Positions 1 through 64,000 of a stretch of DNA of 64,000 bases are shown here, in pieces. A program made the position numbers and the translations under genes. The notes under the pieces are model-generated. The model was not told the DNA's origin and did no database searches. It worked only from the letters and a program-made list of their open reading frames with translations. Each line of letters begins with the position of its first letter. Position 1 is the first letter of the stretch. The stretch lies in contig JACQSX010000050.1 in assembly GCA_016211105.1 (NCBI GenBank), positions 59,347 to 123,346 of the forward strand, given 5' to 3'. The stretch is from Acidobacteriota bacterium (GTDB lineage: Bacteria; Acidobacteriota; UBA6911; JACQSX01).

Positions 1-2
1 TG

Positions 3-488
3 GTTTTGGGAGAACCTCCGATCCTTCCCTTGCTTAAAAGCAGTCCGGAAGGCAATGCATTGTTTACAGCTTTTATGACTGACGCCTGGGGACCTTCACG
101 AAGAGCATTCGAAAATGGGAATCTGCAGCAGGGGGTCAGGCTGTTTATCGATGCCGTCATGGGAGTGGGCTCGTTTGACAAGCTCCCGCCACCCGTCCAA
201 AGCAGCATGATGGACAATGTGGAAGCCAAAAGAGCGGAGATCTCGACCCCTGAATCTCGATGTTTCCCGATTCCCACCTGTCGCGATTTAAACACCGTAA
301 AGGCGCCGACGCTGTTGTTAAGCGGTAAGGACAGTCCCAGGATGTTTCACGTTATCACAGAGACATTACGACGATGCTTGCCAAACATGGAGTGGGAGAC
401 GATTTCCGCGGCCTCTCATACCATGCACCTTGCAAACCCCCAGGAATATAATAAGAAAGTGCTGAGTTTTATTAGGCGCCGCGCGTGA
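3..488 (+). CDS. alpha/beta hydrolase fold protein, C-terminal part (5' end lies outside the window)
   Basis: Open frame runs to window edge; C-terminal region with APTLLLSGKDSP...H motif typical of alpha/beta hydrolase C-termini; family assignment by eye only. Confidence 0.55.
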   Translation, partial: VLGEPPILPLLKSSPEGNALFTAFMTDAWGPSRRAFENGNLQQGVRLFIDAVMGVGSFDKLPPPVQSSMMDNVEAKRAEISTPESRCFPIPTCRDLNTVKAPTLLLSGKDSPRMFHVITETLRRCLPNMEWETISAASHTMHLANPQEYNKKVLSFIRRRA

Positions 489-660
489 AATCGTAACATG
501 GCACGAAAGAAAACTGCTGGGATCCCAGTAACTCATCGCGGAAGCGAGCTTGCTAAGACCCTGTTCCATAAGGAGAAGAGAGCGATGCGTGCTAGTCAGA
601 AGATGCCGACTGCGGGAGTAACTGTGCTACGGTCCTGGTGCATAAGTAAGCGTAATTTTG

Positions 661-1704
661 ATGAGCATCCGAGGAACTGAAAAACCGAAGACTGCGGAGG
701 AAAGGCTCACGGAGGCCGAGATCAAGCGACTCTATGAGCTGATGGTGAAAACCCGATTCTTCAACGAGAAGGCAACCAGCCTCCAGCGGCAGGGCCGAAT
801 TCATAACTTTCTCGGTTGCCTCGGCCAGGAAGCTGCCATCCTCGGCAGCGCGTGCGCTTTGGAGGCCAAGGACTGGATTTTCCCGAGTTATCGGGAGCAT
901 TCCATCCCCCTGCTGCGCGGAATCCGCCTCAAAGAGCTATTTAATCATCTAATCGGTAATGGGGCAGATCGGGTAAAGGGTCGGAATATTCCACCTGAGT
1001 ATTCCTTTCGCGATGTCAACTGCGTGAGTATCTCCGCCCCGGTGGGCACCCAATTCCCTCAGGCGGTCGGCGTGGCCCGGGCCGCCAGGATAAAAGGGCA
1101 CGACATTGTTACTATGGTCTACGCGGGCGAGGGAGCCACGTCAGAAGGAGACTTCCATGTAGCGTTGAACTTTGCAGGCGTATGGAATGCTCCCGTCGTC
1201 TTTTTTATCCAGAACAATGGTTGGGCAATCTCGGTTCCAGCCGGCCAGCAGACAGCCTCGGAGAGCTTTGCCATCAAAGCGGAGGCTTACGGCTTCAAGG
1301 GCGAAATCGTCGACGGCAACGACTTGACTGCCGTATATAAGACTTGCCTTCGGGCCGTAAAAAAAGCCCGCAAGGGCGAAGGGCCAACGCTGATTGAGGC
1401 GCGAACGTATCGCCTGGGCCCACACTCGACTTCAGACGACCCCAAACTATATCAAGATGAGATCGAAGTCATCGCTTGGAAGACGAGAGACCCGATCCTG
1501 TTGCTCGAACAATCGATGCGGAAGCTCGGCTACTGGTCGAAGGATTTTGGAGAGCAAATCCGGCAGCGTGCCCGACAGGAAGTGCAGGAAGCTGCGAATC
1601 AGGCGTTGGCCGAACCTTTACCCACCAGGGAGACGCTCTTTCAGGACGTCTACCATGAAATGCCATGGCATCTGCGGGAGCAGATGAAGGAATTCCAAGC
1701 CTAA
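661..1704 (+). CDS. TPP-dependent 2-oxoacid dehydrogenase E1 component, alpha subunit (PdhA/AcoA-like)
   Basis: 348-aa ORF; conserved E1-alpha regions (YREH, GEGATSEGDFHVALNFA, FFIQNNGWAISV); ATG at 661 chosen over track TTG at 658; no strong SD. Confidence 0.8.
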   Translation: MSIRGTEKPKTAEERLTEAEIKRLYELMVKTRFFNEKATSLQRQGRIHNFLGCLGQEAAILGSACALEAKDWIFPSYREHSIPLLRGIRLKELFNHLIGNGADRVKGRNIPPEYSFRDVNCVSISAPVGTQFPQAVGVARAARIKGHDIVTMVYAGEGATSEGDFHVALNFAGVWNAPVVFFIQNNGWAISVPAGQQTASESFAIKAEAYGFKGEIVDGNDLTAVYKTCLRAVKKARKGEGPTLIEARTYRLGPHSTSDDPKLYQDEIEVIAWKTRDPILLLEQSMRKLGYWSKDFGEQIRQRARQEVQEAANQALAEPLPTRETLFQDVYHEMPWHLREQMKEFQA

Positions 1705-1813
1705 TGCGATGCTGGGCCAGCGTCACTAGGCACGAGTCCTCAATTGCGGCAACGATCCTTGCGGCCCCAGAGAGTTCCTAGTGTCGGCCTCCGAATGGGA
1801 TGTGCACGTCCGG

Positions 1814-2248
1814 CTACTTTTGACCGTGTTCCTTGATCGTTCCGCAGTGCGGCATCGAGGATCCGTAATACGGATTCATCACCTGCCCGTCTTTTTGAAT
1901 CCAGGATGCGCCCTTGTTATTGTCGGCCATGGGACAGAATGCTACGGCATAGCCTTTCGGAAGTTCCATCTTGATCAGTTGCTCAGAAAGGGACTTAAAG
2001 GCCGTCCGCATCGCCTCGATATTGTTCGTTTCCGCAGCCGCCTGTGCTAGCCTCTTAACCTCACCTTCGCCTTGGGTCGCCAAACTCGTCAACGCAGATT
2101 TCGCTTTTGCATAGTCATCTCCAACCAGCGCCTGCTGAGCTGAGATATACTTCTCCAACGCCGGCAAGTCTTTTTCCCCTGCTCCAGCCGTGCCCAAGAT
2201 GTTGAGCAGCAAAAACAAGCCTGCGAAAACTACAGAATTGCTCCTCAT
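1814..2248 (-). CDS. secreted protein with Cys/Met/His-rich C-terminus, DUF3347-like (possible metal binding)
   Basis: Internal ATG at 2248 preceded by GGAGG; N-terminal signal-peptide-like MRSNSVVFAGLFLLLNILGTAGA; C-terminal AFCPMADNN...MPHCGTIKEHG; domain name recalled, not searched. Confidence 0.5.
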   Translation of the reverse strand: MRSNSVVFAGLFLLLNILGTAGAGEKDLPALEKYISAQQALVGDDYAKAKSALTSLATQGEGEVKRLAQAAAETNNIEAMRTAFKSLSEQLIKMELPKGYAVAFCPMADNNKGASWIQKDGQVMNPYYGSSMPHCGTIKEHGQK

Positions 2249-2343
2249 TAAAGCCTCCTTTCCATTTTCGACAAAAACGAAAGCCAACTTCAAGAGTTGC
2301 CAGCCACGTATTCTATGAGTATACTCCAGCCCAAGGAGGAGAA

Positions 2344-2577
2344 ATGGCAGACAAGAAGAGACTACTAGAACTAGCATTGAAAGGTTTGGAGTCAGAGCGT
2401 GCGCGAATTAATCAGGAAATTGCTGAGATTGCCCGAGAACTGGCCGGAGATGGGTCTATAAGACCAAAAACCACCAAGAGACGGCGCATGAGCCCCGCCC
2501 AGAAAAAAGCGCACTCTTTACGTATGAAAGCTTATTGGGCAGCTAAGAAGAAAGCTCAAAAACTAACCGCATCGTAA
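2344..2577 (+). CDS. small basic hypothetical protein (77 aa)
   Basis: ORF with AAGGAGG-like RBS immediately upstream of ATG; Lys/Arg-rich C-terminus; no recognisable domain. Confidence 0.45.
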   Translation: MADKKRLLELALKGLESERARINQEIAEIARELAGDGSIRPKTTKRRRMSPAQKKAHSLRMKAYWAAKKKAQKLTAS

Positions 2578-3125
2578 CCATAAGATAGAACCGCAGACGG
2601 AGTGTCGAAGCAGTCTAAACGGTTGTAGTCCAACCTCGCAAGCGAATTGCCACTGAACCAAGTTGGATTTCGTGTCGAGCAAGCAGGTGCAAGAAGAGGA
2701 GACAATACAATCTCTCCAGCAGAAATTTGACGTCAACCTTGGAATCCCAGGCAGTTGCCGGATTTATCACGTCTAAGTAACTGCTGGCGCTGGAGCGCCG
2801 CCACTCGGTATCCAGTAATTTCGCAGTGTAGGATTTGTCATATCTTAGAATTTACGCTCCAAAGTGTTTGGCCATTTCAAGAAACTCTCAAACAAGTCGC
2901 CCTTCATTTTCACGTGATGATCCCAAAATGGCGATTTGGAGCGCCAAGACTATTTCCTATGCACTATCATTCCCCGCTGGCTATAGCCGCCTCCGCTAGG
3001 TCTGATATCATCTCAGCCAGACAGAGGGCGGCTCTTGGTTATTCCCTAAAGCGGAACAACGGACTTGCGGGAGAAACGATCCGCAAGGGTATAACTTATA
3101 AGCGGCGCGACAGCAGTCTTGCGTT

Positions 3126-5198
3126 ATGTATCGAGTAGGGGTTGATATCGGCGGGACGTTTACCGACTTGCTTATGCTGGGACAAGATGGGCGCACTGTT
3201 ATTGGCAAGACTCTAACCACTTCATCCGATCCAAGCCTGGCGGTAGAGACCGCGCTACGGCAAGCACTCGGCGAGGGAGTGACCAAGCCCTGTGAACCTG
3301 GAGAACTCATCCATGGAACGACGCTGGTGACCAATGTCATTATTGAGCGCAAGGGCGCGCTGACGGCATTACTCACGACGGCTGGCTTCCGTGATGTGCT
3401 GGAAATCGGTCGTGAAAAGCGCTATGAACTGTACGACCTGAATTTGGAACCTCCGCAGCCTCTTGTCCCGCGCTACCTTCGCTTCGACGTGCCGGAGCGC
3501 ATACTGGCAGATGGCTCCGTTCTGCAACCTCTGGACGAAGCCTATGTCCAACGTCTAGTAACCGAGCTGCGCGACAAGGGTATTAAGGCAATCGGCGTAT
3601 GTTATCTACACAGCTACCGTAACCCGGAGCACGAGCGGCGGACCGCTGAGATTATTTCCAAGGTAGCACCCGACATTCGAGTGTCTCTGAGCTCGGACGT
3701 GGTCTCTGAGATTCGAGAATTTCCGCGCACCAGCACAACCGTCGCGAATGTTTACGTACAGGAATTGGTGGCAAATTATTTGACCAAGCTTCAGCAACGC
3801 TTGGACAGCCTGGCCTTTGTCGGCTCCTTCTTTGTCATGCTCTCCAGTGGAGGTATCGCCACGGCAGAAACATCGGCGCGGTTCCCCGTTCGCTTGCTGG
3901 AGTCCGGCCCTGCAGCCGGAGCGCTGGCAGCTGCGCACGCGGGAGTTCGCTCCGGACACCCGAATCTGCTCTCGTTTGACATGGGAGGCACCACCGCCAA
4001 ACTGTGTGTCGTAGAAAAGGGTCAACCGTTGAAGACGCACGAATTCGAGGTGGACCGGGTTTATCGCTTCAAGCGAGGAAGTGGGCTGCCGATTAAGATT
4101 CCAGTCATCGATATGATTGAGATCGGTGCAGGCGGCGGTAGTATCGCTCATAGCGACAGCCTTGGCCTGCTGAAGGTTGGACCCAAAAGCGCGGGCGTTG
4201 AGCCCGGGCCAGCATGTTACGGGTACGGCGGCGAAGAGCCGACAGTCACCGACGCTGATCTGGTGCTTGGCTACCTGGATGCAAAGTTCTTTCTGGGGGG
4301 GAAGATGCGCCTGGATGTGGAAGCCGCGCATCGCGCCCTTGATCGCCTGGCTAAGCCCTTGGGTCTCACCACAGAGCAGGTTGCCTGGGGCATCCACCAA
4401 ATCGTCAATGAGAACATGGCAAACGCCGCTCGGGTACACCTTGGAGAACGCGGCAAAGACCCGCGCCACATGCCGCTGTTCGCTTTTGGCGGCGCCGGTC
4501 CGGTGCATGGCTACCGCGTAGCCGAAGTCCTGCATTTGCCGGCGCTCATATCACCCCTTGGCGCCGGCGTGGGTTCCACTTTTGGGCTTCTCGTCGCCCC
4601 ACTGGCTTTCGATTTTGTGCGCAGCGCCTACAGCAGGCTGGACAGTCTGGACTGGGGCTTCGCCAATGCGCTCCTGCAAGAAATGGCGAGGCAAGGTCGC
4701 ATGGTGTTGGAGAACTCCGGGCTTGCCGCATCTGAGATCTCATACCGGCGTAGCGCAGACATGCGCTATGCCGGTCAGGGCCACGAGGTATCGGTGCCAA
4801 TCCCGAACCGAATCCTGGACGAGCGTGACATCCCCCCGTTGACAGCGGCCTTCGAGCAGATTTACCGCGAACTGTACGCGCGGGCGGGCCCGGATGTGCC
4901 CCTGGAGGTGATCAACTGGCGGGTTGTCGCCAGCGGTCCACAACCGGAAATGCACTTCCGCCCGACACCGGCTCGTACTGGTGAAACGGCTAAAAAGGGC
5001 TCAAGATTGGTGTACTTCCCCGAATATGGAAGCTTTGTAGAAACACCCGTTTATGACCGTTATGTCCTCAGATCGGGAATGAGCCTCCGCGGACCCGCCA
5101 TCATCGAAGAGCGTGAATCCAGCCTCATCATTGGAGCCAGAGGCCAAGCCCGGGTAGACGAGTATTTGAACGTGATCGTGAAATTTGCTGATGCCTGA
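3126..5198 (+). CDS. hyuA: hydantoinase A / N-methylhydantoinase A (oxoprolinase family) subunit
   Basis: 690 aa; N-terminal MYRVGVDIGGTFTD sugar-kinase/HSP70-like fold signature typical of HyuA; overlaps next gene. Confidence 0.9.
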   Translation: MYRVGVDIGGTFTDLLMLGQDGRTVIGKTLTTSSDPSLAVETALRQALGEGVTKPCEPGELIHGTTLVTNVIIERKGALTALLTTAGFRDVLEIGREKRYELYDLNLEPPQPLVPRYLRFDVPERILADGSVLQPLDEAYVQRLVTELRDKGIKAIGVCYLHSYRNPEHERRTAEIISKVAPDIRVSLSSDVVSEIREFPRTSTTVANVYVQELVANYLTKLQQRLDSLAFVGSFFVMLSSGGIATAETSARFPVRLLESGPAAGALAAAHAGVRSGHPNLLSFDMGGTTAKLCVVEKGQPLKTHEFEVDRVYRFKRGSGLPIKIPVIDMIEIGAGGGSIAHSDSLGLLKVGPKSAGVEPGPACYGYGGEEPTVTDADLVLGYLDAKFFLGGKMRLDVEAAHRALDRLAKPLGLTTEQVAWGIHQIVNENMANAARVHLGERGKDPRHMPLFAFGGAGPVHGYRVAEVLHLPALISPLGAGVGSTFGLLVAPLAFDFVRSAYSRLDSLDWGFANALLQEMARQGRMVLENSGLAASEISYRRSADMRYAGQGHEVSVPIPNRILDERDIPPLTAAFEQIYRELYARAGPDVPLEVINWRVVASGPQPEMHFRPTPARTGETAKKGSRLVYFPEYGSFVETPVYDRYVLRSGMSLRGPAIIEERESSLIIGARGQARVDEYLNVIVKFADA

Positions 5199-6933
5199 GA
5201 TGCTCATTGATTCCGTAATCTTGGAGGTAATCTGGAACCGGTTGCTTTCCGTGGCTAATGAGCAGCAGGATGCGCTATTGCGAACTGCGTTTAGCACGAT
5301 CGTCCGGGAGAGTGAGGACTTGGCTTGTGGTGTATTTGATCGACAAGGGCGCATGATTGCGCAGTCGTTGAGTGGAACTCCTGGTCATATCAACTCCATG
5401 GCTACATCAATGCGGCACTTCCTCGTTGCTTATCCGCAGGAGAGATTGGCGCCGGGCGATGTGCTGATCACAAATGATCCATGGATGACAGCCGGCCAGA
5501 TCAACGATATTACGGTTACAACCCCAATCTTTAAGAATGGCCGCATGGTAGCCCTGTTTGCCAACACTTGCCACGCCGCGGATATCGGCGGTCGTATTTT
5601 ATCTGCGGAAGCGCGGGAAGTGTACGAAGAAGGCCTGCGGCTGCCGATTATGAAACTATTCGATTGCGGCAAGCCAAATACGGTTCTACTGGAGATTGTA
5701 AAGGCCAATGTGCGCCAGCCAGACGAGGTCCTCGGCGACTTCCATGCACAAACGGCATGTAACGATGCGGGAGGCCGCGCGCTGCTGGAAATGATGGAGG
5801 AGTTCGGCCTAGAAAGCTTGGATGCAGTTGCCGAAGAGATTGTCTCTCGTTCGGAGGCCGCTGTTCGAAACCATATCCGTGAGCTTCCGGACGGCGAGTA
5901 CCACAGTGAGACCTGGAGCGACGGCTTCGAAGAGCCGATCGTTATCCGCTGTTGTTGCCGGATGGCGGGCGACGAAATCTCAATTGATTTTGCCGGATCA
6001 TCCCCCCAGAGCTCTCATGGGATCAATGTCGTGCTCAATTATACGCATGCTTATGCGAGCTTTGCTGTCAAGGCGGCAGTATATCCGGAAGTGCCCCATA
6101 ACGAAGGGAGCTTCCGTCCAGTACATGTTACCGCGCCGCCTGGCAGTATTTTAAACGCCATTGACCCAGCGCCAGTGGCCAGCCGCCACGCCATGGGACA
6201 CTTCATCCCAAGTGCCATCTTCGCTGCGCTGGCGGAGGCCCTTCCCGGCCGCCTTGTGGCACCCGGCGCGGACCCGATCTGGCTTAGCGTATGGCGCGGA
6301 AACAATCCTTCGTTTACCATCTCGATATTTCAGGTCGGCGGTATGGGTGCACGCCCGACCAAAGATGGCATTAACGCGATTGGCTTTCCAAGCGGCGTGG
6401 CTGGAGTGCCGGCGGAGATCATCGAAAGTCTCTCACCGCTGGTGATGCGCCGTCGGCAACTTCGCCCGGATTCGGGTGGCGCCGGCATGTGGCGTGGCGG
6501 CTTAGGTCAACTTACCGAGTTCACCAAACGGGCCGAGGGCCGCTGGAGCGTGAGTTGTATCATAGACCGCACGAAGTTTCCCGCCCCAGGTCTTTTTGGC
6601 GGAAAACCCGGCGCTCGCGGTGAATTCATTCTGGACACCGGGGCTCGTCCCAACCCCAAGGAGCAGGTAGACCTTCAACTCCACCAGGTCGTTCATCTCA
6701 ATACTCCAGGAGGCGGTGGTTATGGAGATTCCTTTGCACGCGACCCCGAGCGTGTTCGCCAAGATGTCATCGCTGGCTACATCACCCCTGAAGCAGCTAG
6801 AGATTGCTATGGCGTTATCGTCCGCTTTACAAGTAGGGAAGGTCAGCTCGTTCGACTTCCAGACCAGTGGGTGATTGACGAGGCTGCCACAGCAGAGTTG
6901 CGACGGGCCACATTGCGGCCCACCGGCGAGTGA
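5191..6933 (+). CDS. hyuB: hydantoinase B / N-methylhydantoinase B (oxoprolinase family) subunit
   Basis: ~580 aa; HyuB-type N-terminus (LEVIWNRL...DLACGVFD); ATG at 5191 overlaps hyuA stop by 8 nt (translational coupling). Confidence 0.9.
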   Translation: MPEMLIDSVILEVIWNRLLSVANEQQDALLRTAFSTIVRESEDLACGVFDRQGRMIAQSLSGTPGHINSMATSMRHFLVAYPQERLAPGDVLITNDPWMTAGQINDITVTTPIFKNGRMVALFANTCHAADIGGRILSAEAREVYEEGLRLPIMKLFDCGKPNTVLLEIVKANVRQPDEVLGDFHAQTACNDAGGRALLEMMEEFGLESLDAVAEEIVSRSEAAVRNHIRELPDGEYHSETWSDGFEEPIVIRCCCRMAGDEISIDFAGSSPQSSHGINVVLNYTHAYASFAVKAAVYPEVPHNEGSFRPVHVTAPPGSILNAIDPAPVASRHAMGHFIPSAIFAALAEALPGRLVAPGADPIWLSVWRGNNPSFTISIFQVGGMGARPTKDGINAIGFPSGVAGVPAEIIESLSPLVMRRRQLRPDSGGAGMWRGGLGQLTEFTKRAEGRWSVSCIIDRTKFPAPGLFGGKPGARGEFILDTGARPNPKEQVDLQLHQVVHLNTPGGGGYGDSFARDPERVRQDVIAGYITPEAARDCYGVIVRFTSREGQLVRLPDQWVIDEAATAELRRATLRPTGE

Positions 6934-7004
6934 TGATCATGATGCAGGAACATCATCATTCGGGGCCTATCCTAAGAAAATTATGCGAGACCAAAGTGTT
7001 AGTG

Positions 7005-7304
7005 CTAGAAAGTGCCGCGGTTTCCCTTGACTGCAGGAGTATAATGCTGCTCCAACTCTGATGCTTTGAGGCAACGCAAAACTGCATTGTTTACATCCAA
7101 GGCATATCCTCCAGTGAGACACCCCCAACTTCCACCACCGAGAATGGAACCTTGACCGACGCTAGTAGATCGCATAAAGCAGTAGTCGTGAAAGACGTCG
7201 ATGGCCACGAGATCAAAATTCGCTGGCACAAGCAAATTAGCCGTTATCAGTGGATTGTCCTTTTCGTCGCGTGGTTTGGATTTATGTTCGATCTTATGTG
7301 GCAT
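7005..7304 (-). CDS. hypothetical protein (99 aa), weak call
   Basis: Only ORF in a 440-bp gap next to a repeat element; no recognisable domain or clear RBS. Confidence 0.2.
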   Translation of the reverse strand: MPHKIEHKSKPRDEKDNPLITANLLVPANFDLVAIDVFHDYCFMRSTSVGQGSILGGGSWGCLTGGYALDVNNAVLRCLKASELEQHYTPAVKGNRGTF

Positions 7305-7374
7305 TTCTGGTTTTCTACCTGGGAGCCTTAACTATCATACCCGTTACTCTAGTATTCGCTCGAGAGACTAAGTC

Positions 7375-7641
7375 CCTCGATTCATAAGTACGGTAACGTT
7401 TGCTGGTGGAGCTTGCGAGACGAGATCCAGGAGCGATGAGGAGGCGATGCAGCGGACATCGGCGACAACGTGCGACGCCGAGATCGCCCGCAACCCCCAC
7501 CAGCCCGGAGGGTTGCGGCGGGATGGCCCCGCTTTCTTTGTCGCTCCTCCTCGCCAATGAGCCCTGCATTGACTTGTCGTCGCTTCGCGAAATCAGGGCC
7601 ATCGCGCTCGCAACAAACGTTATCGTATTTATGAATCGAGG
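7375..7641. repeat. MITE-like repeat element, copy A (~28-bp terminal inverted repeats CCTCGATTCATAA[G/A]TACG[G/A]TAACGTTTGC)
   Basis: Left TIR 7375-7403 and right TIR 7614-7641 are reverse complements; internal sequence matches the reverse complement of a second copy at 63599-63749 but carries ~115 bp of extra internal sequence. Confidence 0.6.
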
Positions 7642-7695
7642 TACGAAAGGACAGGCACTGCAACAATCGTCGCCAAAACGAGATTGGAGGCACTT

Positions 7696-8862
7696 ATGTT
7701 TAAAGGTTACGATTTCATGAACATCGACCCGCTGTTCTCTGATGAAGAAAAGATGGTGCGGCGGACGGTCAGAGATTTTGTAGAGGACCGCGTACTGCCG
7801 ATTATTGAAAAGCACAACCGGGAAGCGACCTTTCCGATCCATCTGGTCAAGGAGATGGCGCAGCTTGGATTCTTAGGGGCTAATCTTCAAGGATACGGTT
7901 GCGCCGGGATGAGCAATGTCTGCTACGGACTCATCATGCAGGAACTGGAGAGGGGAGACAGCAGCTTGAGGAGCTTTGCCTCCGTACAAGGTTCACTGGT
8001 GATGTATCCCATTCACACATTTGGATCGAAGGAGCAGAAACAGAGGTGGCTGCCACGATTGGCGGCGGGAGAGGCGATTGGCTGCTTCGGACTGACCGAG
8101 CCGGATTTTGGCTCCAATCCGGCGGGTATGCTCACTCGCGCACACAAGAGCGGGGACGGGTACGTACTCAACGGCTCGAAGGCGTGGATTACCAACGGCA
8201 ATGTCGCCGACATCGCGGTGGTGTGGGGCCGTTGTGACGACGACAAGATCCGCGGTTTTCTAGTAGAAAAGGAAACTCCTGGATTTGAGGCTCGAGAATA
8301 CAAGAACAAGTGGTCGCTGCGTGCCTCGGTTACTTCTGAACTGATGTTCCATGATTGCAGGGTGTCCGGAGATGCACTGCTATCTGGGACCGATGGCTTA
8401 AGGTCTGCCTTGATGTGTTTAACCCAGGCTCGCTACAGCATTGCCTGGGGAGCCGTAGGCGCAGCCATGGCCTGTTATCATTCGGCGTTGGAATGGGCGT
8501 TACAGCGGAAACAGTTCTCTAATAAGCCCATTGCTTCTCACCAACTGGTTCAGGAGAAACTGGTGTGGATGCTCACTGAGATTACCAAGGCGCAACTGCT
8601 TTGCTATCACCTGGGAAGATTGAAAGATCAGGGCAGGGCGACTTCTGCTCAAGTGTCTCTGGGAAAGCGCAATAATGTCTACGTGGCGCTGGAAGTGGCG
8701 CGTATGGCGCGTGATCTGCTGGGCGCCAATGGAATTGTCGACGATTACCCGGTTTTTCGCCACATGTGCAATTTGGAAACGGTAAAGACCTACGAAGGGA
8801 CCCACGATATACACACGTTGGTCCTGGGCCAGGAGATCACAGGCATTCCGGCGTTTGAGTGA
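7696..8862 (+). CDS. acyl-CoA dehydrogenase, glutaryl-CoA dehydrogenase-like
   Basis: GCFGLTEPDFGSNP and C-terminal YEGTHDIHTLVLG motifs; ATG 7696 with GGAGG 5 nt upstream (track start was TTG at 7684). Confidence 0.85.
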   Translation: MFKGYDFMNIDPLFSDEEKMVRRTVRDFVEDRVLPIIEKHNREATFPIHLVKEMAQLGFLGANLQGYGCAGMSNVCYGLIMQELERGDSSLRSFASVQGSLVMYPIHTFGSKEQKQRWLPRLAAGEAIGCFGLTEPDFGSNPAGMLTRAHKSGDGYVLNGSKAWITNGNVADIAVVWGRCDDDKIRGFLVEKETPGFEAREYKNKWSLRASVTSELMFHDCRVSGDALLSGTDGLRSALMCLTQARYSIAWGAVGAAMACYHSALEWALQRKQFSNKPIASHQLVQEKLVWMLTEITKAQLLCYHLGRLKDQGRATSAQVSLGKRNNVYVALEVARMARDLLGANGIVDDYPVFRHMCNLETVKTYEGTHDIHTLVLGQEITGIPAFE

Positions 8863-8893
8863 TTCCAACGCAAGAGCCTATCACGACTCAACC

Positions 8894-9667
8894 ATGAAGG
8901 TGGCATCGATCCAAATGAGGATAGGGGATGACGATAAAGAGACCAATCTCCGCAAGGCCGAAGAGCTCATCGACGGCGTCCAAAACGCCGATTTAATTCT
9001 GCTGCCTGAACTCTGGGCCATCGGATATTACTCTTTTGATCTTTACGCGAGCGCCGGTGAAAGTTTGGACGGTGAAATCGCGGCGCGTATGAAGGGAAAA
9101 GCCCGTCAGAAAGGTTGCTTCATTTTTGCCGGAAGTTTACTGGAGAGATCTGACGAGCAGATATACAACACGAGTGTCTTGATCGATCCCGAAGGAGAAA
9201 TCGTCGGCAAATATCGCAAAATCCACCTTTACGGACACAATTCCTCCGAGAATAAACTCTTGCAAAGAGGAACTGATATTGTTGTTGTTGAAACCAAGAT
9301 GGCATGCTTTGGCCTTTCTACTTGCTACGATTTGAGATTTCCCGAACTTTACCGCAAATTAGCGCTCCAGGGCGCAAATGTGTTCTTGGTTGCATCGGCC
9401 TGGCCGTATCCGCGCCTCGAGCACTGGTTGATGCTCAATCGTGTGAGAGCTTTGGAAAACCAAGTATTCCTAATCTCTAGCAATTGTGTAGGGACGAATC
9501 GTCAAAAACAGTTTCTTGGACACAGTATGGTGATAAACCCGTGGGGAACGATCGTGACAAGCGGTGGCGATTTAGAATGCATCTTGCAAGCGGAGATTGA
9601 TGTCAAGATGGTAGAAGAGGCACGCGCAATGTTTCCCGCTTTTACAGACAGGGTGCTGGAAGTATAA
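8894..9667 (+). CDS. carbon-nitrogen hydrolase family protein (nitrilase/amidase superfamily)
   Basis: MKVASIQM start typical of family; catalytic-region motifs LPELW and ACFGLSTCYDLRFPE (E-K-C triad context). Confidence 0.8.
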   Translation: MKVASIQMRIGDDDKETNLRKAEELIDGVQNADLILLPELWAIGYYSFDLYASAGESLDGEIAARMKGKARQKGCFIFAGSLLERSDEQIYNTSVLIDPEGEIVGKYRKIHLYGHNSSENKLLQRGTDIVVVETKMACFGLSTCYDLRFPELYRKLALQGANVFLVASAWPYPRLEHWLMLNRVRALENQVFLISSNCVGTNRQKQFLGHSMVINPWGTIVTSGGDLECILQAEIDVKMVEEARAMFPAFTDRVLEV

Positions 9668-9683
9668 CAAGAACGAGACGCAC

Positions 9684-10718
9684 ATGAAATTCGGAATAAC
9701 TCTTCCGTCTTTTACATGGCCTGGCATGGATTGTCCAATGGCCCGGCGCATCACCGTAGACATGGCCAGACGAGCCGAGGAGCTGGGATTTGACTCTCTT
9801 ACCGTATGGGACCATATGCTGAGCGCCCCAGGACTTTACGGTGGTTCCTGGTTGGATCCCCTGGTCGTGCTCGGAGGTGCGGCGGCGGTAACCAAAACGA
9901 TCCCCATCGGCACACATATCCTGGTGGTCCCCATCCGCCATCCCGTCCTGTTGGCCAAAGAACTGGCGACCATAGATTCCATCTCCGGAGGACGTCTCTT
10001 TCTGGGAGTCGGACCAGGATGGAATGAGCCGGAGTTCACCTCGATGGGCATCGCCATGCGGGAGCGCGGCCGCCGCACCGATGAGATCCTCGACGCCCTT
10101 AGGCTGCTCCTGACTCAAGACAACGTCTCCTTCCATGGCGAGTTCTTTCACTTTGATAACGTCACGATCGAGCCTCGACCCAAGAAATATTTCACCATCT
10201 GGGTAGCCGGGGGCTCGCGTGTTCCCGATCCACTTTCCCCTGACAAACCATACATGGTCAAAACCGTGCTGGAGCGCATCCTCAAACACGCAGATGTATT
10301 TACTTGCCGCGCCTCTGGAAAAACCGAATGGGTTGCGCGCGATTTCGATGCAGTGAAGCAATATCTACAATCCGCGGGACGAGATCCCAACACTCTTGGC
10401 CTGGCTCACGTACAGGCTGGATATCTCGTAGACACGGCTGACCGAGAGAAAGCTCTCTCGCTGCAGCGCAGACCGATGCAGACCATGATGGGCTCTCACC
10501 GAAGTTGGGAACATCTGCAGGAGTGCTACATGGTAGGCACCTTCGATGATATTGTAGCGCGCTTGAAATTTCTGGAGAGCAAGGGTCTAGAACACGTGAC
10601 AATCCACCCTGCGGCGCCCGAAATGGAACAGCTTGATTTGTGGATGAAGAAGATCATCCAACCAAATTTCAGAGGAAGGGATCGGCCTCAGGTGGCTAAT
10701 TATCACACGCGACATTAG
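9684..10718 (+). CDS. luciferase-like monooxygenase (LLM) family flavin/F420-dependent oxidoreductase
   Basis: 344 aa, MKFGITLP start and TIM-barrel LLM-like sequence; adjacent to F0-synthase genes. Confidence 0.75.
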   Translation: MKFGITLPSFTWPGMDCPMARRITVDMARRAEELGFDSLTVWDHMLSAPGLYGGSWLDPLVVLGGAAAVTKTIPIGTHILVVPIRHPVLLAKELATIDSISGGRLFLGVGPGWNEPEFTSMGIAMRERGRRTDEILDALRLLLTQDNVSFHGEFFHFDNVTIEPRPKKYFTIWVAGGSRVPDPLSPDKPYMVKTVLERILKHADVFTCRASGKTEWVARDFDAVKQYLQSAGRDPNTLGLAHVQAGYLVDTADREKALSLQRRPMQTMMGSHRSWEHLQECYMVGTFDDIVARLKFLESKGLEHVTIHPAAPEMEQLDLWMKKIIQPNFRGRDRPQVANYHTRH

Positions 10719-12010
10719 GTTAGTAAGCCGGTGCGGTCCCGCTTCTCTCTCCTGTGAAATCGAAATTCGTTCAGACGAGTGAGATGATGATAGGAACCAA
10801 ACCTCGTGGCGTCTTCCTCTGTCAATCGGTCAAGTGGTTCCGGCGCATCACCGTTTGGGTCATCAAATCGACGGAGCGTCTTGTACAGGGTTGAGCGCTC
10901 TACCGGAGTCCGGCCAGCGTCCCGGATGCAGCGCCGAAGATCGCTCGGCCGAACCATCTGTCCATAACTTGCGCCGGCCGCCGTCGAGATACTCTCATTA
11001 ATCAACGTGCCTCCTAGGTCGTTCGCACCGGCAGCTAAGCAAGCCTGCGAAAGCTTCATTCCTTCCTTTACCCAGGAAACCTGGAGATTGGGAATGTCTC
11101 GGTTGAGTACGAGACGACTGACGGCGTGCATCTTGAGCACTTCCATTCCAGAGGCTCCGGCTCGTACGCCCTTGACCAGACCGTCCCGGTACAAGGGCGC
11201 CTCCCAAGGAACAAAGCTCAGCGGCACAAATTCGGTGAATCCTCCCGTCCGCCGCTGCAAGTTACGAAGTAGAAGAAGGTGTCTGGCGCAATGACGCCCG
11301 GTTTCGAGATGACCATACATGATCGTGGCGGTAGTCGGGATGCCCAGCGAATGCGCAGTGGTGATCACTTCGATCCACTGGGCAGTGTTAATGCGACCGG
11401 GAGAGATCCTGTTGCGGAGCTCGTCGTCAAGAATCTCGGCGGAAGTTCCCGGTAGACTGCCGATTCCGGAAGCTTGTAATTCGGTTAGGTATTCCTTGAT
11501 GCTCATGCCGGAGCATTGCACTCCGTAAAGGACCTCCTCTGGCGAGAACGCGTGAATATGGATTTGAGGAAGTGCCTCTTTGATGGCGCGGCAAAGTCGG
11601 AGGTAGAGGTCTCCTTCCATATCCGGGGGAAGACCTGCCTGGATACAGACCTCCGTCGCCCCATAGCGCTCCGCCTCACGCGCCCGACGAATGATTTCTT
11701 CCTCGGGAAGATAGTATCCCTCCTGGCTGCGATGAGTTCTGCTAAACGCGCAAAAACTGCAGCGTTTAATGCAGACATTGGTGAAATTGATGTTGCGGTT
11801 GACCACATAGGTGACGACGTCTCCCACTTTTTCCCGGCGCAGATGGTCAGCCGCAATCAGAAGGGCGAGAAACTCAGCTCCAGTCACGGAAAATAGCCAT
11901 GTGACTTCTTCTTCCGTCAAATCCCGCTCTTCCAAGGAGCGCTGAAGAATCTGGGCCGCTTCAGAGCTGATTTCGCTCAGGAGCTTTTCAATGCCGATCA
12001 AATCTTTCAC
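10715..12010 (-). CDS. cofH: F0 synthase subunit CofH (radical SAM; 5-amino-6-(D-ribitylamino)uracil-tyrosine 4-hydroxyphenyl transferase)
   Basis: Radical SAM CxxxCxxC motif CIKRCSFCAF; CofH-like length (431 aa); GTG start at 12010, 9 nt after cofG stop. Confidence 0.85.
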   Translation of the reverse strand: MKDLIGIEKLLSEISSEAAQILQRSLEERDLTEEEVTWLFSVTGAEFLALLIAADHLRREKVGDVVTYVVNRNINFTNVCIKRCSFCAFSRTHRSQEGYYLPEEEIIRRAREAERYGATEVCIQAGLPPDMEGDLYLRLCRAIKEALPQIHIHAFSPEEVLYGVQCSGMSIKEYLTELQASGIGSLPGTSAEILDDELRNRISPGRINTAQWIEVITTAHSLGIPTTATIMYGHLETGRHCARHLLLLRNLQRRTGGFTEFVPLSFVPWEAPLYRDGLVKGVRAGASGMEVLKMHAVSRLVLNRDIPNLQVSWVKEGMKLSQACLAAGANDLGGTLINESISTAAGASYGQMVRPSDLRRCIRDAGRTPVERSTLYKTLRRFDDPNGDAPEPLDRLTEEDATRFGSYHHLTRLNEFRFHRREKRDRTGLLT

Positions 12011-12019
12011 TCCTCTGAT

Positions 12020-13144
12020 TCATGTAAAAGCCAGATACCCCTGCGGATCAGCCTCGCAGCGAAGTCGCCGGAGCAGGTGTTCGGGCAGATAGTGATCGTT
12101 CTCCACAATGTACTCGGGATAAACAGGAAAGCGGGCTCGCAGCTCAAATCCCGCGGTGTCCATCTCCCTGCGCATTCGGGCAATGTGCGGCCAGGGCGCT
12201 TCTGGATTGACATAGTCGATGGTCACCGGCGAAATCCCTCCCCAATCGTTGATCCCGGCATTCAGGTAGATCAAGTATGAGTCATTGCCATCATCGGACG
12301 CCAGGTTGGGCGGCACCTGGATATTCATCTCACCGCCGAAAATAATTCTCGCCGTTGCCACCACTTGAAGCATCTCTGCCAGCGAGGCCTCGCGGGCGTG
12401 CTCCATCGGCGTGCCTGGCTTGGCACGGAAATTCTGAATAATCACCTCCTGGATATGACCATATTGCTCTTGAAGATCCCGGATGGCAAGCAATGCCTCT
12501 ACGCGTTCCTCGACCGTCTCGCCGATCCCAATCAAAAGACCGGTCGTAAATGGAATCTTCAGCTCTCCTGCTAAACGAAGCGGCCTCAACCGTACTTCTG
12601 GCCTCTTGCTGGGAGCATACTCGTGAGGCCCACCGGCTTGACTTAAGCGTGCACTGCTGCTCTCCAACATCAGCCCCATCGAGGCGTTGACCTGCTTGAG
12701 ATCTTCGAGTTCGGAGCGACTGAGCGTTCCGGGATTACTATGGGGATAAAGAGCGGTTTCTTGGAGCACTAATGCGCACATATCGCGCAAATATTCCAGA
12801 GTGCTGTCATAACCATGTTCTCGCAGCCAAGATCGTGCTTCAGGATAGCGTTGCTCCGGCCGTTCCCCAAGCACGAACAGCGCTTCACGACAGCCCGACC
12901 TCTCACCCGCTCGCGCGACCGCCAGCACCTCCTCCGCACTCATGTACAGGTGTTCCCCTTGCTGTGGGCTTTGCCTGAAAATACAGTAACCACAAAAGTC
13001 ACGGCACAATCGCGTGAGAGGAATAAACACTTTCGGGGAGAAACTCACCACGCGACCTTTTTTTTTGTCGCGGATCGTACGGGCGGCGGCACACAATTCG
13101 TCCACATTCATGCTCGTATCAATCGCCATGTTGCCGGCTTTCAT
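12020..13144 (-). CDS. cofG: F0 synthase subunit CofG (radical SAM; 7,8-didemethyl-8-hydroxy-5-deazariboflavin synthase)
   Basis: Radical SAM motif CRDFCGYC near N-terminus, 374 aa; immediately upstream of cofH on same strand. Confidence 0.85.
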   Translation of the reverse strand: MKAGNMAIDTSMNVDELCAAARTIRDKKKGRVVSFSPKVFIPLTRLCRDFCGYCIFRQSPQQGEHLYMSAEEVLAVARAGERSGCREALFVLGERPEQRYPEARSWLREHGYDSTLEYLRDMCALVLQETALYPHSNPGTLSRSELEDLKQVNASMGLMLESSSARLSQAGGPHEYAPSKRPEVRLRPLRLAGELKIPFTTGLLIGIGETVEERVEALLAIRDLQEQYGHIQEVIIQNFRAKPGTPMEHAREASLAEMLQVVATARIIFGGEMNIQVPPNLASDDGNDSYLIYLNAGINDWGGISPVTIDYVNPEAPWPHIARMRREMDTAGFELRARFPVYPEYIVENDHYLPEHLLRRLRCEADPQGYLAFT

Positions 13145-13202
13145 GCGTTCTCACCGTTCCTGCTCGGCATGCCCGGAGTGACCAACGACCCAGATATTTA
13201 CG

Positions 13203-13877
13203 TTACTCATGCTCAAGGCCTAGCACTCGGTATCGAGCGAACTTGATTTTGTACCGGCGGTTGATCATGACGGCCAATAGAGTCATTGCTTCAAGCGCGC
13301 GACAGGCGCGCAGCGGGCCAGCATCGATCCAGCGCAGTCCCGGAATTTTAGATACCACTTCGAGCGTATGCTCTTTAGCCTCAACAGAATCGGAAGAAAT
13401 AAAATCGTCGCATTCTAACCCTATATCTCGTTTCACGAGCAAATGCGCCGGCAAAGTCTTAAATGCCGCCACCAAGGGCACACGGTCCGGAAGCCGTCCG
13501 CGAATATATTCCGCTCCTGAGCCTTCACCTAAGTCCAGCAGGCGTGGTCCCTTATCGAAAACCACGGGAACGGTGACGTCAACCAAGATTTGATTCGAGG
13601 AAAACTGGTCGCGATACTGCTGCAAAACCGAATCCACGTGGACGAAAGGCACGGTAAGGAACAACAGATCTGAGTTCGCCACCAAGGTACGATTGTCCAC
13701 TCCTGCAACTCTTTCCTGTCCCAACTGCCGGTTAAGCTCGCCAGCTACCTGCTGTGCTCGTTCCAGCGAGCGGGAGCCCAAAGCTATCTGCAGACCCGCC
13801 GCCGCTAAACGCAGCGCGATGCCTTGTCCCTCCGTCCCGGTCCCGCTGATCATTCCGATCTTACATTCCTGCTTCAT
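13203..13877 (-). CDS. fno: NADPH-dependent F420 reductase (F420:NADP oxidoreductase-like, Rossmann fold)
   Basis: N-terminal Rossmann GxGxxG and GSRS region; ATG at 13877 overlaps upstream stop as ATGA. Confidence 0.7.
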   Translation of the reverse strand: MKQECKIGMISGTGTEGQGIALRLAAAGLQIALGSRSLERAQQVAGELNRQLGQERVAGVDNRTLVANSDLLFLTVPFVHVDSVLQQYRDQFSSNQILVDVTVPVVFDKGPRLLDLGEGSGAEYIRGRLPDRVPLVAAFKTLPAHLLVKRDIGLECDDFISSDSVEAKEHTLEVVSKIPGLRWIDAGPLRACRALEAMTLLAVMINRRYKIKFARYRVLGLEHE

Positions 13878-14539
13878 TCTGCTATTTCGATAAAGTCCAG
13901 ACCCCTGCGTCGATGCCAATCGCTGGGATCCGCCAGATACTCCTTCACCTGAGCTAGCGCTTCAGAAGATAGCAAGCTGAGTGCGCGCCCCGTCTCCAGG
14001 CAGCGAGAGATTCCCACCAAAGAATGCAACTTCACGCCGACACGCGCCAGACTCGCTTCGCCCCCCTGTTCGCGGTCGACCAAAACCAGGCAACGAGAAA
14101 TCATGCATCCCGCTTCTCTGATCGCCTCAATGAATGACAGCTTGCTTCCTCCATCGGTAATCAGATCCTCAAAAAGCAGAACTTCACCTTTTGGCACGCC
14201 TTCCAGACGACTCCCGGTACCGTGTTCCTTTTTTTTCTTGCGCACATACACGAAAGGCTTGTCCAATCTTTCCGCCAACCAAGCGCCAAAAGGGATTCCC
14301 GCAGTTTCGCCACCAGCAATACAGTCGGCAGCGATCTGGCGCTCGTGATACAGGCGTTGAGCAAAGCTAACAATGACACTGCGCGTGCCCGGATAGGAGA
14401 TCAAAAGACGACAGTTAATGTAGAGAGGTGTGAAATTCCCGGAGGACAATTGAAAGGGTTCCGTGCTGCTGACCTGGATCGCCCGATGCTCCCACAACAA
14501 TATTGAGATCAGTTCCCCTATTTTCTGATCCAGTCTCAT
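13874..14539 (-). CDS. pyrE: orotate phosphoribosyltransferase-like (type I PRTase)
   Basis: FQLSSGNFTPLYINCR and PRPP-binding loop LLFEDLITDGGS; internal ATG at 14539 chosen over longer track ORF. Confidence 0.65.
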   Translation of the reverse strand: MRLDQKIGELISILLWEHRAIQVSSTEPFQLSSGNFTPLYINCRLLISYPGTRSVIVSFAQRLYHERQIAADCIAGGETAGIPFGAWLAERLDKPFVYVRKKKKEHGTGSRLEGVPKGEVLLFEDLITDGGSKLSFIEAIREAGCMISRCLVLVDREQGGEASLARVGVKLHSLVGISRCLETGRALSLLSSEALAQVKEYLADPSDWHRRRGLDFIEIAE

Positions 14540-14875
14540 GAGGCTCGCTTGTATCAAAAATCTGATCTGATTTAAAGTGAGTGTAAATTTTACCCCACGG
14601 GCTCCGTAACTCTTTCTTGCATTCCGACCCCTCTGTGTACGGCAAGACTTGGTTGAGAGAAGAAATGCGTTTAAAAATTTTTGGGTGTTCTTTGGCATGT
14701 CGATTGCTATCACCCACTTGAATAGTTGTAGACTCGGGCCCTTCCAGGGACTAGAGGTACAGTCCCCGCAAGAGCCCCTATCGACGAGCGAGGCAGCCTA
14801 CCCCTGGGCAATGCCACAGCGGAGCGCAAACACTCCAAACCGGGATGGCCCTCATCGTCGGCCCGCGGAGGCACC

Positions 14876-15379
14876 ATGAAAGTTCGAGAAATTATGAGCG
14901 TCAATCCAAAGTCCTGCAGACCTGAAACCAACCTAGCCGCAGCAGCGATGATCATGTGGGAGAACGACTGCGGCGTGGTTCCCGTGGTGGACGACAAAGG
15001 GAAAGTAACTGGAATGATAACAGATCGCGATATCTGTATCGCCGTGGCTAGCAAGCACCGGCTGGCCTCAGAAATTCCAGTGAGCGAGCTCATATCGGGA
15101 AGAGTTTATAGTTGCGCGCCCGATGACGATCTGAAGGCCGCGCTCAAGACCATGGAAGAGAAGCGAGTGAGGCGTCTGCCTGTGGTCGACAAGGCGGGCG
15201 TGCTCCAAGGGATTCTCTGTATGAATGATATCGTCCTTCAGGCCGAGGAGATCAGAGGCAAACAGGTCCCAGAGCTTTCCCTCGAGGACGCCATCCGAGT
15301 GCTCAAGGCGATCGACCGGCACAGGATTCTGAAGCCGGAGAAAGAACTCCAGCGGCCCAAGACAGTTGCGGTCGCCTAG
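14876..15379 (+). CDS. CBS domain pair protein
   Basis: Two CBS-like repeats (RLPVVDKAGVLQGILCMNDIV etc.); GGAGG 5 nt upstream of ATG. Confidence 0.8.
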   Translation: MKVREIMSVNPKSCRPETNLAAAAMIMWENDCGVVPVVDDKGKVTGMITDRDICIAVASKHRLASEIPVSELISGRVYSCAPDDDLKAALKTMEEKRVRRLPVVDKAGVLQGILCMNDIVLQAEEIRGKQVPELSLEDAIRVLKAIDRHRILKPEKELQRPKTVAVA

Positions 15380-15758
15380 CCTAACTTCGTCACCAAGCCG
15401 GCAGCCTCAGGACTTGCAAGGATTGTTGCTGACCCTTGAGTCACCAACGGCGCATCCAATTGTATGCAAGTATCCAACTTAGTAAATCTTGCTCTTTGCC
15501 CGCTGTAAATTCTTACCGCAGGAGGCGCACCCAATCGCCTGACGTTCGACCAATTCAATCGAATATCAGCAAAAACCGCCATCGTGCGTTGCTTGATCCC
15601 ATCCGGGAGAAATGTGGCTCGGCAAATGCACAAGGGAGGGGAAAAACCTACCAATTTCTCGACAGCCGGGGGCCACCGCGCCCCCGGCGCAATGATTGGC
15701 AGCGGACAGGTGTTCCGACACGCCAAGCGCAAAGTTACGAGCGTGAGGCCGACTATTT

Positions 15759-16802
15759 TTAACTGCAAACAGACGGTTCATCGGCTGCATCAGGCTGGAC
15801 GACCTGTTTGATCGCTCTCAATGCCGCCAAATGGAGATGGCCGTTGGACGCGATAAGACCTTTATTGCGAGTCAGCGACCGACCGGTGGTAAAATCCAAT
15901 GGGCAGCCTTCCAGATCCGTTAAACGGCCCCCGGCTTCTTCCACAATTAGAGAGCCCGCAGTTTGATCCCAAATCCTTTCATGATAGCCGTTCCTGGTGA
16001 GCCGGAAGAGGAGGTCGGCTGCTCCTGCCGCCAGCACCGCGTACTTGGCCTGACTATCCATGAGTACTAACGGAGGGGCCACTTCCAGGACACGAACCAG
16101 TTCATTGATTTGTCTCACATTCGTATGTTCATCTTCATAGGATCGGAGCAATCGCGCCTGGCTAGGATCACTACAACAAGAGACGTGAAGACGCTGAAAT
16201 TCTGTACGGTTCAACGGAGTACTCCACGTTCCATGATCTCGAACCGCAACCAGCAACGATCCCGAATCCGGGCTGGCTTCTCCGCGACCACTCAGCAGAC
16301 TCGCTCGTCCAGACTCGATCAGCAGCCGAGGACAGCCGAGGATACCAATCTGAACCTGTCCGCTTACCACCAAAGCTAGAGCCACCACGTACTGGTCACC
16401 CCGTAGAAATCCCTTCGTGCCATCGATTGGGTCTAGCGTCCAGAACCGTTCACCTGGTGAACCACGACCGTGGTCGATCCAATCTAAAATGTTTTCCGGT
16501 GTAGCGCTGGGACGAAGGCGGCTTACAAACTGATGAACCATCGCCAGGACCGCACCCGCCTGTGGCGCACGCAGGGGGGAAGAGTCCTCCTCGGCCAACA
16601 GTGGATCGTCCGGGAACGCGGTCGCCAGAAGGTACCCCATCACAGCCTGGACCACATAATCGGCAACCGTTACAGGAGAGCGATCTTCTTTGGCCAACGC
16701 GTCACCATTCATCTCACACTGAATCTGCCGCGCCAGACAGGTGGTTTCCTTCACGGCTTGCAAGGCAAACCGAACTTCAGGGATCCGGAGGTCGAAGGTC
16801 AT
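15759..16802 (-). CDS. 3'(2'),5'-bisphosphate nucleotidase, HAL2/SAL1-like (inositol monophosphatase superfamily)
   Basis: WTLDPIDGTKGF and WDQTAG motifs; ~347 aa (longer than typical bacterial CysQ); last gene of a 5-gene operon. Confidence 0.7.
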   Translation of the reverse strand: MTFDLRIPEVRFALQAVKETTCLARQIQCEMNGDALAKEDRSPVTVADYVVQAVMGYLLATAFPDDPLLAEEDSSPLRAPQAGAVLAMVHQFVSRLRPSATPENILDWIDHGRGSPGERFWTLDPIDGTKGFLRGDQYVVALALVVSGQVQIGILGCPRLLIESGRASLLSGRGEASPDSGSLLVAVRDHGTWSTPLNRTEFQRLHVSCCSDPSQARLLRSYEDEHTNVRQINELVRVLEVAPPLVLMDSQAKYAVLAAGAADLLFRLTRNGYHERIWDQTAGSLIVEEAGGRLTDLEGCPLDFTTGRSLTRNKGLIASNGHLHLAALRAIKQVVQPDAADEPSVCS

Positions 16803-16820
16803 CTTCCCAATCCGATCACC

Positions 16821-18032
16821 TCAGCCAATCTGAAAGAGACCGGCGGTCAGTTCCCGACAGAACACAGGCATTCGAGCCAGTTCCGCGGTTACCAGGTCAT
16901 GCATGACGCCAGAGACATCTGAAAGGCGAACTCCGGAATTGAGGTGCCCTTGCACATAAACGACTTCAGGTTGGTCAACAGGTTTGCCAATCTGGCTACA
17001 CAGCCACACGATAACTTCTTCCAAGCCGCGTATCTCGGTTTGGAGCTTATGAGCCAGTGAATACGCAAGTACATTGTAGATTTTTCCGACGTGACTCATG
17101 GGATTCTTCCCTGCTGCAGCCTCCGATCCCGCGGGACGGTTGAACGAGATCAGGCCATTGACGCGGTTGCCCCTACCCACTTCCCCAGAATCAGCATCCT
17201 CAGCAGAAGTGCCCAAGACAGATGAATAGATTCCAACCAGACCGACTCCAGGCCGATCGATAGGATTGAGCCTCAGCTTCAACTCATCCAGCGCGTCCAG
17301 CCGACTCTGTAAGTAGGCCAGAACCGCTTCATAAATCCTTGCCTTACTTCCGAAATATTTCCTTTCGCTCTCCAGATACCTTTCTATCAAAGGCATCGCG
17401 ACTGTAAGATGCAAACTTCTGCCGGTCCGCACACCCATCACCTTGACATCTTCTCCCGTTTCCGCAAATTGCTTTTTGAAGCTCTCCGAGTTCAAATAGC
17501 GTTCGGTCTCTAATACCAGACGCTCAGTCTCACTTAGAGGAGCATAGCCCACTGCGGCAGAGGTGTCGTTGGCGCCGATCACGCCGTCGGCGCGTCGGTA
17601 CAAGTCCGCCAGCGCTTCCGATCCCGGCTTTAGCTCTACTTCATAATGTAAATGGCGATCGGGATCAACGTGGCGTAGGTTCTTTCGCACCCAGCCCTTG
17701 GCCGCTTCAATCGCGATGCTCTCCACATCTATTTTCTGTTCCGCCCAAAATGAGGTGGCCCGATCCCCAAGGATGAGGCGCATCGGCTCTAAAATGCGGC
17801 CTCCGCCCCATCGATGTTCTGCCCGACCCGCGATCAAAAGCGCTTTATCGCAGTTATAGTGAAGCATACCGCCTGCTTGCTCCAAATAAGCCTTCGATAG
17901 AGCCTGCGATACATTCTCCATAATACCGTCACACACTGTATCGGGATGACCCGTTCCTTTTCGCTCCACAATCTCCACTTCAAGCTCGCTGGTCTTCAGT
18001 CCTTGCGCCTGCTCGATATATATCCGGTTCAT
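16821..18032 (-). CDS. archaeal-type S-adenosylmethionine synthetase (methionine adenosyltransferase, MAT family)
   Basis: ERKGTGHPDTVCDG, GANDTSAAVGYAPLSETERLVLETE, GRGNRVNGLIS, GKNPMSHVGKIYN motifs match the archaeal MAT family rather than bacterial MetK; AAGGA RBS before ATG 18032. Confidence 0.8.
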   Translation of the reverse strand: MNRIYIEQAQGLKTSELEVEIVERKGTGHPDTVCDGIMENVSQALSKAYLEQAGGMLHYNCDKALLIAGRAEHRWGGGRILEPMRLILGDRATSFWAEQKIDVESIAIEAAKGWVRKNLRHVDPDRHLHYEVELKPGSEALADLYRRADGVIGANDTSAAVGYAPLSETERLVLETERYLNSESFKKQFAETGEDVKVMGVRTGRSLHLTVAMPLIERYLESERKYFGSKARIYEAVLAYLQSRLDALDELKLRLNPIDRPGVGLVGIYSSVLGTSAEDADSGEVGRGNRVNGLISFNRPAGSEAAAGKNPMSHVGKIYNVLAYSLAHKLQTEIRGLEEVIVWLCSQIGKPVDQPEVVYVQGHLNSGVRLSDVSGVMHDLVTAELARMPVFCRELTAGLFQIG

Positions 18033-18043
18033 GGCTCTATTCC

Positions 18044-18583
18044 TTAGAGATACCCCTGTTCCCGCAGTTTTTCCACTACCCTGCGAGCGGCCCTGGCCGG
18101 ATCCTCCCACTCTCCGGAAACCACCACTTCAGGATTTTCGGGAGGTTCGTAGGCCGCCTGCAAGCCGGGAATCATCGTTGCCTCCCCCACCTCGGCCTTA
18201 CGGTAAATCCCCTTCGGATCTCTGGCCATACATATGTTCAGAGGGCACTCAACAAAAACTTCGATAAACCTTGTGATGCGCTGCCGGGCGCGATCCCGAT
18301 AGACGCGCCGGTTAGCGGTGGCATCGAAGATCACAGAAATCCCGTGTTTGGTAAGAAGCTCTCCAACATAGGCCATCGCCCCATACAAGATTTCTCTCTC
18401 CCCTTCACTGTAAGTTGGATGAGGGGTAAGGATCTGGCGCAACGCGTCAGATTCTAACACCTCCGGCGCCGTTTCTCTGCAAGATAGCTCCCGGACCAAG
18501 GCCTTGGTGAGTGTAGACTTTCCAGAAGCCGGCAAACCGGTGATCCAGATTGCAAACCCCGGTTCCACGCTTAACTCCCACAA
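18044..18583 (-). CDS. cysC: adenylyl-sulfate (APS) kinase family protein
   Basis: P-loop GLPASGKST and C-terminal FIEVFVECPLNICMARDPKGIYRKA resembling APS kinase. Confidence 0.75.
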   Translation of the reverse strand: MWELSVEPGFAIWITGLPASGKSTLTKALVRELSCRETAPEVLESDALRQILTPHPTYSEGEREILYGAMAYVGELLTKHGISVIFDATANRRVYRDRARQRITRFIEVFVECPLNICMARDPKGIYRKAEVGEATMIPGLQAAYEPPENPEVVVSGEWEDPARAARRVVEKLREQGYL

Positions 18584-19659
18584 TAGCGATTGACCTGCTC
18601 TGGATCAAAAGCTTGGGACTCAAGCACCGCCCGAGCAAAGGCAAATAGCTTTTGGCGCACGGTTTCTCTCAAGGTCGGATACCACACGGGGCTGGCCATG
18701 ACGAGCGCTCGAAAGGCAAAAAATGGCGCGGCCACCTCTAGAATCTGCTGTTCACCACTCCCTTGCAAATAACGTTCCCAGAATCGACGAAACAGAATCT
18801 CCAGGTTTCCTTCCAGACGCTCGCCGCGCTGAAGCGAAAAGAACAGGTAGTTCATTGTCAAACTTGCGACATCGTCGGCCGGCTCACCCCACTCCCCGCG
18901 CGCGCGATCCAGAACGGTGAAGTCGGTTCCCTCACGAAACAATATATTCCAAGGGTGAAAATCTCCATGAACTTGGCGAAGTCGATGGGTATAAGACTTA
19001 AGCTTCCAACGCCAACGCACGCAGAAATGCTCGATCTCTTCCAGCAGTCTCGATGTTATAAAGCCAAATCGCGCCGGATAACCATCCAGAATGCCCATGA
19101 TACATTCTCCGTGGCCAACCAATTCACGGACGCGACGAATATAGAGTTCCGGGTCGCGACCGCGCTCGCGGTGGATTTCAACCAAATAGTTGCACAGGGC
19201 ATCCGCTCTAGCAGTATCCAGATCGGCGAGGCAGCCGCCATCTCGCAGGCGTTCGAGGTCATGGAAATACTCTTGACCGCTCACATATTCGTTTAAGATG
19301 AAGAACTCTCGCACGTCTCGTAAGGAGAGGAGTTCCCCTTCTTTACCAAAACCTCCTACATCCAGACTGTGGGCATGCTGAGGCAATTGGTTGTAAGTAT
19401 GGTGACTCCAGAGTAATATCCGCGCTCGATCTGCCATATGCTGATGATCAAAAGGACCTGGACTGATCGTTTCCAGCACCACCGACTGACGCCGGCCAGA
19501 AACTTCGCATTCCAAACGAACCGGGACACCATAGCCATAACCTTTGAGCGCCTCCGACGAGCGCGGTTCCCCCAGCAAAGACACACCCAGAAGTCGGACA
19601 CGCTCCCTGAAGACGGACGATAGATAGACCTGCAATTTACTTTCATCCAACTCGAACAT
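18571..19659 (-). CDS. APH-fold small-molecule kinase (aminoglycoside phosphotransferase / choline kinase superfamily)
   Basis: Catalytic HGDFHPWNILF motif; internal ATG 19659 preceded by GAGGTGA; 13-nt gap after radical SAM gene. Confidence 0.7.
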   Translation of the reverse strand: MFELDESKLQVYLSSVFRERVRLLGVSLLGEPRSSEALKGYGYGVPVRLECEVSGRRQSVVLETISPGPFDHQHMADRARILLWSHHTYNQLPQHAHSLDVGGFGKEGELLSLRDVREFFILNEYVSGQEYFHDLERLRDGGCLADLDTARADALCNYLVEIHRERGRDPELYIRRVRELVGHGECIMGILDGYPARFGFITSRLLEEIEHFCVRWRWKLKSYTHRLRQVHGDFHPWNILFREGTDFTVLDRARGEWGEPADDVASLTMNYLFFSLQRGERLEGNLEILFRRFWERYLQGSGEQQILEVAAPFFAFRALVMASPVWYPTLRETVRQKLFAFARAVLESQAFDPEQVNRYCGS

Positions 19660-19672
19660 TTTCACCTCAGCC

Positions 19673-20791
19673 TCACGTCCACTCGGGAAGCGCCTGCTTA
19701 CGTTCTGCAGGGTCCCGGCCGGCCAGCCCAACCCCGTCGATGCGAGCGCCACAATCCGGGCACTGAGAATCTTCCATGTAACTTTCCAACACCGAAAGTC
19801 CGTATCTTGAGATCAAGACTCGTTCGCACTGGTAGCAATAACTGCTTTCGCCTACCTCCCCTGGAACGTTGCCTAGGTAAACATACCGGAGCCCCACGTC
19901 CAAACCGATCTTCCGGGCCTTACGGAGAGTGCTCACAGGAGTCCTTGGCGTATCGACCATTTTGTAGGCGGGATAGAACTGACTAATATGCCAAGGGATA
20001 TCGTCGCCCACGCTCTTGAGGAACTGAGCAATCTGCCTCAACTCGCGGTCGGAGTCATTGCAACCAGGGATGACCAAGGTAGTGACCTCAATCCAGATTC
20101 CCAGTTCCTTGTACCTTCGGATCGAGTCCAGCACAGGTTGCAACCTGGCGCCACAGATCTTCTTATAGAACTCGTCTGTGAACCCTTTGAGATCGATGTT
20201 GGCCGCGTGAAGATACGGCCGGATGGTAAGCAGCGCTTCAGCGCCGATATACCCATTAGTGACAAACACATTCTTCAGCCCTTCTTTGGTCGCACATCGC
20301 GCCGTATCATATGCCAGTTCAAAAAAGACGGTCGGCTCAGTATAAGTGTAAGCAATCACCTCACAGCCAGAGGCTTTCGCCGCCTGCACGATTTGTTCGG
20401 GAGTGACCTTTTCCCCAGGAATTCCTCCCTCAAACCGAGAGCGGATTGGCTGGAGATCCCCCCAAAGAACTTCCGCCTTGTGGCGGTGAGCCCTTTTTGG
20501 ATATTGCGCAATTTCATAGTTCTGGCAGAAAAAGCAACGGAAATTACATCCCACCGTCGCAACAGAATATGCTCTCGCGCCGGGATAAAAATGAAAAAGT
20601 GGCTTCTTCTCGATCGGATCAATTTCTCGCGATACCACCCGATCGTGGACGAGGGTATAGAGTTGTCCGCCATGGTTGACCCGGACTCCGCAAACACCCG
20701 GCCTCCCCTCCCCTATACTGCAGAAATGGCTACAGAGGGTACACCGGACTCGGTCGCCGGCCAGTTTCTCGTAGAAAAGTGCCTCCCTCAT
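19673..20791 (-). CDS. AmmeMemoRadiSam-type radical SAM enzyme (PFL-activase-like)
   Basis: N-terminal FYEKLAGDRVRCTLCSHFC plus radical SAM CNFRCFFCQN; family-typical layout. Confidence 0.8.
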   Translation of the reverse strand: MREALFYEKLAGDRVRCTLCSHFCSIGEGRPGVCGVRVNHGGQLYTLVHDRVVSREIDPIEKKPLFHFYPGARAYSVATVGCNFRCFFCQNYEIAQYPKRAHRHKAEVLWGDLQPIRSRFEGGIPGEKVTPEQIVQAAKASGCEVIAYTYTEPTVFFELAYDTARCATKEGLKNVFVTNGYIGAEALLTIRPYLHAANIDLKGFTDEFYKKICGARLQPVLDSIRRYKELGIWIEVTTLVIPGCNDSDRELRQIAQFLKSVGDDIPWHISQFYPAYKMVDTPRTPVSTLRKARKIGLDVGLRYVYLGNVPGEVGESSYCYQCERVLISRYGLSVLESYMEDSQCPDCGARIDGVGLAGRDPAERKQALPEWT

Positions 20792-21196
20792 AATTGGATA
20801 CGCGCCTTATTGTACCCGCCTTTTTGCCTCCTCAAACAATGTGAGAAACCTTCCTTTGTGTTAGAGGACGTCACTAGGATTTCGGGCTTCACCACAGAGA
20901 GTTCGGGTCGGCCTCATTTCCGCGATCGTTCATTCACAGTCTGCAGCGCAAACATCGTGCCAGAACGCGATCGAAGATCGCGTATTCGCTGTCTCTCGCG
21001 AAAGTCCCTTACGCGCAAACCAATCGCTCGATTCAGCAAGGTTGAGACAGTAAAAATTACCGGAAGGACATGGAGCTCAGTTAACGATTTTGGGATGGGG
21101 CAGCCACCTTAACCTTCAATCAATAGAGGATATTCTTCTTTGGATAGACTCTTGCGTGCAGCCGTTCTTTCTAGGCAAACGGCCTACGGAGGAGCT

Positions 21197-21394
21197 ATGT
21201 TGAAAAACTTCACTTTTCTATCCATCTCAGCAGCATTTCTGAGCGTGTTGATTGGCTTTATCGCGCGAGTCCAGGATTCGCGCATTTTCATATCTACGCG
21301 TAGCTGGCTCCTCGCGGGCGCTTTTTTCTTGCTGGTTGCGATTTGCTTTGAGCTACTATCGATTGACCAGCACCTGGAAAAACCTCGTACCTAG
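21197..21394 (+). CDS. small membrane protein (2 predicted TM helices)
   Basis: ATG with GGAGG 5 nt upstream; two hydrophobic stretches. Confidence 0.4.
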   Translation: MLKNFTFLSISAAFLSVLIGFIARVQDSRIFISTRSWLLAGAFFLLVAICFELLSIDQHLEKPRT

Positions 21395-21509
21395 CAGGAA
21401 AATCCCTTACTCGTTCCCATGAGTCAAGCCGTCAGCAGGTTTCAGCCCTTGCTCCGTTCGCCCCAGGAACAGGCAGGCGGGCACCGACAGTCAGGTCGGC
21501 AGGAGGTTT

Positions 21510-22034
21510 TTAGTCCCTGTGCCACGACACGCGGGCGAGCTCATTTTCATGAGAGAAATCATAGCGTACTTTGCCACTGAAGGCCTTTTCCAACGCATGA
21601 CCAAGTCGTTGCGCAAGGTGTTGCGTGGTCGTTGAAACAACGAGCCGACCGCTCTCATCCGTTTCCCATTTCATGATCCGGGCCAACGGATTATCCTCAG
21701 CCGCTCGATCAGCTTCGTTTCTAAGAAGTCGGCGTACTTCGTTACGGTGCGTTTCCAGGAAAGCACCCTCCAGATAGAGAAAGCCACGCGGAATCCCCAC
21801 CTTTTGCTGTTGGCAAGCTGGACAGACGACAGCTTGCGCCGGATGCCAGTGCTTGTGTTTGCGATTCCCTTTCCGAACCTCGGCGGCAGCCACCCAACGT
21901 CGGTCGGAGTAAACTGCACCGCACACATTGCACACTTCTGGTTCCACAGGGGCACGCGGCGTATGGTGGCGTCCCGCCTCGTGATCCACACGCTTGGTGA
22001 AGGTGGCGTTTGTATATCGCTTACGGCTTCGCAT
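21510..22034 (-). CDS. zinc-ribbon protein, function unknown
   Basis: Two CxxC pairs (CNVCG...CPAC); AAGGAGG 5 nt upstream of ATG. Confidence 0.55.
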   Translation of the reverse strand: MRSRKRYTNATFTKRVDHEAGRHHTPRAPVEPEVCNVCGAVYSDRRWVAAAEVRKGNRKHKHWHPAQAVVCPACQQQKVGIPRGFLYLEGAFLETHRNEVRRLLRNEADRAAEDNPLARIMKWETDESGRLVVSTTTQHLAQRLGHALEKAFSGKVRYDFSHENELARVSWHRD

Positions 22035-22195
22035 GCAACCTCCTTCTGAAACTTAACCGCCCTTCGAATAAGCAATAAATGGGCCGACCCTCCTGCCTTC
22101 GAATCGGCAAGATTCGCCGACCGGAGTGGACTTTGAATTGCTTAATTCCCTTCGCATTGCGCGCCAAGACACGCAAGGAAATCCGATACCGAACG

Positions 22196-22627
22196 ATGTC
22201 CAAAAAATCGATCCGTTCACAAGACCTGGGAATCAATTTAAAATCCAAACACGAGGAAGACCTCTTTAGATGGTTCTTAGCTTGCCTCCTGTTTGGCAAG
22301 CCGATCCAACAAAAAGTCGCACAGCACACTTACTTTGAGTTCGTCAGGGAAGGACTCGTGACTCCTGACGCCATCCTCAAAGCTGGCTGGGACAAACTGG
22401 TCGAAGTGCTCGACCGCGGCCATTATGTACGCTACGATTTCTCCACCGCAGCAAAACTTTTGCACATCTGCAGGGAATTAGAGGACCGATACGGCAGCGT
22501 CACCGGCCTTCTCGAACAGTCAGAAAACAGAAAATCCTTGATCCGGCGTCTGCAGCAGTTCGATGGAATAGGACCGGTGACCACTCGTATTTTCCTTCGC
22601 GATGTCGGGCCGATATGGTTTCAATAA
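22196..22627 (+). CDS. small helix-hairpin-helix protein (possible DNA-glycosylase-like fold)
   Basis: HhH-like FDGIGPVTTRIFLRDV near C-terminus; internal ATG chosen. Confidence 0.45.
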   Translation: MSKKSIRSQDLGINLKSKHEEDLFRWFLACLLFGKPIQQKVAQHTYFEFVREGLVTPDAILKAGWDKLVEVLDRGHYVRYDFSTAAKLLHICRELEDRYGSVTGLLEQSENRKSLIRRLQQFDGIGPVTTRIFLRDVGPIWFQ

Positions 22628-22678
22628 ATTTTCCAAGAATGTTGGAACTATACTGCCCGACGCTGCAGAGACGGTTGT

Positions 22679-24322
22679 TTAACTGGCCTCCGTCGGCGTC
22701 AACAGCGACTTCAACCCCCGTATCTGGCCGGCGCGGCGGAGCTTGCGCAGTGCCTGCTTTTCAATTTGACGAATTCTCTCTCGAGTCACCGAGAATCTCT
22801 CTCCCACTTCCTCCAGCGTGCGTTCACTGTCATCCCCAATTCCAAAACGCATGCGGATAACCTGCTCTTCTCGCGGAGTCAGCGTTTGCAGCACCACTGC
22901 GGTTTTCCCCTTCAGGTCACTGGTAAGAACTGACTCAACAGGAGAAACGGCACGACGATCCTTGATAAAGTCACCCAAGTGATCGTCTTCCTCTCCGATA
23001 GGCGTTTCTAAAGAGACCGGCTCTTGGGCAATCTTCAACGTCTCTTGAACCTTCCAAACAGGAAGCTCCAACTTCTTGGCAATCTCCTCCGACGTTGGTT
23101 CCCGCCCATATTCCTGCACCAAGCTGCGTGAGACTCGGACCACTTTGTTGATCGTCTCCACCATATGAACAGGAACACGGATCGTACGGGCCTGATCCGC
23201 AATCGCCCGCGTGATCGCCTGACGGATCCACCACGTCGCATAGGTGCTAAATTTATACCCCCGTCGATACTCAAACTTATCGACCGCCCTCATCAACCCA
23301 ATGTTGCCTTCCTGAATCAAATCCAGAAACTGCAGCCCACGGTTCATGTACTTCTTGGCGATGGAAACGACCAGCCGCAGATTGGCCTCTACCATTTCCT
23401 TCTTGGCAATGTCGGCCTCCAACTCCCCAGTCTTGATTGCCGCGAGTGCCCGCTTCAACTCTGGCACGCTTTGCAGCGCCGATGCCTCAATCTCCTTCAT
23501 TTCCCGTCGAATCTGTCGCAAACGCATCTTGATCTTCTTGTGCTCCTCCCGCGCTAGTGGACCTTTTTGCAGCCTCCGTAAGGTTAGCGACTCGCGTTGC
23601 AGAGCCAGTAGCCGGTTGACCCGCAACTTGATCAAGTCAGTCAAATGAGCGCGCGTACCTGCCGCCATCTCCAAATTGCAAATCCGATGGGCCATAGCAA
23701 CACGCAAACGCGCCAACCGATAGAGGAATCTCTTGTAGGGGGAGGATCCTTTGCGCACTCTCTCCAGCTTCTTGCAAAGCCGAGCCGCTTCCGTTTGCAG
23801 CTCCACAATTCCTCCCACAACATGCAACACTCGCCGGCAGTGTTTCTCAGTAGCCTTGTCGCTGATCTCTTCTTCACGAAGCTGGATAAAATCTTTAAGT
23901 TCATGCTCACCCCGGCGCAGCGCCTCCCCTGTCTTGATGACGTCGTTGACCACTAGAGGACAGCGCGACAATGCCTTGAGCACGGTATTTTGGCCCCGCT
24001 CGATGCGCTTGGCAATCTCCACTTCCCCTTCCCGGCTCAATAAGGGAACCGCTCCCATCTCGCGCAGGTACAATCTAACAGGGTCGGTGTCTTGCCCCAG
24101 CTCTTCAAATTCAAGCTCCGATTCTTTCTCCTCCCACCCTTCCTCAGGGTGATCGGCTTTCCTTTGAGCGCCTGGAAGTCTGGTCTCCAAGCTCGCGATT
24201 TCATCGACCGCTCCCAATAAGCCAAACGCGCCCTCTGGAGCCACCAAAAACTGCCCAGGGTAACGCCGGATGTCGTCGCTCTCATCGAAGTGTTGCTTCT
24301 TTTCTTTGCTGAGGTCGATCAA
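22679..24322 (-). CDS. rpoD: RNA polymerase sigma-70 factor RpoD
   Basis: Regions 2-4 conserved ([53 protein letters not shown]); TTG start. Confidence 0.9.
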
Positions 24323-24528
24323 ATTTATTTTGCTCCTTCGTATCTACATTCTTAAGACGATCCAAAATTCTCTTCGGATCTGTGGTGTCCCGAGGCAAGC
24401 ATTCAATGCATCCAGAGATTCGGGAAAGAAAACCACAAAATTTTAGATGCCAACGAAAGACAATAGTTTCCAAATATTTGGCAGACGGCGGTCCTGCGGC
24501 GTGCGATGGCCGGAAAAGCGTATCTCGG

Positions 24529-26742
24529 TTAAAAATCAAAAGAATGGGTAAATTTGACGATCAGAGATCGATCTAACTGGGTGACAGAGCCAGTCTTTAT
24601 GCGAAAATCGTTGTAGACGACGAAAAGATTGTCGCCAGGTCGATAGATGTAGTTGAGCCGAAAGTTCACTCCAAACAAGTCGCCGGCGCTGTTGTACTGG
24701 ACCAGGGTACTAGTCAACCATTTCCGGCTGAGCGCCAGGTTGAAACGATTATTCATCAGGTGGAAAACGACCGCTGCCTGCCCTGGCAACCTGATCCGGT
24801 TGATCGAATAGTCAATCTCAGTAGAAAAGCGCCGTCCCAGCTTTACCACCGGCTGTAGCATGATCAACTGGCGTCTTCCACCTTTGCCATAGTAGTCCTT
24901 TTCATGCCGGTACTGAAAACTGCCGCTCAACTTGCGGGCGGGATTGAAGACATAAGTAACTGGCAAATACCACCAACTGTAGCGCCCAGGTGGAACAATT
25001 AATCCGCCGGGAAGATACAATGGTTTCACCAAGTTCTCGATTTGGCGATGGGGTGGAGCCCGAAATTGGCTTCCATCTTGAAAGTTAATGAAGTTGTTCA
25101 AATGGATATGCTGCGTATTCAGTTGATCATCTTCCAGTCTGACAATGTGCTCCATGCGAAAGGAGAACTCGAACTGGCGGATCTTCTTGCTTTGGCGGGG
25201 GCGTGGGAAAATTCCGAACCTGGGCTCATACCTTCGCACTCCCACGTGCGACAGAAAACCCAGGTCGGATTCAAAATTTCCCTCGACCACAGCATAATCC
25301 ATCCCAGCGTTAAAAAAATCATCCTCCCAGGACGCTCCCAGGATCCCCATCCATTGTTTATCCTGAATTCTATCGGTGAAAGACTTGGCGAGGGTTCCCG
25401 TAACCTTCATGTGCTTCAGGAAAACCAGGTTTTGGTCGACCCCAATCAAACGATTGTAATCTCCACCCTTCGCCTGCCGATTGGTAAGCAACAATCCCAG
25501 CGAAGAGCGGGAAAAAATGTTTCGCTTCAAGCGTAAGACCGCAAAGTTATCGCCCGGCTTTGCCTGATAGTCACTCGTTTGAGCTTCCAACAATCCCACA
25601 GTGAATTTTTCTCCCAGTTTTCCCGTCATCTTGGCACCGGCCAAGATGGGAATGGCTTTCCCATCTTTCGAAAGGCCGATCGTGCGGCTGTGGTAAAGTT
25701 TGATTTGGGGTATTCCCTCAGTGCGTCCAATGGACTCTGCGCGCAGAACGCCGAACTCGAAGACACCTGCTCCCTCAAGGAAGAACTCACGCTTTTCGGG
25801 GAAGAAGACCGGAAAACGGTCAAAGTTGATGATTTGATTGTCAACTTCTGTTTGGGCAAAATCCGTATTTACGGTCAAGTCTAGCGTCAGGCCGGGTGTA
25901 ACCGGATACTTGAGGTCCTCCAGGCCCACGTCGCCCAGAAAACTCGTGTTTCGGTTTGTACCCCCTTGCGTGATCATGCGGGTATTGATGTAGGGCTTGA
26001 CTCGAACCCTTAAGCCCGTCTCCGGCGCCACCATGCCCATCAGATGCCCTGCCTGTGAGACCTGGTTAAAGTTAAAGTTGCGGCTGTAATTATTCCAATA
26101 GGCGAACTCGTTTCTGCGTCGAATGACACGTTCAAAGTCGATGCCGAAAATCGGCTTCTCCTCCGAAGCTGAAAAGCGGATGGACTTCAACGGAATCTTA
26201 ATCTCAGCCGACCAGCCAGATTCGTCAATGTTGGTTTCGGCCTCCCATCTTTCGTCCCAACTGACATTGACGTCCTTGCTCTCTTCAACGACCAACGCGT
26301 CGTATTGCGTGCCTCTAGGGTTGATCCGGAACAAGAATGAGTTTCGGTGATCATGGAAGGTGTCGATGATGACGGCAAAGCTGTCGTCATTGCCAAAGCT
26401 GTTGTCGCGCCGCAATTCCGTAGCCAAAATGCCGGGCATATCACTGTCAAAGCATTTCACACCGAAATAAAGACTCTTCTCATCGTACAGAGCACGCACT
26501 TCGGTCCTCTCAGTTGCGGGCAGTCCCTCTTTCGGATCTCTCTGTATGAAATCCTTGGCGGCTTCTACATCCGCCCATACTTTCTCGTCCAATAAGCCAT
26601 CCAGCTTTGGGGCCTGAGCCACCTTGAGGATCTGCACGGACCTCCTGCCATGTGTCCCCCCAGGCACAGGCGCCTGAGCTGCCAAGAATGGCTCCAAGAA
26701 AATCACTACCATCACAAAGCGATACAAACCTTTTATTGTCAA
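24529..26742 (-). CDS. large secreted/outer-membrane protein, DUF5916/CBM9-like N-terminal domain
   Basis: Signal peptide MTIKGLYRFVMVVIFLEPFLAAQA; 737 aa; TTG start uncertain. Confidence 0.65.
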   Translation of the reverse strand: MTIKGLYRFVMVVIFLEPFLAAQAPVPGGTHGRRSVQILKVAQAPKLDGLLDEKVWADVEAAKDFIQRDPKEGLPATERTEVRALYDEKSLYFGVKCFDSDMPGILATELRRDNSFGNDDSFAVIIDTFHDHRNSFLFRINPRGTQYDALVVEESKDVNVSWDERWEAETNIDESGWSAEIKIPLKSIRFSASEEKPIFGIDFERVIRRRNEFAYWNNYSRNFNFNQVSQAGHLMGMVAPETGLRVRVKPYINTRMITQGGTNRNTSFLGDVGLEDLKYPVTPGLTLDLTVNTDFAQTEVDNQIINFDRFPVFFPEKREFFLEGAGVFEFGVLRAESIGRTEGIPQIKLYHSRTIGLSKDGKAIPILAGAKMTGKLGEKFTVGLLEAQTSDYQAKPGDNFAVLRLKRNIFSRSSLGLLLTNRQAKGGDYNRLIGVDQNLVFLKHMKVTGTLAKSFTDRIQDKQWMGILGASWEDDFFNAGMDYAVVEGNFESDLGFLSHVGVRRYEPRFGIFPRPRQSKKIRQFEFSFRMEHIVRLEDDQLNTQHIHLNNFINFQDGSQFRAPPHRQIENLVKPLYLPGGLIVPPGRYSWWYLPVTYVFNPARKLSGSFQYRHEKDYYGKGGRRQLIMLQPVVKLGRRFSTEIDYSINRIRLPGQAAVVFHLMNNRFNLALSRKWLTSTLVQYNSAGDLFGVNFRLNYIYRPGDNLFVVYNDFRIKTGSVTQLDRSLIVKFTHSFDF

Positions 26743-26919
26743 ATTCGGAGGTTACCGCCCTCTCTTGCAGTTTTTAAAATCGGCGTAGCCTATCAGTTTT
26801 CGCGCGCTAATTCAAAGAGCAATTTCAATCCCGAAGCTACCTCTCCGAAAGACTGCGGACAAATGGGGCCGTTTGGCCTATCATTGGGAAGTCCAATATG
26901 AGTCAAAGCAGGAGGACAG

Positions 26920-27042
26920 ATGAAACCCTGCAGAGAATGTCGGCATGAGATTTCAGAACAGGCAGTCTCTTGTCCCCAATGCGGGGCACCGTTTCCCGCC
27001 AGAGACAAATGGGATGGTTGGGGCTATGAGTACAAATCCTGA
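26920..27042 (+). CDS. zinc-ribbon peptide (40 aa), likely N-terminal part of one gene interrupted by in-frame TGA
   Basis: ATG at 26920 with GGAGGA 4 nt upstream; MKPCRECRHEISEQAVSCPQCGAPF (CxxC-x13-CxxC); stop TGA 27040-27042 in same frame as next ORF. Confidence 0.45.
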   Translation: MKPCRECRHEISEQAVSCPQCGAPFPARDKWDGWGYEYKS

Positions 27043-27057
27043 CTTACCATTTTCGGA

Positions 27058-27330
27058 TTGCCCCTTGTCCATGTCTCTTTCAAATATCGGCCAAACCGAG
27101 TACCCGTCGTAGCAAAAGGCATCATCGCCATTGGGCAGTTTGGGTGTCGTGTCATTACCATCGCTCAGTTTGGCATCGGGCTCTTCAGCGTCAGCCAGTT
27201 CACTGTTGCGGCCTTTGCCCTTGCGCAGTTCGCGTTGGCTTATTCTCTGATTGCCCAAATCGGTCTGTATATCCACCAACGATACGGACAGTTCGTGAAA
27301 GGCGTGATGGAAGTCATCAAGACTCTCTAA
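27058..27330 (+). CDS. decapeptide-repeat protein (five AQFG-type repeats of 10 aa)
   Basis: Repeats AIGQFG/TIAQFG/SVSQFT/ALAQFA/LIAQIG with 30-nt period, conserved at protein more than DNA level; no ATG start, same frame as zinc-ribbon ORF. Confidence 0.45.
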   Translation: MPLVHVSFKYRPNRVPVVAKGIIAIGQFGCRVITIAQFGIGLFSVSQFTVAAFALAQFALAYSLIAQIGLYIHQRYGQFVKGVMEVIKTL

Positions 27331-27347
27331 AAACTGCATACAGCCTA

Positions 27348-29600
27348 ATGAAAAGGAATCTGCTAACGATTGTCACCTGGGTAGTAACGCTGTTTCTCAC
27401 GTTGAGTCAGCCTGCCACTCCTGCTCGGGGACCCACAGAGTCGTCTCTACCCGCAGAGACGCGCCCTGGGGCGACTTTCGAACAGTGGGAAGGAGTCTTG
27501 CCTGCCTCTTACCGCACGCCAGCGGTCGGAGAGGTTACTGTCCGTGCCTCGGGAAGAGGGTACCCCTGGATCAACCTGGCCGACGGTCGCGACCTTCCCA
27601 TCTTTTATCCGGAAAAGGACGCGGTAGGGGTGCTGAAAAACCACGCAATGCGACCTTTGTCGCTGGCTGCGGCCGACTTCGATGAGGATGGTGTGCCGGA
27701 CCTGGTGAGTGGTTACGAGGCAGCCGGAGCCGGTTTCCTGCTGGTGCAGCGAGGCAACATTGATTTCCTGCACCCGTACACAGCAGGCGCGCAGCAACGC
27801 AAGGCCTCGGGCGAGGTTAATTCTTTTCCTTTTGCACCGCAGGCGATTGTGGTTGAGTTGCCCGCTGCGCCAGATTTTCTGGGAAGCGGCGACTTTGACG
27901 CCGACGGCCACTGGGATCTTGTAGCGGCTGCGCGGGGAAGCAACCTAGTTCACTGGGCATCGGGCGACGGCCGAGGCGCATTTACAGCAGCAAGGGAAAT
28001 CGCCTTGCCTGGAACCGTCACAGCGCTGGCCACCGGTGATGTCAACAGGGCGGATGGCCTGGAAGACATTCTGGTGGGCGTCTCAGGCAAGAATGGACCA
28101 GAGCTCTTGGTGTTTGAGGGACCGGCGGGAGCCCTGGCGGAGGGTACTGCGGCCGGAGGAAGAGATAAGGGCGCTGAAGGCCTGCTGCATAGGCCGGAAA
28201 GTTTTCCGCTGGATGCCGAGGCAGTTTCCATTGTCACGGGACAGCTCAACCTAGATTATCCGACCGACGTTGCCGTTGCGGCCGGAACCGAGTTACTGAT
28301 CATTTATGGCCGCGACCACAGGCTGTCTTGGAATCAGGAGTCCAGACAGCAAGTAGGTCCGGCGACAACCGAGCGCCTCCAATTTTCAGTCGCGATCCGC
28401 TCTATCGCGGCGGGAGACTTTCGTGGAAATGGTAGCGCTGCTCTGGCCCTGCTATTCAATGATGGTCGCCTGGAGCTCTGGGACGCCGATATCGAGAGGG
28501 AGCGGCAGCAGTTGCAAAGTAATGGCGCCACAACAGCGGCTGAGAGCAGTGCCCTTTCTCACGCCCAGTCCGGCGATGTTCACCGTGCATGGAAGCGCTC
28601 CTGGAATCCGGGAGCGGTGCTCCAAGCTCCTCCCAGTTCCCAAGCTCTATCGGCTCTGCTGGTCAGGACGCGTGCCGCCAGCATTGCGAAAGATGCTCTG
28701 CTGGTGATCGATTCTGTCAGCCGGCAATTGCATCTTTGGGTTGAGAACGAAGTTTCCGACGGGCGATCCGACAACTTCACCAAGCTGGAAAGCGGCTCCT
28801 TGTTGATTTCTGAGACTCTTCAAATGCAGGAATCTCCGGTTTCCGTCTTACCCATGCGCCTGAACGGCGATGCCCTGACTGATCTGGCCATTTTGAAGAG
28901 CGGAGGCCATCCCATTGTGTGGGCCGAGACGGCTCCGGGAGCGATTATCACGGTCAACAGTAGCGGCGACACGTCCGCCCGAGACGCCGTGTTGACGCTG
29001 CGAGAGGCGATGTCGATTGCCAATGGAAGTTTGGCAGTGTCGAGCCTGACTTCTGCAGAAAGGGCTCAGGTTTCCGGAACACCGGCAAATCCAGGGCTGG
29101 ATGAAATCCGTTTTGCAGGAGTGACATCCATTACTGTTGGGGTAGGAGGATTTCCCAGCCCGGGTACATCCAATCCGATTACGATCGACGCAAGATCGGC
29201 GGGAAGAGTGGAGGTCAAACAGGCCGGCAACGCTGGTGTCCAGGTCAGCGTTTCAACCGGCAACAGCACAATTCGGAACCTCGCTATTGGCGGCATCCGA
29301 ATGGGAACGAGGGGGTCCAATGTAGTGGCTGGCAACTACCTCGGTTTTGATCTCAATCAGAACACTTTTGCATCGCCGGGAAGTTCTTATGGCATTTCGG
29401 CTGACAATGGGTCGACTGACAACAGGATCGGTGGAACCACGGCAGCAGATCGCAATGTAATTGCCATGTCGGGCTTCGCGCGTGATGACCTGTCGATTTC
29501 CGGCGGCTCGCACCGCAATCAAGTCCTGGGCAACTACGCCGGCACCGATGTCGCACAGGCACGCAGGCCAAGGGCAATCGACGCGGAATCACGATTGTAG
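27348..29600 (+). CDS. giant secreted FG-GAP/VCBS-repeat, CSLREA and right-handed beta-helix protein, fragment 1 of 3 (frameshifted gene)
   Basis: Signal peptide MKRNLLTIVTWVVTLFLTLSQPA; FG-GAP-like DxDGxxD repeats; CSLREA-like TLREAMSIANGS; beta-helix repeats; reading frame breaks near 29557. Confidence 0.75.
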   Translation: MKRNLLTIVTWVVTLFLTLSQPATPARGPTESSLPAETRPGATFEQWEGVLPASYRTPAVGEVTVRASGRGYPWINLADGRDLPIFYPEKDAVGVLKNHAMRPLSLAAADFDEDGVPDLVSGYEAAGAGFLLVQRGNIDFLHPYTAGAQQRKASGEVNSFPFAPQAIVVELPAAPDFLGSGDFDADGHWDLVAAARGSNLVHWASGDGRGAFTAAREIALPGTVTALATGDVNRADGLEDILVGVSGKNGPELLVFEGPAGALAEGTAAGGRDKGAEGLLHRPESFPLDAEAVSIVTGQLNLDYPTDVAVAAGTELLIIYGRDHRLSWNQESRQQVGPATTERLQFSVAIRSIAAGDFRGNGSAALALLFNDGRLELWDADIERERQQLQSNGATTAAESSALSHAQSGDVHRAWKRSWNPGAVLQAPPSSQALSALLVRTRAASIAKDALLVIDSVSRQLHLWVENEVSDGRSDNFTKLESGSLLISETLQMQESPVSVLPMRLNGDALTDLAILKSGGHPIVWAETAPGAIITVNSSGDTSARDAVLTLREAMSIANGSLAVSSLTSAERAQVSGTPANPGLDEIRFAGVTSITVGVGGFPSPGTSNPITIDARSAGRVEVKQAGNAGVQVSVSTGNSTIRNLAIGGIRMGTRGSNVVAGNYLGFDLNQNTFASPGSSYGISADNGSTDNRIGGTTAADRNVIAMSGFARDDLSISGGSHRNQVLGNYAGTDVAQARRPRAIDAESRL

Positions 29601-29614
29601 ACTCACAGAACAAC

Positions 29615-30736
29615 GTGATTGGGGGCACAGAGGCCGGAGCGGGCAACCTGATTTCCGGGGTAGTAATCGACCGCAGCGTGGGGCCGGATCCGGACGGTAA
29701 CAGAATCCAGGGAAATATCATCGGCCTGAACGCCCGCGGGGACGCGAGGGTGAGTAATCAGTCTTACGGCATCGCTCTTCACTCCGGGAAAGAGACGACA
29801 ATCGGCGGGACATCGCCTGCCGCCCGAAACGTAGTTTCAGGAAACGTGGCAGACGGCATTTTTCTCAATAGCAGTGTCACAGGGATCCAGATTCAGGGCA
29901 ACTATATTGGAACCGATGCCGCCGGTTCTCAGGCCATCGGCAATGGAGACGTTAATACTCCTTTTTCGGAGGAGGCTATTCACATCCAGGGCCCAAAAAA
30001 CATCGTGGGCGGTTCGGTGCCGGGAGCCCGCAATGTCATCTCTGGAAACAGGGGAAGCGGGATTGTCGTCGCTTCCCAGGGGGAAAACCAAATCCTTGGA
30101 AACTACATCGGAGTATCTGCGAGCGGTGCCTCCGCCTTAGGCAATGGCTGGGACGGGATTATCGTGAGCAATTCCGCCAGGAATGTCATCGGCGGCGCGA
30201 CGGCAGGGGCGGGCAACGTCATCTCGGGCAACCGGCGGAACGGCGTCGACATGGGAGGCAATGAATCTACCGGAAACCGGTTGCAGGGAAACCTGATCGG
30301 CACCGATGCCACTGGGACCCAATCCCTCGGAAACAGCGAGGTCGGGGTGAATTTGGGTGGAAACAATAACACCCTCGGAGGATTGACTCCGGCGGAGCGC
30401 AATGTCATCTCCGGAAACACGCTGGATGGAGTGATCATCAGTGGAGTTTTTGGAAACCAGCGGAACAGGATCATCGGGAACTACATTGGCACGGATATCC
30501 GCGGGATTGGGGCGCTCGGCAACGGTGGTAGCGGAGTGCTGTTGATCACCGAAGAGCAGTTTGTCTCGGGGGCACGGAAACCGGCGCAGGCAACACCATC
30601 GCGTTCAACCGCGGTGACGGCGTCTGGGTCAACGCCGGATCGCGTAACTCCATTGTATCCAATTCTATCTTCTCCAACGCGAAACTGGGAATTGAACTGG
30701 GAACCGACTCCAGGACTGATTTGGGCAACGGTGTGA
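29615..30736 (+). CDS. beta-helix repeat protein, fragment 2 of 3 (same gene, shifted frame)
   Basis: Continuous NxIxGNxIGTDAxGxxxLGN beta-helix repeats; frame open from 29489; track start GTG is artefactual. Confidence 0.7.
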   Translation: MIGGTEAGAGNLISGVVIDRSVGPDPDGNRIQGNIIGLNARGDARVSNQSYGIALHSGKETTIGGTSPAARNVVSGNVADGIFLNSSVTGIQIQGNYIGTDAAGSQAIGNGDVNTPFSEEAIHIQGPKNIVGGSVPGARNVISGNRGSGIVVASQGENQILGNYIGVSASGASALGNGWDGIIVSNSARNVIGGATAGAGNVISGNRRNGVDMGGNESTGNRLQGNLIGTDATGTQSLGNSEVGVNLGGNNNTLGGLTPAERNVISGNTLDGVIISGVFGNQRNRIIGNYIGTDIRGIGALGNGGSGVLLITEEQFVSGARKPAQATPSRSTAVTASGSTPDRVTPLYPILSSPTRNWELNWEPTPGLIWATV

Positions 30737-33081
30737 CACCTAATGATCCCGGTGATGCCGACGCGGGTGCCAATCAGCTACAGAACTTTCCGGTCCTGAC
30801 GCCGGCGCCGGGCGGCGCGGGCCTGACCGTAGCGCTCAACAGCAGAAGCACCGATAGCCCCTTTCGCATCGAGCTTTTCTCCAACGCGGCCTGCGATCCC
30901 TCTGGGCACGGGGAAGGCGAACGACTATTGCAGGTGATAGAAAATGTGAGCCTGGATTCGAGCGGCAACTTTGCGCGCACCATTGCATTGCCTTCCGGGC
31001 GGTTTTTCACGGCAACCGCTACCGATCGTAATGGCAATACCTCGGAGTTTTCCGCCTGCGCGGGGGCTGCGCCCCCTTTTGAAGCATTCATCGTCAATTC
31101 AACCTCCGATCGGCCAGACAGGACGACAGGAGATGGCCGCTGCGATACAGGGGAAACCATCGGGGGGCGGGCCGAGTGCACGCTGCGGGCGGCGATCCAG
31201 GAGGCCAACAGCAAGAGCGGGACAGACGTCATTCGTTTCAACATCGCCGGGATGGTTCCTCACCGCATTCAGCCAGGATCTCCGTTGCCTATAGTGACAG
31301 ACCCGGTGACGATTGATGGGTCCTCGCAGCCTGGGTTTGATACTGCGCCTGTGGTGGAGCTAAACGGTCTGGAAGCAGGAAGCCAGGCAAGCGGCCTGGA
31401 AGTGGCTGCCGGGAACTCAACCATCAAGGGGTTGATCATCAGCCAGTTCAAAGTCCATGGGATCTTAATCAGGGGCAGCGGTGCAAACCGCATTGTCAAT
31501 AATCTGATCGGCACTGACAGCAGTGTCTCGCGCGTAATCGGAAACGTGCACTCGGGAATCGCGGTATCGGAATCTGCCAACAACATTATCGGGGGCGAAC
31601 CGGTTGACGGTAACGTTATTGCCGGAAATGGAAATGATGCGATCACCGAAGGCTTCGCCGCCGGTATTTTCATTGCTGGAACAAACGCCAAGAAGAACGT
31701 GATTGCGGGAAACGCGATATTGGCTAATGTCAGAGGGATCTTTATCATCGACGCATCGGGCACGACCATCGGCGGAGAAACGATTCAGCGGGCCAATGCG
31801 ATACGGTTTAATGTCCGTGAAGGCATCGTTATCTCCGGGGCGGCCGTTTCCAATTCCATTCTGGTCAACTCCATCTCCGATAATGGCGCCCTCGGAATTG
31901 ATCTTGCAGGGGACGGCCCTGAGGGGATCGATCTGCGAGACGCAGATACCGGGCCGAACGGTTTGCAGAACGCGGCGGAGATCTATTCAGCGACGGCTAC
32001 GGCCAGCGGCGATACCAGCCGGGTCCGGATGCGGCTTAGAAGCGCTAAGAACGAAACCTTTACCGTTCGATTCTTCACCGGCACTACGCCAGATCCTTCG
32101 GGTTACGGGGAAGGCGATACTTTTGTTCTTACTAGAAACGTCACCACGAGCGACTCAGGCTATGGCCCCACATCATTCGTATCTCCGGTGAAGCTGGGAA
32201 AATTCCTCAGTTGCACAGTCACAGACGCACAGGGCAATACGTCCGAGTTCTCGGCGGCGGCGCCGATCAAGCTCGATAGCGACGGCGATAGCGTGAGCGA
32301 CGAGGAGGAGAATCTTAATGGCGGGGACGCGAACGGGGACTTTACACCCGACAGGCTGCAGCCAAATGTGCAACCCCTCACAACTTCGTCCGGGCGACGT
32401 GTCGCCATCGAAGTTTCGCAAGAGAGTGTGTTAACCAATGCAAGCACGTATCTCGCCGCGTTGGCAGGCGCAACTTTATTTGAAGGCCAGTTTGGAAGGC
32501 CGCTTGGCTTTTACGAGCTGTTTGCCCGATTTACCGTGGGCGCAAAGTCTCCTTTCCAGGTTATGGGTGGTTCAACGACTGTAACGCTCTTTGTCCCACC
32601 CGAACTTAAGTTCACGTCCTACCTTAATTACGGACCGACACCGGACAATCCAACGCCTCACTTTTACCAATTCATGTTTGACGGAAAGACGGGCGCGGAG
32701 TTCAAAACGGGCCGGATTCTGCTTCACCTGGTCGATGGGCAGCGCGGCGATCATGACCTCGCCGCCAATGGAGAGATCACCACGCTGGGCGGGCCGGTCA
32801 TCGGTATGCCGAACAGATTTTTCATTCCTCTTTACCGGTCTGACCCCTCAACCTTTACCGGCTACGCAGTTTCAAATTTTTCTGCGCGTGACGCCAACAT
32901 TCAGTTCACCGCATTGGATTTCGACGGGATTGCGTTGAGCACGCTGAATAACCCAAGCTCATTTCTCCTCAAGCCTGGGAACCAATTGGCGCTGCTGGGG
33001 AGGCAAGTATTTTCCGACGATTATTTAGATCCGCAGAGAGAGACGACTCTGTCCGTCCCGGAGCAGGAAGTAGCAGGCTGA
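30721..33081 (+). CDS. beta-helix repeat protein C-terminal part, fragment 3 of 3 (same gene, shifted frame)
   Basis: Frame open upstream and continues beta-helix repeats across a GGGGG run at 30568-30572; C-terminal domain with DGQRGDHDLAANGEITTLGGP. Confidence 0.7.
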   Translation: MGNGVTPNDPGDADAGANQLQNFPVLTPAPGGAGLTVALNSRSTDSPFRIELFSNAACDPSGHGEGERLLQVIENVSLDSSGNFARTIALPSGRFFTATATDRNGNTSEFSACAGAAPPFEAFIVNSTSDRPDRTTGDGRCDTGETIGGRAECTLRAAIQEANSKSGTDVIRFNIAGMVPHRIQPGSPLPIVTDPVTIDGSSQPGFDTAPVVELNGLEAGSQASGLEVAAGNSTIKGLIISQFKVHGILIRGSGANRIVNNLIGTDSSVSRVIGNVHSGIAVSESANNIIGGEPVDGNVIAGNGNDAITEGFAAGIFIAGTNAKKNVIAGNAILANVRGIFIIDASGTTIGGETIQRANAIRFNVREGIVISGAAVSNSILVNSISDNGALGIDLAGDGPEGIDLRDADTGPNGLQNAAEIYSATATASGDTSRVRMRLRSAKNETFTVRFFTGTTPDPSGYGEGDTFVLTRNVTTSDSGYGPTSFVSPVKLGKFLSCTVTDAQGNTSEFSAAAPIKLDSDGDSVSDEEENLNGGDANGDFTPDRLQPNVQPLTTSSGRRVAIEVSQESVLTNASTYLAALAGATLFEGQFGRPLGFYELFARFTVGAKSPFQVMGGSTTVTLFVPPELKFTSYLNYGPTPDNPTPHFYQFMFDGKTGAEFKTGRILLHLVDGQRGDHDLAANGEITTLGGPVIGMPNRFFIPLYRSDPSTFTGYAVSNFSARDANIQFTALDFDGIALSTLNNPSSFLLKPGNQLALLGRQVFSDDYLDPQRETTLSVPEQEVAG

Positions 33082-33752
33082 CTTAACATGAGAAGCAGCG
33101 CTGCCGCCCAGGCGACAATCGTTAGCGGATTCCTTCTCATTAGGACCCTTATTCTAGCTTTAAGACTCTCACCACTCCAAGATCCGGCATTAAAGGAAAG
33201 CACGCAAGGGAAAAACAGGGTAGAGTCTTCTATTCTTACCGATAGGGGAACAACCGGTGGAGGGCTGGAGATTTACCTCATTCGGGTTTTCAACCTGCTT
33301 TTGTACAACACGTCGACTGCTTACCGAACCGAGCCCCTATTCTAACTTTGCAGCCTGATTCGGTCCAGTGCGCGAAGTGCCGAATCAAAAATCTACTCGA
33401 AGGATTCGTTGACTGATTTAGGTTGCTTGAAATTGACCGACTGCCTACTTCTGAGGCAAACAAGAATCAACTGCAAGGGGGGGGACCAAAGCCGCCGCCG
33501 CTCAAAAGTCAAAGGAGCGCGTCCACTTCAGACTAGCGAACGGCCACGCAGACCGGAATCGTAACCGACGGAACCGCGACGATCAGAGAGCGCCTGGAAG
33601 AACGGACTCGCTTCGGGGAAGCCGCCGCCAGAAGAGCTGCTGGCTCTTAAATGAACAACATTGGTATCGAGGAAGGGACCTGCAGGTGAAGTCAATAACT
33701 TACGTCCTTCGCGGTCAAAGAAGTTTCTGAAAGCGGCCGGAACGTTCCGCCA

Positions 33753-34004
33753 TTACTGACTTTCGCCGCTCCGCCGGTTGTTCAGACCGCGCTGCTCGGG
33801 CGAAAACCCATGCAATTCAGCGATCGTTCCATCTTCTCTGAAAACTCGAATCCGGATAGGAACCCCAGGGGGGAGTTCCAGTTGGCTCAAGGCCGCGTCG
33901 ACGGTGCCAGAAGTTGCAATCACCAGCGGGCTATCCTGCTTGACAATTTTCCATCCTTTCTCGAAACGCAAAATTTCATAGACGATCTCCCTGAACTGCG
34001 GCAT
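33753..34004 (-). CDS. small hypothetical protein (83 aa)
   Basis: GAGGAGGG 4 nt upstream of ATG; downstream of BON gene on same strand. Confidence 0.5.
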   Translation of the reverse strand: MPQFREIVYEILRFEKGWKIVKQDSPLVIATSGTVDAALSQLELPPGVPIRIRVFREDGTIAELHGFSPEQRGLNNRRSGESQ

Positions 34005-34173
34005 CGCGCCCTCCTCTCTGACCTGAATCCCAAACAGGGCGAATGTTTTTCTCGACTTACCTCTTTGGCGAGCGATGAATCTACTATTAGCTCCTTACGC
34101 CTTCCTGCCGATACAACTTCTTGCTGGTACCCGTGCTCCAACCGGTAAATTACAGTCTTAGCACCTCCACAAG

Positions 34174-34836
34174 TTAAACGTAGGGATCGATGCGGAGCTG
34201 GAGATTGACACAACGCACACCTGGCGCGTGGCGGATTGCACCGATCACCGCTTCCTTTTCTGCCCAGCAGCGTACCCACCCAGACAAGGTCACAGCGCCG
34301 TCGACAACGACAATTTCAATATGCTCCCTCCCAGCCTGGACACTCCGCTTCAGCGCTTGCTCAAGCTGGCCGCGCAAAACATCCGGATGCACTTGCGGCG
34401 CTCTGACAACGATCTTATTGATTACACCACGCACGCTCATAAGGCATCGCATTGCCCGCTCGGCATCCTCCCGCTCCCGCAAGAGCTGAACCGTGCCCTG
34501 CAGAGTTACCCAACCATTCGTCACATAGGACTGGATCCGCCCGTCAGGAACGAGAACATTCCACTCGAGCGCTTGTCGGACGGCGCGGGCGATCTCCGCG
34601 TCAGTACGAATGAGACTGCGCGGAATTTTCACATCAATATCATTCATTACGTCCAACACCCCGACTACGCGATAAGCTGCTTCTTGAGCCGCCAGCTTTT
34701 TCGCGAAACTGCTCACCGAGCCCACTAAAGTAACGGCCCCTTTCTCGACTTCCACTCCAATGTTGGATTCTCCGACCCCCGTGTCCCACTGAAGCTCTTG
34801 AAGCACCTCTTTTCGGATTCCCACGTCGCTCATCAT
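34174..34836 (-). CDS. BON domain protein (OsmY-like, two BON domains)
   Basis: Two BON-like repeats (VEVEKGAVTLVGSV... / IEIVVVDGAVTLSGWV...). Confidence 0.75.
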   Translation of the reverse strand: MMSDVGIRKEVLQELQWDTGVGESNIGVEVEKGAVTLVGSVSSFAKKLAAQEAAYRVVGVLDVMNDIDVKIPRSLIRTDAEIARAVRQALEWNVLVPDGRIQSYVTNGWVTLQGTVQLLREREDAERAMRCLMSVRGVINKIVVRAPQVHPDVLRGQLEQALKRSVQAGREHIEIVVVDGAVTLSGWVRCWAEKEAVIGAIRHAPGVRCVNLQLRIDPYV

Positions 34837-34871
34837 GACTTCGTTCGTTTTTCCCAAAATACAAACGTCTT

Positions 34872-36035
34872 TCAACGAACTGCGACTCTCTCCGTCTTCT
34901 TTTGAAAAAGGTTTTCCAGAGCGTTTCCATGCAGCAACGCTCCGTTCCTGTCAGAAGAGCGAAGTTCTCTTATCTTGTTGTAAATGGTTTTCTCGCTGAT
35001 TCCCAGCCGTCGAGCAGCCTGAGATTTGTTTCCCCCGCATAAATCGAGGGTTCGCAGAATTGCCATCTGCGTAATCTCCGCAAGAGACAGCCCATCCAAT
35101 GAGTTGGCTTCGGCAATATCAGGCGCCGCGTGATTTAAAATCTCTGATGGAACGTCGTTGTAACGAATTGTGAAATCGGAGCAGAAGGCGGTCGAGCGCT
35201 CAAGGATATTTTCCAACTCTCGAACATTCCCTGGCCAGTCATACCGTAGAAGAGCCTCGAAGGCATCCTCGGCCACCAGAAAAGATTTACATCGACGGTA
35301 CTGAGAAATCCTTGTCAGAATGTAATCTACCAGGCTTGGAATGTCTTCTTTCCGGCTGCGTAGCGCTGGAATATGAAGCAGCAGAACATTCAATCGGAAA
35401 TAGAGATCTTCGCGGAAGCGTTTTTCTCTGCATAAGCCCTTCAGATCCTGGTTGGTGGCTGCAATGACGCGCACGTCGACTGAAATTGTTTTATTGCTCC
35501 CAAGGCGAGTGAAGGTTCGCTCTTGCAAGAAATTCAGTAGCTTCGGCTGAAGATCCAGCGGGAGGTCGCCTACCTCATCCAGAAAAAGAGTCCCCTGGTC
35601 GGCAATTTCAACCCTCCCCACGCGCTTTTCGTAAGCTCCCGTAAAGGCGCCCTTTTCATGCCCAAACAGCTCCGATTCAACCAGTTCGCTCGGCAGCCCG
35701 GTACAACTAACCGTGACGAAAGGTTGCTCTGCACGCGGTCCGCCAGAATGGATCATGCGCGCTACCAGTCCTTTGCCCACACCGCTCTCTCCAGTGATCA
35801 ATACCGTGGAATGCAGGGCCGACAATTTCTGGGCTAATCCCAGTATCTCCCTTGCAACTGGAGACTCACCAACGAAACCCGACTGCGAGGGAGAGAATTT
35901 GATTGCCTGGGACAAATACCCGTTTTCCCCTCCGAATTGGAAATGCCGATTGGAGGTTACTTCCGGTTCGTCTCCTCCCGCCGGCCTCCTGTAGCCCTCT
36001 ACCTGCCTGTGCACAACACCTGATGTGGCGGCCAT
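34872..36035 (-). CDS. sigma-54-dependent transcriptional activator (AAA+ domain, C-terminal Fis-type HTH; no receiver domain)
   Basis: Walker A GESGVGKG, GAFTGA, ESELFGHEKGAFTGA; HTH AARRLGISEKTIYNKIR; strong AGGAAGGAG RBS before ATG 36035. Confidence 0.85.
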   Translation of the reverse strand: MAATSGVVHRQVEGYRRPAGGDEPEVTSNRHFQFGGENGYLSQAIKFSPSQSGFVGESPVAREILGLAQKLSALHSTVLITGESGVGKGLVARMIHSGGPRAEQPFVTVSCTGLPSELVESELFGHEKGAFTGAYEKRVGRVEIADQGTLFLDEVGDLPLDLQPKLLNFLQERTFTRLGSNKTISVDVRVIAATNQDLKGLCREKRFREDLYFRLNVLLLHIPALRSRKEDIPSLVDYILTRISQYRRCKSFLVAEDAFEALLRYDWPGNVRELENILERSTAFCSDFTIRYNDVPSEILNHAAPDIAEANSLDGLSLAEITQMAILRTLDLCGGNKSQAARRLGISEKTIYNKIRELRSSDRNGALLHGNALENLFQKKTERVAVR

Positions 36036-36365
36036 CGCTTTCTCCTTCCTAATCAATTTCCAGAAAAGGAATAATCTGAGCTTAATCGCTTCGATTTCGC
36101 GCAATTATGGATCTTGGAAAGGGGCGAAAAAATCAGTGAAAATCGCTTTTTTTTGTGGGTGTTCGTCCTACAACTCGGCGCGGGATTTACCGGAGGTTCG
36201 TCACGGCGGCGACGCAAGAGCACATGCGGGTTGAGGCAACAGACCTTAGGCGCTTGCTGAGAAACCGAGGCTGTTGACTAGACAAGACACAATTTTCGGG
36301 CGCTCACTACCGCTCGCGCCTCGGATTTTCAAAGCAAATATCATCACATTTCTCAATCTGGATAC

Positions 36366-36998
36366 TTAACTTACCAGCCCTCGTTTCATCGCGTAGTGGG
36401 TCAATTCGGCATTGTTCTTCATTCTCATCTTTTCCAAAATCCGGGTCCGATAGGAACTGATGGTCTTTACACTCAGTGCCAGTTCTACGGCAATTTGGGA
36501 CACGGTCTTGCCTGATGCGATCATGCAGAAAACCTGATACTCACGATCGGATAGGATTTCATGTGGCAGTTTCTCAACATCAGGCTCCAGATAAAGGGCT
36601 AACTCCTCGGCAACCGACGGGCTGATATATTTCCCGCCCTTTACCACTTTTCTAATCGCTTCCACCAATTGCTGGGGAGCGCTTTCCTTGGTGAGATATC
36701 CCGCCGCGCCTGCCTTGAGCACCCTTACGGCGTATTGATCCTCTGGATGCATAGTCAATACCAGAATGGGGAGTTTTGGTCTCTCACTCCTTAACTCCCT
36801 TAACACATCCAGCCCACCCCGGCCCGGCATCGCGATATCCAACAGAACGACATCCCAGTGACTGCTGCGGACTCTATCCAGGACCTCCTGGCCATTACTT
36901 GCCTCTCCTGCCACGACCAAGTCTTTAGTTTCTGAGACAATTTGTTTCAAGCCTTCGCGAACCACCGCATGGTCGTCCGCCACGAGAATCTTGATCAT
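36366..36998 (-). CDS. response regulator, NarL/FixJ (LuxR-type HTH) family
   Basis: Receiver domain ([13 protein letters not shown]...[11 protein letters not shown]) and LuxR HTH; 4-nt overlap with upstream kinase gene. Confidence 0.9.
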
Positions 36999-39157
36999 GC
37001 GCGCCCTCCGACTTTCTCAGAACCGTTAACAGGGATCCGCACCGTGACTCGGGTTCCTTTGTCCGGAATGCCCCGAATCGTTAACTCGCCTCCCCAAACC
37101 AGCGCCCGCTCTCGCATGCTCAAAAGTCCAAACGACCTCGAACCGAAATCTCGATCTAGTACAATACCCTTGCCGTTATCTGTGACTTCCAGCACCAAGT
37201 CGCCTTCCTGTAATTTTAAGCCGATCTCCACAGTCGTTGCATTTGCATGGCGGACTACATTGGTCATCGCTTCCTGAAATATGCGGAAGATATCCGTGGA
37301 ACGATCCCGATCTAAAATAATCTCCTCAGGATCGAGAGTCAGCTTACATTCAAGACCAGTCGTCCCTTCCAATTCCTTCGCCTTCCACTCTATGGCGGCT
37401 GACAGGCCCAGGTCATCCAGCACCGCTGGTCTTAAATCGGCTGTAATCCTTCGCACGGATCCGATCGTATGGTCCACCAGTTTGCACATCGACGTGGTCT
37501 TCTCCAACAGCGCTTTCTGACTCGACAACCTCGCTTGCAACCAAGACAGATCCATCTTGAGGATTGTCAACGCCTGGCCCAACTCATCATGGATCATCCT
37601 GGCTGCTTCGGCCCTCTCCTCTTCTCGCACCGACTGCAGATGTTTGGCAAGGCGCCGCAGTTGCGTGCGCGAATCCTTCAGTTGCCGTTCCCGGCGCTTC
37701 AGACGCGTGATGTCTTGTCCAAAAGCAATGACTCCAATGGGTTGATCTGCGGAGTCCAGCAATCGACTCGAATTCCACAACAGCACCTGGAGTTTTCCCT
37801 GCCGTGTTCGGATCGGGTTCTCCAAACCCGTGGTCGGCTCTCCCGCCAGTACCTTCGCTATGTCAGCGGCTACGCCATCCCGGTGCTCTTCGGGCACAAA
37901 TAGTTTGAGATAGCTTTTCCCAAAAACTTCTTCCCGCTTCCAACCATAAAGGTCCTCAGCCGCTCTATTCCACTCAACAATGCGATGATCCGGCGAGAGC
38001 CAGACAAACACGCTCGCTGCGGTATGAATGATCGTCTGCAGCCGTTGTTCTCTTTCTCGCAGAGCGTCCGCAAAACGCTTCTGCTCCGTGATGTCCGTTC
38101 CGGAGCTGAGAGTGCCGATAATGTTTCCCTTTTCATTGGTCAAAATCGTGTTGTGCCATGCAATGAGTCGCTCTTCCCCAGATCCTGTCACAATGGTATT
38201 TTCCAGGTACTCCACCGGGTCTACGTCGCCGGCGATGAGCGACTTAAACGTAGCCCTCACTTCTTCCCTATTTTTTGTGGGATGGCAGAGCTCAAACCAG
38301 TTCTTGCCGATAACGTCTTCTGCTTCATACTCGAGAATACGGCATCCTGCCCGATTGATTAGGGTCACTTTTCCCTCTGTGTCGACCACCACGAGCACGA
38401 CCTCAGCGATGTCGAGATATTTCTTCGCTCTGTCTCGCTCCTCCTCCACCTCCTGAATCAGTCGCTTACGCTCGCTAACGTCGCGGATTGCGGTGATAAT
38501 GAATACTCCTTCCTCGGTATGCAGAGGGCTGAGACTGATTTCGACCGGAAACTCGCTGCCATCCTTACACAAACCATAGAGGTCCAATCCCGGGCCCATC
38601 GGCCGCAGATGGGGGTCACCGAGGTAGCTTTTTAGATACTGCGCATGTTTGCGGCGAAGGCGTTCCGGTACCAAAATTTCAATCGCCGATCCCAACAATT
38701 CCTGGCGGGGGTACCCAAACAACTTTTCTGTCTGAAAGTTCACCAGCGAGATCTTGCCTTCCTTGTTGATCATGATCTTCGCATCAGGTGCGGATTCCAC
38801 CAGTTGTCGAAATTTTGCTTCCCTCTTCAATACCGCCTCTTCCAATCGCTTGCGGTGCAGCGCCAGGATCGCTGTGACCCAAACCGCCAGCAGCGCGAAA
38901 AAATGATCGACGAATCCTTCCCACAAACCACCTCCTGCGTGAGAGTACGGGATCGCAAGAATGATCAGGCTGCTGCAGCCGGCACCCAACATTAGTGTGT
39001 AGCGCCTCCCCGGCAACCACAAAGACATGAGAACCACAACTACATACAGCACGCCGACAGCCAGCGATGGAAAAGCGAGATCGATTTCGAAGATCGTAAT
39101 TGCCGACAAACCGGCGATGATAAGCGCCCATCCAATGGCGTCTGTGGTTTCCTTCAT
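36995..39157 (-). CDS. membrane-anchored multi-PAS sensor histidine kinase (HisKA_3/HATPase_c)
   Basis: N-terminal TM helices, several PAS-like segments, [16 protein letters not shown]-box, C-terminal ATPase. Confidence 0.9.
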
Positions 39158-39239
39158 GGAGTTATCTGATCCGATTTGAAATCAGCGAAGCTTATATTCT
39201 GAATGGCTGATCTCCTCTCGTAAGACACATCCCGTTCCT

Positions 39240-39665
39240 TCACTTCCCCGCGGGAAAGCGAATGCGTTTCCAAATGCTGACCACGAACATGGATATCCCA
39301 AGCATTTGCAGCAATGAAGAGATGATCAGGAGATTACCCGCCGGCTGCCAATCCGCAAACGGTTCAAAAACGAAGCGCAAAATCAATCCCAGGTTCAACA
39401 GGAAATAGTTCGCCCACGCCATAGGTTCGCGCCCGACCTCGCGCAGCGGCACTCCAGACGGACGCGGAAACATCCAGTACGCCACGCCCATAATCATCAT
39501 CATGACAAATCCGACACTGATCATATGATTATGAATTGTGACAAAGTGGTGCGGCATATTGATCCTGAACCATCCTTTGTTTGCCAGCATAAATCCACCT
39601 AAGGCGGTTCCTAAAATCAAATAGACGATGGCCGTCTTCACGAACAGTCGGTGCAACGTCAACAT
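39240..39665 (-). CDS. integral membrane protein, 4 predicted TM helices, function unknown
   Basis: Hydrophobic 141-aa ORF with His cluster HHFVTIHNHM. Confidence 0.55.
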   Translation of the reverse strand: MLTLHRLFVKTAIVYLILGTALGGFMLANKGWFRINMPHHFVTIHNHMISVGFVMMMIMGVAYWMFPRPSGVPLREVGREPMAWANYFLLNLGLILRFVFEPFADWQPAGNLLIISSLLQMLGISMFVVSIWKRIRFPAGK

Positions 39666-40001
39666 CCTCTCTCTCCTAACGTTTCGAAGCGGTCAACAAA
39701 TCAGCGATGGTACTACCGAGTTGGACTCGCAGAGAAACAAAACATAGCAATGGGATCGTCAAAAAGTTACATCTCATTCTCATTCTTCCATCGGTTTCAA
39801 AGCAGCCTCACTGGCCACCGACTCGGCACGGTAGGCGATCATCCCTGAGTCCGCAGCAAGAACGGTGCCAAAGAACTCCAAATTTCAGGTAGATTCAGAT
39901 AGAAGCGGATACACTACCTCCGGTACGGCCTGAGCCGTGGCGTTCCCATAATGAATTGCGAGCGGCCCAAGCGCGATCTATTCTCTTTGCAGGAGGCTGC
40001 T

Positions 40002-42422
40002 ATGAAACTCAATGCCACCCGAAGCAGGCTCGCCAAGAACAGGACGACAAAACAGGCATCGGCGCAAGGACCTCTTTCGGCGGAAGAACTGCGCAAGATG
40101 AACGCCTACTGGCGTGCGGCAAACTATCTCTCGGTCGGGCAGATTTACCTGCACGACAATCCTCTGCTGCACGAACCGCTGAAGCTCGAGCATACCAAGC
40201 CGAGACTGCTCGGCCACTGGGGCACCACGCCGGGGCTCAACTTCATTTACGTGCATCTCAACCGTGTGATTAAGACGCACGATCTGAATGTCATTTACAT
40301 CACCGGACCCGGGCATGGCGGCCCCGGCCTAGTAGCCAACACATATCTCGAGGGAACCTACACCGACTTCTATCCCAACATCTCGCGAGATACCGAGGGC
40401 TTGAAGAAGTTATTCACGCAGTTCTCGTTCCCAGGCGGCATCCCAAGTCACGCTGCCCCGGAGACTCCCGGGTCGATCCACGAAGGTGGCGAACTCGGGT
40501 ACGCGCTGGTGCACGCTTACGGCGCAGTCTTTGACAATCCAGATCTACTGGCAGCTTGCGTCGTGGGCGACGGCGAGGCAGAAACCGGTCCCTTAGCCGC
40601 GAGCTGGCACTCCAACAAGTTCCTCAATCCGGCCCGTGATGGCGTTGTCCTTCCCATTTTACATCTGAATGGCTACAAGATCGCCAACCCGACAGTCTTG
40701 GCGCGCATGAGCGAGAAAGAACTGGCGAGCCTCTTTGTCGGTTATGGTTACAATCCATACTTTGTCGCGGGCGATGAACCGGAAACGACGCATCAACTCA
40801 TGGCGCGGACACTCGATACCGTGCTTGCCGAGATCCAGGCAATCCAGAGAGAGACCCGAACCAAAGGTTTCTCCGGGCGTCCGCAGTGGCCGATGATCGT
40901 GTTGCGCACACCCAAAGGATGGACTGGACCAAAGATAGTGGATGGTTTACCGGCCGAGAATTCGTTTCGCTCGCATCAGGTTCCATTAGCAGAGCTGGCT
41001 AGCAAGCCTGAACATCTAAAGATGCTCGAAGAGTGGATGCGTAGCTACAAGCCAGAAGAACTCTTCGATGAAAATGGACGGTTCCTGCCGGAGCTCGCCG
41101 AACTCGCCCCTCAGGACGAACGTCGCATGGGAGCCAACCCCCACGCCAACGGTGGATTGCTGCTTAAAGATTTGAAGCTGCCGGATTTTCGCGATTACGC
41201 CGTTGACGTCGCCAAACCGGGAACCGTTGAGGCAGAAGCAACACGCGTGATGGGTCGCTTTCTGCGTGACGTGATGAAGCGCAATGCCGACAGCCGTAAT
41301 TTCCGCGTGATGGGACCGGATGAAACTGCTTCCAACCGCCTTGATGCTCTCTTTGAGGTAACCGACCGGGTCTTCACGGGCACTACGTTACCCGGCGATG
41401 ACCATGTCTCTCCGGACGGGCGGGTGATGGAAGTCCTGAGCGAGCACATGTGCCAAGGCTGGCTTGAGGGTTATCTGCTGACCGGACGCCACGGCTTTTT
41501 CTCTTGCTACGAGGCGTTCATCCACATCGTTGATTCAATGTTCAACCAGCACGCCAAGTGGCTGAAAGTCACGCGCCACATCCCCTGGCGTCGTCCGATT
41601 GCATCGCTTAACTATTTGCTCACCTCACACGTCTGGCGACAGGATCACAACGGCTTCAGCCATCAGGACCCCGGCTTCATCGATCATGTTGTCAACAAGA
41701 AGGCGGAGGTGGTTCGGGTCTATTTCCCGCCCGACGCCAACACCTTGCTCTGCGTGACCGACCACTGCCTGCGCAGCCGCCACTACGTCAACGTTATTGT
41801 AGCGGGCAAGCAACCCACGCTGCAGTACCTCGATATAGATACGGCGATCAGGCACTGTGCCGCAGGAATCGGCATCTGGGAATGGGCGAGTAACGACCAT
41901 GGCACAGAGCCGGACACGGTCATGTGCTGTGCTGGAGACGTTCCGACGCTGGAGACACTCGCTGCCGTGGATATTCTCCGCCGGCGTTTGCCGTACTTAA
42001 GAATCCGCGTGGTCAACGTCGTTGATTTGATGACGCTTCAACCTGCGAGCGAACATCCGCACGGATTGTCGGACAGAGACTTCGATTCTCTCTTTACGAC
42101 TGACAAGCCGATCGTCTTCGCATTTCACGGTTACCCGTGGTTGATCCACCGGCTGACCTATCGGCGGACGAATCACAGGAACCTTCATGTGCGCGGATAC
42201 AAAGAGGAGGGAACGACCACCACCCCGTTCGACATGACCGTGCTGAACGATCTTGACCGCTTCCACTTGGTCGAGGATGTCATCGATCGCTTGCCGAATT
42301 TGGGATCGAAGGCTGCACACGTCAAACAGGAGATGCGCACTCACATCCTCGAACATAAGCAGTACATTCGCAAGTACGGTGATGACATGCCTGAGATTCG
42401 GGACTGGAGGTGGCAGTACTGA
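40002..42422 (+). CDS. xfp: phosphoketolase (xylulose-5-phosphate/fructose-6-phosphate)
   Basis: [44 protein letters not shown] motifs; AGGAGG 5 nt upstream of ATG 40002. Confidence 0.9.
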
Positions 42423-42621
42423 TCCGACGTTGAATATCGGAACGAGTTATCGCATCAAGACACGTGCCCCCAATCACTTCTGCGAATAATAGTGGCTTTG
42501 GCGGGAGAAGACCCAATCCTTGTCAAAGGGCGGCCGCTATTTAATGCAAGTTCAAAACTCTTCTTGGCCCCTCCGCCAATCAGCCTGAAATCCGAACCAA
42601 CATTCAAGAGGTTGCGACTCG

Positions 42622-43833
42622 TCAGATCGACGCCGTAAATGATGGCGGCGACGAATCACAGTGACTTATCTCTACTGGCGGTGATGACCGGTCGTTGCCG
42701 AAACCGGCCCGTCCTTGAAAAAATTCCGCCAAGCTGGAGAGTTTGTTTTTTCTCAGAATTCGCACCAATCCCTGATTGATGCGCCTGACAATCGATGGTC
42801 CACGATAGATCAGGCCGGTATGCAATTGCACCAGCGTAGCGCCCAGATTCAAGTACTCCCAAACTTCCTCTGCCGGATCCTTGCCGGGAGTACATCCAAT
42901 CCCCCCACAGGCAATGATGGGAATCCTCCGGGCGGTCCTCGCTGATACCTTTTCCACCATTTCTTCAACGTACGTTTTCAACGGTCGCCCGCTGAGGCCA
43001 CCGAAACCAAATCTCTCCAGCACATATTTTGGAGTCTTGAGGTTCTCGCGGCGCACCGTCGTATTAGCAATGACAAAGCCATCGATGTTGTGTTGCGCGG
43101 CGAGCGCTACGATCCGATCCAAGACATGGTCCTCAAGATCGGGCGAGAGCTTAATGAGAACTGGCTTCCTGCGGCTGCCGTCAGCCAGGAGTTCGGCGGT
43201 GCGCTTTCCCATCCGCTCGAGAAGCGGAGCCAGCAATTCGGGGTCTTCGAAAGTCCGCCCCTCAATTGTATTGGGACAACTCAGATTTAAGGTGATGAAA
43301 TCGGCCAGAGGGTAAAACTTCGAAAAGCCCTGCAGATAGTCTTCAATAGCATGTTCACCGGAGATCGTGGGATCGGCAGTCTTTACAAGATTGATCCCGG
43401 TCGGGATCTCAAATCTTACATTGCAAAGGCGGCCGTAAACGACTTCGCTTCCTTCACTGTTAAGACCTAGGCGGTTGATTAAGCCTCCGTCCAGGGGAAG
43501 TCGCAAAAGCGTCGGAGAGGGATTGCCTAGCCAGGGCTGGTAGCTGACCGATCCGATTTCCATGTGCCCAAACCCGAGGCCCGCCATAATCGGATATACG
43601 TAGCCATGTTTGTCAAATCCGGCAGCCAGACCCACAGGATTCTGAAATCTTAAACCGAAAGCCTCCACGCGCAATTCTTCGTACTGGACACTGAATGCCT
43701 TATGTAACCAACGACAAGCTACCGCAGATTTGGAGAGCTGAGATCCGGCACGGATCGTCTGCCGGTGCACAAACTCTGGATCTAGCGCAAAAAGCAACGG
43801 CCGAATAATTCTGGAATATAGTACGGCATTCAT
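42622..43833 (-). CDS. pyrD: dihydroorotate dehydrogenase (quinone), class 2, with C-terminal extension
   Basis: N-terminus YSRIIRPLLFALDPEFVHR resembles class-2 PyrD; GLAAGFDKHG, LSCPNT, IIACGGIG motifs. Confidence 0.85.
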   Translation of the reverse strand: MNAVLYSRIIRPLLFALDPEFVHRQTIRAGSQLSKSAVACRWLHKAFSVQYEELRVEAFGLRFQNPVGLAAGFDKHGYVYPIMAGLGFGHMEIGSVSYQPWLGNPSPTLLRLPLDGGLINRLGLNSEGSEVVYGRLCNVRFEIPTGINLVKTADPTISGEHAIEDYLQGFSKFYPLADFITLNLSCPNTIEGRTFEDPELLAPLLERMGKRTAELLADGSRRKPVLIKLSPDLEDHVLDRIVALAAQHNIDGFVIANTTVRRENLKTPKYVLERFGFGGLSGRPLKTYVEEMVEKVSARTARRIPIIACGGIGCTPGKDPAEEVWEYLNLGATLVQLHTGLIYRGPSIVRRINQGLVRILRKNKLSSLAEFFQGRAGFGNDRSSPPVEISHCDSSPPSFTASI

Positions 43834-44004
43834 CGTCTTTAATTGTAGCACCTTAGATTCTGAAGAATTTGTAAGGAAAACTTAAGATCAAAGGGATGTC
43901 GACCCATAGTAAAGAATTGACGTGAGGCGCGGCAAGACGAGGGAATACTTTGGGTACTACCAAAATGGAAAACAGGACAAGAAAGACGAAGAGGAGTTTT
44001 GACG

Positions 44005-44934
44005 ATGAAGAGCCAAATTATTGTCAAGAGAACCACCATTGTCGGCCTGCAAGTGATGATCTGTCTTTGCGGCGCGACCGGCATGTTTAGCCAGACAATC
44101 CGACTGAATACAGACAAGATCGAGCGACTCACCGGCGCAAAGGGCGTGTGGAACGAGAAAGAGGGAGTATTTAAGGTCAGCGTGCCACGCCCAGACCTCA
44201 GCGTCACCGCGGCGGGAGTGAAGCTGACACCAGCGTTGGGCCTTACATCTTGGGCGGCCTTTGAAAAGGTCGGCAACCAAACGATGGTTATGGGAGACAC
44301 AGTGTTGCTTGAAGACCAAGTCAATCCGGTCATGAGTGTGGCGCTGGACAACGGACTGGAGATCACCGCCTTGCATAACCACTTCTTTTGGGATTCTCCG
44401 AAAGTGATGTTCATGCACATCGCCGGGTTGGGGGATGAAGAAAAACTGGGGTACGCGGTGGGCAAAGTGTTGGCAAAGATCAAAGAGACGAGCGGAAACA
44501 GGGGTATCGTGCCCCGAGCTGACATAGATCCTGCAAGAACTTCCCTTGCTTCAAAAAGAATCGAAGACATCCTTGGCTTCAAGGGAGACATGGTCCAAGG
44601 AGTCTACAAGATCACCATCGGCCGGACGGCACGCATGCACGGCCATGAGGTTGGCAACACCATGGGCGTCAATACCTGGGCGGCGTTTGCCGGCAGCGAT
44701 GATCAGGCGGTCGTCGATGGGGACTTCGTTACGTATGAAGATGAATTACAGCCGGTACTAAAGGCATTGCGTGCCGCAAACATCAACATCGTGGCCATCC
44801 ATAATCACATGCAAGGCGAAACCCCTCGCACTGTTTTTCTTCATTACTGGGGCCTCGGTTCTACGACAGAACTGGCCCGAGGACTGAAGGGCGCTCTGGA
44901 CCACCAAAGGGCCAAAAAGGAAATGGCACGCTGA
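44005..44934 (+). CDS. DUF1259 (LppY/LpqO-like) secreted protein
   Basis: Duplicated ALHNHFF / AIHNHMQGE motifs; signal peptide; GAGGAG 8 nt upstream. Confidence 0.7.
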   Translation: MKSQIIVKRTTIVGLQVMICLCGATGMFSQTIRLNTDKIERLTGAKGVWNEKEGVFKVSVPRPDLSVTAAGVKLTPALGLTSWAAFEKVGNQTMVMGDTVLLEDQVNPVMSVALDNGLEITALHNHFFWDSPKVMFMHIAGLGDEEKLGYAVGKVLAKIKETSGNRGIVPRADIDPARTSLASKRIEDILGFKGDMVQGVYKITIGRTARMHGHEVGNTMGVNTWAAFAGSDDQAVVDGDFVTYEDELQPVLKALRAANINIVAIHNHMQGETPRTVFLHYWGLGSTTELARGLKGALDHQRAKKEMAR

Positions 44935-45002
44935 AATCATCCCATTCTCCAACGTGGATGGCAACGGGCTCGGATCAATGCAGATAGGGTCCCCTATTTC
45001 CT

Positions 45003-45632
45003 CTATTTCCAATGGGAGATATCTCTGTCCATCTCCAGTACCCATGCTTGATCCTGCCGTTTCAGTCTGCTCAAACAGCAGCAGGGAGTCTGGGCGAAAA
45101 AAGTGTCCCGATCTTCAAGAGATTTTCGCAGCAACTGGAGCATGGTACCCAAAAGCGATACACCATGCCCCACCAGTAGAATACTTCCAGCAAAGCCGCT
45201 GGTCAGACGTTCTGCCGCCTCACCCGTGCGCCGCAGCGCTGCACCATCATTCTCAGGATATTCCGGCGCGAGATAGGATTTGTAACCGGAATCCACCCGG
45301 GGGAAGCGTTTGGCGAGCGTCTCGAGAGACAGCGTCTGCGGCTCGTACGGAAACCACTCTGGATTCAGCCACTCGCTCAGACCTGACTCAATTTTGATGG
45401 GTAATTGAAGGAGCTGCGCGATCTGGTCAGCCGTTTGGACACAGCGAAGAAAAGGGGAAGAAAAGATGTGATCGATCTTCTCTGCGAGGAGCCGGTCGCC
45501 GAGCAGCCGCGCCTGCAGCATTCCATCTGCGGACAGCGGCGGATCATAGGGCCACTCGGCCGTGTTGAACCATTCTGGATCGACAAAATCCAGGCGATTT
45601 CCGTGTCTCGCAATCCAGACGATCTCAGTCAT
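45003..45632 (-). CDS. histidine phosphatase family protein (phosphoglycerate-mutase-like)
   Basis: RHG catalytic motif VWIARHGNR and downstream LVGHG. Confidence 0.75.
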   Translation of the reverse strand: MTEIVWIARHGNRLDFVDPEWFNTAEWPYDPPLSADGMLQARLLGDRLLAEKIDHIFSSPFLRCVQTADQIAQLLQLPIKIESGLSEWLNPEWFPYEPQTLSLETLAKRFPRVDSGYKSYLAPEYPENDGAALRRTGEAAERLTSGFAGSILLVGHGVSLLGTMLQLLRKSLEDRDTFFAQTPCCCLSRLKRQDQAWVLEMDRDISHWK

Positions 45633-45689
45633 GCCACCGGATTGCAATCACAATGCACTGGCCGGAATGTGAAATTGGACGGGATTTGC

Positions 45690-46325
45690 TCATTTGCCAA
45701 TGATGGAGGAAACTTTATCAGTGTGCTTGCGGGCCACCTTCCAAATCGTACTTAGCACGGCTCCGCGGGCCATAATCCGACCAGTGGCGTCCCCTGAAGT
45801 CGGAATCGAATATTTCTTCTGCAAGCTGCTGCCGGGTTCGTAGTCTGCAGACATGAAGTCATACCGGATCATTTCCTCCCAGGCAGTAATGGCATCCGCA
45901 TATGCTTCCACTGCAAGACCGATCTCTTTCCTCAATTCTCTCGGACTCACGCGACGCAGGCATTCACTCACCTCGGCCTTGACATCGTTGACCTTGGAAT
46001 TGTATTCGCGCAAGGTCATTTTCTCATTGGCGGCCTTTTCCAATTTCTTTAAGGCCGCAAGAGCCCGCTCCACGGCAGCGATTTCTTCACTCTTTGTTTC
46101 CGAGATGGACTTTGCCTCTTCCGCTTTGGCCGGATCGATGGATGACGTGTTGGAGTCGCTCTGCATCTTCGCGCCAGTCGCAAAGCGGGCCCTATCCGCC
46201 CCACGTGGCTCTCGCGTAGCTGCCGGCGCACGCCCAACGGCGAGCCTTAACGCAGATAGCAACGACGGGCAGACCATCATGGCGCTGAATAGAACAACCA
46301 ACCGGACCAACCGCAGTCTTTTCAT
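45690..46325 (-). CDS. secreted hypothetical protein with signal peptide
   Basis: GGGAGGA RBS before ATG 46325; N-terminal MKRLRLVRLVVLFSAMMVCPSLLSA; the longer track ORF rejected. Confidence 0.55.
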   Translation of the reverse strand: MKRLRLVRLVVLFSAMMVCPSLLSALRLAVGRAPAATREPRGADRARFATGAKMQSDSNTSSIDPAKAEEAKSISETKSEEIAAVERALAALKKLEKAANEKMTLREYNSKVNDVKAEVSECLRRVSPRELRKEIGLAVEAYADAITAWEEMIRYDFMSADYEPGSSLQKKYSIPTSGDATGRIMARGAVLSTIWKVARKHTDKVSSIIGK

Positions 46326-46439
46326 CAATCCTCCCATGGTTGCGATGAGAAGGAAACCAGTATAAGTAAAGTTTTTGTTAAGAATGTAAAATTTTAGGGG
46401 CCGGCGATTTGAACGCAAGCGGGATGCTACAATCGCCGC

Positions 46440-48275
46440 ATGAGTTTCTGGAGACAACCAGCCTTGCGGATGTCGATCCTCATTGCCGTGCTGCTGGCTC
46501 TGCTTGCGTTGCTGGCCACGCTGCAGTATCGATGGATGGGAGAAGTAAGCGAGGCGGAGCTGCAGCGCATGCGGTCGAGCTTGCGTGCCGACGTCTTTCG
46601 CCTCACTCAAGAGTTCGACGGCGAACTGACCCGAATTTATCGCAGTTTCAACCTTCAGGTTGATTTCAATGACGCAGGGGATTCGTTTGGCCACTATGGG
46701 TGGCTGGAAGACCAATACGCGCACCGCTACCGCCAGTGGTTGGCAGTTGCGCCCTATCCCCGGCTCGTGCACGACTTGTTCTGGGTGGACATGGACAGAA
46801 GCGATGAACTGCGGATATCACGCTTTAATCGAGAGACTAACCACCTGGAATTAAGTAGCTGGCCTGCCGAGCTTGCTGACTGGCGCGGTCGATTTACCGA
46901 GCGCCTGCGAAATCGCGGTATGGCGTTTCGGCCATCGTTTGGAACGGCATTGGACCCGACGGTCGAAGATCTCCCGGAATTGGTAATTCCACTGCGACAC
47001 CGTCCTCGTTTTTCAGACGGTCCTAGATTGAATCCACCAGCCATCGTCGGTTTCTCCGTCGTCCGGCTGGACCGTATTTACCTGGAACAGGAGTTTGTCC
47101 CGGCGCTCGCCAGGCGGTACTTTCCCGGCACTGAGGGGATGAGCGACTATGCACTGGTAATAGTAAGCCGGAGGAATCCGGAGAGAATCATCTATCAATC
47201 TGATCCGAAGCTATCGGCCTCGGTGCGCAGTTCCCCGGACGCGGCAGCGACCTTTTTTACCTTGCGCTTTGAGGCGCTCCAGAACCGTCCTGCAGACGGC
47301 TTTTCGGGCAGGATCGACAGACCCGGATCGTTCCGCCGCGGAGCAAACTTCGCCGCTCCGGGATTACCTCCAATTCCGGCGCCGCGACCGGAAGGTCGTT
47401 GGCAGTTGACCATCAAGCATCGCGGCGGCTCTTTGAAGGATGTAGTTGGCAGCGCGCGGCGGCGAAACCTCATGATCAGCTTTACCGTCCTTATGCTTTT
47501 GGGGACCAGCATGACGCTGATCATCATCGTTACCCAGCGCGCGCAAAAGCTTGCCAGACAGCAGATGGATTTTGTGGCTGGCGTTTCTCACGAGTTACGT
47601 ACGCCATTAGCCGTGGTCTGCTCGGCAGGCGAGAACCTCGCCGACGGAATCATCCGTGACCAACAGCAGGTAAAGCAATATGGCGGGTTGGTTCTAAATG
47701 AAGGGCGACGCCTTACTAGAATGGTAGAACAGATCCTCGAATTTGCAGGCATCCAGTCGGGCCGGAGAATCTATGAGATGCGTCCCATCAGACCGGGGCA
47801 ACTCATCGATAGCGCGCTTGCGGCCTGTGAACCTCACTTGAAAGAGGCCGACATTCAGTTGCAGACGGAAATCGAAAACGATTTGCCTTTAATAAAAGGG
47901 GATTCTGCCGCCTTGATCGGTTCCATTCAGAACCTGCTGATCAACGCGATTAAGTACGGAGGTGTAAACCGCTGGATCAAACTGCAAGCTCAGGCGATGA
48001 CCGGCAAGCGAGGTCAGGAAGTACGAATTACCATTGAGGACAAAGGATTGGGCATTGCGCGGACGGATCTGCCGCATATATTCGATCCATTTTACCGCGG
48101 GCGGGTAGTGCTCGCTGCGCAGATTCACGGCAACGGTTTGGGCTTGAGCCTCGTAAAAAGTGCCATCGAGGCCCATGGGGGGAGAGTTACCGTAAAGAGC
48201 AGCCCCGGCCAGGGCAGCGTCTTCACGCTGCACTTTCCCGCTTTACCTCGGACCGCGAGGGAATCTTTCAAGTAG
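46440..48275 (+). CDS. sensor histidine kinase (HisKA/HATPase_c) with N-terminal membrane/periplasmic region
   Basis: H-box HELRTPLAV, G-boxes; N-terminal TM helix. Confidence 0.85.
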   Translation: MSFWRQPALRMSILIAVLLALLALLATLQYRWMGEVSEAELQRMRSSLRADVFRLTQEFDGELTRIYRSFNLQVDFNDAGDSFGHYGWLEDQYAHRYRQWLAVAPYPRLVHDLFWVDMDRSDELRISRFNRETNHLELSSWPAELADWRGRFTERLRNRGMAFRPSFGTALDPTVEDLPELVIPLRHRPRFSDGPRLNPPAIVGFSVVRLDRIYLEQEFVPALARRYFPGTEGMSDYALVIVSRRNPERIIYQSDPKLSASVRSSPDAAATFFTLRFEALQNRPADGFSGRIDRPGSFRRGANFAAPGLPPIPAPRPEGRWQLTIKHRGGSLKDVVGSARRRNLMISFTVLMLLGTSMTLIIIVTQRAQKLARQQMDFVAGVSHELRTPLAVVCSAGENLADGIIRDQQQVKQYGGLVLNEGRRLTRMVEQILEFAGIQSGRRIYEMRPIRPGQLIDSALAACEPHLKEADIQLQTEIENDLPLIKGDSAALIGSIQNLLINAIKYGGVNRWIKLQAQAMTGKRGQEVRITIEDKGLGIARTDLPHIFDPFYRGRVVLAAQIHGNGLGLSLVKSAIEAHGGRVTVKSSPGQGSVFTLHFPALPRTARESFK

Positions 48276-48348
48276 GAGTCTCGCAAGGCGACGGCACCTC
48301 TATTTGAACCGCTGAGGACCAATCTTACTGACATATGACTCACCAACC

Positions 48349-49038
48349 ATGAAGTCTCGCATCTTGCTGATCGAAGACGAGCCGGGTCTGGTATTGACTT
48401 TGAAGGATCGGCTGGCTCAGGAAAGCTATACAGTGGAGGCCGTCTCGGACGGCGAAGCCGGTCTGGCGCGCGCCACGAAGGAACTCTATGACCTGATCAT
48501 TTTGGACGTGATGCTGCCGTCCAAAAATGGCTTCGACGTATGCCGGGACCTTCGGCAGCGCGGCATCGCTACGCCTATCCTTATGCTGACGGCGCGCGGT
48601 CAGGTTGTTGACAAGGTCCTGGGATTGAAACTTGGAGCGGATGATTATCTCAGCAAACCATTCGAAATGATTGAGCTGCAAGCGCGGATGGAAGCGCTTC
48701 TCAGACGCGCGCCTGCCCTGGCTAAGTCGTCCCAAGAGATCTACCAGTTTGGCGACATCCGTGTTGATTTTCTCAGTGCCGAAGTGACCCGAAACGGAAG
48801 GAAGCTGGAACTTGCTGCAAGAGAATTTCAACTGCTGCGCTATTTCATCGAGCATCGGGGCATTGCGCTGTCACGAGATAAACTTCTGGACGAAGTCTGG
48901 GGCTACAACGCGACGCCCTCCACTCGCACCGTCGATGTCCACGTGGCTTGGCTGAGACAAAAGATTGAACCGAATCCTAGCCATCCCCAATTCCTACTGA
49001 CCGTACACCGTCTCGGTTATAAGTTCATCGGCTCATGA
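48349..49038 (+). CDS. response regulator, OmpR/PhoB family (winged-helix)
   Basis: Receiver domain ILLIEDEP...LDVMLP plus winged-helix C-terminus. Confidence 0.9.
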   Translation: MKSRILLIEDEPGLVLTLKDRLAQESYTVEAVSDGEAGLARATKELYDLIILDVMLPSKNGFDVCRDLRQRGIATPILMLTARGQVVDKVLGLKLGADDYLSKPFEMIELQARMEALLRRAPALAKSSQEIYQFGDIRVDFLSAEVTRNGRKLELAAREFQLLRYFIEHRGIALSRDKLLDEVWGYNATPSTRTVDVHVAWLRQKIEPNPSHPQFLLTVHRLGYKFIGS

Positions 49039-49090
49039 TTGATTCACTCGATCCCCAGGCAAGGAGGTGATCTTTCTGTCCAGGTTACGG

Positions 49091-50071
49091 ATGGCGATCC
49101 TGCTCCTCTCCTCAATTGTCGCTGCAGGCGTCCTGGGATATCGATTCCTGGAGGGCTACACGTGGCTTGAAGCCGTGTACATGACGACCCTTACGCTTTC
49201 AACGGTGGGCTTTCGGGAAGTCAGGCCTCTCGGCCCCACCGGCCAACTCTTCACAATCATGCTGCTGGTGGGAGGATTAGGCGTCGTTTTTTACACCGCC
49301 GTGGCGGTTACAGGCAAGATTGTCGAGGGTGAGTTCCAGCAATTCTTCGGGAGAAAACGCATGGAAAAAAGAATCGCATCTTTGGCAGGTCACTATATCG
49401 TCTGTGGTTTTGGACGCATTGGCGAGGTGGTCTGCCGCGAGCTTTCTTCAAAACCCGTACCTTTCGTAATCATCGAGCAGGAGCAAGAGCGCGTACGTGC
49501 AGCCGACCGGACGCAGTACCTCGTCGTACAGGGAGATGCAACCGATGAAAAAAGCCTGGTGGCAGCCGGCGTGAGTCGAGCGAAGGGCCTTTTCGCAGCG
49601 TTGATGAGCGATGCGGCCAATGTCTTTGTGGTGCTGACCGCGAAGGAATTGAATCGTGATCTTTTTGTGGTCGCGCGGGCGGAAACCGAACGCAGTGAAA
49701 AGACCCTCCTGCAAGCTGGGGCCAACAAAGTGATTTCCCCTTATGCGATGGGTGGTCATCGTATGGCCCAAGCTGTTCTCCGCCCGGCGGTCGTTGATGT
49801 CATCGATTTGGCCACGCATCATCAAAGCCTCGAGCTGCAGTTGGAGGAAATCACCGTGCCGCCGAACTCTCCATGTCTGGGAGTGACCCTGCGAGACTCC
49901 AGTTTGTGCGGACGGGCGGAGATGATTGTGGTTGCAATCAAGCGCGCTTCAGGCAAGATGGTCTTTAATCCTGCGCCCGAGGAAAAAGTGGAAGCAGGAG
50001 ACAGTCTGGTGGCTCTAGCCGAAGGTCAACAGCTTAAGAAAATTGAAGAGCGCATCAAGGGGGGACGCTAA
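49091..50071 (+). CDS. 2TM ion channel with RCK (TrkA-N/TrkA-C) domains, MthK-like; atypical pore sequence
   Basis: Pore-like TLTLSTVGFRE followed by Rossmann IVCGFGRIGE and TrkA-C region; start ambiguous (ATG 49091 used; in-frame CTG 49076/GTG 49067 possible). Confidence 0.7.
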   Translation: MAILLLSSIVAAGVLGYRFLEGYTWLEAVYMTTLTLSTVGFREVRPLGPTGQLFTIMLLVGGLGVVFYTAVAVTGKIVEGEFQQFFGRKRMEKRIASLAGHYIVCGFGRIGEVVCRELSSKPVPFVIIEQEQERVRAADRTQYLVVQGDATDEKSLVAAGVSRAKGLFAALMSDAANVFVVLTAKELNRDLFVVARAETERSEKTLLQAGANKVISPYAMGGHRMAQAVLRPAVVDVIDLATHHQSLELQLEEITVPPNSPCLGVTLRDSSLCGRAEMIVVAIKRASGKMVFNPAPEEKVEAGDSLVALAEGQQLKKIEERIKGGR

Positions 50072-50320
50072 CCATTTTGGGCGCAAGATTTCAGGAAGCC
50101 GTCCAATAACCTCTCTAACTTTCTGTGCCCTCCTCGACCGCCGCTGCAAAGTTTAGAGAATTCCAGCGCTGATCGAGGTGAAAAACAGGTCACCGGCTTC
50201 AATTTTGCTCTGTCGGGCAAACAACGAGCCTCGCGTATGGATAACCGCACCAAAAATCACCGCACCAAATCACTTGACAGCGGCTCCGGCTGATGTAGCA
50301 CTCTATAGGAGGAGGTATTT

Positions 50321-50677
50321 ATGGCGTTCGTCATCACAGACCCGTGTATTGAAACTAAGGATACCGCGTGCGTCGACGCTTGCCCGGTCGATTGCATCCA
50401 CCCAGGCAAGTCTGAGGCCGAGTTTGAAGGGGCTACCATGCTCTACATCCACCCAGAAGAATGTATCGATTGTGGAGCCTGTGAGCCGGTCTGCCCCGTC
50501 CAGGCCATTTATCCAAGCGAGGACGAAGTTCCGGAGAGCCAAAAGGACCTGATTGAGGCCAACACGGTCTGGTACGCGGACCGGAACAGAGCAGAGGAGA
50601 TTGTGCGGTCCCATATGGAAACACACAAGGATCTGATGGGCATTCCTCCACAGGAACGCAGGGCAGCCCATCGCTAG
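50321..50677 (+). CDS. ferredoxin (two Fe-S cluster Cys motifs)
   Basis: [14 protein letters not shown] and [12 protein letters not shown] motifs; AGGAGGAGG RBS. Confidence 0.85.
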
Positions 50678-50725
50678 AATCTTCGCAACTCGACCTTACA
50701 ACGGCTAAGAGATAGGGCTCATCTC

Positions 50726-50785
50726 AACGGCACCGCGATTCAGCTAGGATCGAAGCCAGGAGAGTTTACTGCGTTACCGGTGCCA
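50726..50785 (+). other. orphan remnant homologous to the 3' end of the downstream surface-protein gene
   Basis: ~60 nt about 80% identical to 53512-53572; encodes ...[16 protein letters not shown] without own start. Confidence 0.4.
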
Positions 50786-50971
50786 GCAATGCTGCGTCTC
50801 CGTGGTCACCGTGCCGGTTTCCTCCAATGCTGTGATGCCGGCGCTGGCAAAAGCTCCTCAAGTTTGACGGTGGTGGTATGATTGCCCCCATAGAGAGAGG
50901 TCCCATATAGGATTCAGGGCCGAAGAAAAGCCTTCCCTTTCGAACAAAAGCATATCTTACTGGAGGCCAAG

Positions 50972-53572
50972 ATGCATACGGCAAAGTTGCTAGGGTTGGT
51001 CATCATCTCTGTTTTCTTTTTGGCGCCGCTGACGGCGCAAGGCAACTATGCCTCCTTGGGGTCCACCGCTGGTACATCCGCCGCAGCAATGTCACCAGAG
51101 CGGCAGTTTGCCCCTGCTGCGCCCCACGCCGCGCCCTCGACCGGCACCTTGTTCGGTCAAACGCTCCCGCCAACTGTGATTACGTCTTCGTGCACTGATA
51201 CTGCCAAGGACTCACAACTTTCTGTCGAGAACGCTACCGAGCAACAGGGCAGGATCCACAAGTCGATCTATAAGCCGATGTGTTTCCCAAATTATTACTT
51301 CAAGAGCGAGCACTATGAGGGTATGTACTTGGAAAACGGCAGACCGCTACCTTGGATGGGACGAACCTGTGGTCACTTTGACCTCCTGGTTGTTTTCATT
51401 GATACGCCGTCCAACCGCCAGCGCCTTTTAGATAACAACAGTCCTCTGATCCCCCGCTCAGTGAAAGACCAGATTGCTGCCGGCCAAGTTAAGGCCGGCC
51501 TGGAAATGTTATTCAACACCATGGAGCTGGATCGCATCGCAACGGGAGTGGGATTGAATATGGGAATCGAGCAATTTGCGTTGAACCAGCGCCTGGCCCG
51601 AGCTCTTTCCTTTACCTTCACGGCCGCCGTCACCCAACGTCCAAGAAGTGACTTTGAACAAGGAGCAACTGCCGCCGGTAACGAGCTTGGATTCCCGAGA
51701 TATGACGCGGTCGTGATTCTCGATAATCTTGGAGGTCCGTCCGGTCTCGGCATCCAGCGCTGGCCGGGCGGCCGGGCGGGAAATATCGATTCGAATCCTC
51801 GCCCGCTGTTCTATGGCAAGAACGGCACGTTTTACCTGTTCGTTGATCCCTTGCGCCTCACGCCTGGACTGTTCGGAAACGAACTGCTGAGACGTAATGT
51901 CCCTCAGATGCCGTCCGAATACCTCATCGGGGAAGAGAAGCTTGTCCCGGTCGACGGGTTTTTCAACGACGAGACCCCAGTCATAAACCCCCGCACCGGG
52001 GAAAACTTGGAGCCATTGACGCGAGCGCGTGAGGGGAAGTTGCACCCAGGCCAGTACCTTTCCGGATTTTTGGACGTCGACGGAGACCGCGTCATCGACT
52101 GCATCGATCCTGAGATCACGCCAACGCCGGACAATGTGGATGCGGATTTCCTCCCGGATCGATTCGACCCCGATTTGAATTTTGATCATCGACCATTTTT
52201 CTGGGTTTATTCTGCCGCGCCGCTGAACCAGAAAACGGAGTTTGCCCAGTTTGCCAATGGCGCCAACTTTGCTTCCTCGATCGTTCTCACCAATCCTTCA
52301 CGGACGGAGACGGCAACTGGGTTGCTCAGCTTCCATGACGACTCGGGACTGCTGCTGCCGACATCGATCAACGGAAAGGCCCCGGCAAGCACCCTTCAGT
52401 TTTTAATCCCGCCTCTTGGGAGCGCGACGTTTACAACCGATGGCACTGGCAACTTGGTTTCAGGTTCGACCCGCGTCGCCAGCAACGTTCCAGTGGCGGG
52501 CGTGGTGAGGTTTTCCTCTCCCGGCTTGGGTATCGCGGGCGTGGGTGAAAGCATTCCCCTGGCCGCCTTCATGACGCCGGCAGTGCGCGACCTCGGCAGG
52601 AAATTAAACACAGGGGTGGCGATCTCCAATACGCTTGAAGCCATTGTGGAGCTGTTGCTGTCGCTTCGAATGCTAGACGGCAACGAAGTGACCGGCGGTA
52701 CGGCCACGGTGACTCTGGCCGGTAACGGGCACTTGGCCAAATTTATCGACGAATTGTTTCCAGGCGCCGATACGAGCAACTTCCAGGGCACGCTGGTGGT
52801 CACTGTTAAGACAACAGGAGGCAAGGTGGCTGCAACAGCGATTCAACTCGGCGCCTCCGCAGGAGAATTCACGACCTTGCCTGTAGTTCCAGTTGATCCA
52901 GCGCCAACAACAAGGGATTTGTTCTTTGCCCATTTTGGCGACGGCTTAAATATCACTTCGTCCTTCTTTTTCACGAACCCTCTGGGCGCAACAACCAGCG
53001 GTGAACTGGGCTTCTTTGACAATGATGGCAACCGTCTGTCAGTTTCTGCTGGGGGGCAGCCTGCGCTGGACCGTGTGCCTTTCAACATCCAGTCCAGCGG
53101 CGGATTCATTTTCAATACCAATGGCCAGGGGAGTTTGGTTTCCGGATCGGCAAGGACCAGCGCAAGCGGCGCCATTGGAGGAGTCTTGCGGTTTGCTTTG
53201 CCCGGTCTTGGGATTGCAGGAGTGGGCGCGGGCACTCCAACCCAGGCATTCATGATTCCGGTGACGAGAAGCGCTGCGAAGAAGTTAAGCACCGGTGTGG
53301 CGATCGCCTCTGTTGGCGCAGAGGTAAGCGTGACATTGACGCTCAGACGGTCCAATGCGCTGGTGGTTGCTGGAGGCCAGGCCGGATTGCAATTGAAGAC
53401 AAACGGCCACACTGCCAAGTTCATCGAGGAACTCTTTCCCGGTGCTGACACTGCAGAATTTGAAGGAACTCTTACGGCGACAGCGGAGGGAGGCAACGTC
53501 GTTGGTGTTGCAATTCAACTTGGATCGAAGCCGGGAGAGTTTACAACCTTGCCGGTAACGGCCCTCAGGTGA
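50972..53572 (+). CDS. secreted protein with unknown N-terminal domain and two tandem copies of a shared ~190-aa C-terminal domain
   Basis: Signal peptide [24 protein letters not shown]; two repeats each ending ...[13 protein letters not shown]; GGAGG RBS. Confidence 0.75.
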
Positions 53573-53618
53573 ACTGCCGTTTGATCTTTTCATTCATCCA
53601 GCGGTAAGGAGGTGCACG

Positions 53619-55277
53619 ATGACGGTTGGAAAAACCGCAGCTCTCTCTTTTTTGTGTCTGTTCGCGACCTCGCCAACGCCGATTTGCGGTCAGGAGGTAA
53701 CGCAGTATCTGCCGCAGATAGCCGACGGGGGAGGAGCGATCACAACGTTTTTTACAGTGAACCAGGCGGAGACAGCAGTCACTGTGACCATTGACGCGTT
53801 TTCTCCCGACGCGTCGCCTATGTCGGTGTTGAGTACAGGCAGTTCGGTGACATTTACACTGCCAATCGGAGGTTCCGCCTTTGTTAGAACATTAGGGTCG
53901 TTGGGCGGCTTTTCTCGCGCCGGTTTTGCCCGAGTTCGCTCCAGCGGGATGACGGGTGTGGCCGCAATCTTCCAGTTTTTTGATGCTGGTGGAAATCTCC
54001 TGTCAGAAGCGGGCGTGTTGCCGTCGCCACTAGTAAAAGGGTTTTCCATAACGGCGGCCTTCAGTCCTGCCCAAGGAGTGAACACCGGCTTGGCGGTAGC
54101 GAGTCCTGTGAGCGACTCGAATTTGACGCTCTCGTTGATGAACCCGGACGGCAGCGTGCGCAGGACGGCCAGTTTGAGTGTGCCGGCCGGAGGACAGAGG
54201 GCGCGGTTTCTAAGCGAGACGACTCCGCCGCTGTTTACCGGATTGGATGTGATCTATGGCGCAGTCAAAATCACCAGCGATGTCCCGGTTGCTCCGGTGA
54301 CACTGCGGACGGATGGAACGCAGTTGACCACCGTGCCGGTGATTACTCCCACGCTTGAGGCACAGGGACCGTCCGGGCCTGCGGGTCCGCAAGGTCCAAC
54401 AGGCCCCACTGGACCTCAGGGGCCTGCAGGTCCGCCGGGTGCCCCCGGGCCCGCAGGTCCAGCAGGCGTCAGCGGCCCACAGGGGCCAGCAGGCCCAACC
54501 GGCGCCACCGGGTCCGCAGGTCCAACCGGCGCGACCGGGCCTGCAGGAACCTTTTCACCCGGTGCCAGTATCGAGGGTTCGACCGCCTCGGCGCTGATTA
54601 CCTTCACCAACAGTGGAACCGGCTCAAGTGTTTATGGTTTGCACAGCAGCTCCAGCGGAACTGAGCCTGGCCTGCGAGGGGAAACTTACTCAACCCAGGC
54701 AAGTGCGGCTGGGATGATTGGAAGGGTAAGAGCTGCCTCGCCGGGTGGCTTCTCTGCTGGAGTCCGAGGAATTAATGAGGGGACCGGCAGCCAGGGTATT
54801 GGAGTCTGGGGATCGCAAAACGGTAGCGGCTGGGGACTCTACGGTACCTCAGTTTCTGGTAGGGGAGTCTTTGGGACGTCTGATGCCGGAGTCGGCGTGT
54901 ATGGTACGTCTGAGTCCTCCTTCGGAGTTGTTGGGAAAACGTCCACCGGGTCCGGTGTGCTGGCAGAAAGTAGCAGCCCAGACGGGAGCGCCCTTGAAAT
55001 CAGAAACGGCGCCATCAAAGTGTCAGGCAATCCCAAACCGGCCTTTGTTCACACCAGCAAAGGGAAGAGTTTGAGAACGTACATTGACCATCCGCTGACC
55101 AATGGAAAACCGAATGCCATTCTGATCGTCACGCCTGTTGGCGGCAACTACACAGCACGAGCTGTTGGGGTGGAATACGATAGTGACTCTAATTACCAGC
55201 AATGGACAATCTATAACCTCGATTTTACAGACCAGGCGGTTGGCCAGCGATTCAACGTCCTTGTTATTCAACAGTGA
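53619..55277 (+). CDS. secreted collagen-like (G-X-Y) repeat protein with N-terminal copy of the shared surface domain
   Basis: ~20 Gly-X-Y triplets ([25 protein letters not shown]...); signal peptide; AAGGAGG RBS. Confidence 0.8.
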
Positions 55278-55278
55278 C

Positions 55279-58200
55279 TTATTGCAGCCGCGTTACCGGC
55301 AGTGTTGTGAACTGGCCGGCTTGGCTGCCCAATTGAATCGCGGTCGCCGCGATGCCGCCCCCTTCGGCGGTCACCGTCAGCGTCCCTTCAAAATTGTTGG
55401 TGTCCGCACTGGGGAAAAGCTCGTCAATAAAACGGGCCACGTGACCACCTGCTTTCAGCGCTATCGTCGTTGTGCCTCCCGCGACCGGTTGTCCGCTGGC
55501 ATTACGCAATACCAGGTGCAACGTTACTGCTCTGCCCGTCGCGTTGACCGCAACGCCCGTGTTGATCCCGGTTTCCCGGCTGCGACGAACTGGCGAGATG
55601 AATCCGTTGAAGCTACCGCCTCCGCCGACGCCGGCAATCCCGATGCCCGGCAACGTGAAGCGTAGCACTCCCCCCACGACTCCTTCCGTGACATTTGCTC
55701 GAGCCGAGCCAGTGGTGACTGCCCCCAGACCGTCGGTCGTGAAAACGGCCCCGCCCTGAGGAGCGATGTCAAACGGAATATCGCTGGCTGAGGCCCCGCC
55801 GTTGACAGAGATCGGTAGACGGTTACCGTCATCGTTGAGAAAAGCCAGCTCCCCTCGGGCCCGCTCCGTGGCCGAGGGATTAGTCAAAAACAGAGAGGAC
55901 GAGAGATTGCCGCCATTGCCGAGGTGAGCAAAATAGACCGTCCCGCCGGCGGGCTCTGGAGAAATCGGGGTGACTGGGAGCGTAGTAAATTCACCAGGCC
56001 TTCCACCCACTTGAATCGCCGTTGCCGCGATTGGGCTGCCCGTGACCGAGAGCGTTCCTTGGAAATCTCCCAGGCCCGGAAATAGTTCCTGAATAAAGCG
56101 GGCCACATGGCCATCGACTGCGATGGGTAGTTGTCCTTGGCGAAAAGCGGCGCCATTGAGACCCTTGAGTGTCAGCCTCAGATTGGTTGCGGGCCCAAAA
56201 TTGAAAACCGCGATTCCCGTGCTGACTCCCTGGGCACTGTTTCTAGTAATTGGCGTGATAAAGGAATCTACAAGCTGACTCTCTCCTACTCCGGCAATTC
56301 CCAATCCGGGAGCTGAAAAACGAACCACTCCGCCCAGCGGCACATTGGAGAGCACCTGGGCTGAGCCTGTCACGAGAGTCCCTATTCCATCGCTGTTGAA
56401 CGTGACGCTGCCCAGCGGCGGGATAGTAAAGTCGACGCCGTTGTCGACAGGCCCCCCATTCAACGCCAGCGGCAACGGTTTACCATCATCATCGGAGAAA
56501 TCGATGCCGCCTTCGGCCGTTGTGGTTGCAGAGGAATTCGTCAGATCTACAGAAGAGACAAACTGCGACCCGTTGCCCAACTGGGCAAACAGGAACAAGT
56601 GTAGGATCTTCTCCACATTAATGATGCTGTAGGCGCCCCCCGTGACCGGATCGGTAACCAACGCGGAAGCATTTCGTTGCTCTCCAATCTCACCAGCCAC
56701 ATCTGTTCCCGTGTTGCCCTTTTCTCCCGAACCTTTTGAAAGAACACTGGCGCTAAAACCGCCGTTTAACACAACCCTGTCTGTCCCACCTCCGCCATCG
56801 ATGTTCTCCCTCTCCCCGGGCGGCACGTCTCCAGCCCGGAGGATAATTGTGTCATCACCGTTGCCGCCGAGCATGTTGTCTCTGCCGGTTCCACCAAGCA
56901 AGGTGTCGTGGCCCCCGCGGCCGTCTAAAGTGTCATTTGCAGGCCGACCATCCAGAAAGTCATTCCCTTCGCCTCCGACCAGATTGTCAATCCCGGGGCC
57001 GCCAACCAAAACCTGGTTCGGGACACCCGGGAGCGTGGTACTGGTGGTCGTCTGCGTGCGGGTTGTCGTGGTTACGGTGACGAATGTGCTGGTAGCCGTC
57101 CGGGTTGTGGACGTAGCGGTGCCAGTGGGAGAAGTGCCGGTTGTTGAGGTGGCAGTGCCCGTCACGGACGTTGCAGTTCCTGTTGTTGAAGGACTCGTCG
57201 TGGAAGTAGCGCTGCCGGTCGTGGTAGTGGCAGTAGATGACGTTCCGCTTCCTGTGGTTGAAGTACCCGTCGAAGAGGTGGGTGGGATCGTTGTAGTTGT
57301 GGTTATCGTTGTCGTGCCCGTGGTCGACGTCCCCGTAGCGGTAGTCGAGGAGCTTGTCAGGGTAGCAGTCGCCGTCGTGGTGGTCACCGTCCCCGTCGTC
57401 GTGCCAGTTGTCGTCGTCGTCGTGGACACGCTGAGTTGTTGATTTCCGAAATCCACACCCAAAGCAATCGCATCGCTCGCGGTTGCGACGTCCGGGTTTG
57501 GCGTGGTCTGTTTCCAGCCGGGTTGGAGAACCTCTCGGACCTTGAATGTCCCCGCACTTAAATTGACGAAGTTGTAATTTCCGCCTGAGTCTGTAAGCTG
57601 CGAGGCCTCTCCACTGTCCAAGATTCCGTTGCCGTTATCATCCAGGAAGATTCTCCAGCCTCCGATTCCCGGCTCGCCTGCATCCCTGACACCATCGCCG
57701 TCGAGATCTTCGAATTTCGTCCCCCTGATCGAAGCAAGCTTAAAGTTGCCGAAGTTAACGCCTGATCGATCGATACCACTGCTAGATGCGAAGTCGCTCG
57801 GGTCTGAAGTCGTCTGTTTCCAGCCGGCTTGCAGCACCTCTCGCACCCTAAGTGTTCCTGGGCCCAGATTACCGAAAGTGTAGTTTCCGCTTGCGTCCGT
57901 AAGCTGCGAAGCCTCTCCGCTGTCCAAGGTTCCATTGAGATTATCGTCCAGAAAGATCCTCCAGCCCGAAAGCCCCGGCTCGCCTGTGTCTTTGACCCCA
58001 TCGCCGTCCAGATCTTCGAATTTTGTTCCACTGATTGTGATTAGCTTGAAGTTGCCGAAATCCGCTCCGGAAACATTTTGGCCGCTCACCGTCGTGATAT
58101 TGCGATCCCCGGCGGTCTGTTTCCAGCCAGGCGTCGGAACCAGCCACTCTCGGAGCCTGCAAGTTCCGGGACCCACAGGGGTGGGTGCACCTCCAAGACT

Positions 58201-58836
58201 GTAACTCCCATTCGGAAGGGTTGCAACCACTGGCTCTCCCACATCGCGTGTTCCATTATTGTCGTCGTCGCAAAAAATCGTGAAACCCTGCAGGCCCGGC
58301 TCGCCGGAATCCTTCACGCCGTCGCCTTCGGTGTCATCAAACTTCGTTCCGCTGATTGTCACATACTTAAAGTTGCCAAAATCCACACCTGACCGGGAGC
58401 CTCCGGTCGTATTGACCGTTCGTTCGGGGGTAGTCTGCGTCCAGCCGGACTGAACGACTTCGCGGACGTTGTAAATGGCCTCAGTCACCGAAAGCGAATA
58501 ATTTCCGCTGGCATCGCTGGTTGTCGAAGTCTCTCCCGAGTCGAGCCTCCCGTCGTTGTCGAGATCGACGTAGACTGTCCAGCCTTGCAGTCCCGACTCC
58601 CCAGGCTCTTTGACGCCGTCGCCATCTTTGTCCTCAAATACCTGTCCGCTGATTGTCCTGGGGGCGGCCCCGAATTTATCGTCAGAGGTCCGTTTCTCAA
58701 ATCCCTGCGCGGCGACCCCCTCTACAGTTCCCGCGACTGCAGAACCCAGTATGACCATGAGTGCCGCCAATACAAACGAACGCGGGCAGAAACATTCAAG
58801 CTGTGTGCGTGAGGTCGGTACTTGCTCTTTTTTCAT
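55279..58836 (-). CDS. large surface adhesin-like protein: SdrD-B/Cna-B-like repeats, Thr-rich linker, RTX-type Ca-binding repeats, two copies of shared C-terminal domain
   Basis: Repeated ISGTKFEDLDGDGV...GW units; ~130-aa Thr/Ser-rich tract; GGxGxDxLxGG nonapeptides; C-terminus ...AIQLGSQAGQFTTLPVTRLQ; start set at MKKEQ (58836). Confidence 0.8.
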   Translation of the reverse strand: MKKEQVPTSRTQLECFCPRSFVLAALMVILGSAVAGTVEGVAAQGFEKRTSDDKFGAAPRTISGQVFEDKDGDGVKEPGESGLQGWTVYVDLDNDGRLDSGETSTTSDASGNYSLSVTEAIYNVREVVQSGWTQTTPERTVNTTGGSRSGVDFGNFKYVTISGTKFDDTEGDGVKDSGEPGLQGFTIFCDDDNNGTRDVGEPVVATLPNGSYSLGGAPTPVGPGTCRLREWLVPTPGWKQTAGDRNITTVSGQNVSGADFGNFKLITISGTKFEDLDGDGVKDTGEPGLSGWRIFLDDNLNGTLDSGEASQLTDASGNYTFGNLGPGTLRVREVLQAGWKQTTSDPSDFASSSGIDRSGVNFGNFKLASIRGTKFEDLDGDGVRDAGEPGIGGWRIFLDDNGNGILDSGEASQLTDSGGNYNFVNLSAGTFKVREVLQPGWKQTTPNPDVATASDAIALGVDFGNQQLSVSTTTTTTGTTTGTVTTTTATATLTSSSTTATGTSTTGTTTITTTTTIPPTSSTGTSTTGSGTSSTATTTTGSATSTTSPSTTGTATSVTGTATSTTGTSPTGTATSTTRTATSTFVTVTTTTRTQTTTSTTLPGVPNQVLVGGPGIDNLVGGEGNDFLDGRPANDTLDGRGGHDTLLGGTGRDNMLGGNGDDTIILRAGDVPPGERENIDGGGGTDRVVLNGGFSASVLSKGSGEKGNTGTDVAGEIGEQRNASALVTDPVTGGAYSIINVEKILHLFLFAQLGNGSQFVSSVDLTNSSATTTAEGGIDFSDDDGKPLPLALNGGPVDNGVDFTIPPLGSVTFNSDGIGTLVTGSAQVLSNVPLGGVVRFSAPGLGIAGVGESQLVDSFITPITRNSAQGVSTGIAVFNFGPATNLRLTLKGLNGAAFRQGQLPIAVDGHVARFIQELFPGLGDFQGTLSVTGSPIAATAIQVGGRPGEFTTLPVTPISPEPAGGTVYFAHLGNGGNLSSSLFLTNPSATERARGELAFLNDDGNRLPISVNGGASASDIPFDIAPQGGAVFTTDGLGAVTTGSARANVTEGVVGGVLRFTLPGIGIAGVGGGGSFNGFISPVRRSRETGINTGVAVNATGRAVTLHLVLRNASGQPVAGGTTTIALKAGGHVARFIDELFPSADTNNFEGTLTVTAEGGGIAATAIQLGSQAGQFTTLPVTRLQ

Positions 58837-58919
58837 CTTTAATTTTCCCGATCCCGGAGGCGGCACTCTCCGGCAAATCGAGGTGTCATTTGGCGCGACG
58901 CCATCGCCTGCTCTATCCG

Positions 58920-58994
58920 TGAGGGTGAGACGGATCTCATTTAGTGAGGGTGAGACGGATCTCATTTAGTGAGGGTGAGACGGATTTCATTTAC
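58920..58994. repeat. three tandem direct copies of a 25-bp repeat (TGAGGGTGAGACGGATCTCATTTAG) upstream of the adhesin gene
   Basis: Copies at 58920-58944, 58945-58969 (identical) and 58970-58994 (2 mismatches), 84-158 bp upstream of start codon 58836 on the minus strand. Confidence 0.7.
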
Positions 58995-59424
58995 TTGAGA
59001 CCTGAGAAAATGGATCGAGTACTAGCCAGAAAAAAAATCTCATGCAGGCGATACGGGGAGGCAATAACAAATATACTAGCCATCGGGGGTGCTCCTCTCA
59101 CTCCTTCCGACTTTTATAGACTCGATGGACCAATTGACGCCCGAGTAGTTGAACCGGGTCATTAGTCTGGACGGATGGGACATATGCTACCCGAATGGGT
59201 CAATGGAAAGCTAATAGTAATTTTAATTTCTGATGAATCGGACGAGAAAGTCAGATATTTGAGAGCCTAGCCTGGTTTTTTTGGGCCGGTCCTTTCGCGA
59301 GAGCAATCGTTGACTTCGTGCCAGGATCTCTTCTCCTTGACCTTTTTGGGTGAGAATAGGTCTACTCTTGCTTCAGGTTCAAACGGAAGCCTTGAATCCC
59401 AACTTTTGAAAAGGAGGAGTGGAG

Positions 59425-60051
59425 ATGAAACAACAATATCACGGACATTGGGGAATCGCTCTGGTCCTGTTGTCTCTATACATTTGCGCCGCCAACGTTT
59501 ATGCCCAGGAAAACGGTGAGCTCTACCGATGGGATATCGCAAGCTTGCAACCACCTATCCTGAGACCGGGTGGATCGGCGTCAGCGGCGGCAGCTAACGG
59601 TTGGAAGATAATCTTCACTGGTAGCGGGACCTTTCGCATTGATCAGCCACCTCGGATAGAGGGTCCCAGGATTGGAAGCGGCGTCACCGGCGGGGGAACG
59701 TGGGCAGTGCAAGATCCGCAAGGTAATGTGACACCTTGCGGCACATACGACGTCGTCGAGGTAATTAGTTTTCGTTTGGCTCCCGGGACAGCTCTAGGAA
59801 CCGTTACTCAGGATCTGATTGGCGCCAGGGAGGATCAACGCGCCGGTGTCGCTGTCCTGCGCGTTCTTTTTTCAGACGGCGGCAGAGGAATTCTCATTCT
59901 TTCCTCACGCTTAGGGGGAACGCCGGACTTCGTGGTCGAGGGAATCAGCGCAACGGACGATTTTATAAATTACTTCAATGTCTCGCCGGTCGTGGGCAGT
60001 GTAGACGCTAACCATATCAGCTTCCACATCCTTCGTAACAAAAACCAATAG
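59425..60051 (+). CDS. secreted hypothetical protein
   Basis: AAGGAGGAG RBS 5 nt before ATG; signal peptide HGHWGIALVLLSLYICAANVYAQ. Confidence 0.6.
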   Translation: MKQQYHGHWGIALVLLSLYICAANVYAQENGELYRWDIASLQPPILRPGGSASAAAANGWKIIFTGSGTFRIDQPPRIEGPRIGSGVTGGGTWAVQDPQGNVTPCGTYDVVEVISFRLAPGTALGTVTQDLIGAREDQRAGVAVLRVLFSDGGRGILILSSRLGGTPDFVVEGISATDDFINYFNVSPVVGSVDANHISFHILRNKNQ

Positions 60052-60181
60052 GACGCGGATTATTCATTAGCAAAACATTTCAGCGCTCCACTCGGTGCTA
60101 CGGGTTATCTGGAGACTGGCAAGGACAAAAAATATCTTGACCAAATCGCATTCGAGAATATACTTACTGGTCGGTATAATA

Positions 60182-60811
60182 ATGAGGCCGTCGCAACCTC
60201 GTCAGACTCGCTCGCCCCGGGAAGTTCACCGTTCCAGCCGGGAGGCGATTCATATCGCAGCCACCGCTCTTTTCGCGGAGCGGGGTTATGCAGCCACATC
60301 GATAAGAGAAATCTGCCACCGGGCAGGTATCACCAAGCCCGCGCTTTACTACCATTTCGGCAACAAGGAGCACCTCTATCAAGGACTGATCCTGGATGCT
60401 TTCAACGAGTACCGTAAGGAACTGTTGTTGGCTTCCCGGCAAAGCAGGACGACTGCCGTGAAACTCGTGGATGTGTTGGAAGCGATGTTTGCTTTTGTGC
60501 GAAAGAATCCCGAGCTTTCCCGCCTTGCGTTTCGAATGATCCTTGCGCCCGAAAAAGGTTCGCCGGTAATCGAGTACGATGAATTATGCAAGTTCGACGC
60601 TCGCTTTATTGAAGGAATCGTGGCGGAGGGCATCCGAAAAGGGGAGATGAGAGGGAGTCCTCGGGAAATCGCCGACGCCCTGACCGGGATTGTCACAGTG
60701 CACATTATCGATTTTCTGGTCGCCGGCAAGCCGGTTTTGCGCCGCTCGCTTGCCGAGGGGGCCGTGGACCTACTGCTGCACGGTTGTATGCCCGCCTCTA
60801 CCGATCGGTAG
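60182..60811 (+). CDS. TetR/AcrR family transcriptional regulator
   Basis: N-terminal HTH ATSIREICHRAGITKPALYYHFGNKEHLY; directly upstream of efflux genes; TATAAT 1 nt before ATG. Confidence 0.85.
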   Translation: MRPSQPRQTRSPREVHRSSREAIHIAATALFAERGYAATSIREICHRAGITKPALYYHFGNKEHLYQGLILDAFNEYRKELLLASRQSRTTAVKLVDVLEAMFAFVRKNPELSRLAFRMILAPEKGSPVIEYDELCKFDARFIEGIVAEGIRKGEMRGSPREIADALTGIVTVHIIDFLVAGKPVLRRSLAEGAVDLLLHGCMPASTDR

Positions 60812-60816
60812 CGCCT

Positions 60817-62199
60817 ATGGGAACGAGGAGGGGAAAATTCGCCGTAAGTGTACTGAGCGTCCTATGGTTGCATAACCTTTTTCTGGCGGCCAGCCCGCAA
60901 GACAAGCCAGCGCTGACAGTCAACGAAGCAGTGGCGCTGGCCGTGACGCGCAACCAGCAGGCGCTGATCGCGCGCGCGCAGGTGGATCTGATGAGGGGCA
61001 AAGTACGCGAGGTGCGAGCGGAGGCTTTGCCTTTCATCAGCTTCACCAGCAGTTCGCTCCGACTGCGCGATCCCTCTTTTTTGAATGCGTCCAGCTTTGA
61101 CACGATTCCCATCGAGTTTCGGGAAGGCTTGAGGCCGCGTGGGGCCAATCTTTTCGATTACAGCTTCAAGGTGTCACAGCCGCTTTACAGTTCGGGAAAG
61201 GTGGCCAGCGGCTTAAAGTTAGCAAGCCTGGAAATGGAGGGCACCGGCATCGATCAGGCACGCGTCGAACAGGAAATTCGGCTGCGCGCCGTCCGCGCCT
61301 TCTACGATTTGGTGCTGGCCGAAAAGCTGCTCGAAGTGAGCCGGGAGATGGTCCAGCAGCGCCAGCGCCACCTGGAACTGGCGCGCGTTCGATACGAAGC
61401 GGGCGTGGCTACCGAGGTCGATGTGCTGCGCTCGCAGGTGAGCCTTGCCAACGCGCAGCCAGAGTTGCTTCGTGCGGAAAACGCGGTCCACCACGCGCGC
61501 TCCGTGCTTAACAACCTGCTGGTCCGTCCGGTGGACTTTCCCACCGAGACACTGGGGCAACTGGACTTTGTACCGTGGACGAGGACCAAGCGTGAAGAAA
61601 TCGTTCGGGACGCCCTAGCGCAGCGGCCTGAATTGCGACGACTTCACATCAATGAACTTGAATCGGATATGCAGACAAAATTGGCGCAGGCAGAGAGCAG
61701 ACTGCGTGTCGATTTCGTCGGAGAATACGGCCTCTCGGCGCGAGACCCCTCCAATCTGGTGGATGCCCATTTCACACGCTGGGCTTTCTCGCTCAAACTG
61801 TCGCTGCCGATCTTTGACGGGGGCAAACGCGACGGTCTTCTGCAGCAGGCGCTGGCGCAGCGCAAGGTCGCAGAACTTACTCTCAGCGCGCAGGAGGAAG
61901 CCATTCGCCTAGAGGCGCAGAGCGCACTGGACGAGCTGGCACGCGCGGAGAAAACAATTGAGGCGGCACGGCTCAACGTGACACAGGCGGAACGCGTGCT
62001 CGAGATGATGCAGAATAACTACAAGTATGGAGCCGCTACGACGCTTGATGTCCTAGACTCCCAAACTGCGGTTACCACGGCACGTTGGACGCTGTACCAA
62101 GGGCTTCACGATCACACCGTGGCGCGAGCGCAGGTTCGATACATCATGGGGCAGGATCCGCTGGAACAGAACGGCGCAAATGCAAACTCCTCAAAGTAA
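60817..62199 (+). CDS. outer membrane efflux protein (TolC family)
   Basis: Two TolC-like repeats with coiled-coil segments, signal peptide; ATG 60817 chosen over track start. Confidence 0.85.
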   Translation: MGTRRGKFAVSVLSVLWLHNLFLAASPQDKPALTVNEAVALAVTRNQQALIARAQVDLMRGKVREVRAEALPFISFTSSSLRLRDPSFLNASSFDTIPIEFREGLRPRGANLFDYSFKVSQPLYSSGKVASGLKLASLEMEGTGIDQARVEQEIRLRAVRAFYDLVLAEKLLEVSREMVQQRQRHLELARVRYEAGVATEVDVLRSQVSLANAQPELLRAENAVHHARSVLNNLLVRPVDFPTETLGQLDFVPWTRTKREEIVRDALAQRPELRRLHINELESDMQTKLAQAESRLRVDFVGEYGLSARDPSNLVDAHFTRWAFSLKLSLPIFDGGKRDGLLQQALAQRKVAELTLSAQEEAIRLEAQSALDELARAEKTIEAARLNVTQAERVLEMMQNNYKYGAATTLDVLDSQTAVTTARWTLYQGLHDHTVARAQVRYIMGQDPLEQNGANANSSK

Positions 62200-63418
62200 A
62201 CTTTTCGATTCAACTGAAGCAAAGATTCAATCGCCCGCTGGCGGCTGGGTGGCGTTGGCCAACCTGAGGGAGCTCTTATTTCTTTTGTCACTGGCTCTGA
62301 TGTCAGGTTGTTCCACAGACAATGTCCGGACAGGCCCGGCCGCTCCCCCGTTGACCGTGAAGGCGATCCAGCTTGCGCCTCACCCGCTGCAGGAAACGAT
62401 CAACGTCACCGGATCGCTTATTTCTTCCGTGGCTGTGGATGTGAATACGGAATTCGCCGGCCACGTGGTGAAGATGAACAAGCAAGAGGGGGATTCCGTC
62501 AGACAGGGAGAGCTTTTGGCCGAACTGGATGACGCCAATGCCCAACTCTCGATGGCACAGGCAAACGCGAGCCTGGAGGTATCGCAGGCAGCGCTGAATC
62601 GAGCCAAGGTAACCGAGGAACACGCCCAGGCAGAACAGGAGCGGGCACAAAACTTGCTGCGCTCCGGCGGCATTACGGAAAAGGATTTTCTGGCGGCAGA
62701 GGTGGCGACTCGAGACGCGCAGGCCCAAGTGAAGCTCGCGGAAGCTCAAATCGAACAGTCACGACAAACTTTGGCGATCGCCCAGAAGCGCTCGAATGAC
62801 TGTCGCATCCTTTCGCCGATTCGCGGGACCGTGGAGCGCAAGGGTCTCAACCCGGGCAGCTACGTGGATGCTAATACGGTGCTGTACCGGCTGGTAGACA
62901 ACCACCGTTTGGAGCTGGAAACTTTCGTGGCGGCCCCCGATATTTCACGACTCGCCAAAGGACAGACCATCCGATTCAGCGTCGCATCGTTTGCGGAGGG
63001 AGCGTTCACCGCCCGCATCGTGACCATCAGCTCTGGAGTTCAGCTTCAAAATCGCTCTCTCGTCGTTCGAGCAGCCTTTTCCAATCCCACAGGCAGACTC
63101 AAGGCCGGAATGTTCTTCAAAGGTCAGATTGTGGTTGGAACGAAAGCGAATGCCTTGCTCGTTCCTGCCAGCGCTGTGTGGCGTCGCGCGGGGCAGCCAG
63201 CGTTTGTGTACGTGGTCGAGCAAGGCCAGGCGCGTCGGCGCCAGGTAAAGATCGGCATTGAACAGCCAGAGAACATTGAGGTTGTCGGCGGACTTAAAGC
63301 CAGCGAGTGGGTGATTGCCGAGCAATATCTTGAACTCGCCGACGGAATCCCGGTTGCGATGACAAAAGCAGGCAATTTCAAAGAAAGCGTGGCGGGTGAC
63401 ATGGAATCGGGCGGCTAG
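62180..63418 (+). CDS. efflux RND transporter periplasmic adaptor subunit (MFP/HlyD family)
   Basis: Lipobox-like LALMSGCS, coiled-coil and beta-barrel regions; overlaps TolC gene end; exact start uncertain. Confidence 0.85.
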   Translation: MQTPQSKLFDSTEAKIQSPAGGWVALANLRELLFLLSLALMSGCSTDNVRTGPAAPPLTVKAIQLAPHPLQETINVTGSLISSVAVDVNTEFAGHVVKMNKQEGDSVRQGELLAELDDANAQLSMAQANASLEVSQAALNRAKVTEEHAQAEQERAQNLLRSGGITEKDFLAAEVATRDAQAQVKLAEAQIEQSRQTLAIAQKRSNDCRILSPIRGTVERKGLNPGSYVDANTVLYRLVDNHRLELETFVAAPDISRLAKGQTIRFSVASFAEGAFTARIVTISSGVQLQNRSLVVRAAFSNPTGRLKAGMFFKGQIVVGTKANALLVPASAVWRRAGQPAFVYVVEQGQARRRQVKIGIEQPENIEVVGGLKASEWVIAEQYLELADGIPVAMTKAGNFKESVAGDMESGG

Positions 63419-63496
63419 AAATCATGACTACGCAGTTTGCTGGCCGCCACTCAAATGGCTCCTTTGCGGCGCTATGCGCGTCAGGAAGCGGACCCT

Positions 63497-63578
63497 CAAA
63501 TGCGGAATTCGGAATGCGGATGGCGAATTTCGGTGGACTTTTTACATTCCGCATTCCGAAATCCGAAATCCGCATTGC
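63497..63578. other. imperfect inverted repeat / predicted hairpin between MFP and RND genes
   Basis: GGAATGCGGA (63511-63520) pairs with TCCGCATTCC (63549-63558), extended by imperfect AAATGCGGAATTCGG / CCGAAATCCGCATTG arms; no T-tract. Confidence 0.4.
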
Positions 63579-63598
63579 AGTTGTCCGCTTGCTTCGTA

Positions 63599-63749
63599 CC
63601 TCGATTCATAAATACGATAACGTTTGCTGCGAGCGCGATAGCGCCGATTTCGCGAAGCGACGACGATGTCCCCGCATCGACTCCTCCTCGCTCCTTGATC
63701 TCGCCTCGCAAGCCCCATTAGCAAACGTTACCGTATTTATGAATCGAGG
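63599..63749. repeat. MITE-like repeat element, copy B (same family as 7375-7641, opposite orientation, shorter)
   Basis: Terminal inverted repeats CCTCGATTCATAAATACGATAACGTTTGC ... GCAAACGTTACCGTATTTATGAATCGAGG; lies between MFP and RND pump genes. Confidence 0.6.
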
Positions 63750-63855
63750 TACTTACGCGCGCGGCTCAGAATTTTTCACACCTTCTGACGGTGGCAGCTT
63801 CGCCGCGCGAGGTCTCTGCGACGAGCGTTCCTTGAAAAGCCGCCAGTAAAAATTT

Positions 63856-64000
63856 ATGTTTCTCTCCAATCTTTCGATTCGCCAGCCCGTCTTTGCCACG
63901 ATGATGGTCGTTGCCCTGGTGGTAATCGGCGTCTTTTCCTATAACGAGCTAAAGATCGACCTTTTTCCCAATGTCGACCTGCCGGTGGTCAGTATTACCA
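63856..64000 (+). CDS. RND efflux pump inner-membrane subunit (AcrB/CzcA family), N-terminal 48 aa; continues past window
   Basis: MFLSNLSIRQPVFATMMVVALVVIGVFSYNELKIDLFPNVDLPVVSITT is the N-terminus typical of RND pumps; not in ORF track because truncated. Confidence 0.8.
   Translation, partial: MFLSNLSIRQPVFATMMVVALVVIGVFSYNELKIDLFPNVDLPVVSIT

Follow-up and report, generated by a model that had tools for sequence, protein, structure and literature searches.

The window, by which we mean the whole 64-kb stretch of DNA analysed, harbors at its 3′ end the front part of an efflux operon on the plus strand. A TetR-family regulator gene (60095-60811; Pfam TetR_N, E = 7.8e-18) stands first in the operon and is followed by the genes of a TolC-like outer-membrane efflux protein, OEP (60817-62199; Pfam OEP, E = 1.4e-52), and of a HlyD-type periplasmic adaptor, MFP (62180-63418; Pfam HlyD_D23 and HlyD_3), and by the start of an AcrB-type RND transporter gene (63856-64000; Pfam ACR_tran, E = 7.9e-10 over 48 residues), which continues past the window end. 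The open reading frame of the OEP extends over 60784-62199, and the OEP start at 60817 follows the gene called on Logan contig L001, which is identical. The MFP is identical to the NCBI protein P0001, named efflux RND adaptor, from an Acidobacteria MAG. The 48 N-terminal residues of the RND protein share 73-94% identity with homologues, and 89-94% inside the window's clade, so the RND gene looks functional as far as its N-terminus indicates; a search with these residues for the remainder of the gene returned one unrelated fragment only.

The TetR and OEP genes are separated by 5 nt and the OEP and MFP genes overlap by 20 nt, which, with all of these genes identified by Pfam, agrees with the tight TetR/TolC/MFP linkage described in a first-pass annotation made from the sequence alone. 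The spacing of 437 nt that it reported from the MFP stop (63418) to the RND start (63856) was also recovered. This intergenic gap (63419-63855, plus strand), which measures 6 nt in most relatives, is made up of four parts, namely a unique segment at 63419-63482, a hairpin at 63483-63593, a MITE-like element at 63596-63752 and a second unique segment at 63753-63855. An imperfect 13-nt direct repeat, with 11 of 13 positions identical, was observed near both ends of the gap (GCCGCCACTCAAA at 63443-63455 and GCCGCCAGTAAAA at 63839-63851), and may be left over from the original insertion or be due to chance.

The hairpin is a palindromic element of 111 nt (63483-63593, without assigned strand), in which arrays of 7-nt units, inverted to each other, make up the arms. 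The compound hairpin with perfect 10-nt arms noticed at first pass is present, with GGAATGCGGA at 63511-63520 and TCCGCATTCC at 63548-63557, and forms the core of this larger structure, the outer stem of which is AGGAAGCGGAC/GTCCGCTTGCT. The RNA minimum free energy of the whole element is -52.2 kcal/mol, with z = -5.6 against dinucleotide shuffles. The left arm carries CGGAATK units at 63499-63520 and on to 63533, in the forms CGGAATT, CGGAATG and CGGATGG, and the right arm (63545-63576) carries their complement; TRF reports period 7 for both, counting 3.1 copies for 63499-63520 and 4.6 for 63545-63576. The arms enclose a segment of at most 15-24 nt. The (CGGAATK)n pattern yielded seven overlapping matches against 0.23 expected, and no other period-7 array was found by TRF in the 64 kb; a single period-14 array occupies 20799-20826. 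Ranking of 120-nt windows by raw folding energy was uninformative for the hairpin, because GC-rich coding repeats fold more strongly, and an inverted-repeat census was used instead; it revealed six local inverted repeats of this size in the whole window, three of them within the MFP-RND gap. Searched against Rfam 15 with E values of up to 1 admitted, the gap gave nothing but chance hairpin look-alikes, and no family match was obtained in the whole window or in eight related loci. Arm mismatches comprise 15 G:T and 17 A:C, so no wobble bias of a sense RNA is apparent, as expected for a palindrome at the DNA level, and selection on the arms as sense-strand RNA was rejected on these counts.

The MITE-like element begins 2 nt beyond the hairpin. 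It is the short form (157 nt, 63596-63752, plus strand) of an element found twice in the window, and is hereafter called copy B, with terminal inverted repeats (TIRs) at 63596-63629 and 63719-63752. The long form, copy A (273 nt, 7372-7644, minus strand), runs in the opposite direction to copy B, and 40 nt separate its end from an acyl-CoA dehydrogenase gene downstream. The two full copies are thus 56 kb apart, in opposite orientation and in unrelated contexts. Both carry TIRs of 34 nt, GTACCTCGATTCATAAATACGATAACGTTTGCTG and its complement, a pattern with four matches in the window against 0.00 expected, and they are 89-94% identical over their common parts, with 115 extra central bases in copy A. 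Copy B is an imperfect palindrome from end to end (minimum free energy -76.6, z = -8.7). The MITE-like copy in the gap, proposed at first pass, was therefore upheld by its 34-nt TIRs, by the inverted second copy at 7372-7644 and by the palindrome over its whole length.

By structure, copy B fits a MITE, having TIRs within the range of ~15-40 nt, a size under ~300-500 bp without coding capacity, and dispersed copies, these in small numbers. No cognate autonomous IS or transposase was found in the 64-kb window or in a scan of a genome collection, and the 46 ORFs of the window contain no transposase, recombinase, RAYT or Y1 transposase domain. The genome-collection scan detected only two partial copies, a solo end and a fragment (L003 and L004), both in one groundwater Acidobacteria MAG, and no TIR pair around any gene; the TIR was also absent from viral contigs and plasmid collections. 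The partial copy in L003 resembles the long form, which suggests that copy B is probably a deletion derivative of it. The ORFs that cross copies A and B run in different frames and share no similarity, which argues against conserved coding. If the element begins at CCTCG, copy B is flanked by TA on both sides and copy A by TC and TA; the bases just outside the element, TTCG and CTTA, are common to both copies, so that its true ends are uncertain and a TA target duplication is no more than possible. The only terminator-like stem with a T-run in copy A is located at 7517-7533, in the 115-nt central segment missing from copy B, and lies on the strand opposite to copy B's orientation.

The first-pass annotation had treated the repeat element and the hairpin as one insertion. 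Both are present, but they are two separate elements of different age, and copy A has no heptamer hairpin beside it. In the MAG with the MITE fragments, a tandem array of (GGAAGGC) x 14.6, one base off the window's CGGAATG unit, was observed at L003 6347-6448, and ends ~20 nt upstream of the start of an opposite-strand gene.

Other repeats were also observed in the window. A 25-nt unit (GTGAGGGTGAGACGGATCTCATTTA) occurs three times in tandem, nearly without differences, at 58919-58993, in intergenic DNA upstream of the efflux operon. Inverted repeats of ~115 nt (27344-27457 and 33030-33144), 82-86% complementary and 5.6 kb apart, bracket genes with FG-GAP and weak NosD-like domains, the latter below the Pfam cut-off, and both arms overlap coding sequence. 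A 306-nt tandem repeat of ~78% identity with a partial third copy (57493-58395) lies inside a 1228-codon minus-strand ORF, and collagen-like repeats of 27/63 nt (54382-54547) lie inside the ORF 53619-55277.

The anatomy of the gap was in part reproduced by an independent assembly, as the Logan contig L001 has the hairpin and the 27 leading bases of the MITE without any difference. Of the two contigs with the identical MFP, L001 breaks off within the MITE TIR at window position 63622, and L002 at the base of the hairpin (63486). Such ends are expected where DNA is repeated, and they deprive both assemblies of the RND gene. Since short-read assemblies break at both elements, efflux operons in such MAGs will often look truncated.

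A total of 43 TetR-OEP-MFP-RND loci (L005-L046 and L063-L065, the window counted) were compared. The TetR gene is located upstream in 31 of 40 homologous loci. The distance from the MFP stop to the RND ATG is exactly 6 nt in 30 of the 43, and the distances from the TetR stop to the OEP stop (1365-1410 nt) and from the OEP stop to the MFP stop (1123-1219 nt) are constant in all loci. Insertions were observed solely at the MFP-RND junction, in 13 of the 43 loci, and the TetR-OEP and OEP-MFP junctions never expand. Within the window's clade, the gaps measure 437 nt in the window, 232 nt in L005 and L006, 231 nt in L007, 227 nt in L008, 214 nt in L064, 221 nt in L065 and 162 nt in L010 and L011; elsewhere they range from 21 nt to 236 nt (L016 180, L027 82, L037 150, L044 236 and L045 21 nt). 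The neighbor-joining tree of the MFP groups the window with L005-L011, all with large gaps, and places L016, L027, L037 and L044/L045 each among loci with 6 nt. From this nesting, the junction is deduced to have been expanded at least five separate times, and, judged from the homologous loci, 6 nt is the ancestral state. Even the closest homologues share no more than 63-65% of their MFP residues with the window, and no allele predating the insertion was recovered. Since the 6-nt junction prevails and the other junctions never expand, the 437-nt gap marks a true insertion site, which is consistent with the proposal of an insertion into an otherwise tight operon. The comparison with orthologous loci that had been asked for revealed the 6-nt junction, and not the spacing of the window, in most of them.

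Hairpins are widespread at this junction in the relatives of the window. L005, L007, L008, L064 and L065 carry a large hairpin that begins 1-5 nt after the MFP stop, with minimum free energies of -87 to -103, and the z-scores, available for L005, L007 and L008 only, range from -6.8 to -11; mononucleotide shuffles and a first-order Markov model served as the null for the gap z-scores in the relatives and for the bridging frames. The arms are again 7-nt arrays, of GGTGATA/GGGAATA in L005 and L007 and of GGTGTCG/GGTGCCA in L008, L064 and L065, and a weaker version of the hairpin is present in L010. Heptamer-armed hairpins at the MFP-RND junction thus occur throughout the clade (L005-L011, L064 and L065) with heptamers that differ, and the hairpin class is probably ancestral there and older than this genome, with the MITE as a lineage-specific addition. 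The window hairpin starts 64 nt after the MFP stop, against 1-5 nt in the relatives, and has no detectable sequence similarity to theirs, so that we infer a common origin from the tree and the shared design only. The arrays of the relatives differ by whole heptamer units, which fits slippage. Insertions with little or no stable hairpin were also found, in L010, L016, L027 and L044 (z from -1.2 to +1.6).

Further short repeats were detected in these gaps. L016 and L044 contain TTCTGAC arrays just before the RND start. The motif CTTCTGAC is ~50-fold enriched in the gaps, always on the sense strand, and 4 of the 12 occurrences of CTTCTGAC/TTCTGAC in 330 kb fall within the 2.1 kb of gap sequence. 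Single or arrayed, these heptamers stand on the sense strand shortly upstream of the RND start in unrelated loci with gaps, at 63782 in the window, at 4222 in L016 and at 4281 and 4288 in L044. Between the MFP and RND genes of L037, a near-perfect and almost loopless palindrome of ~104 nt, built from 10-nt units (GGACATACAC), was observed at 2820-2924, with a minimum free energy of -103.7 and z ~ -18; so long a perfect palindrome is expected to be unstable in DNA.

The orientation of these elements bears on whether the arms could act as recombination sites of an inverton-like switch, flipping the enclosed segment and turning RND on or off. The ~165-nt element at L005 6212-6381 is reverse-complemented at L007 6132-6297 between flanking genes that are 90-91% identical, and the interior is 83% identical when reversed and 48% when read forward (local scores 172 and 81), as a switch would lead one to expect. 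However, ten contigs from ten samples with identical MFP all show the orientation and sequence of L005, on which active phase variation of this element type was rejected. The flipped interiors of L005 and L007 contain no promoter, the arms of the window hairpin enclose too little DNA for one, and neither the window nor the 21 kb around L005 contains a recombinase gene; in addition, recombination between arms of 40 nt does not require a dedicated enzyme. We read the inversion between L005 and L007 as an occasional recombination between the 40-nt arms and not as a programmed switch, the latter being extremely improbable here.

Transcription signals in the gap were also analysed, as the first-pass annotation had suggested that the insertion might supply an internal promoter. 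RND would then be transcribed from within the MITE or the hairpin, apart from the TetR-controlled promoter. Outward promoters in the ends of IS or MITEs are a known phenomenon, and one would fit into the gap. However, a scan for the E. coli consensus, which Acidobacterial promoters may not fit, detected no sigma-70-like promoter inside the hairpin or the MITE. The sole sigma-70-like match in the region (TTGAAA-17-TATGTT, 63832-63860) overlaps the RND ATG and would start inside the gene, so it could not drive RND. No promoter was detected in copy A or in the gaps of L005, L007 and L008, and copies A and B face their downstream genes with opposite ends. These results speak against the suggestion, and we consider such a promoter very improbable. 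Terminator-like sites, consisting of a stem-loop and a U-tract, were likewise absent from both strands of 63300-64000, and the gaps of L005, L007 and L008 contain no U-tract. Attenuation or uncoupling of RND, the other effect suggested at first pass, can reasonably be expected from the lost 6-nt coupling together with two stable stem-loops, and the output of RND is probably lower or decoupled.

The whole gap is bridged by a stop-free frame of 141 codons (63424-63849, plus strand), which opens with an ATG 5 nt behind the MFP stop and closes 6 nt short of the RND ATG. These spacings match the true gene junctions of the operon family, and the frame, which was found post hoc, has a counterpart in 0.05% of mononucleotide shuffles and in 0.13% of sequences from a first-order Markov model; an analogous bridging frame of 45 codons is present in L037. 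If translated, it might act as a relay by which ribosomes that reach the MFP stop travel on to the RND start, unfold the two hairpins and preserve both the coupling and the protection from Rho. Against this, the frame has no coding signature: the GC content by codon position is flat (0.54/0.54/0.55, compared with ~0.6/0.43/0.65 in real genes), no Pfam match was obtained, no called gene is on record, nine other loci with gaps have no bridging frame, and the frame that crosses MITE copy A is another one. We regard translation as a relay as decidedly improbable and a real small protein as much less likely still; a real gene encoding 141 aa in the gap was rejected on the lack of a Pfam match, GC periodicity and a called gene and on the differing frame in copy A. 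The frame may be chance or a ribosome relay across the spacer.

Taken together, the observations are best explained by two unrelated, non-coding palindromic repeats that would have piled up at the one insertion-tolerant junction of the operon, the first by slippage and the second as a MITE, with loss of coupling; we assign to this reading a probability of about 0.6. The data show the anatomy and repeat status of the gap, the 6-nt junction as the ancestral one, the presence of hairpins across the clade and the restriction of insertions to one junction, whereas the hairpin's mode of origin and every effect on expression are inferences. The hairpin would be a DNA-level pair of inverted heptamer arrays, probably enlarged through slippage in steps of 7 nt, with arms that are presumably kept self-complementary by template switching or arm-to-arm recombination. 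Later, a non-autonomous MITE-like element of 157 nt, internally deleted, would have landed 2 nt beyond it. As selfish or slippage-born DNA repeats, the two elements would break translational coupling, with loss of the termination-reinitiation coupling of MFP and RND translation across 6 nt, and the polycistronic mRNA would acquire, immediately 3′ of the MFP cistron, two stem-loops of great stability. These stem-loops would be expected to shield TetR-OEP-MFP from 3′-5′ exonucleases, to slow read-through, or both, as in malE-malF of E. coli. The output of RND would then fall below that of the adaptor and be less tied to it, with RND still made from read-through transcripts.

Two points count against a model of pure junk. 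The bridging stop-free frame is improbable by chance, and insertions bearing repeats have independent origins in at least four further lineages, never at the equally short TetR-OEP junction; this repeated use of the MFP-RND junction hints at selection rather than mere tolerance. On a selective account, the hairpin, perhaps with the stem-loop of the MITE, has been favored repeatedly as an adaptive intercistronic regulator that uncouples the genes and sets the adaptor-to-pump ratio above 1 through protection of mRNA 3′ ends, processing or partial termination. Tripartite pumps contain more adaptor than RND subunits, as in the AcrAB-TolC stoichiometry, and an adaptor output above that of RND would match it. 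Such regulation would also be in line with the insertions only at MFP-RND in at least five separate lineages, with the clade-wide persistence of hairpins despite turnover of their arm sequences, and with L005-L008, where the hairpin follows the stop by 1-5 nt and RND has acquired a ribosome-binding-like motif of its own, AGGAAAAGG; the malE-malF intergenic structure offers a precedent (PMC5927463). However, G:U does not exceed A:C among the arm mismatches, no U-tract is present, the insertions of L010, L016, L027 and L044 have little or no stable hairpin, most relatives manage with a 6-nt gap, and the flip of the element between L005 and L007 had no obvious cost, so that this account appears unlikely, if by no means negligible. 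Quite unlikely in our estimate is that inverted heptamer-array hairpins are a self-renewing element class of Acidobacteria, recruited repeatedly and independently at MFP-RND as a structured spacer that takes the place of the 6-nt translational coupling and sets the adaptor-to-pump ratio, with growth and shrinkage by 7 nt, arm-to-arm flipping and, in the window, a relay frame kept open.

With the accumulation of two unrelated repeats as the preferred reading, translation of the RND pump in this genome is probably no longer in step with that of the adaptor and the outer-membrane protein, which bears on efflux capacity judged from gene content alone. The locus also provides a natural experiment, in which a 6-nt junction, fixed in most lineages of the operon family, was invaded several times independently by short-tandem-repeat palindromes, and here by a MITE as well, and on which junk and a tuner of stoichiometry can be tested against each other.

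Several known systems resemble parts of this insertion. Bacterial MITEs that are co-transcribed within operons include the Correia/NEMIS elements of Neisseria, ERIC and RUP (PMC3733652), and a MITE inside an operon is ordinary. Copies A and B share with them a short length (273 and 157 nt), 34-nt TIRs, the lack of conserved coding capacity, intergenic positions in both orientations, a hairpin fold over the whole length and variants with internal deletions. They differ from them in having no clear target-site duplication (TA is possible, with 4-5 further flanking bases shared), in having no cognate transposase or full-length IS found, and in their very low copy number so far, of two in 64 kb and two fragments in one other MAG.

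The hairpin was compared with the palindromic REP, BIME and REPIN elements (PMC3116915; PMC3733652), one of which, the intergenic REP of malE-malF, stabilises the upstream mRNA; protective intergenic structures are an established means of setting operon stoichiometry (PMC5927463). Like REP and REPIN, it is an extragenic palindrome 3′ of a cistron in an operon and is predicted to be stable in ssDNA or mRNA, and like REPIN, which consists of two inverted units and a spacer, it has a paired design that occurs in either orientation at one site in the relatives. However, the arms are tandem 7-nt arrays in place of the fixed 20-40-nt unit of REP, and the hairpin is single-copy in 64 kb, with a sequence that differs completely between related genomes, and not a member of a dispersed, high-copy family with a conserved unit. 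The REP tag GTAG is absent at the hairpin, CGTC abuts its 5′ end (63479-63482), which may be chance, and no RAYT or TIRYT gene lies near it, unlike in REPIN. The hairpins also recall invertons in that inverted repeats flank a short segment found in both orientations across two related genomes (L005 and L007). Unlike invertons, they lack a recombinase and carry no promoter in the segment, the ten samples all show one orientation, and the segment in the window is only ~15-24 nt long; with inversion seen only between two lineages, they do not belong to the invertons, nor does 63300-64000 contain an intrinsic terminator.

Heptamer tandem arrays are the known class into which the window hairpin does fall, as it is an intergenic repeat built from 7-nt units in tandem. 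Heptameric repeats are over-abundant in bacteria (PMC4692102), and intergenic heptamer tandem repeats of unknown function, the TAACTGA arrays, have been described from Beggiatoaceae, Cyanobacteria and Bacteroidetes (PMC4679880). The window likewise has 3-5 copies of a 7-nt unit between genes; TAACTGA arrays are often close to a start codon, and assemblies often break there, as they do here. The units differ from TAACTGA, being CGGAATK in the window and GGTGATA, GGTGTCG and TTCTGAC in the relatives, and the arrays are inverted pairs that form a hairpin, in contrast to the Beggiatoa survey with 169 direct sets and one inverted (PMC4679880). Our literature searches returned no description of inverted heptamer arrays in Acidobacteria, and the present loci extend intergenic heptamer arrays to this group, in an inverted and hairpin-forming form.
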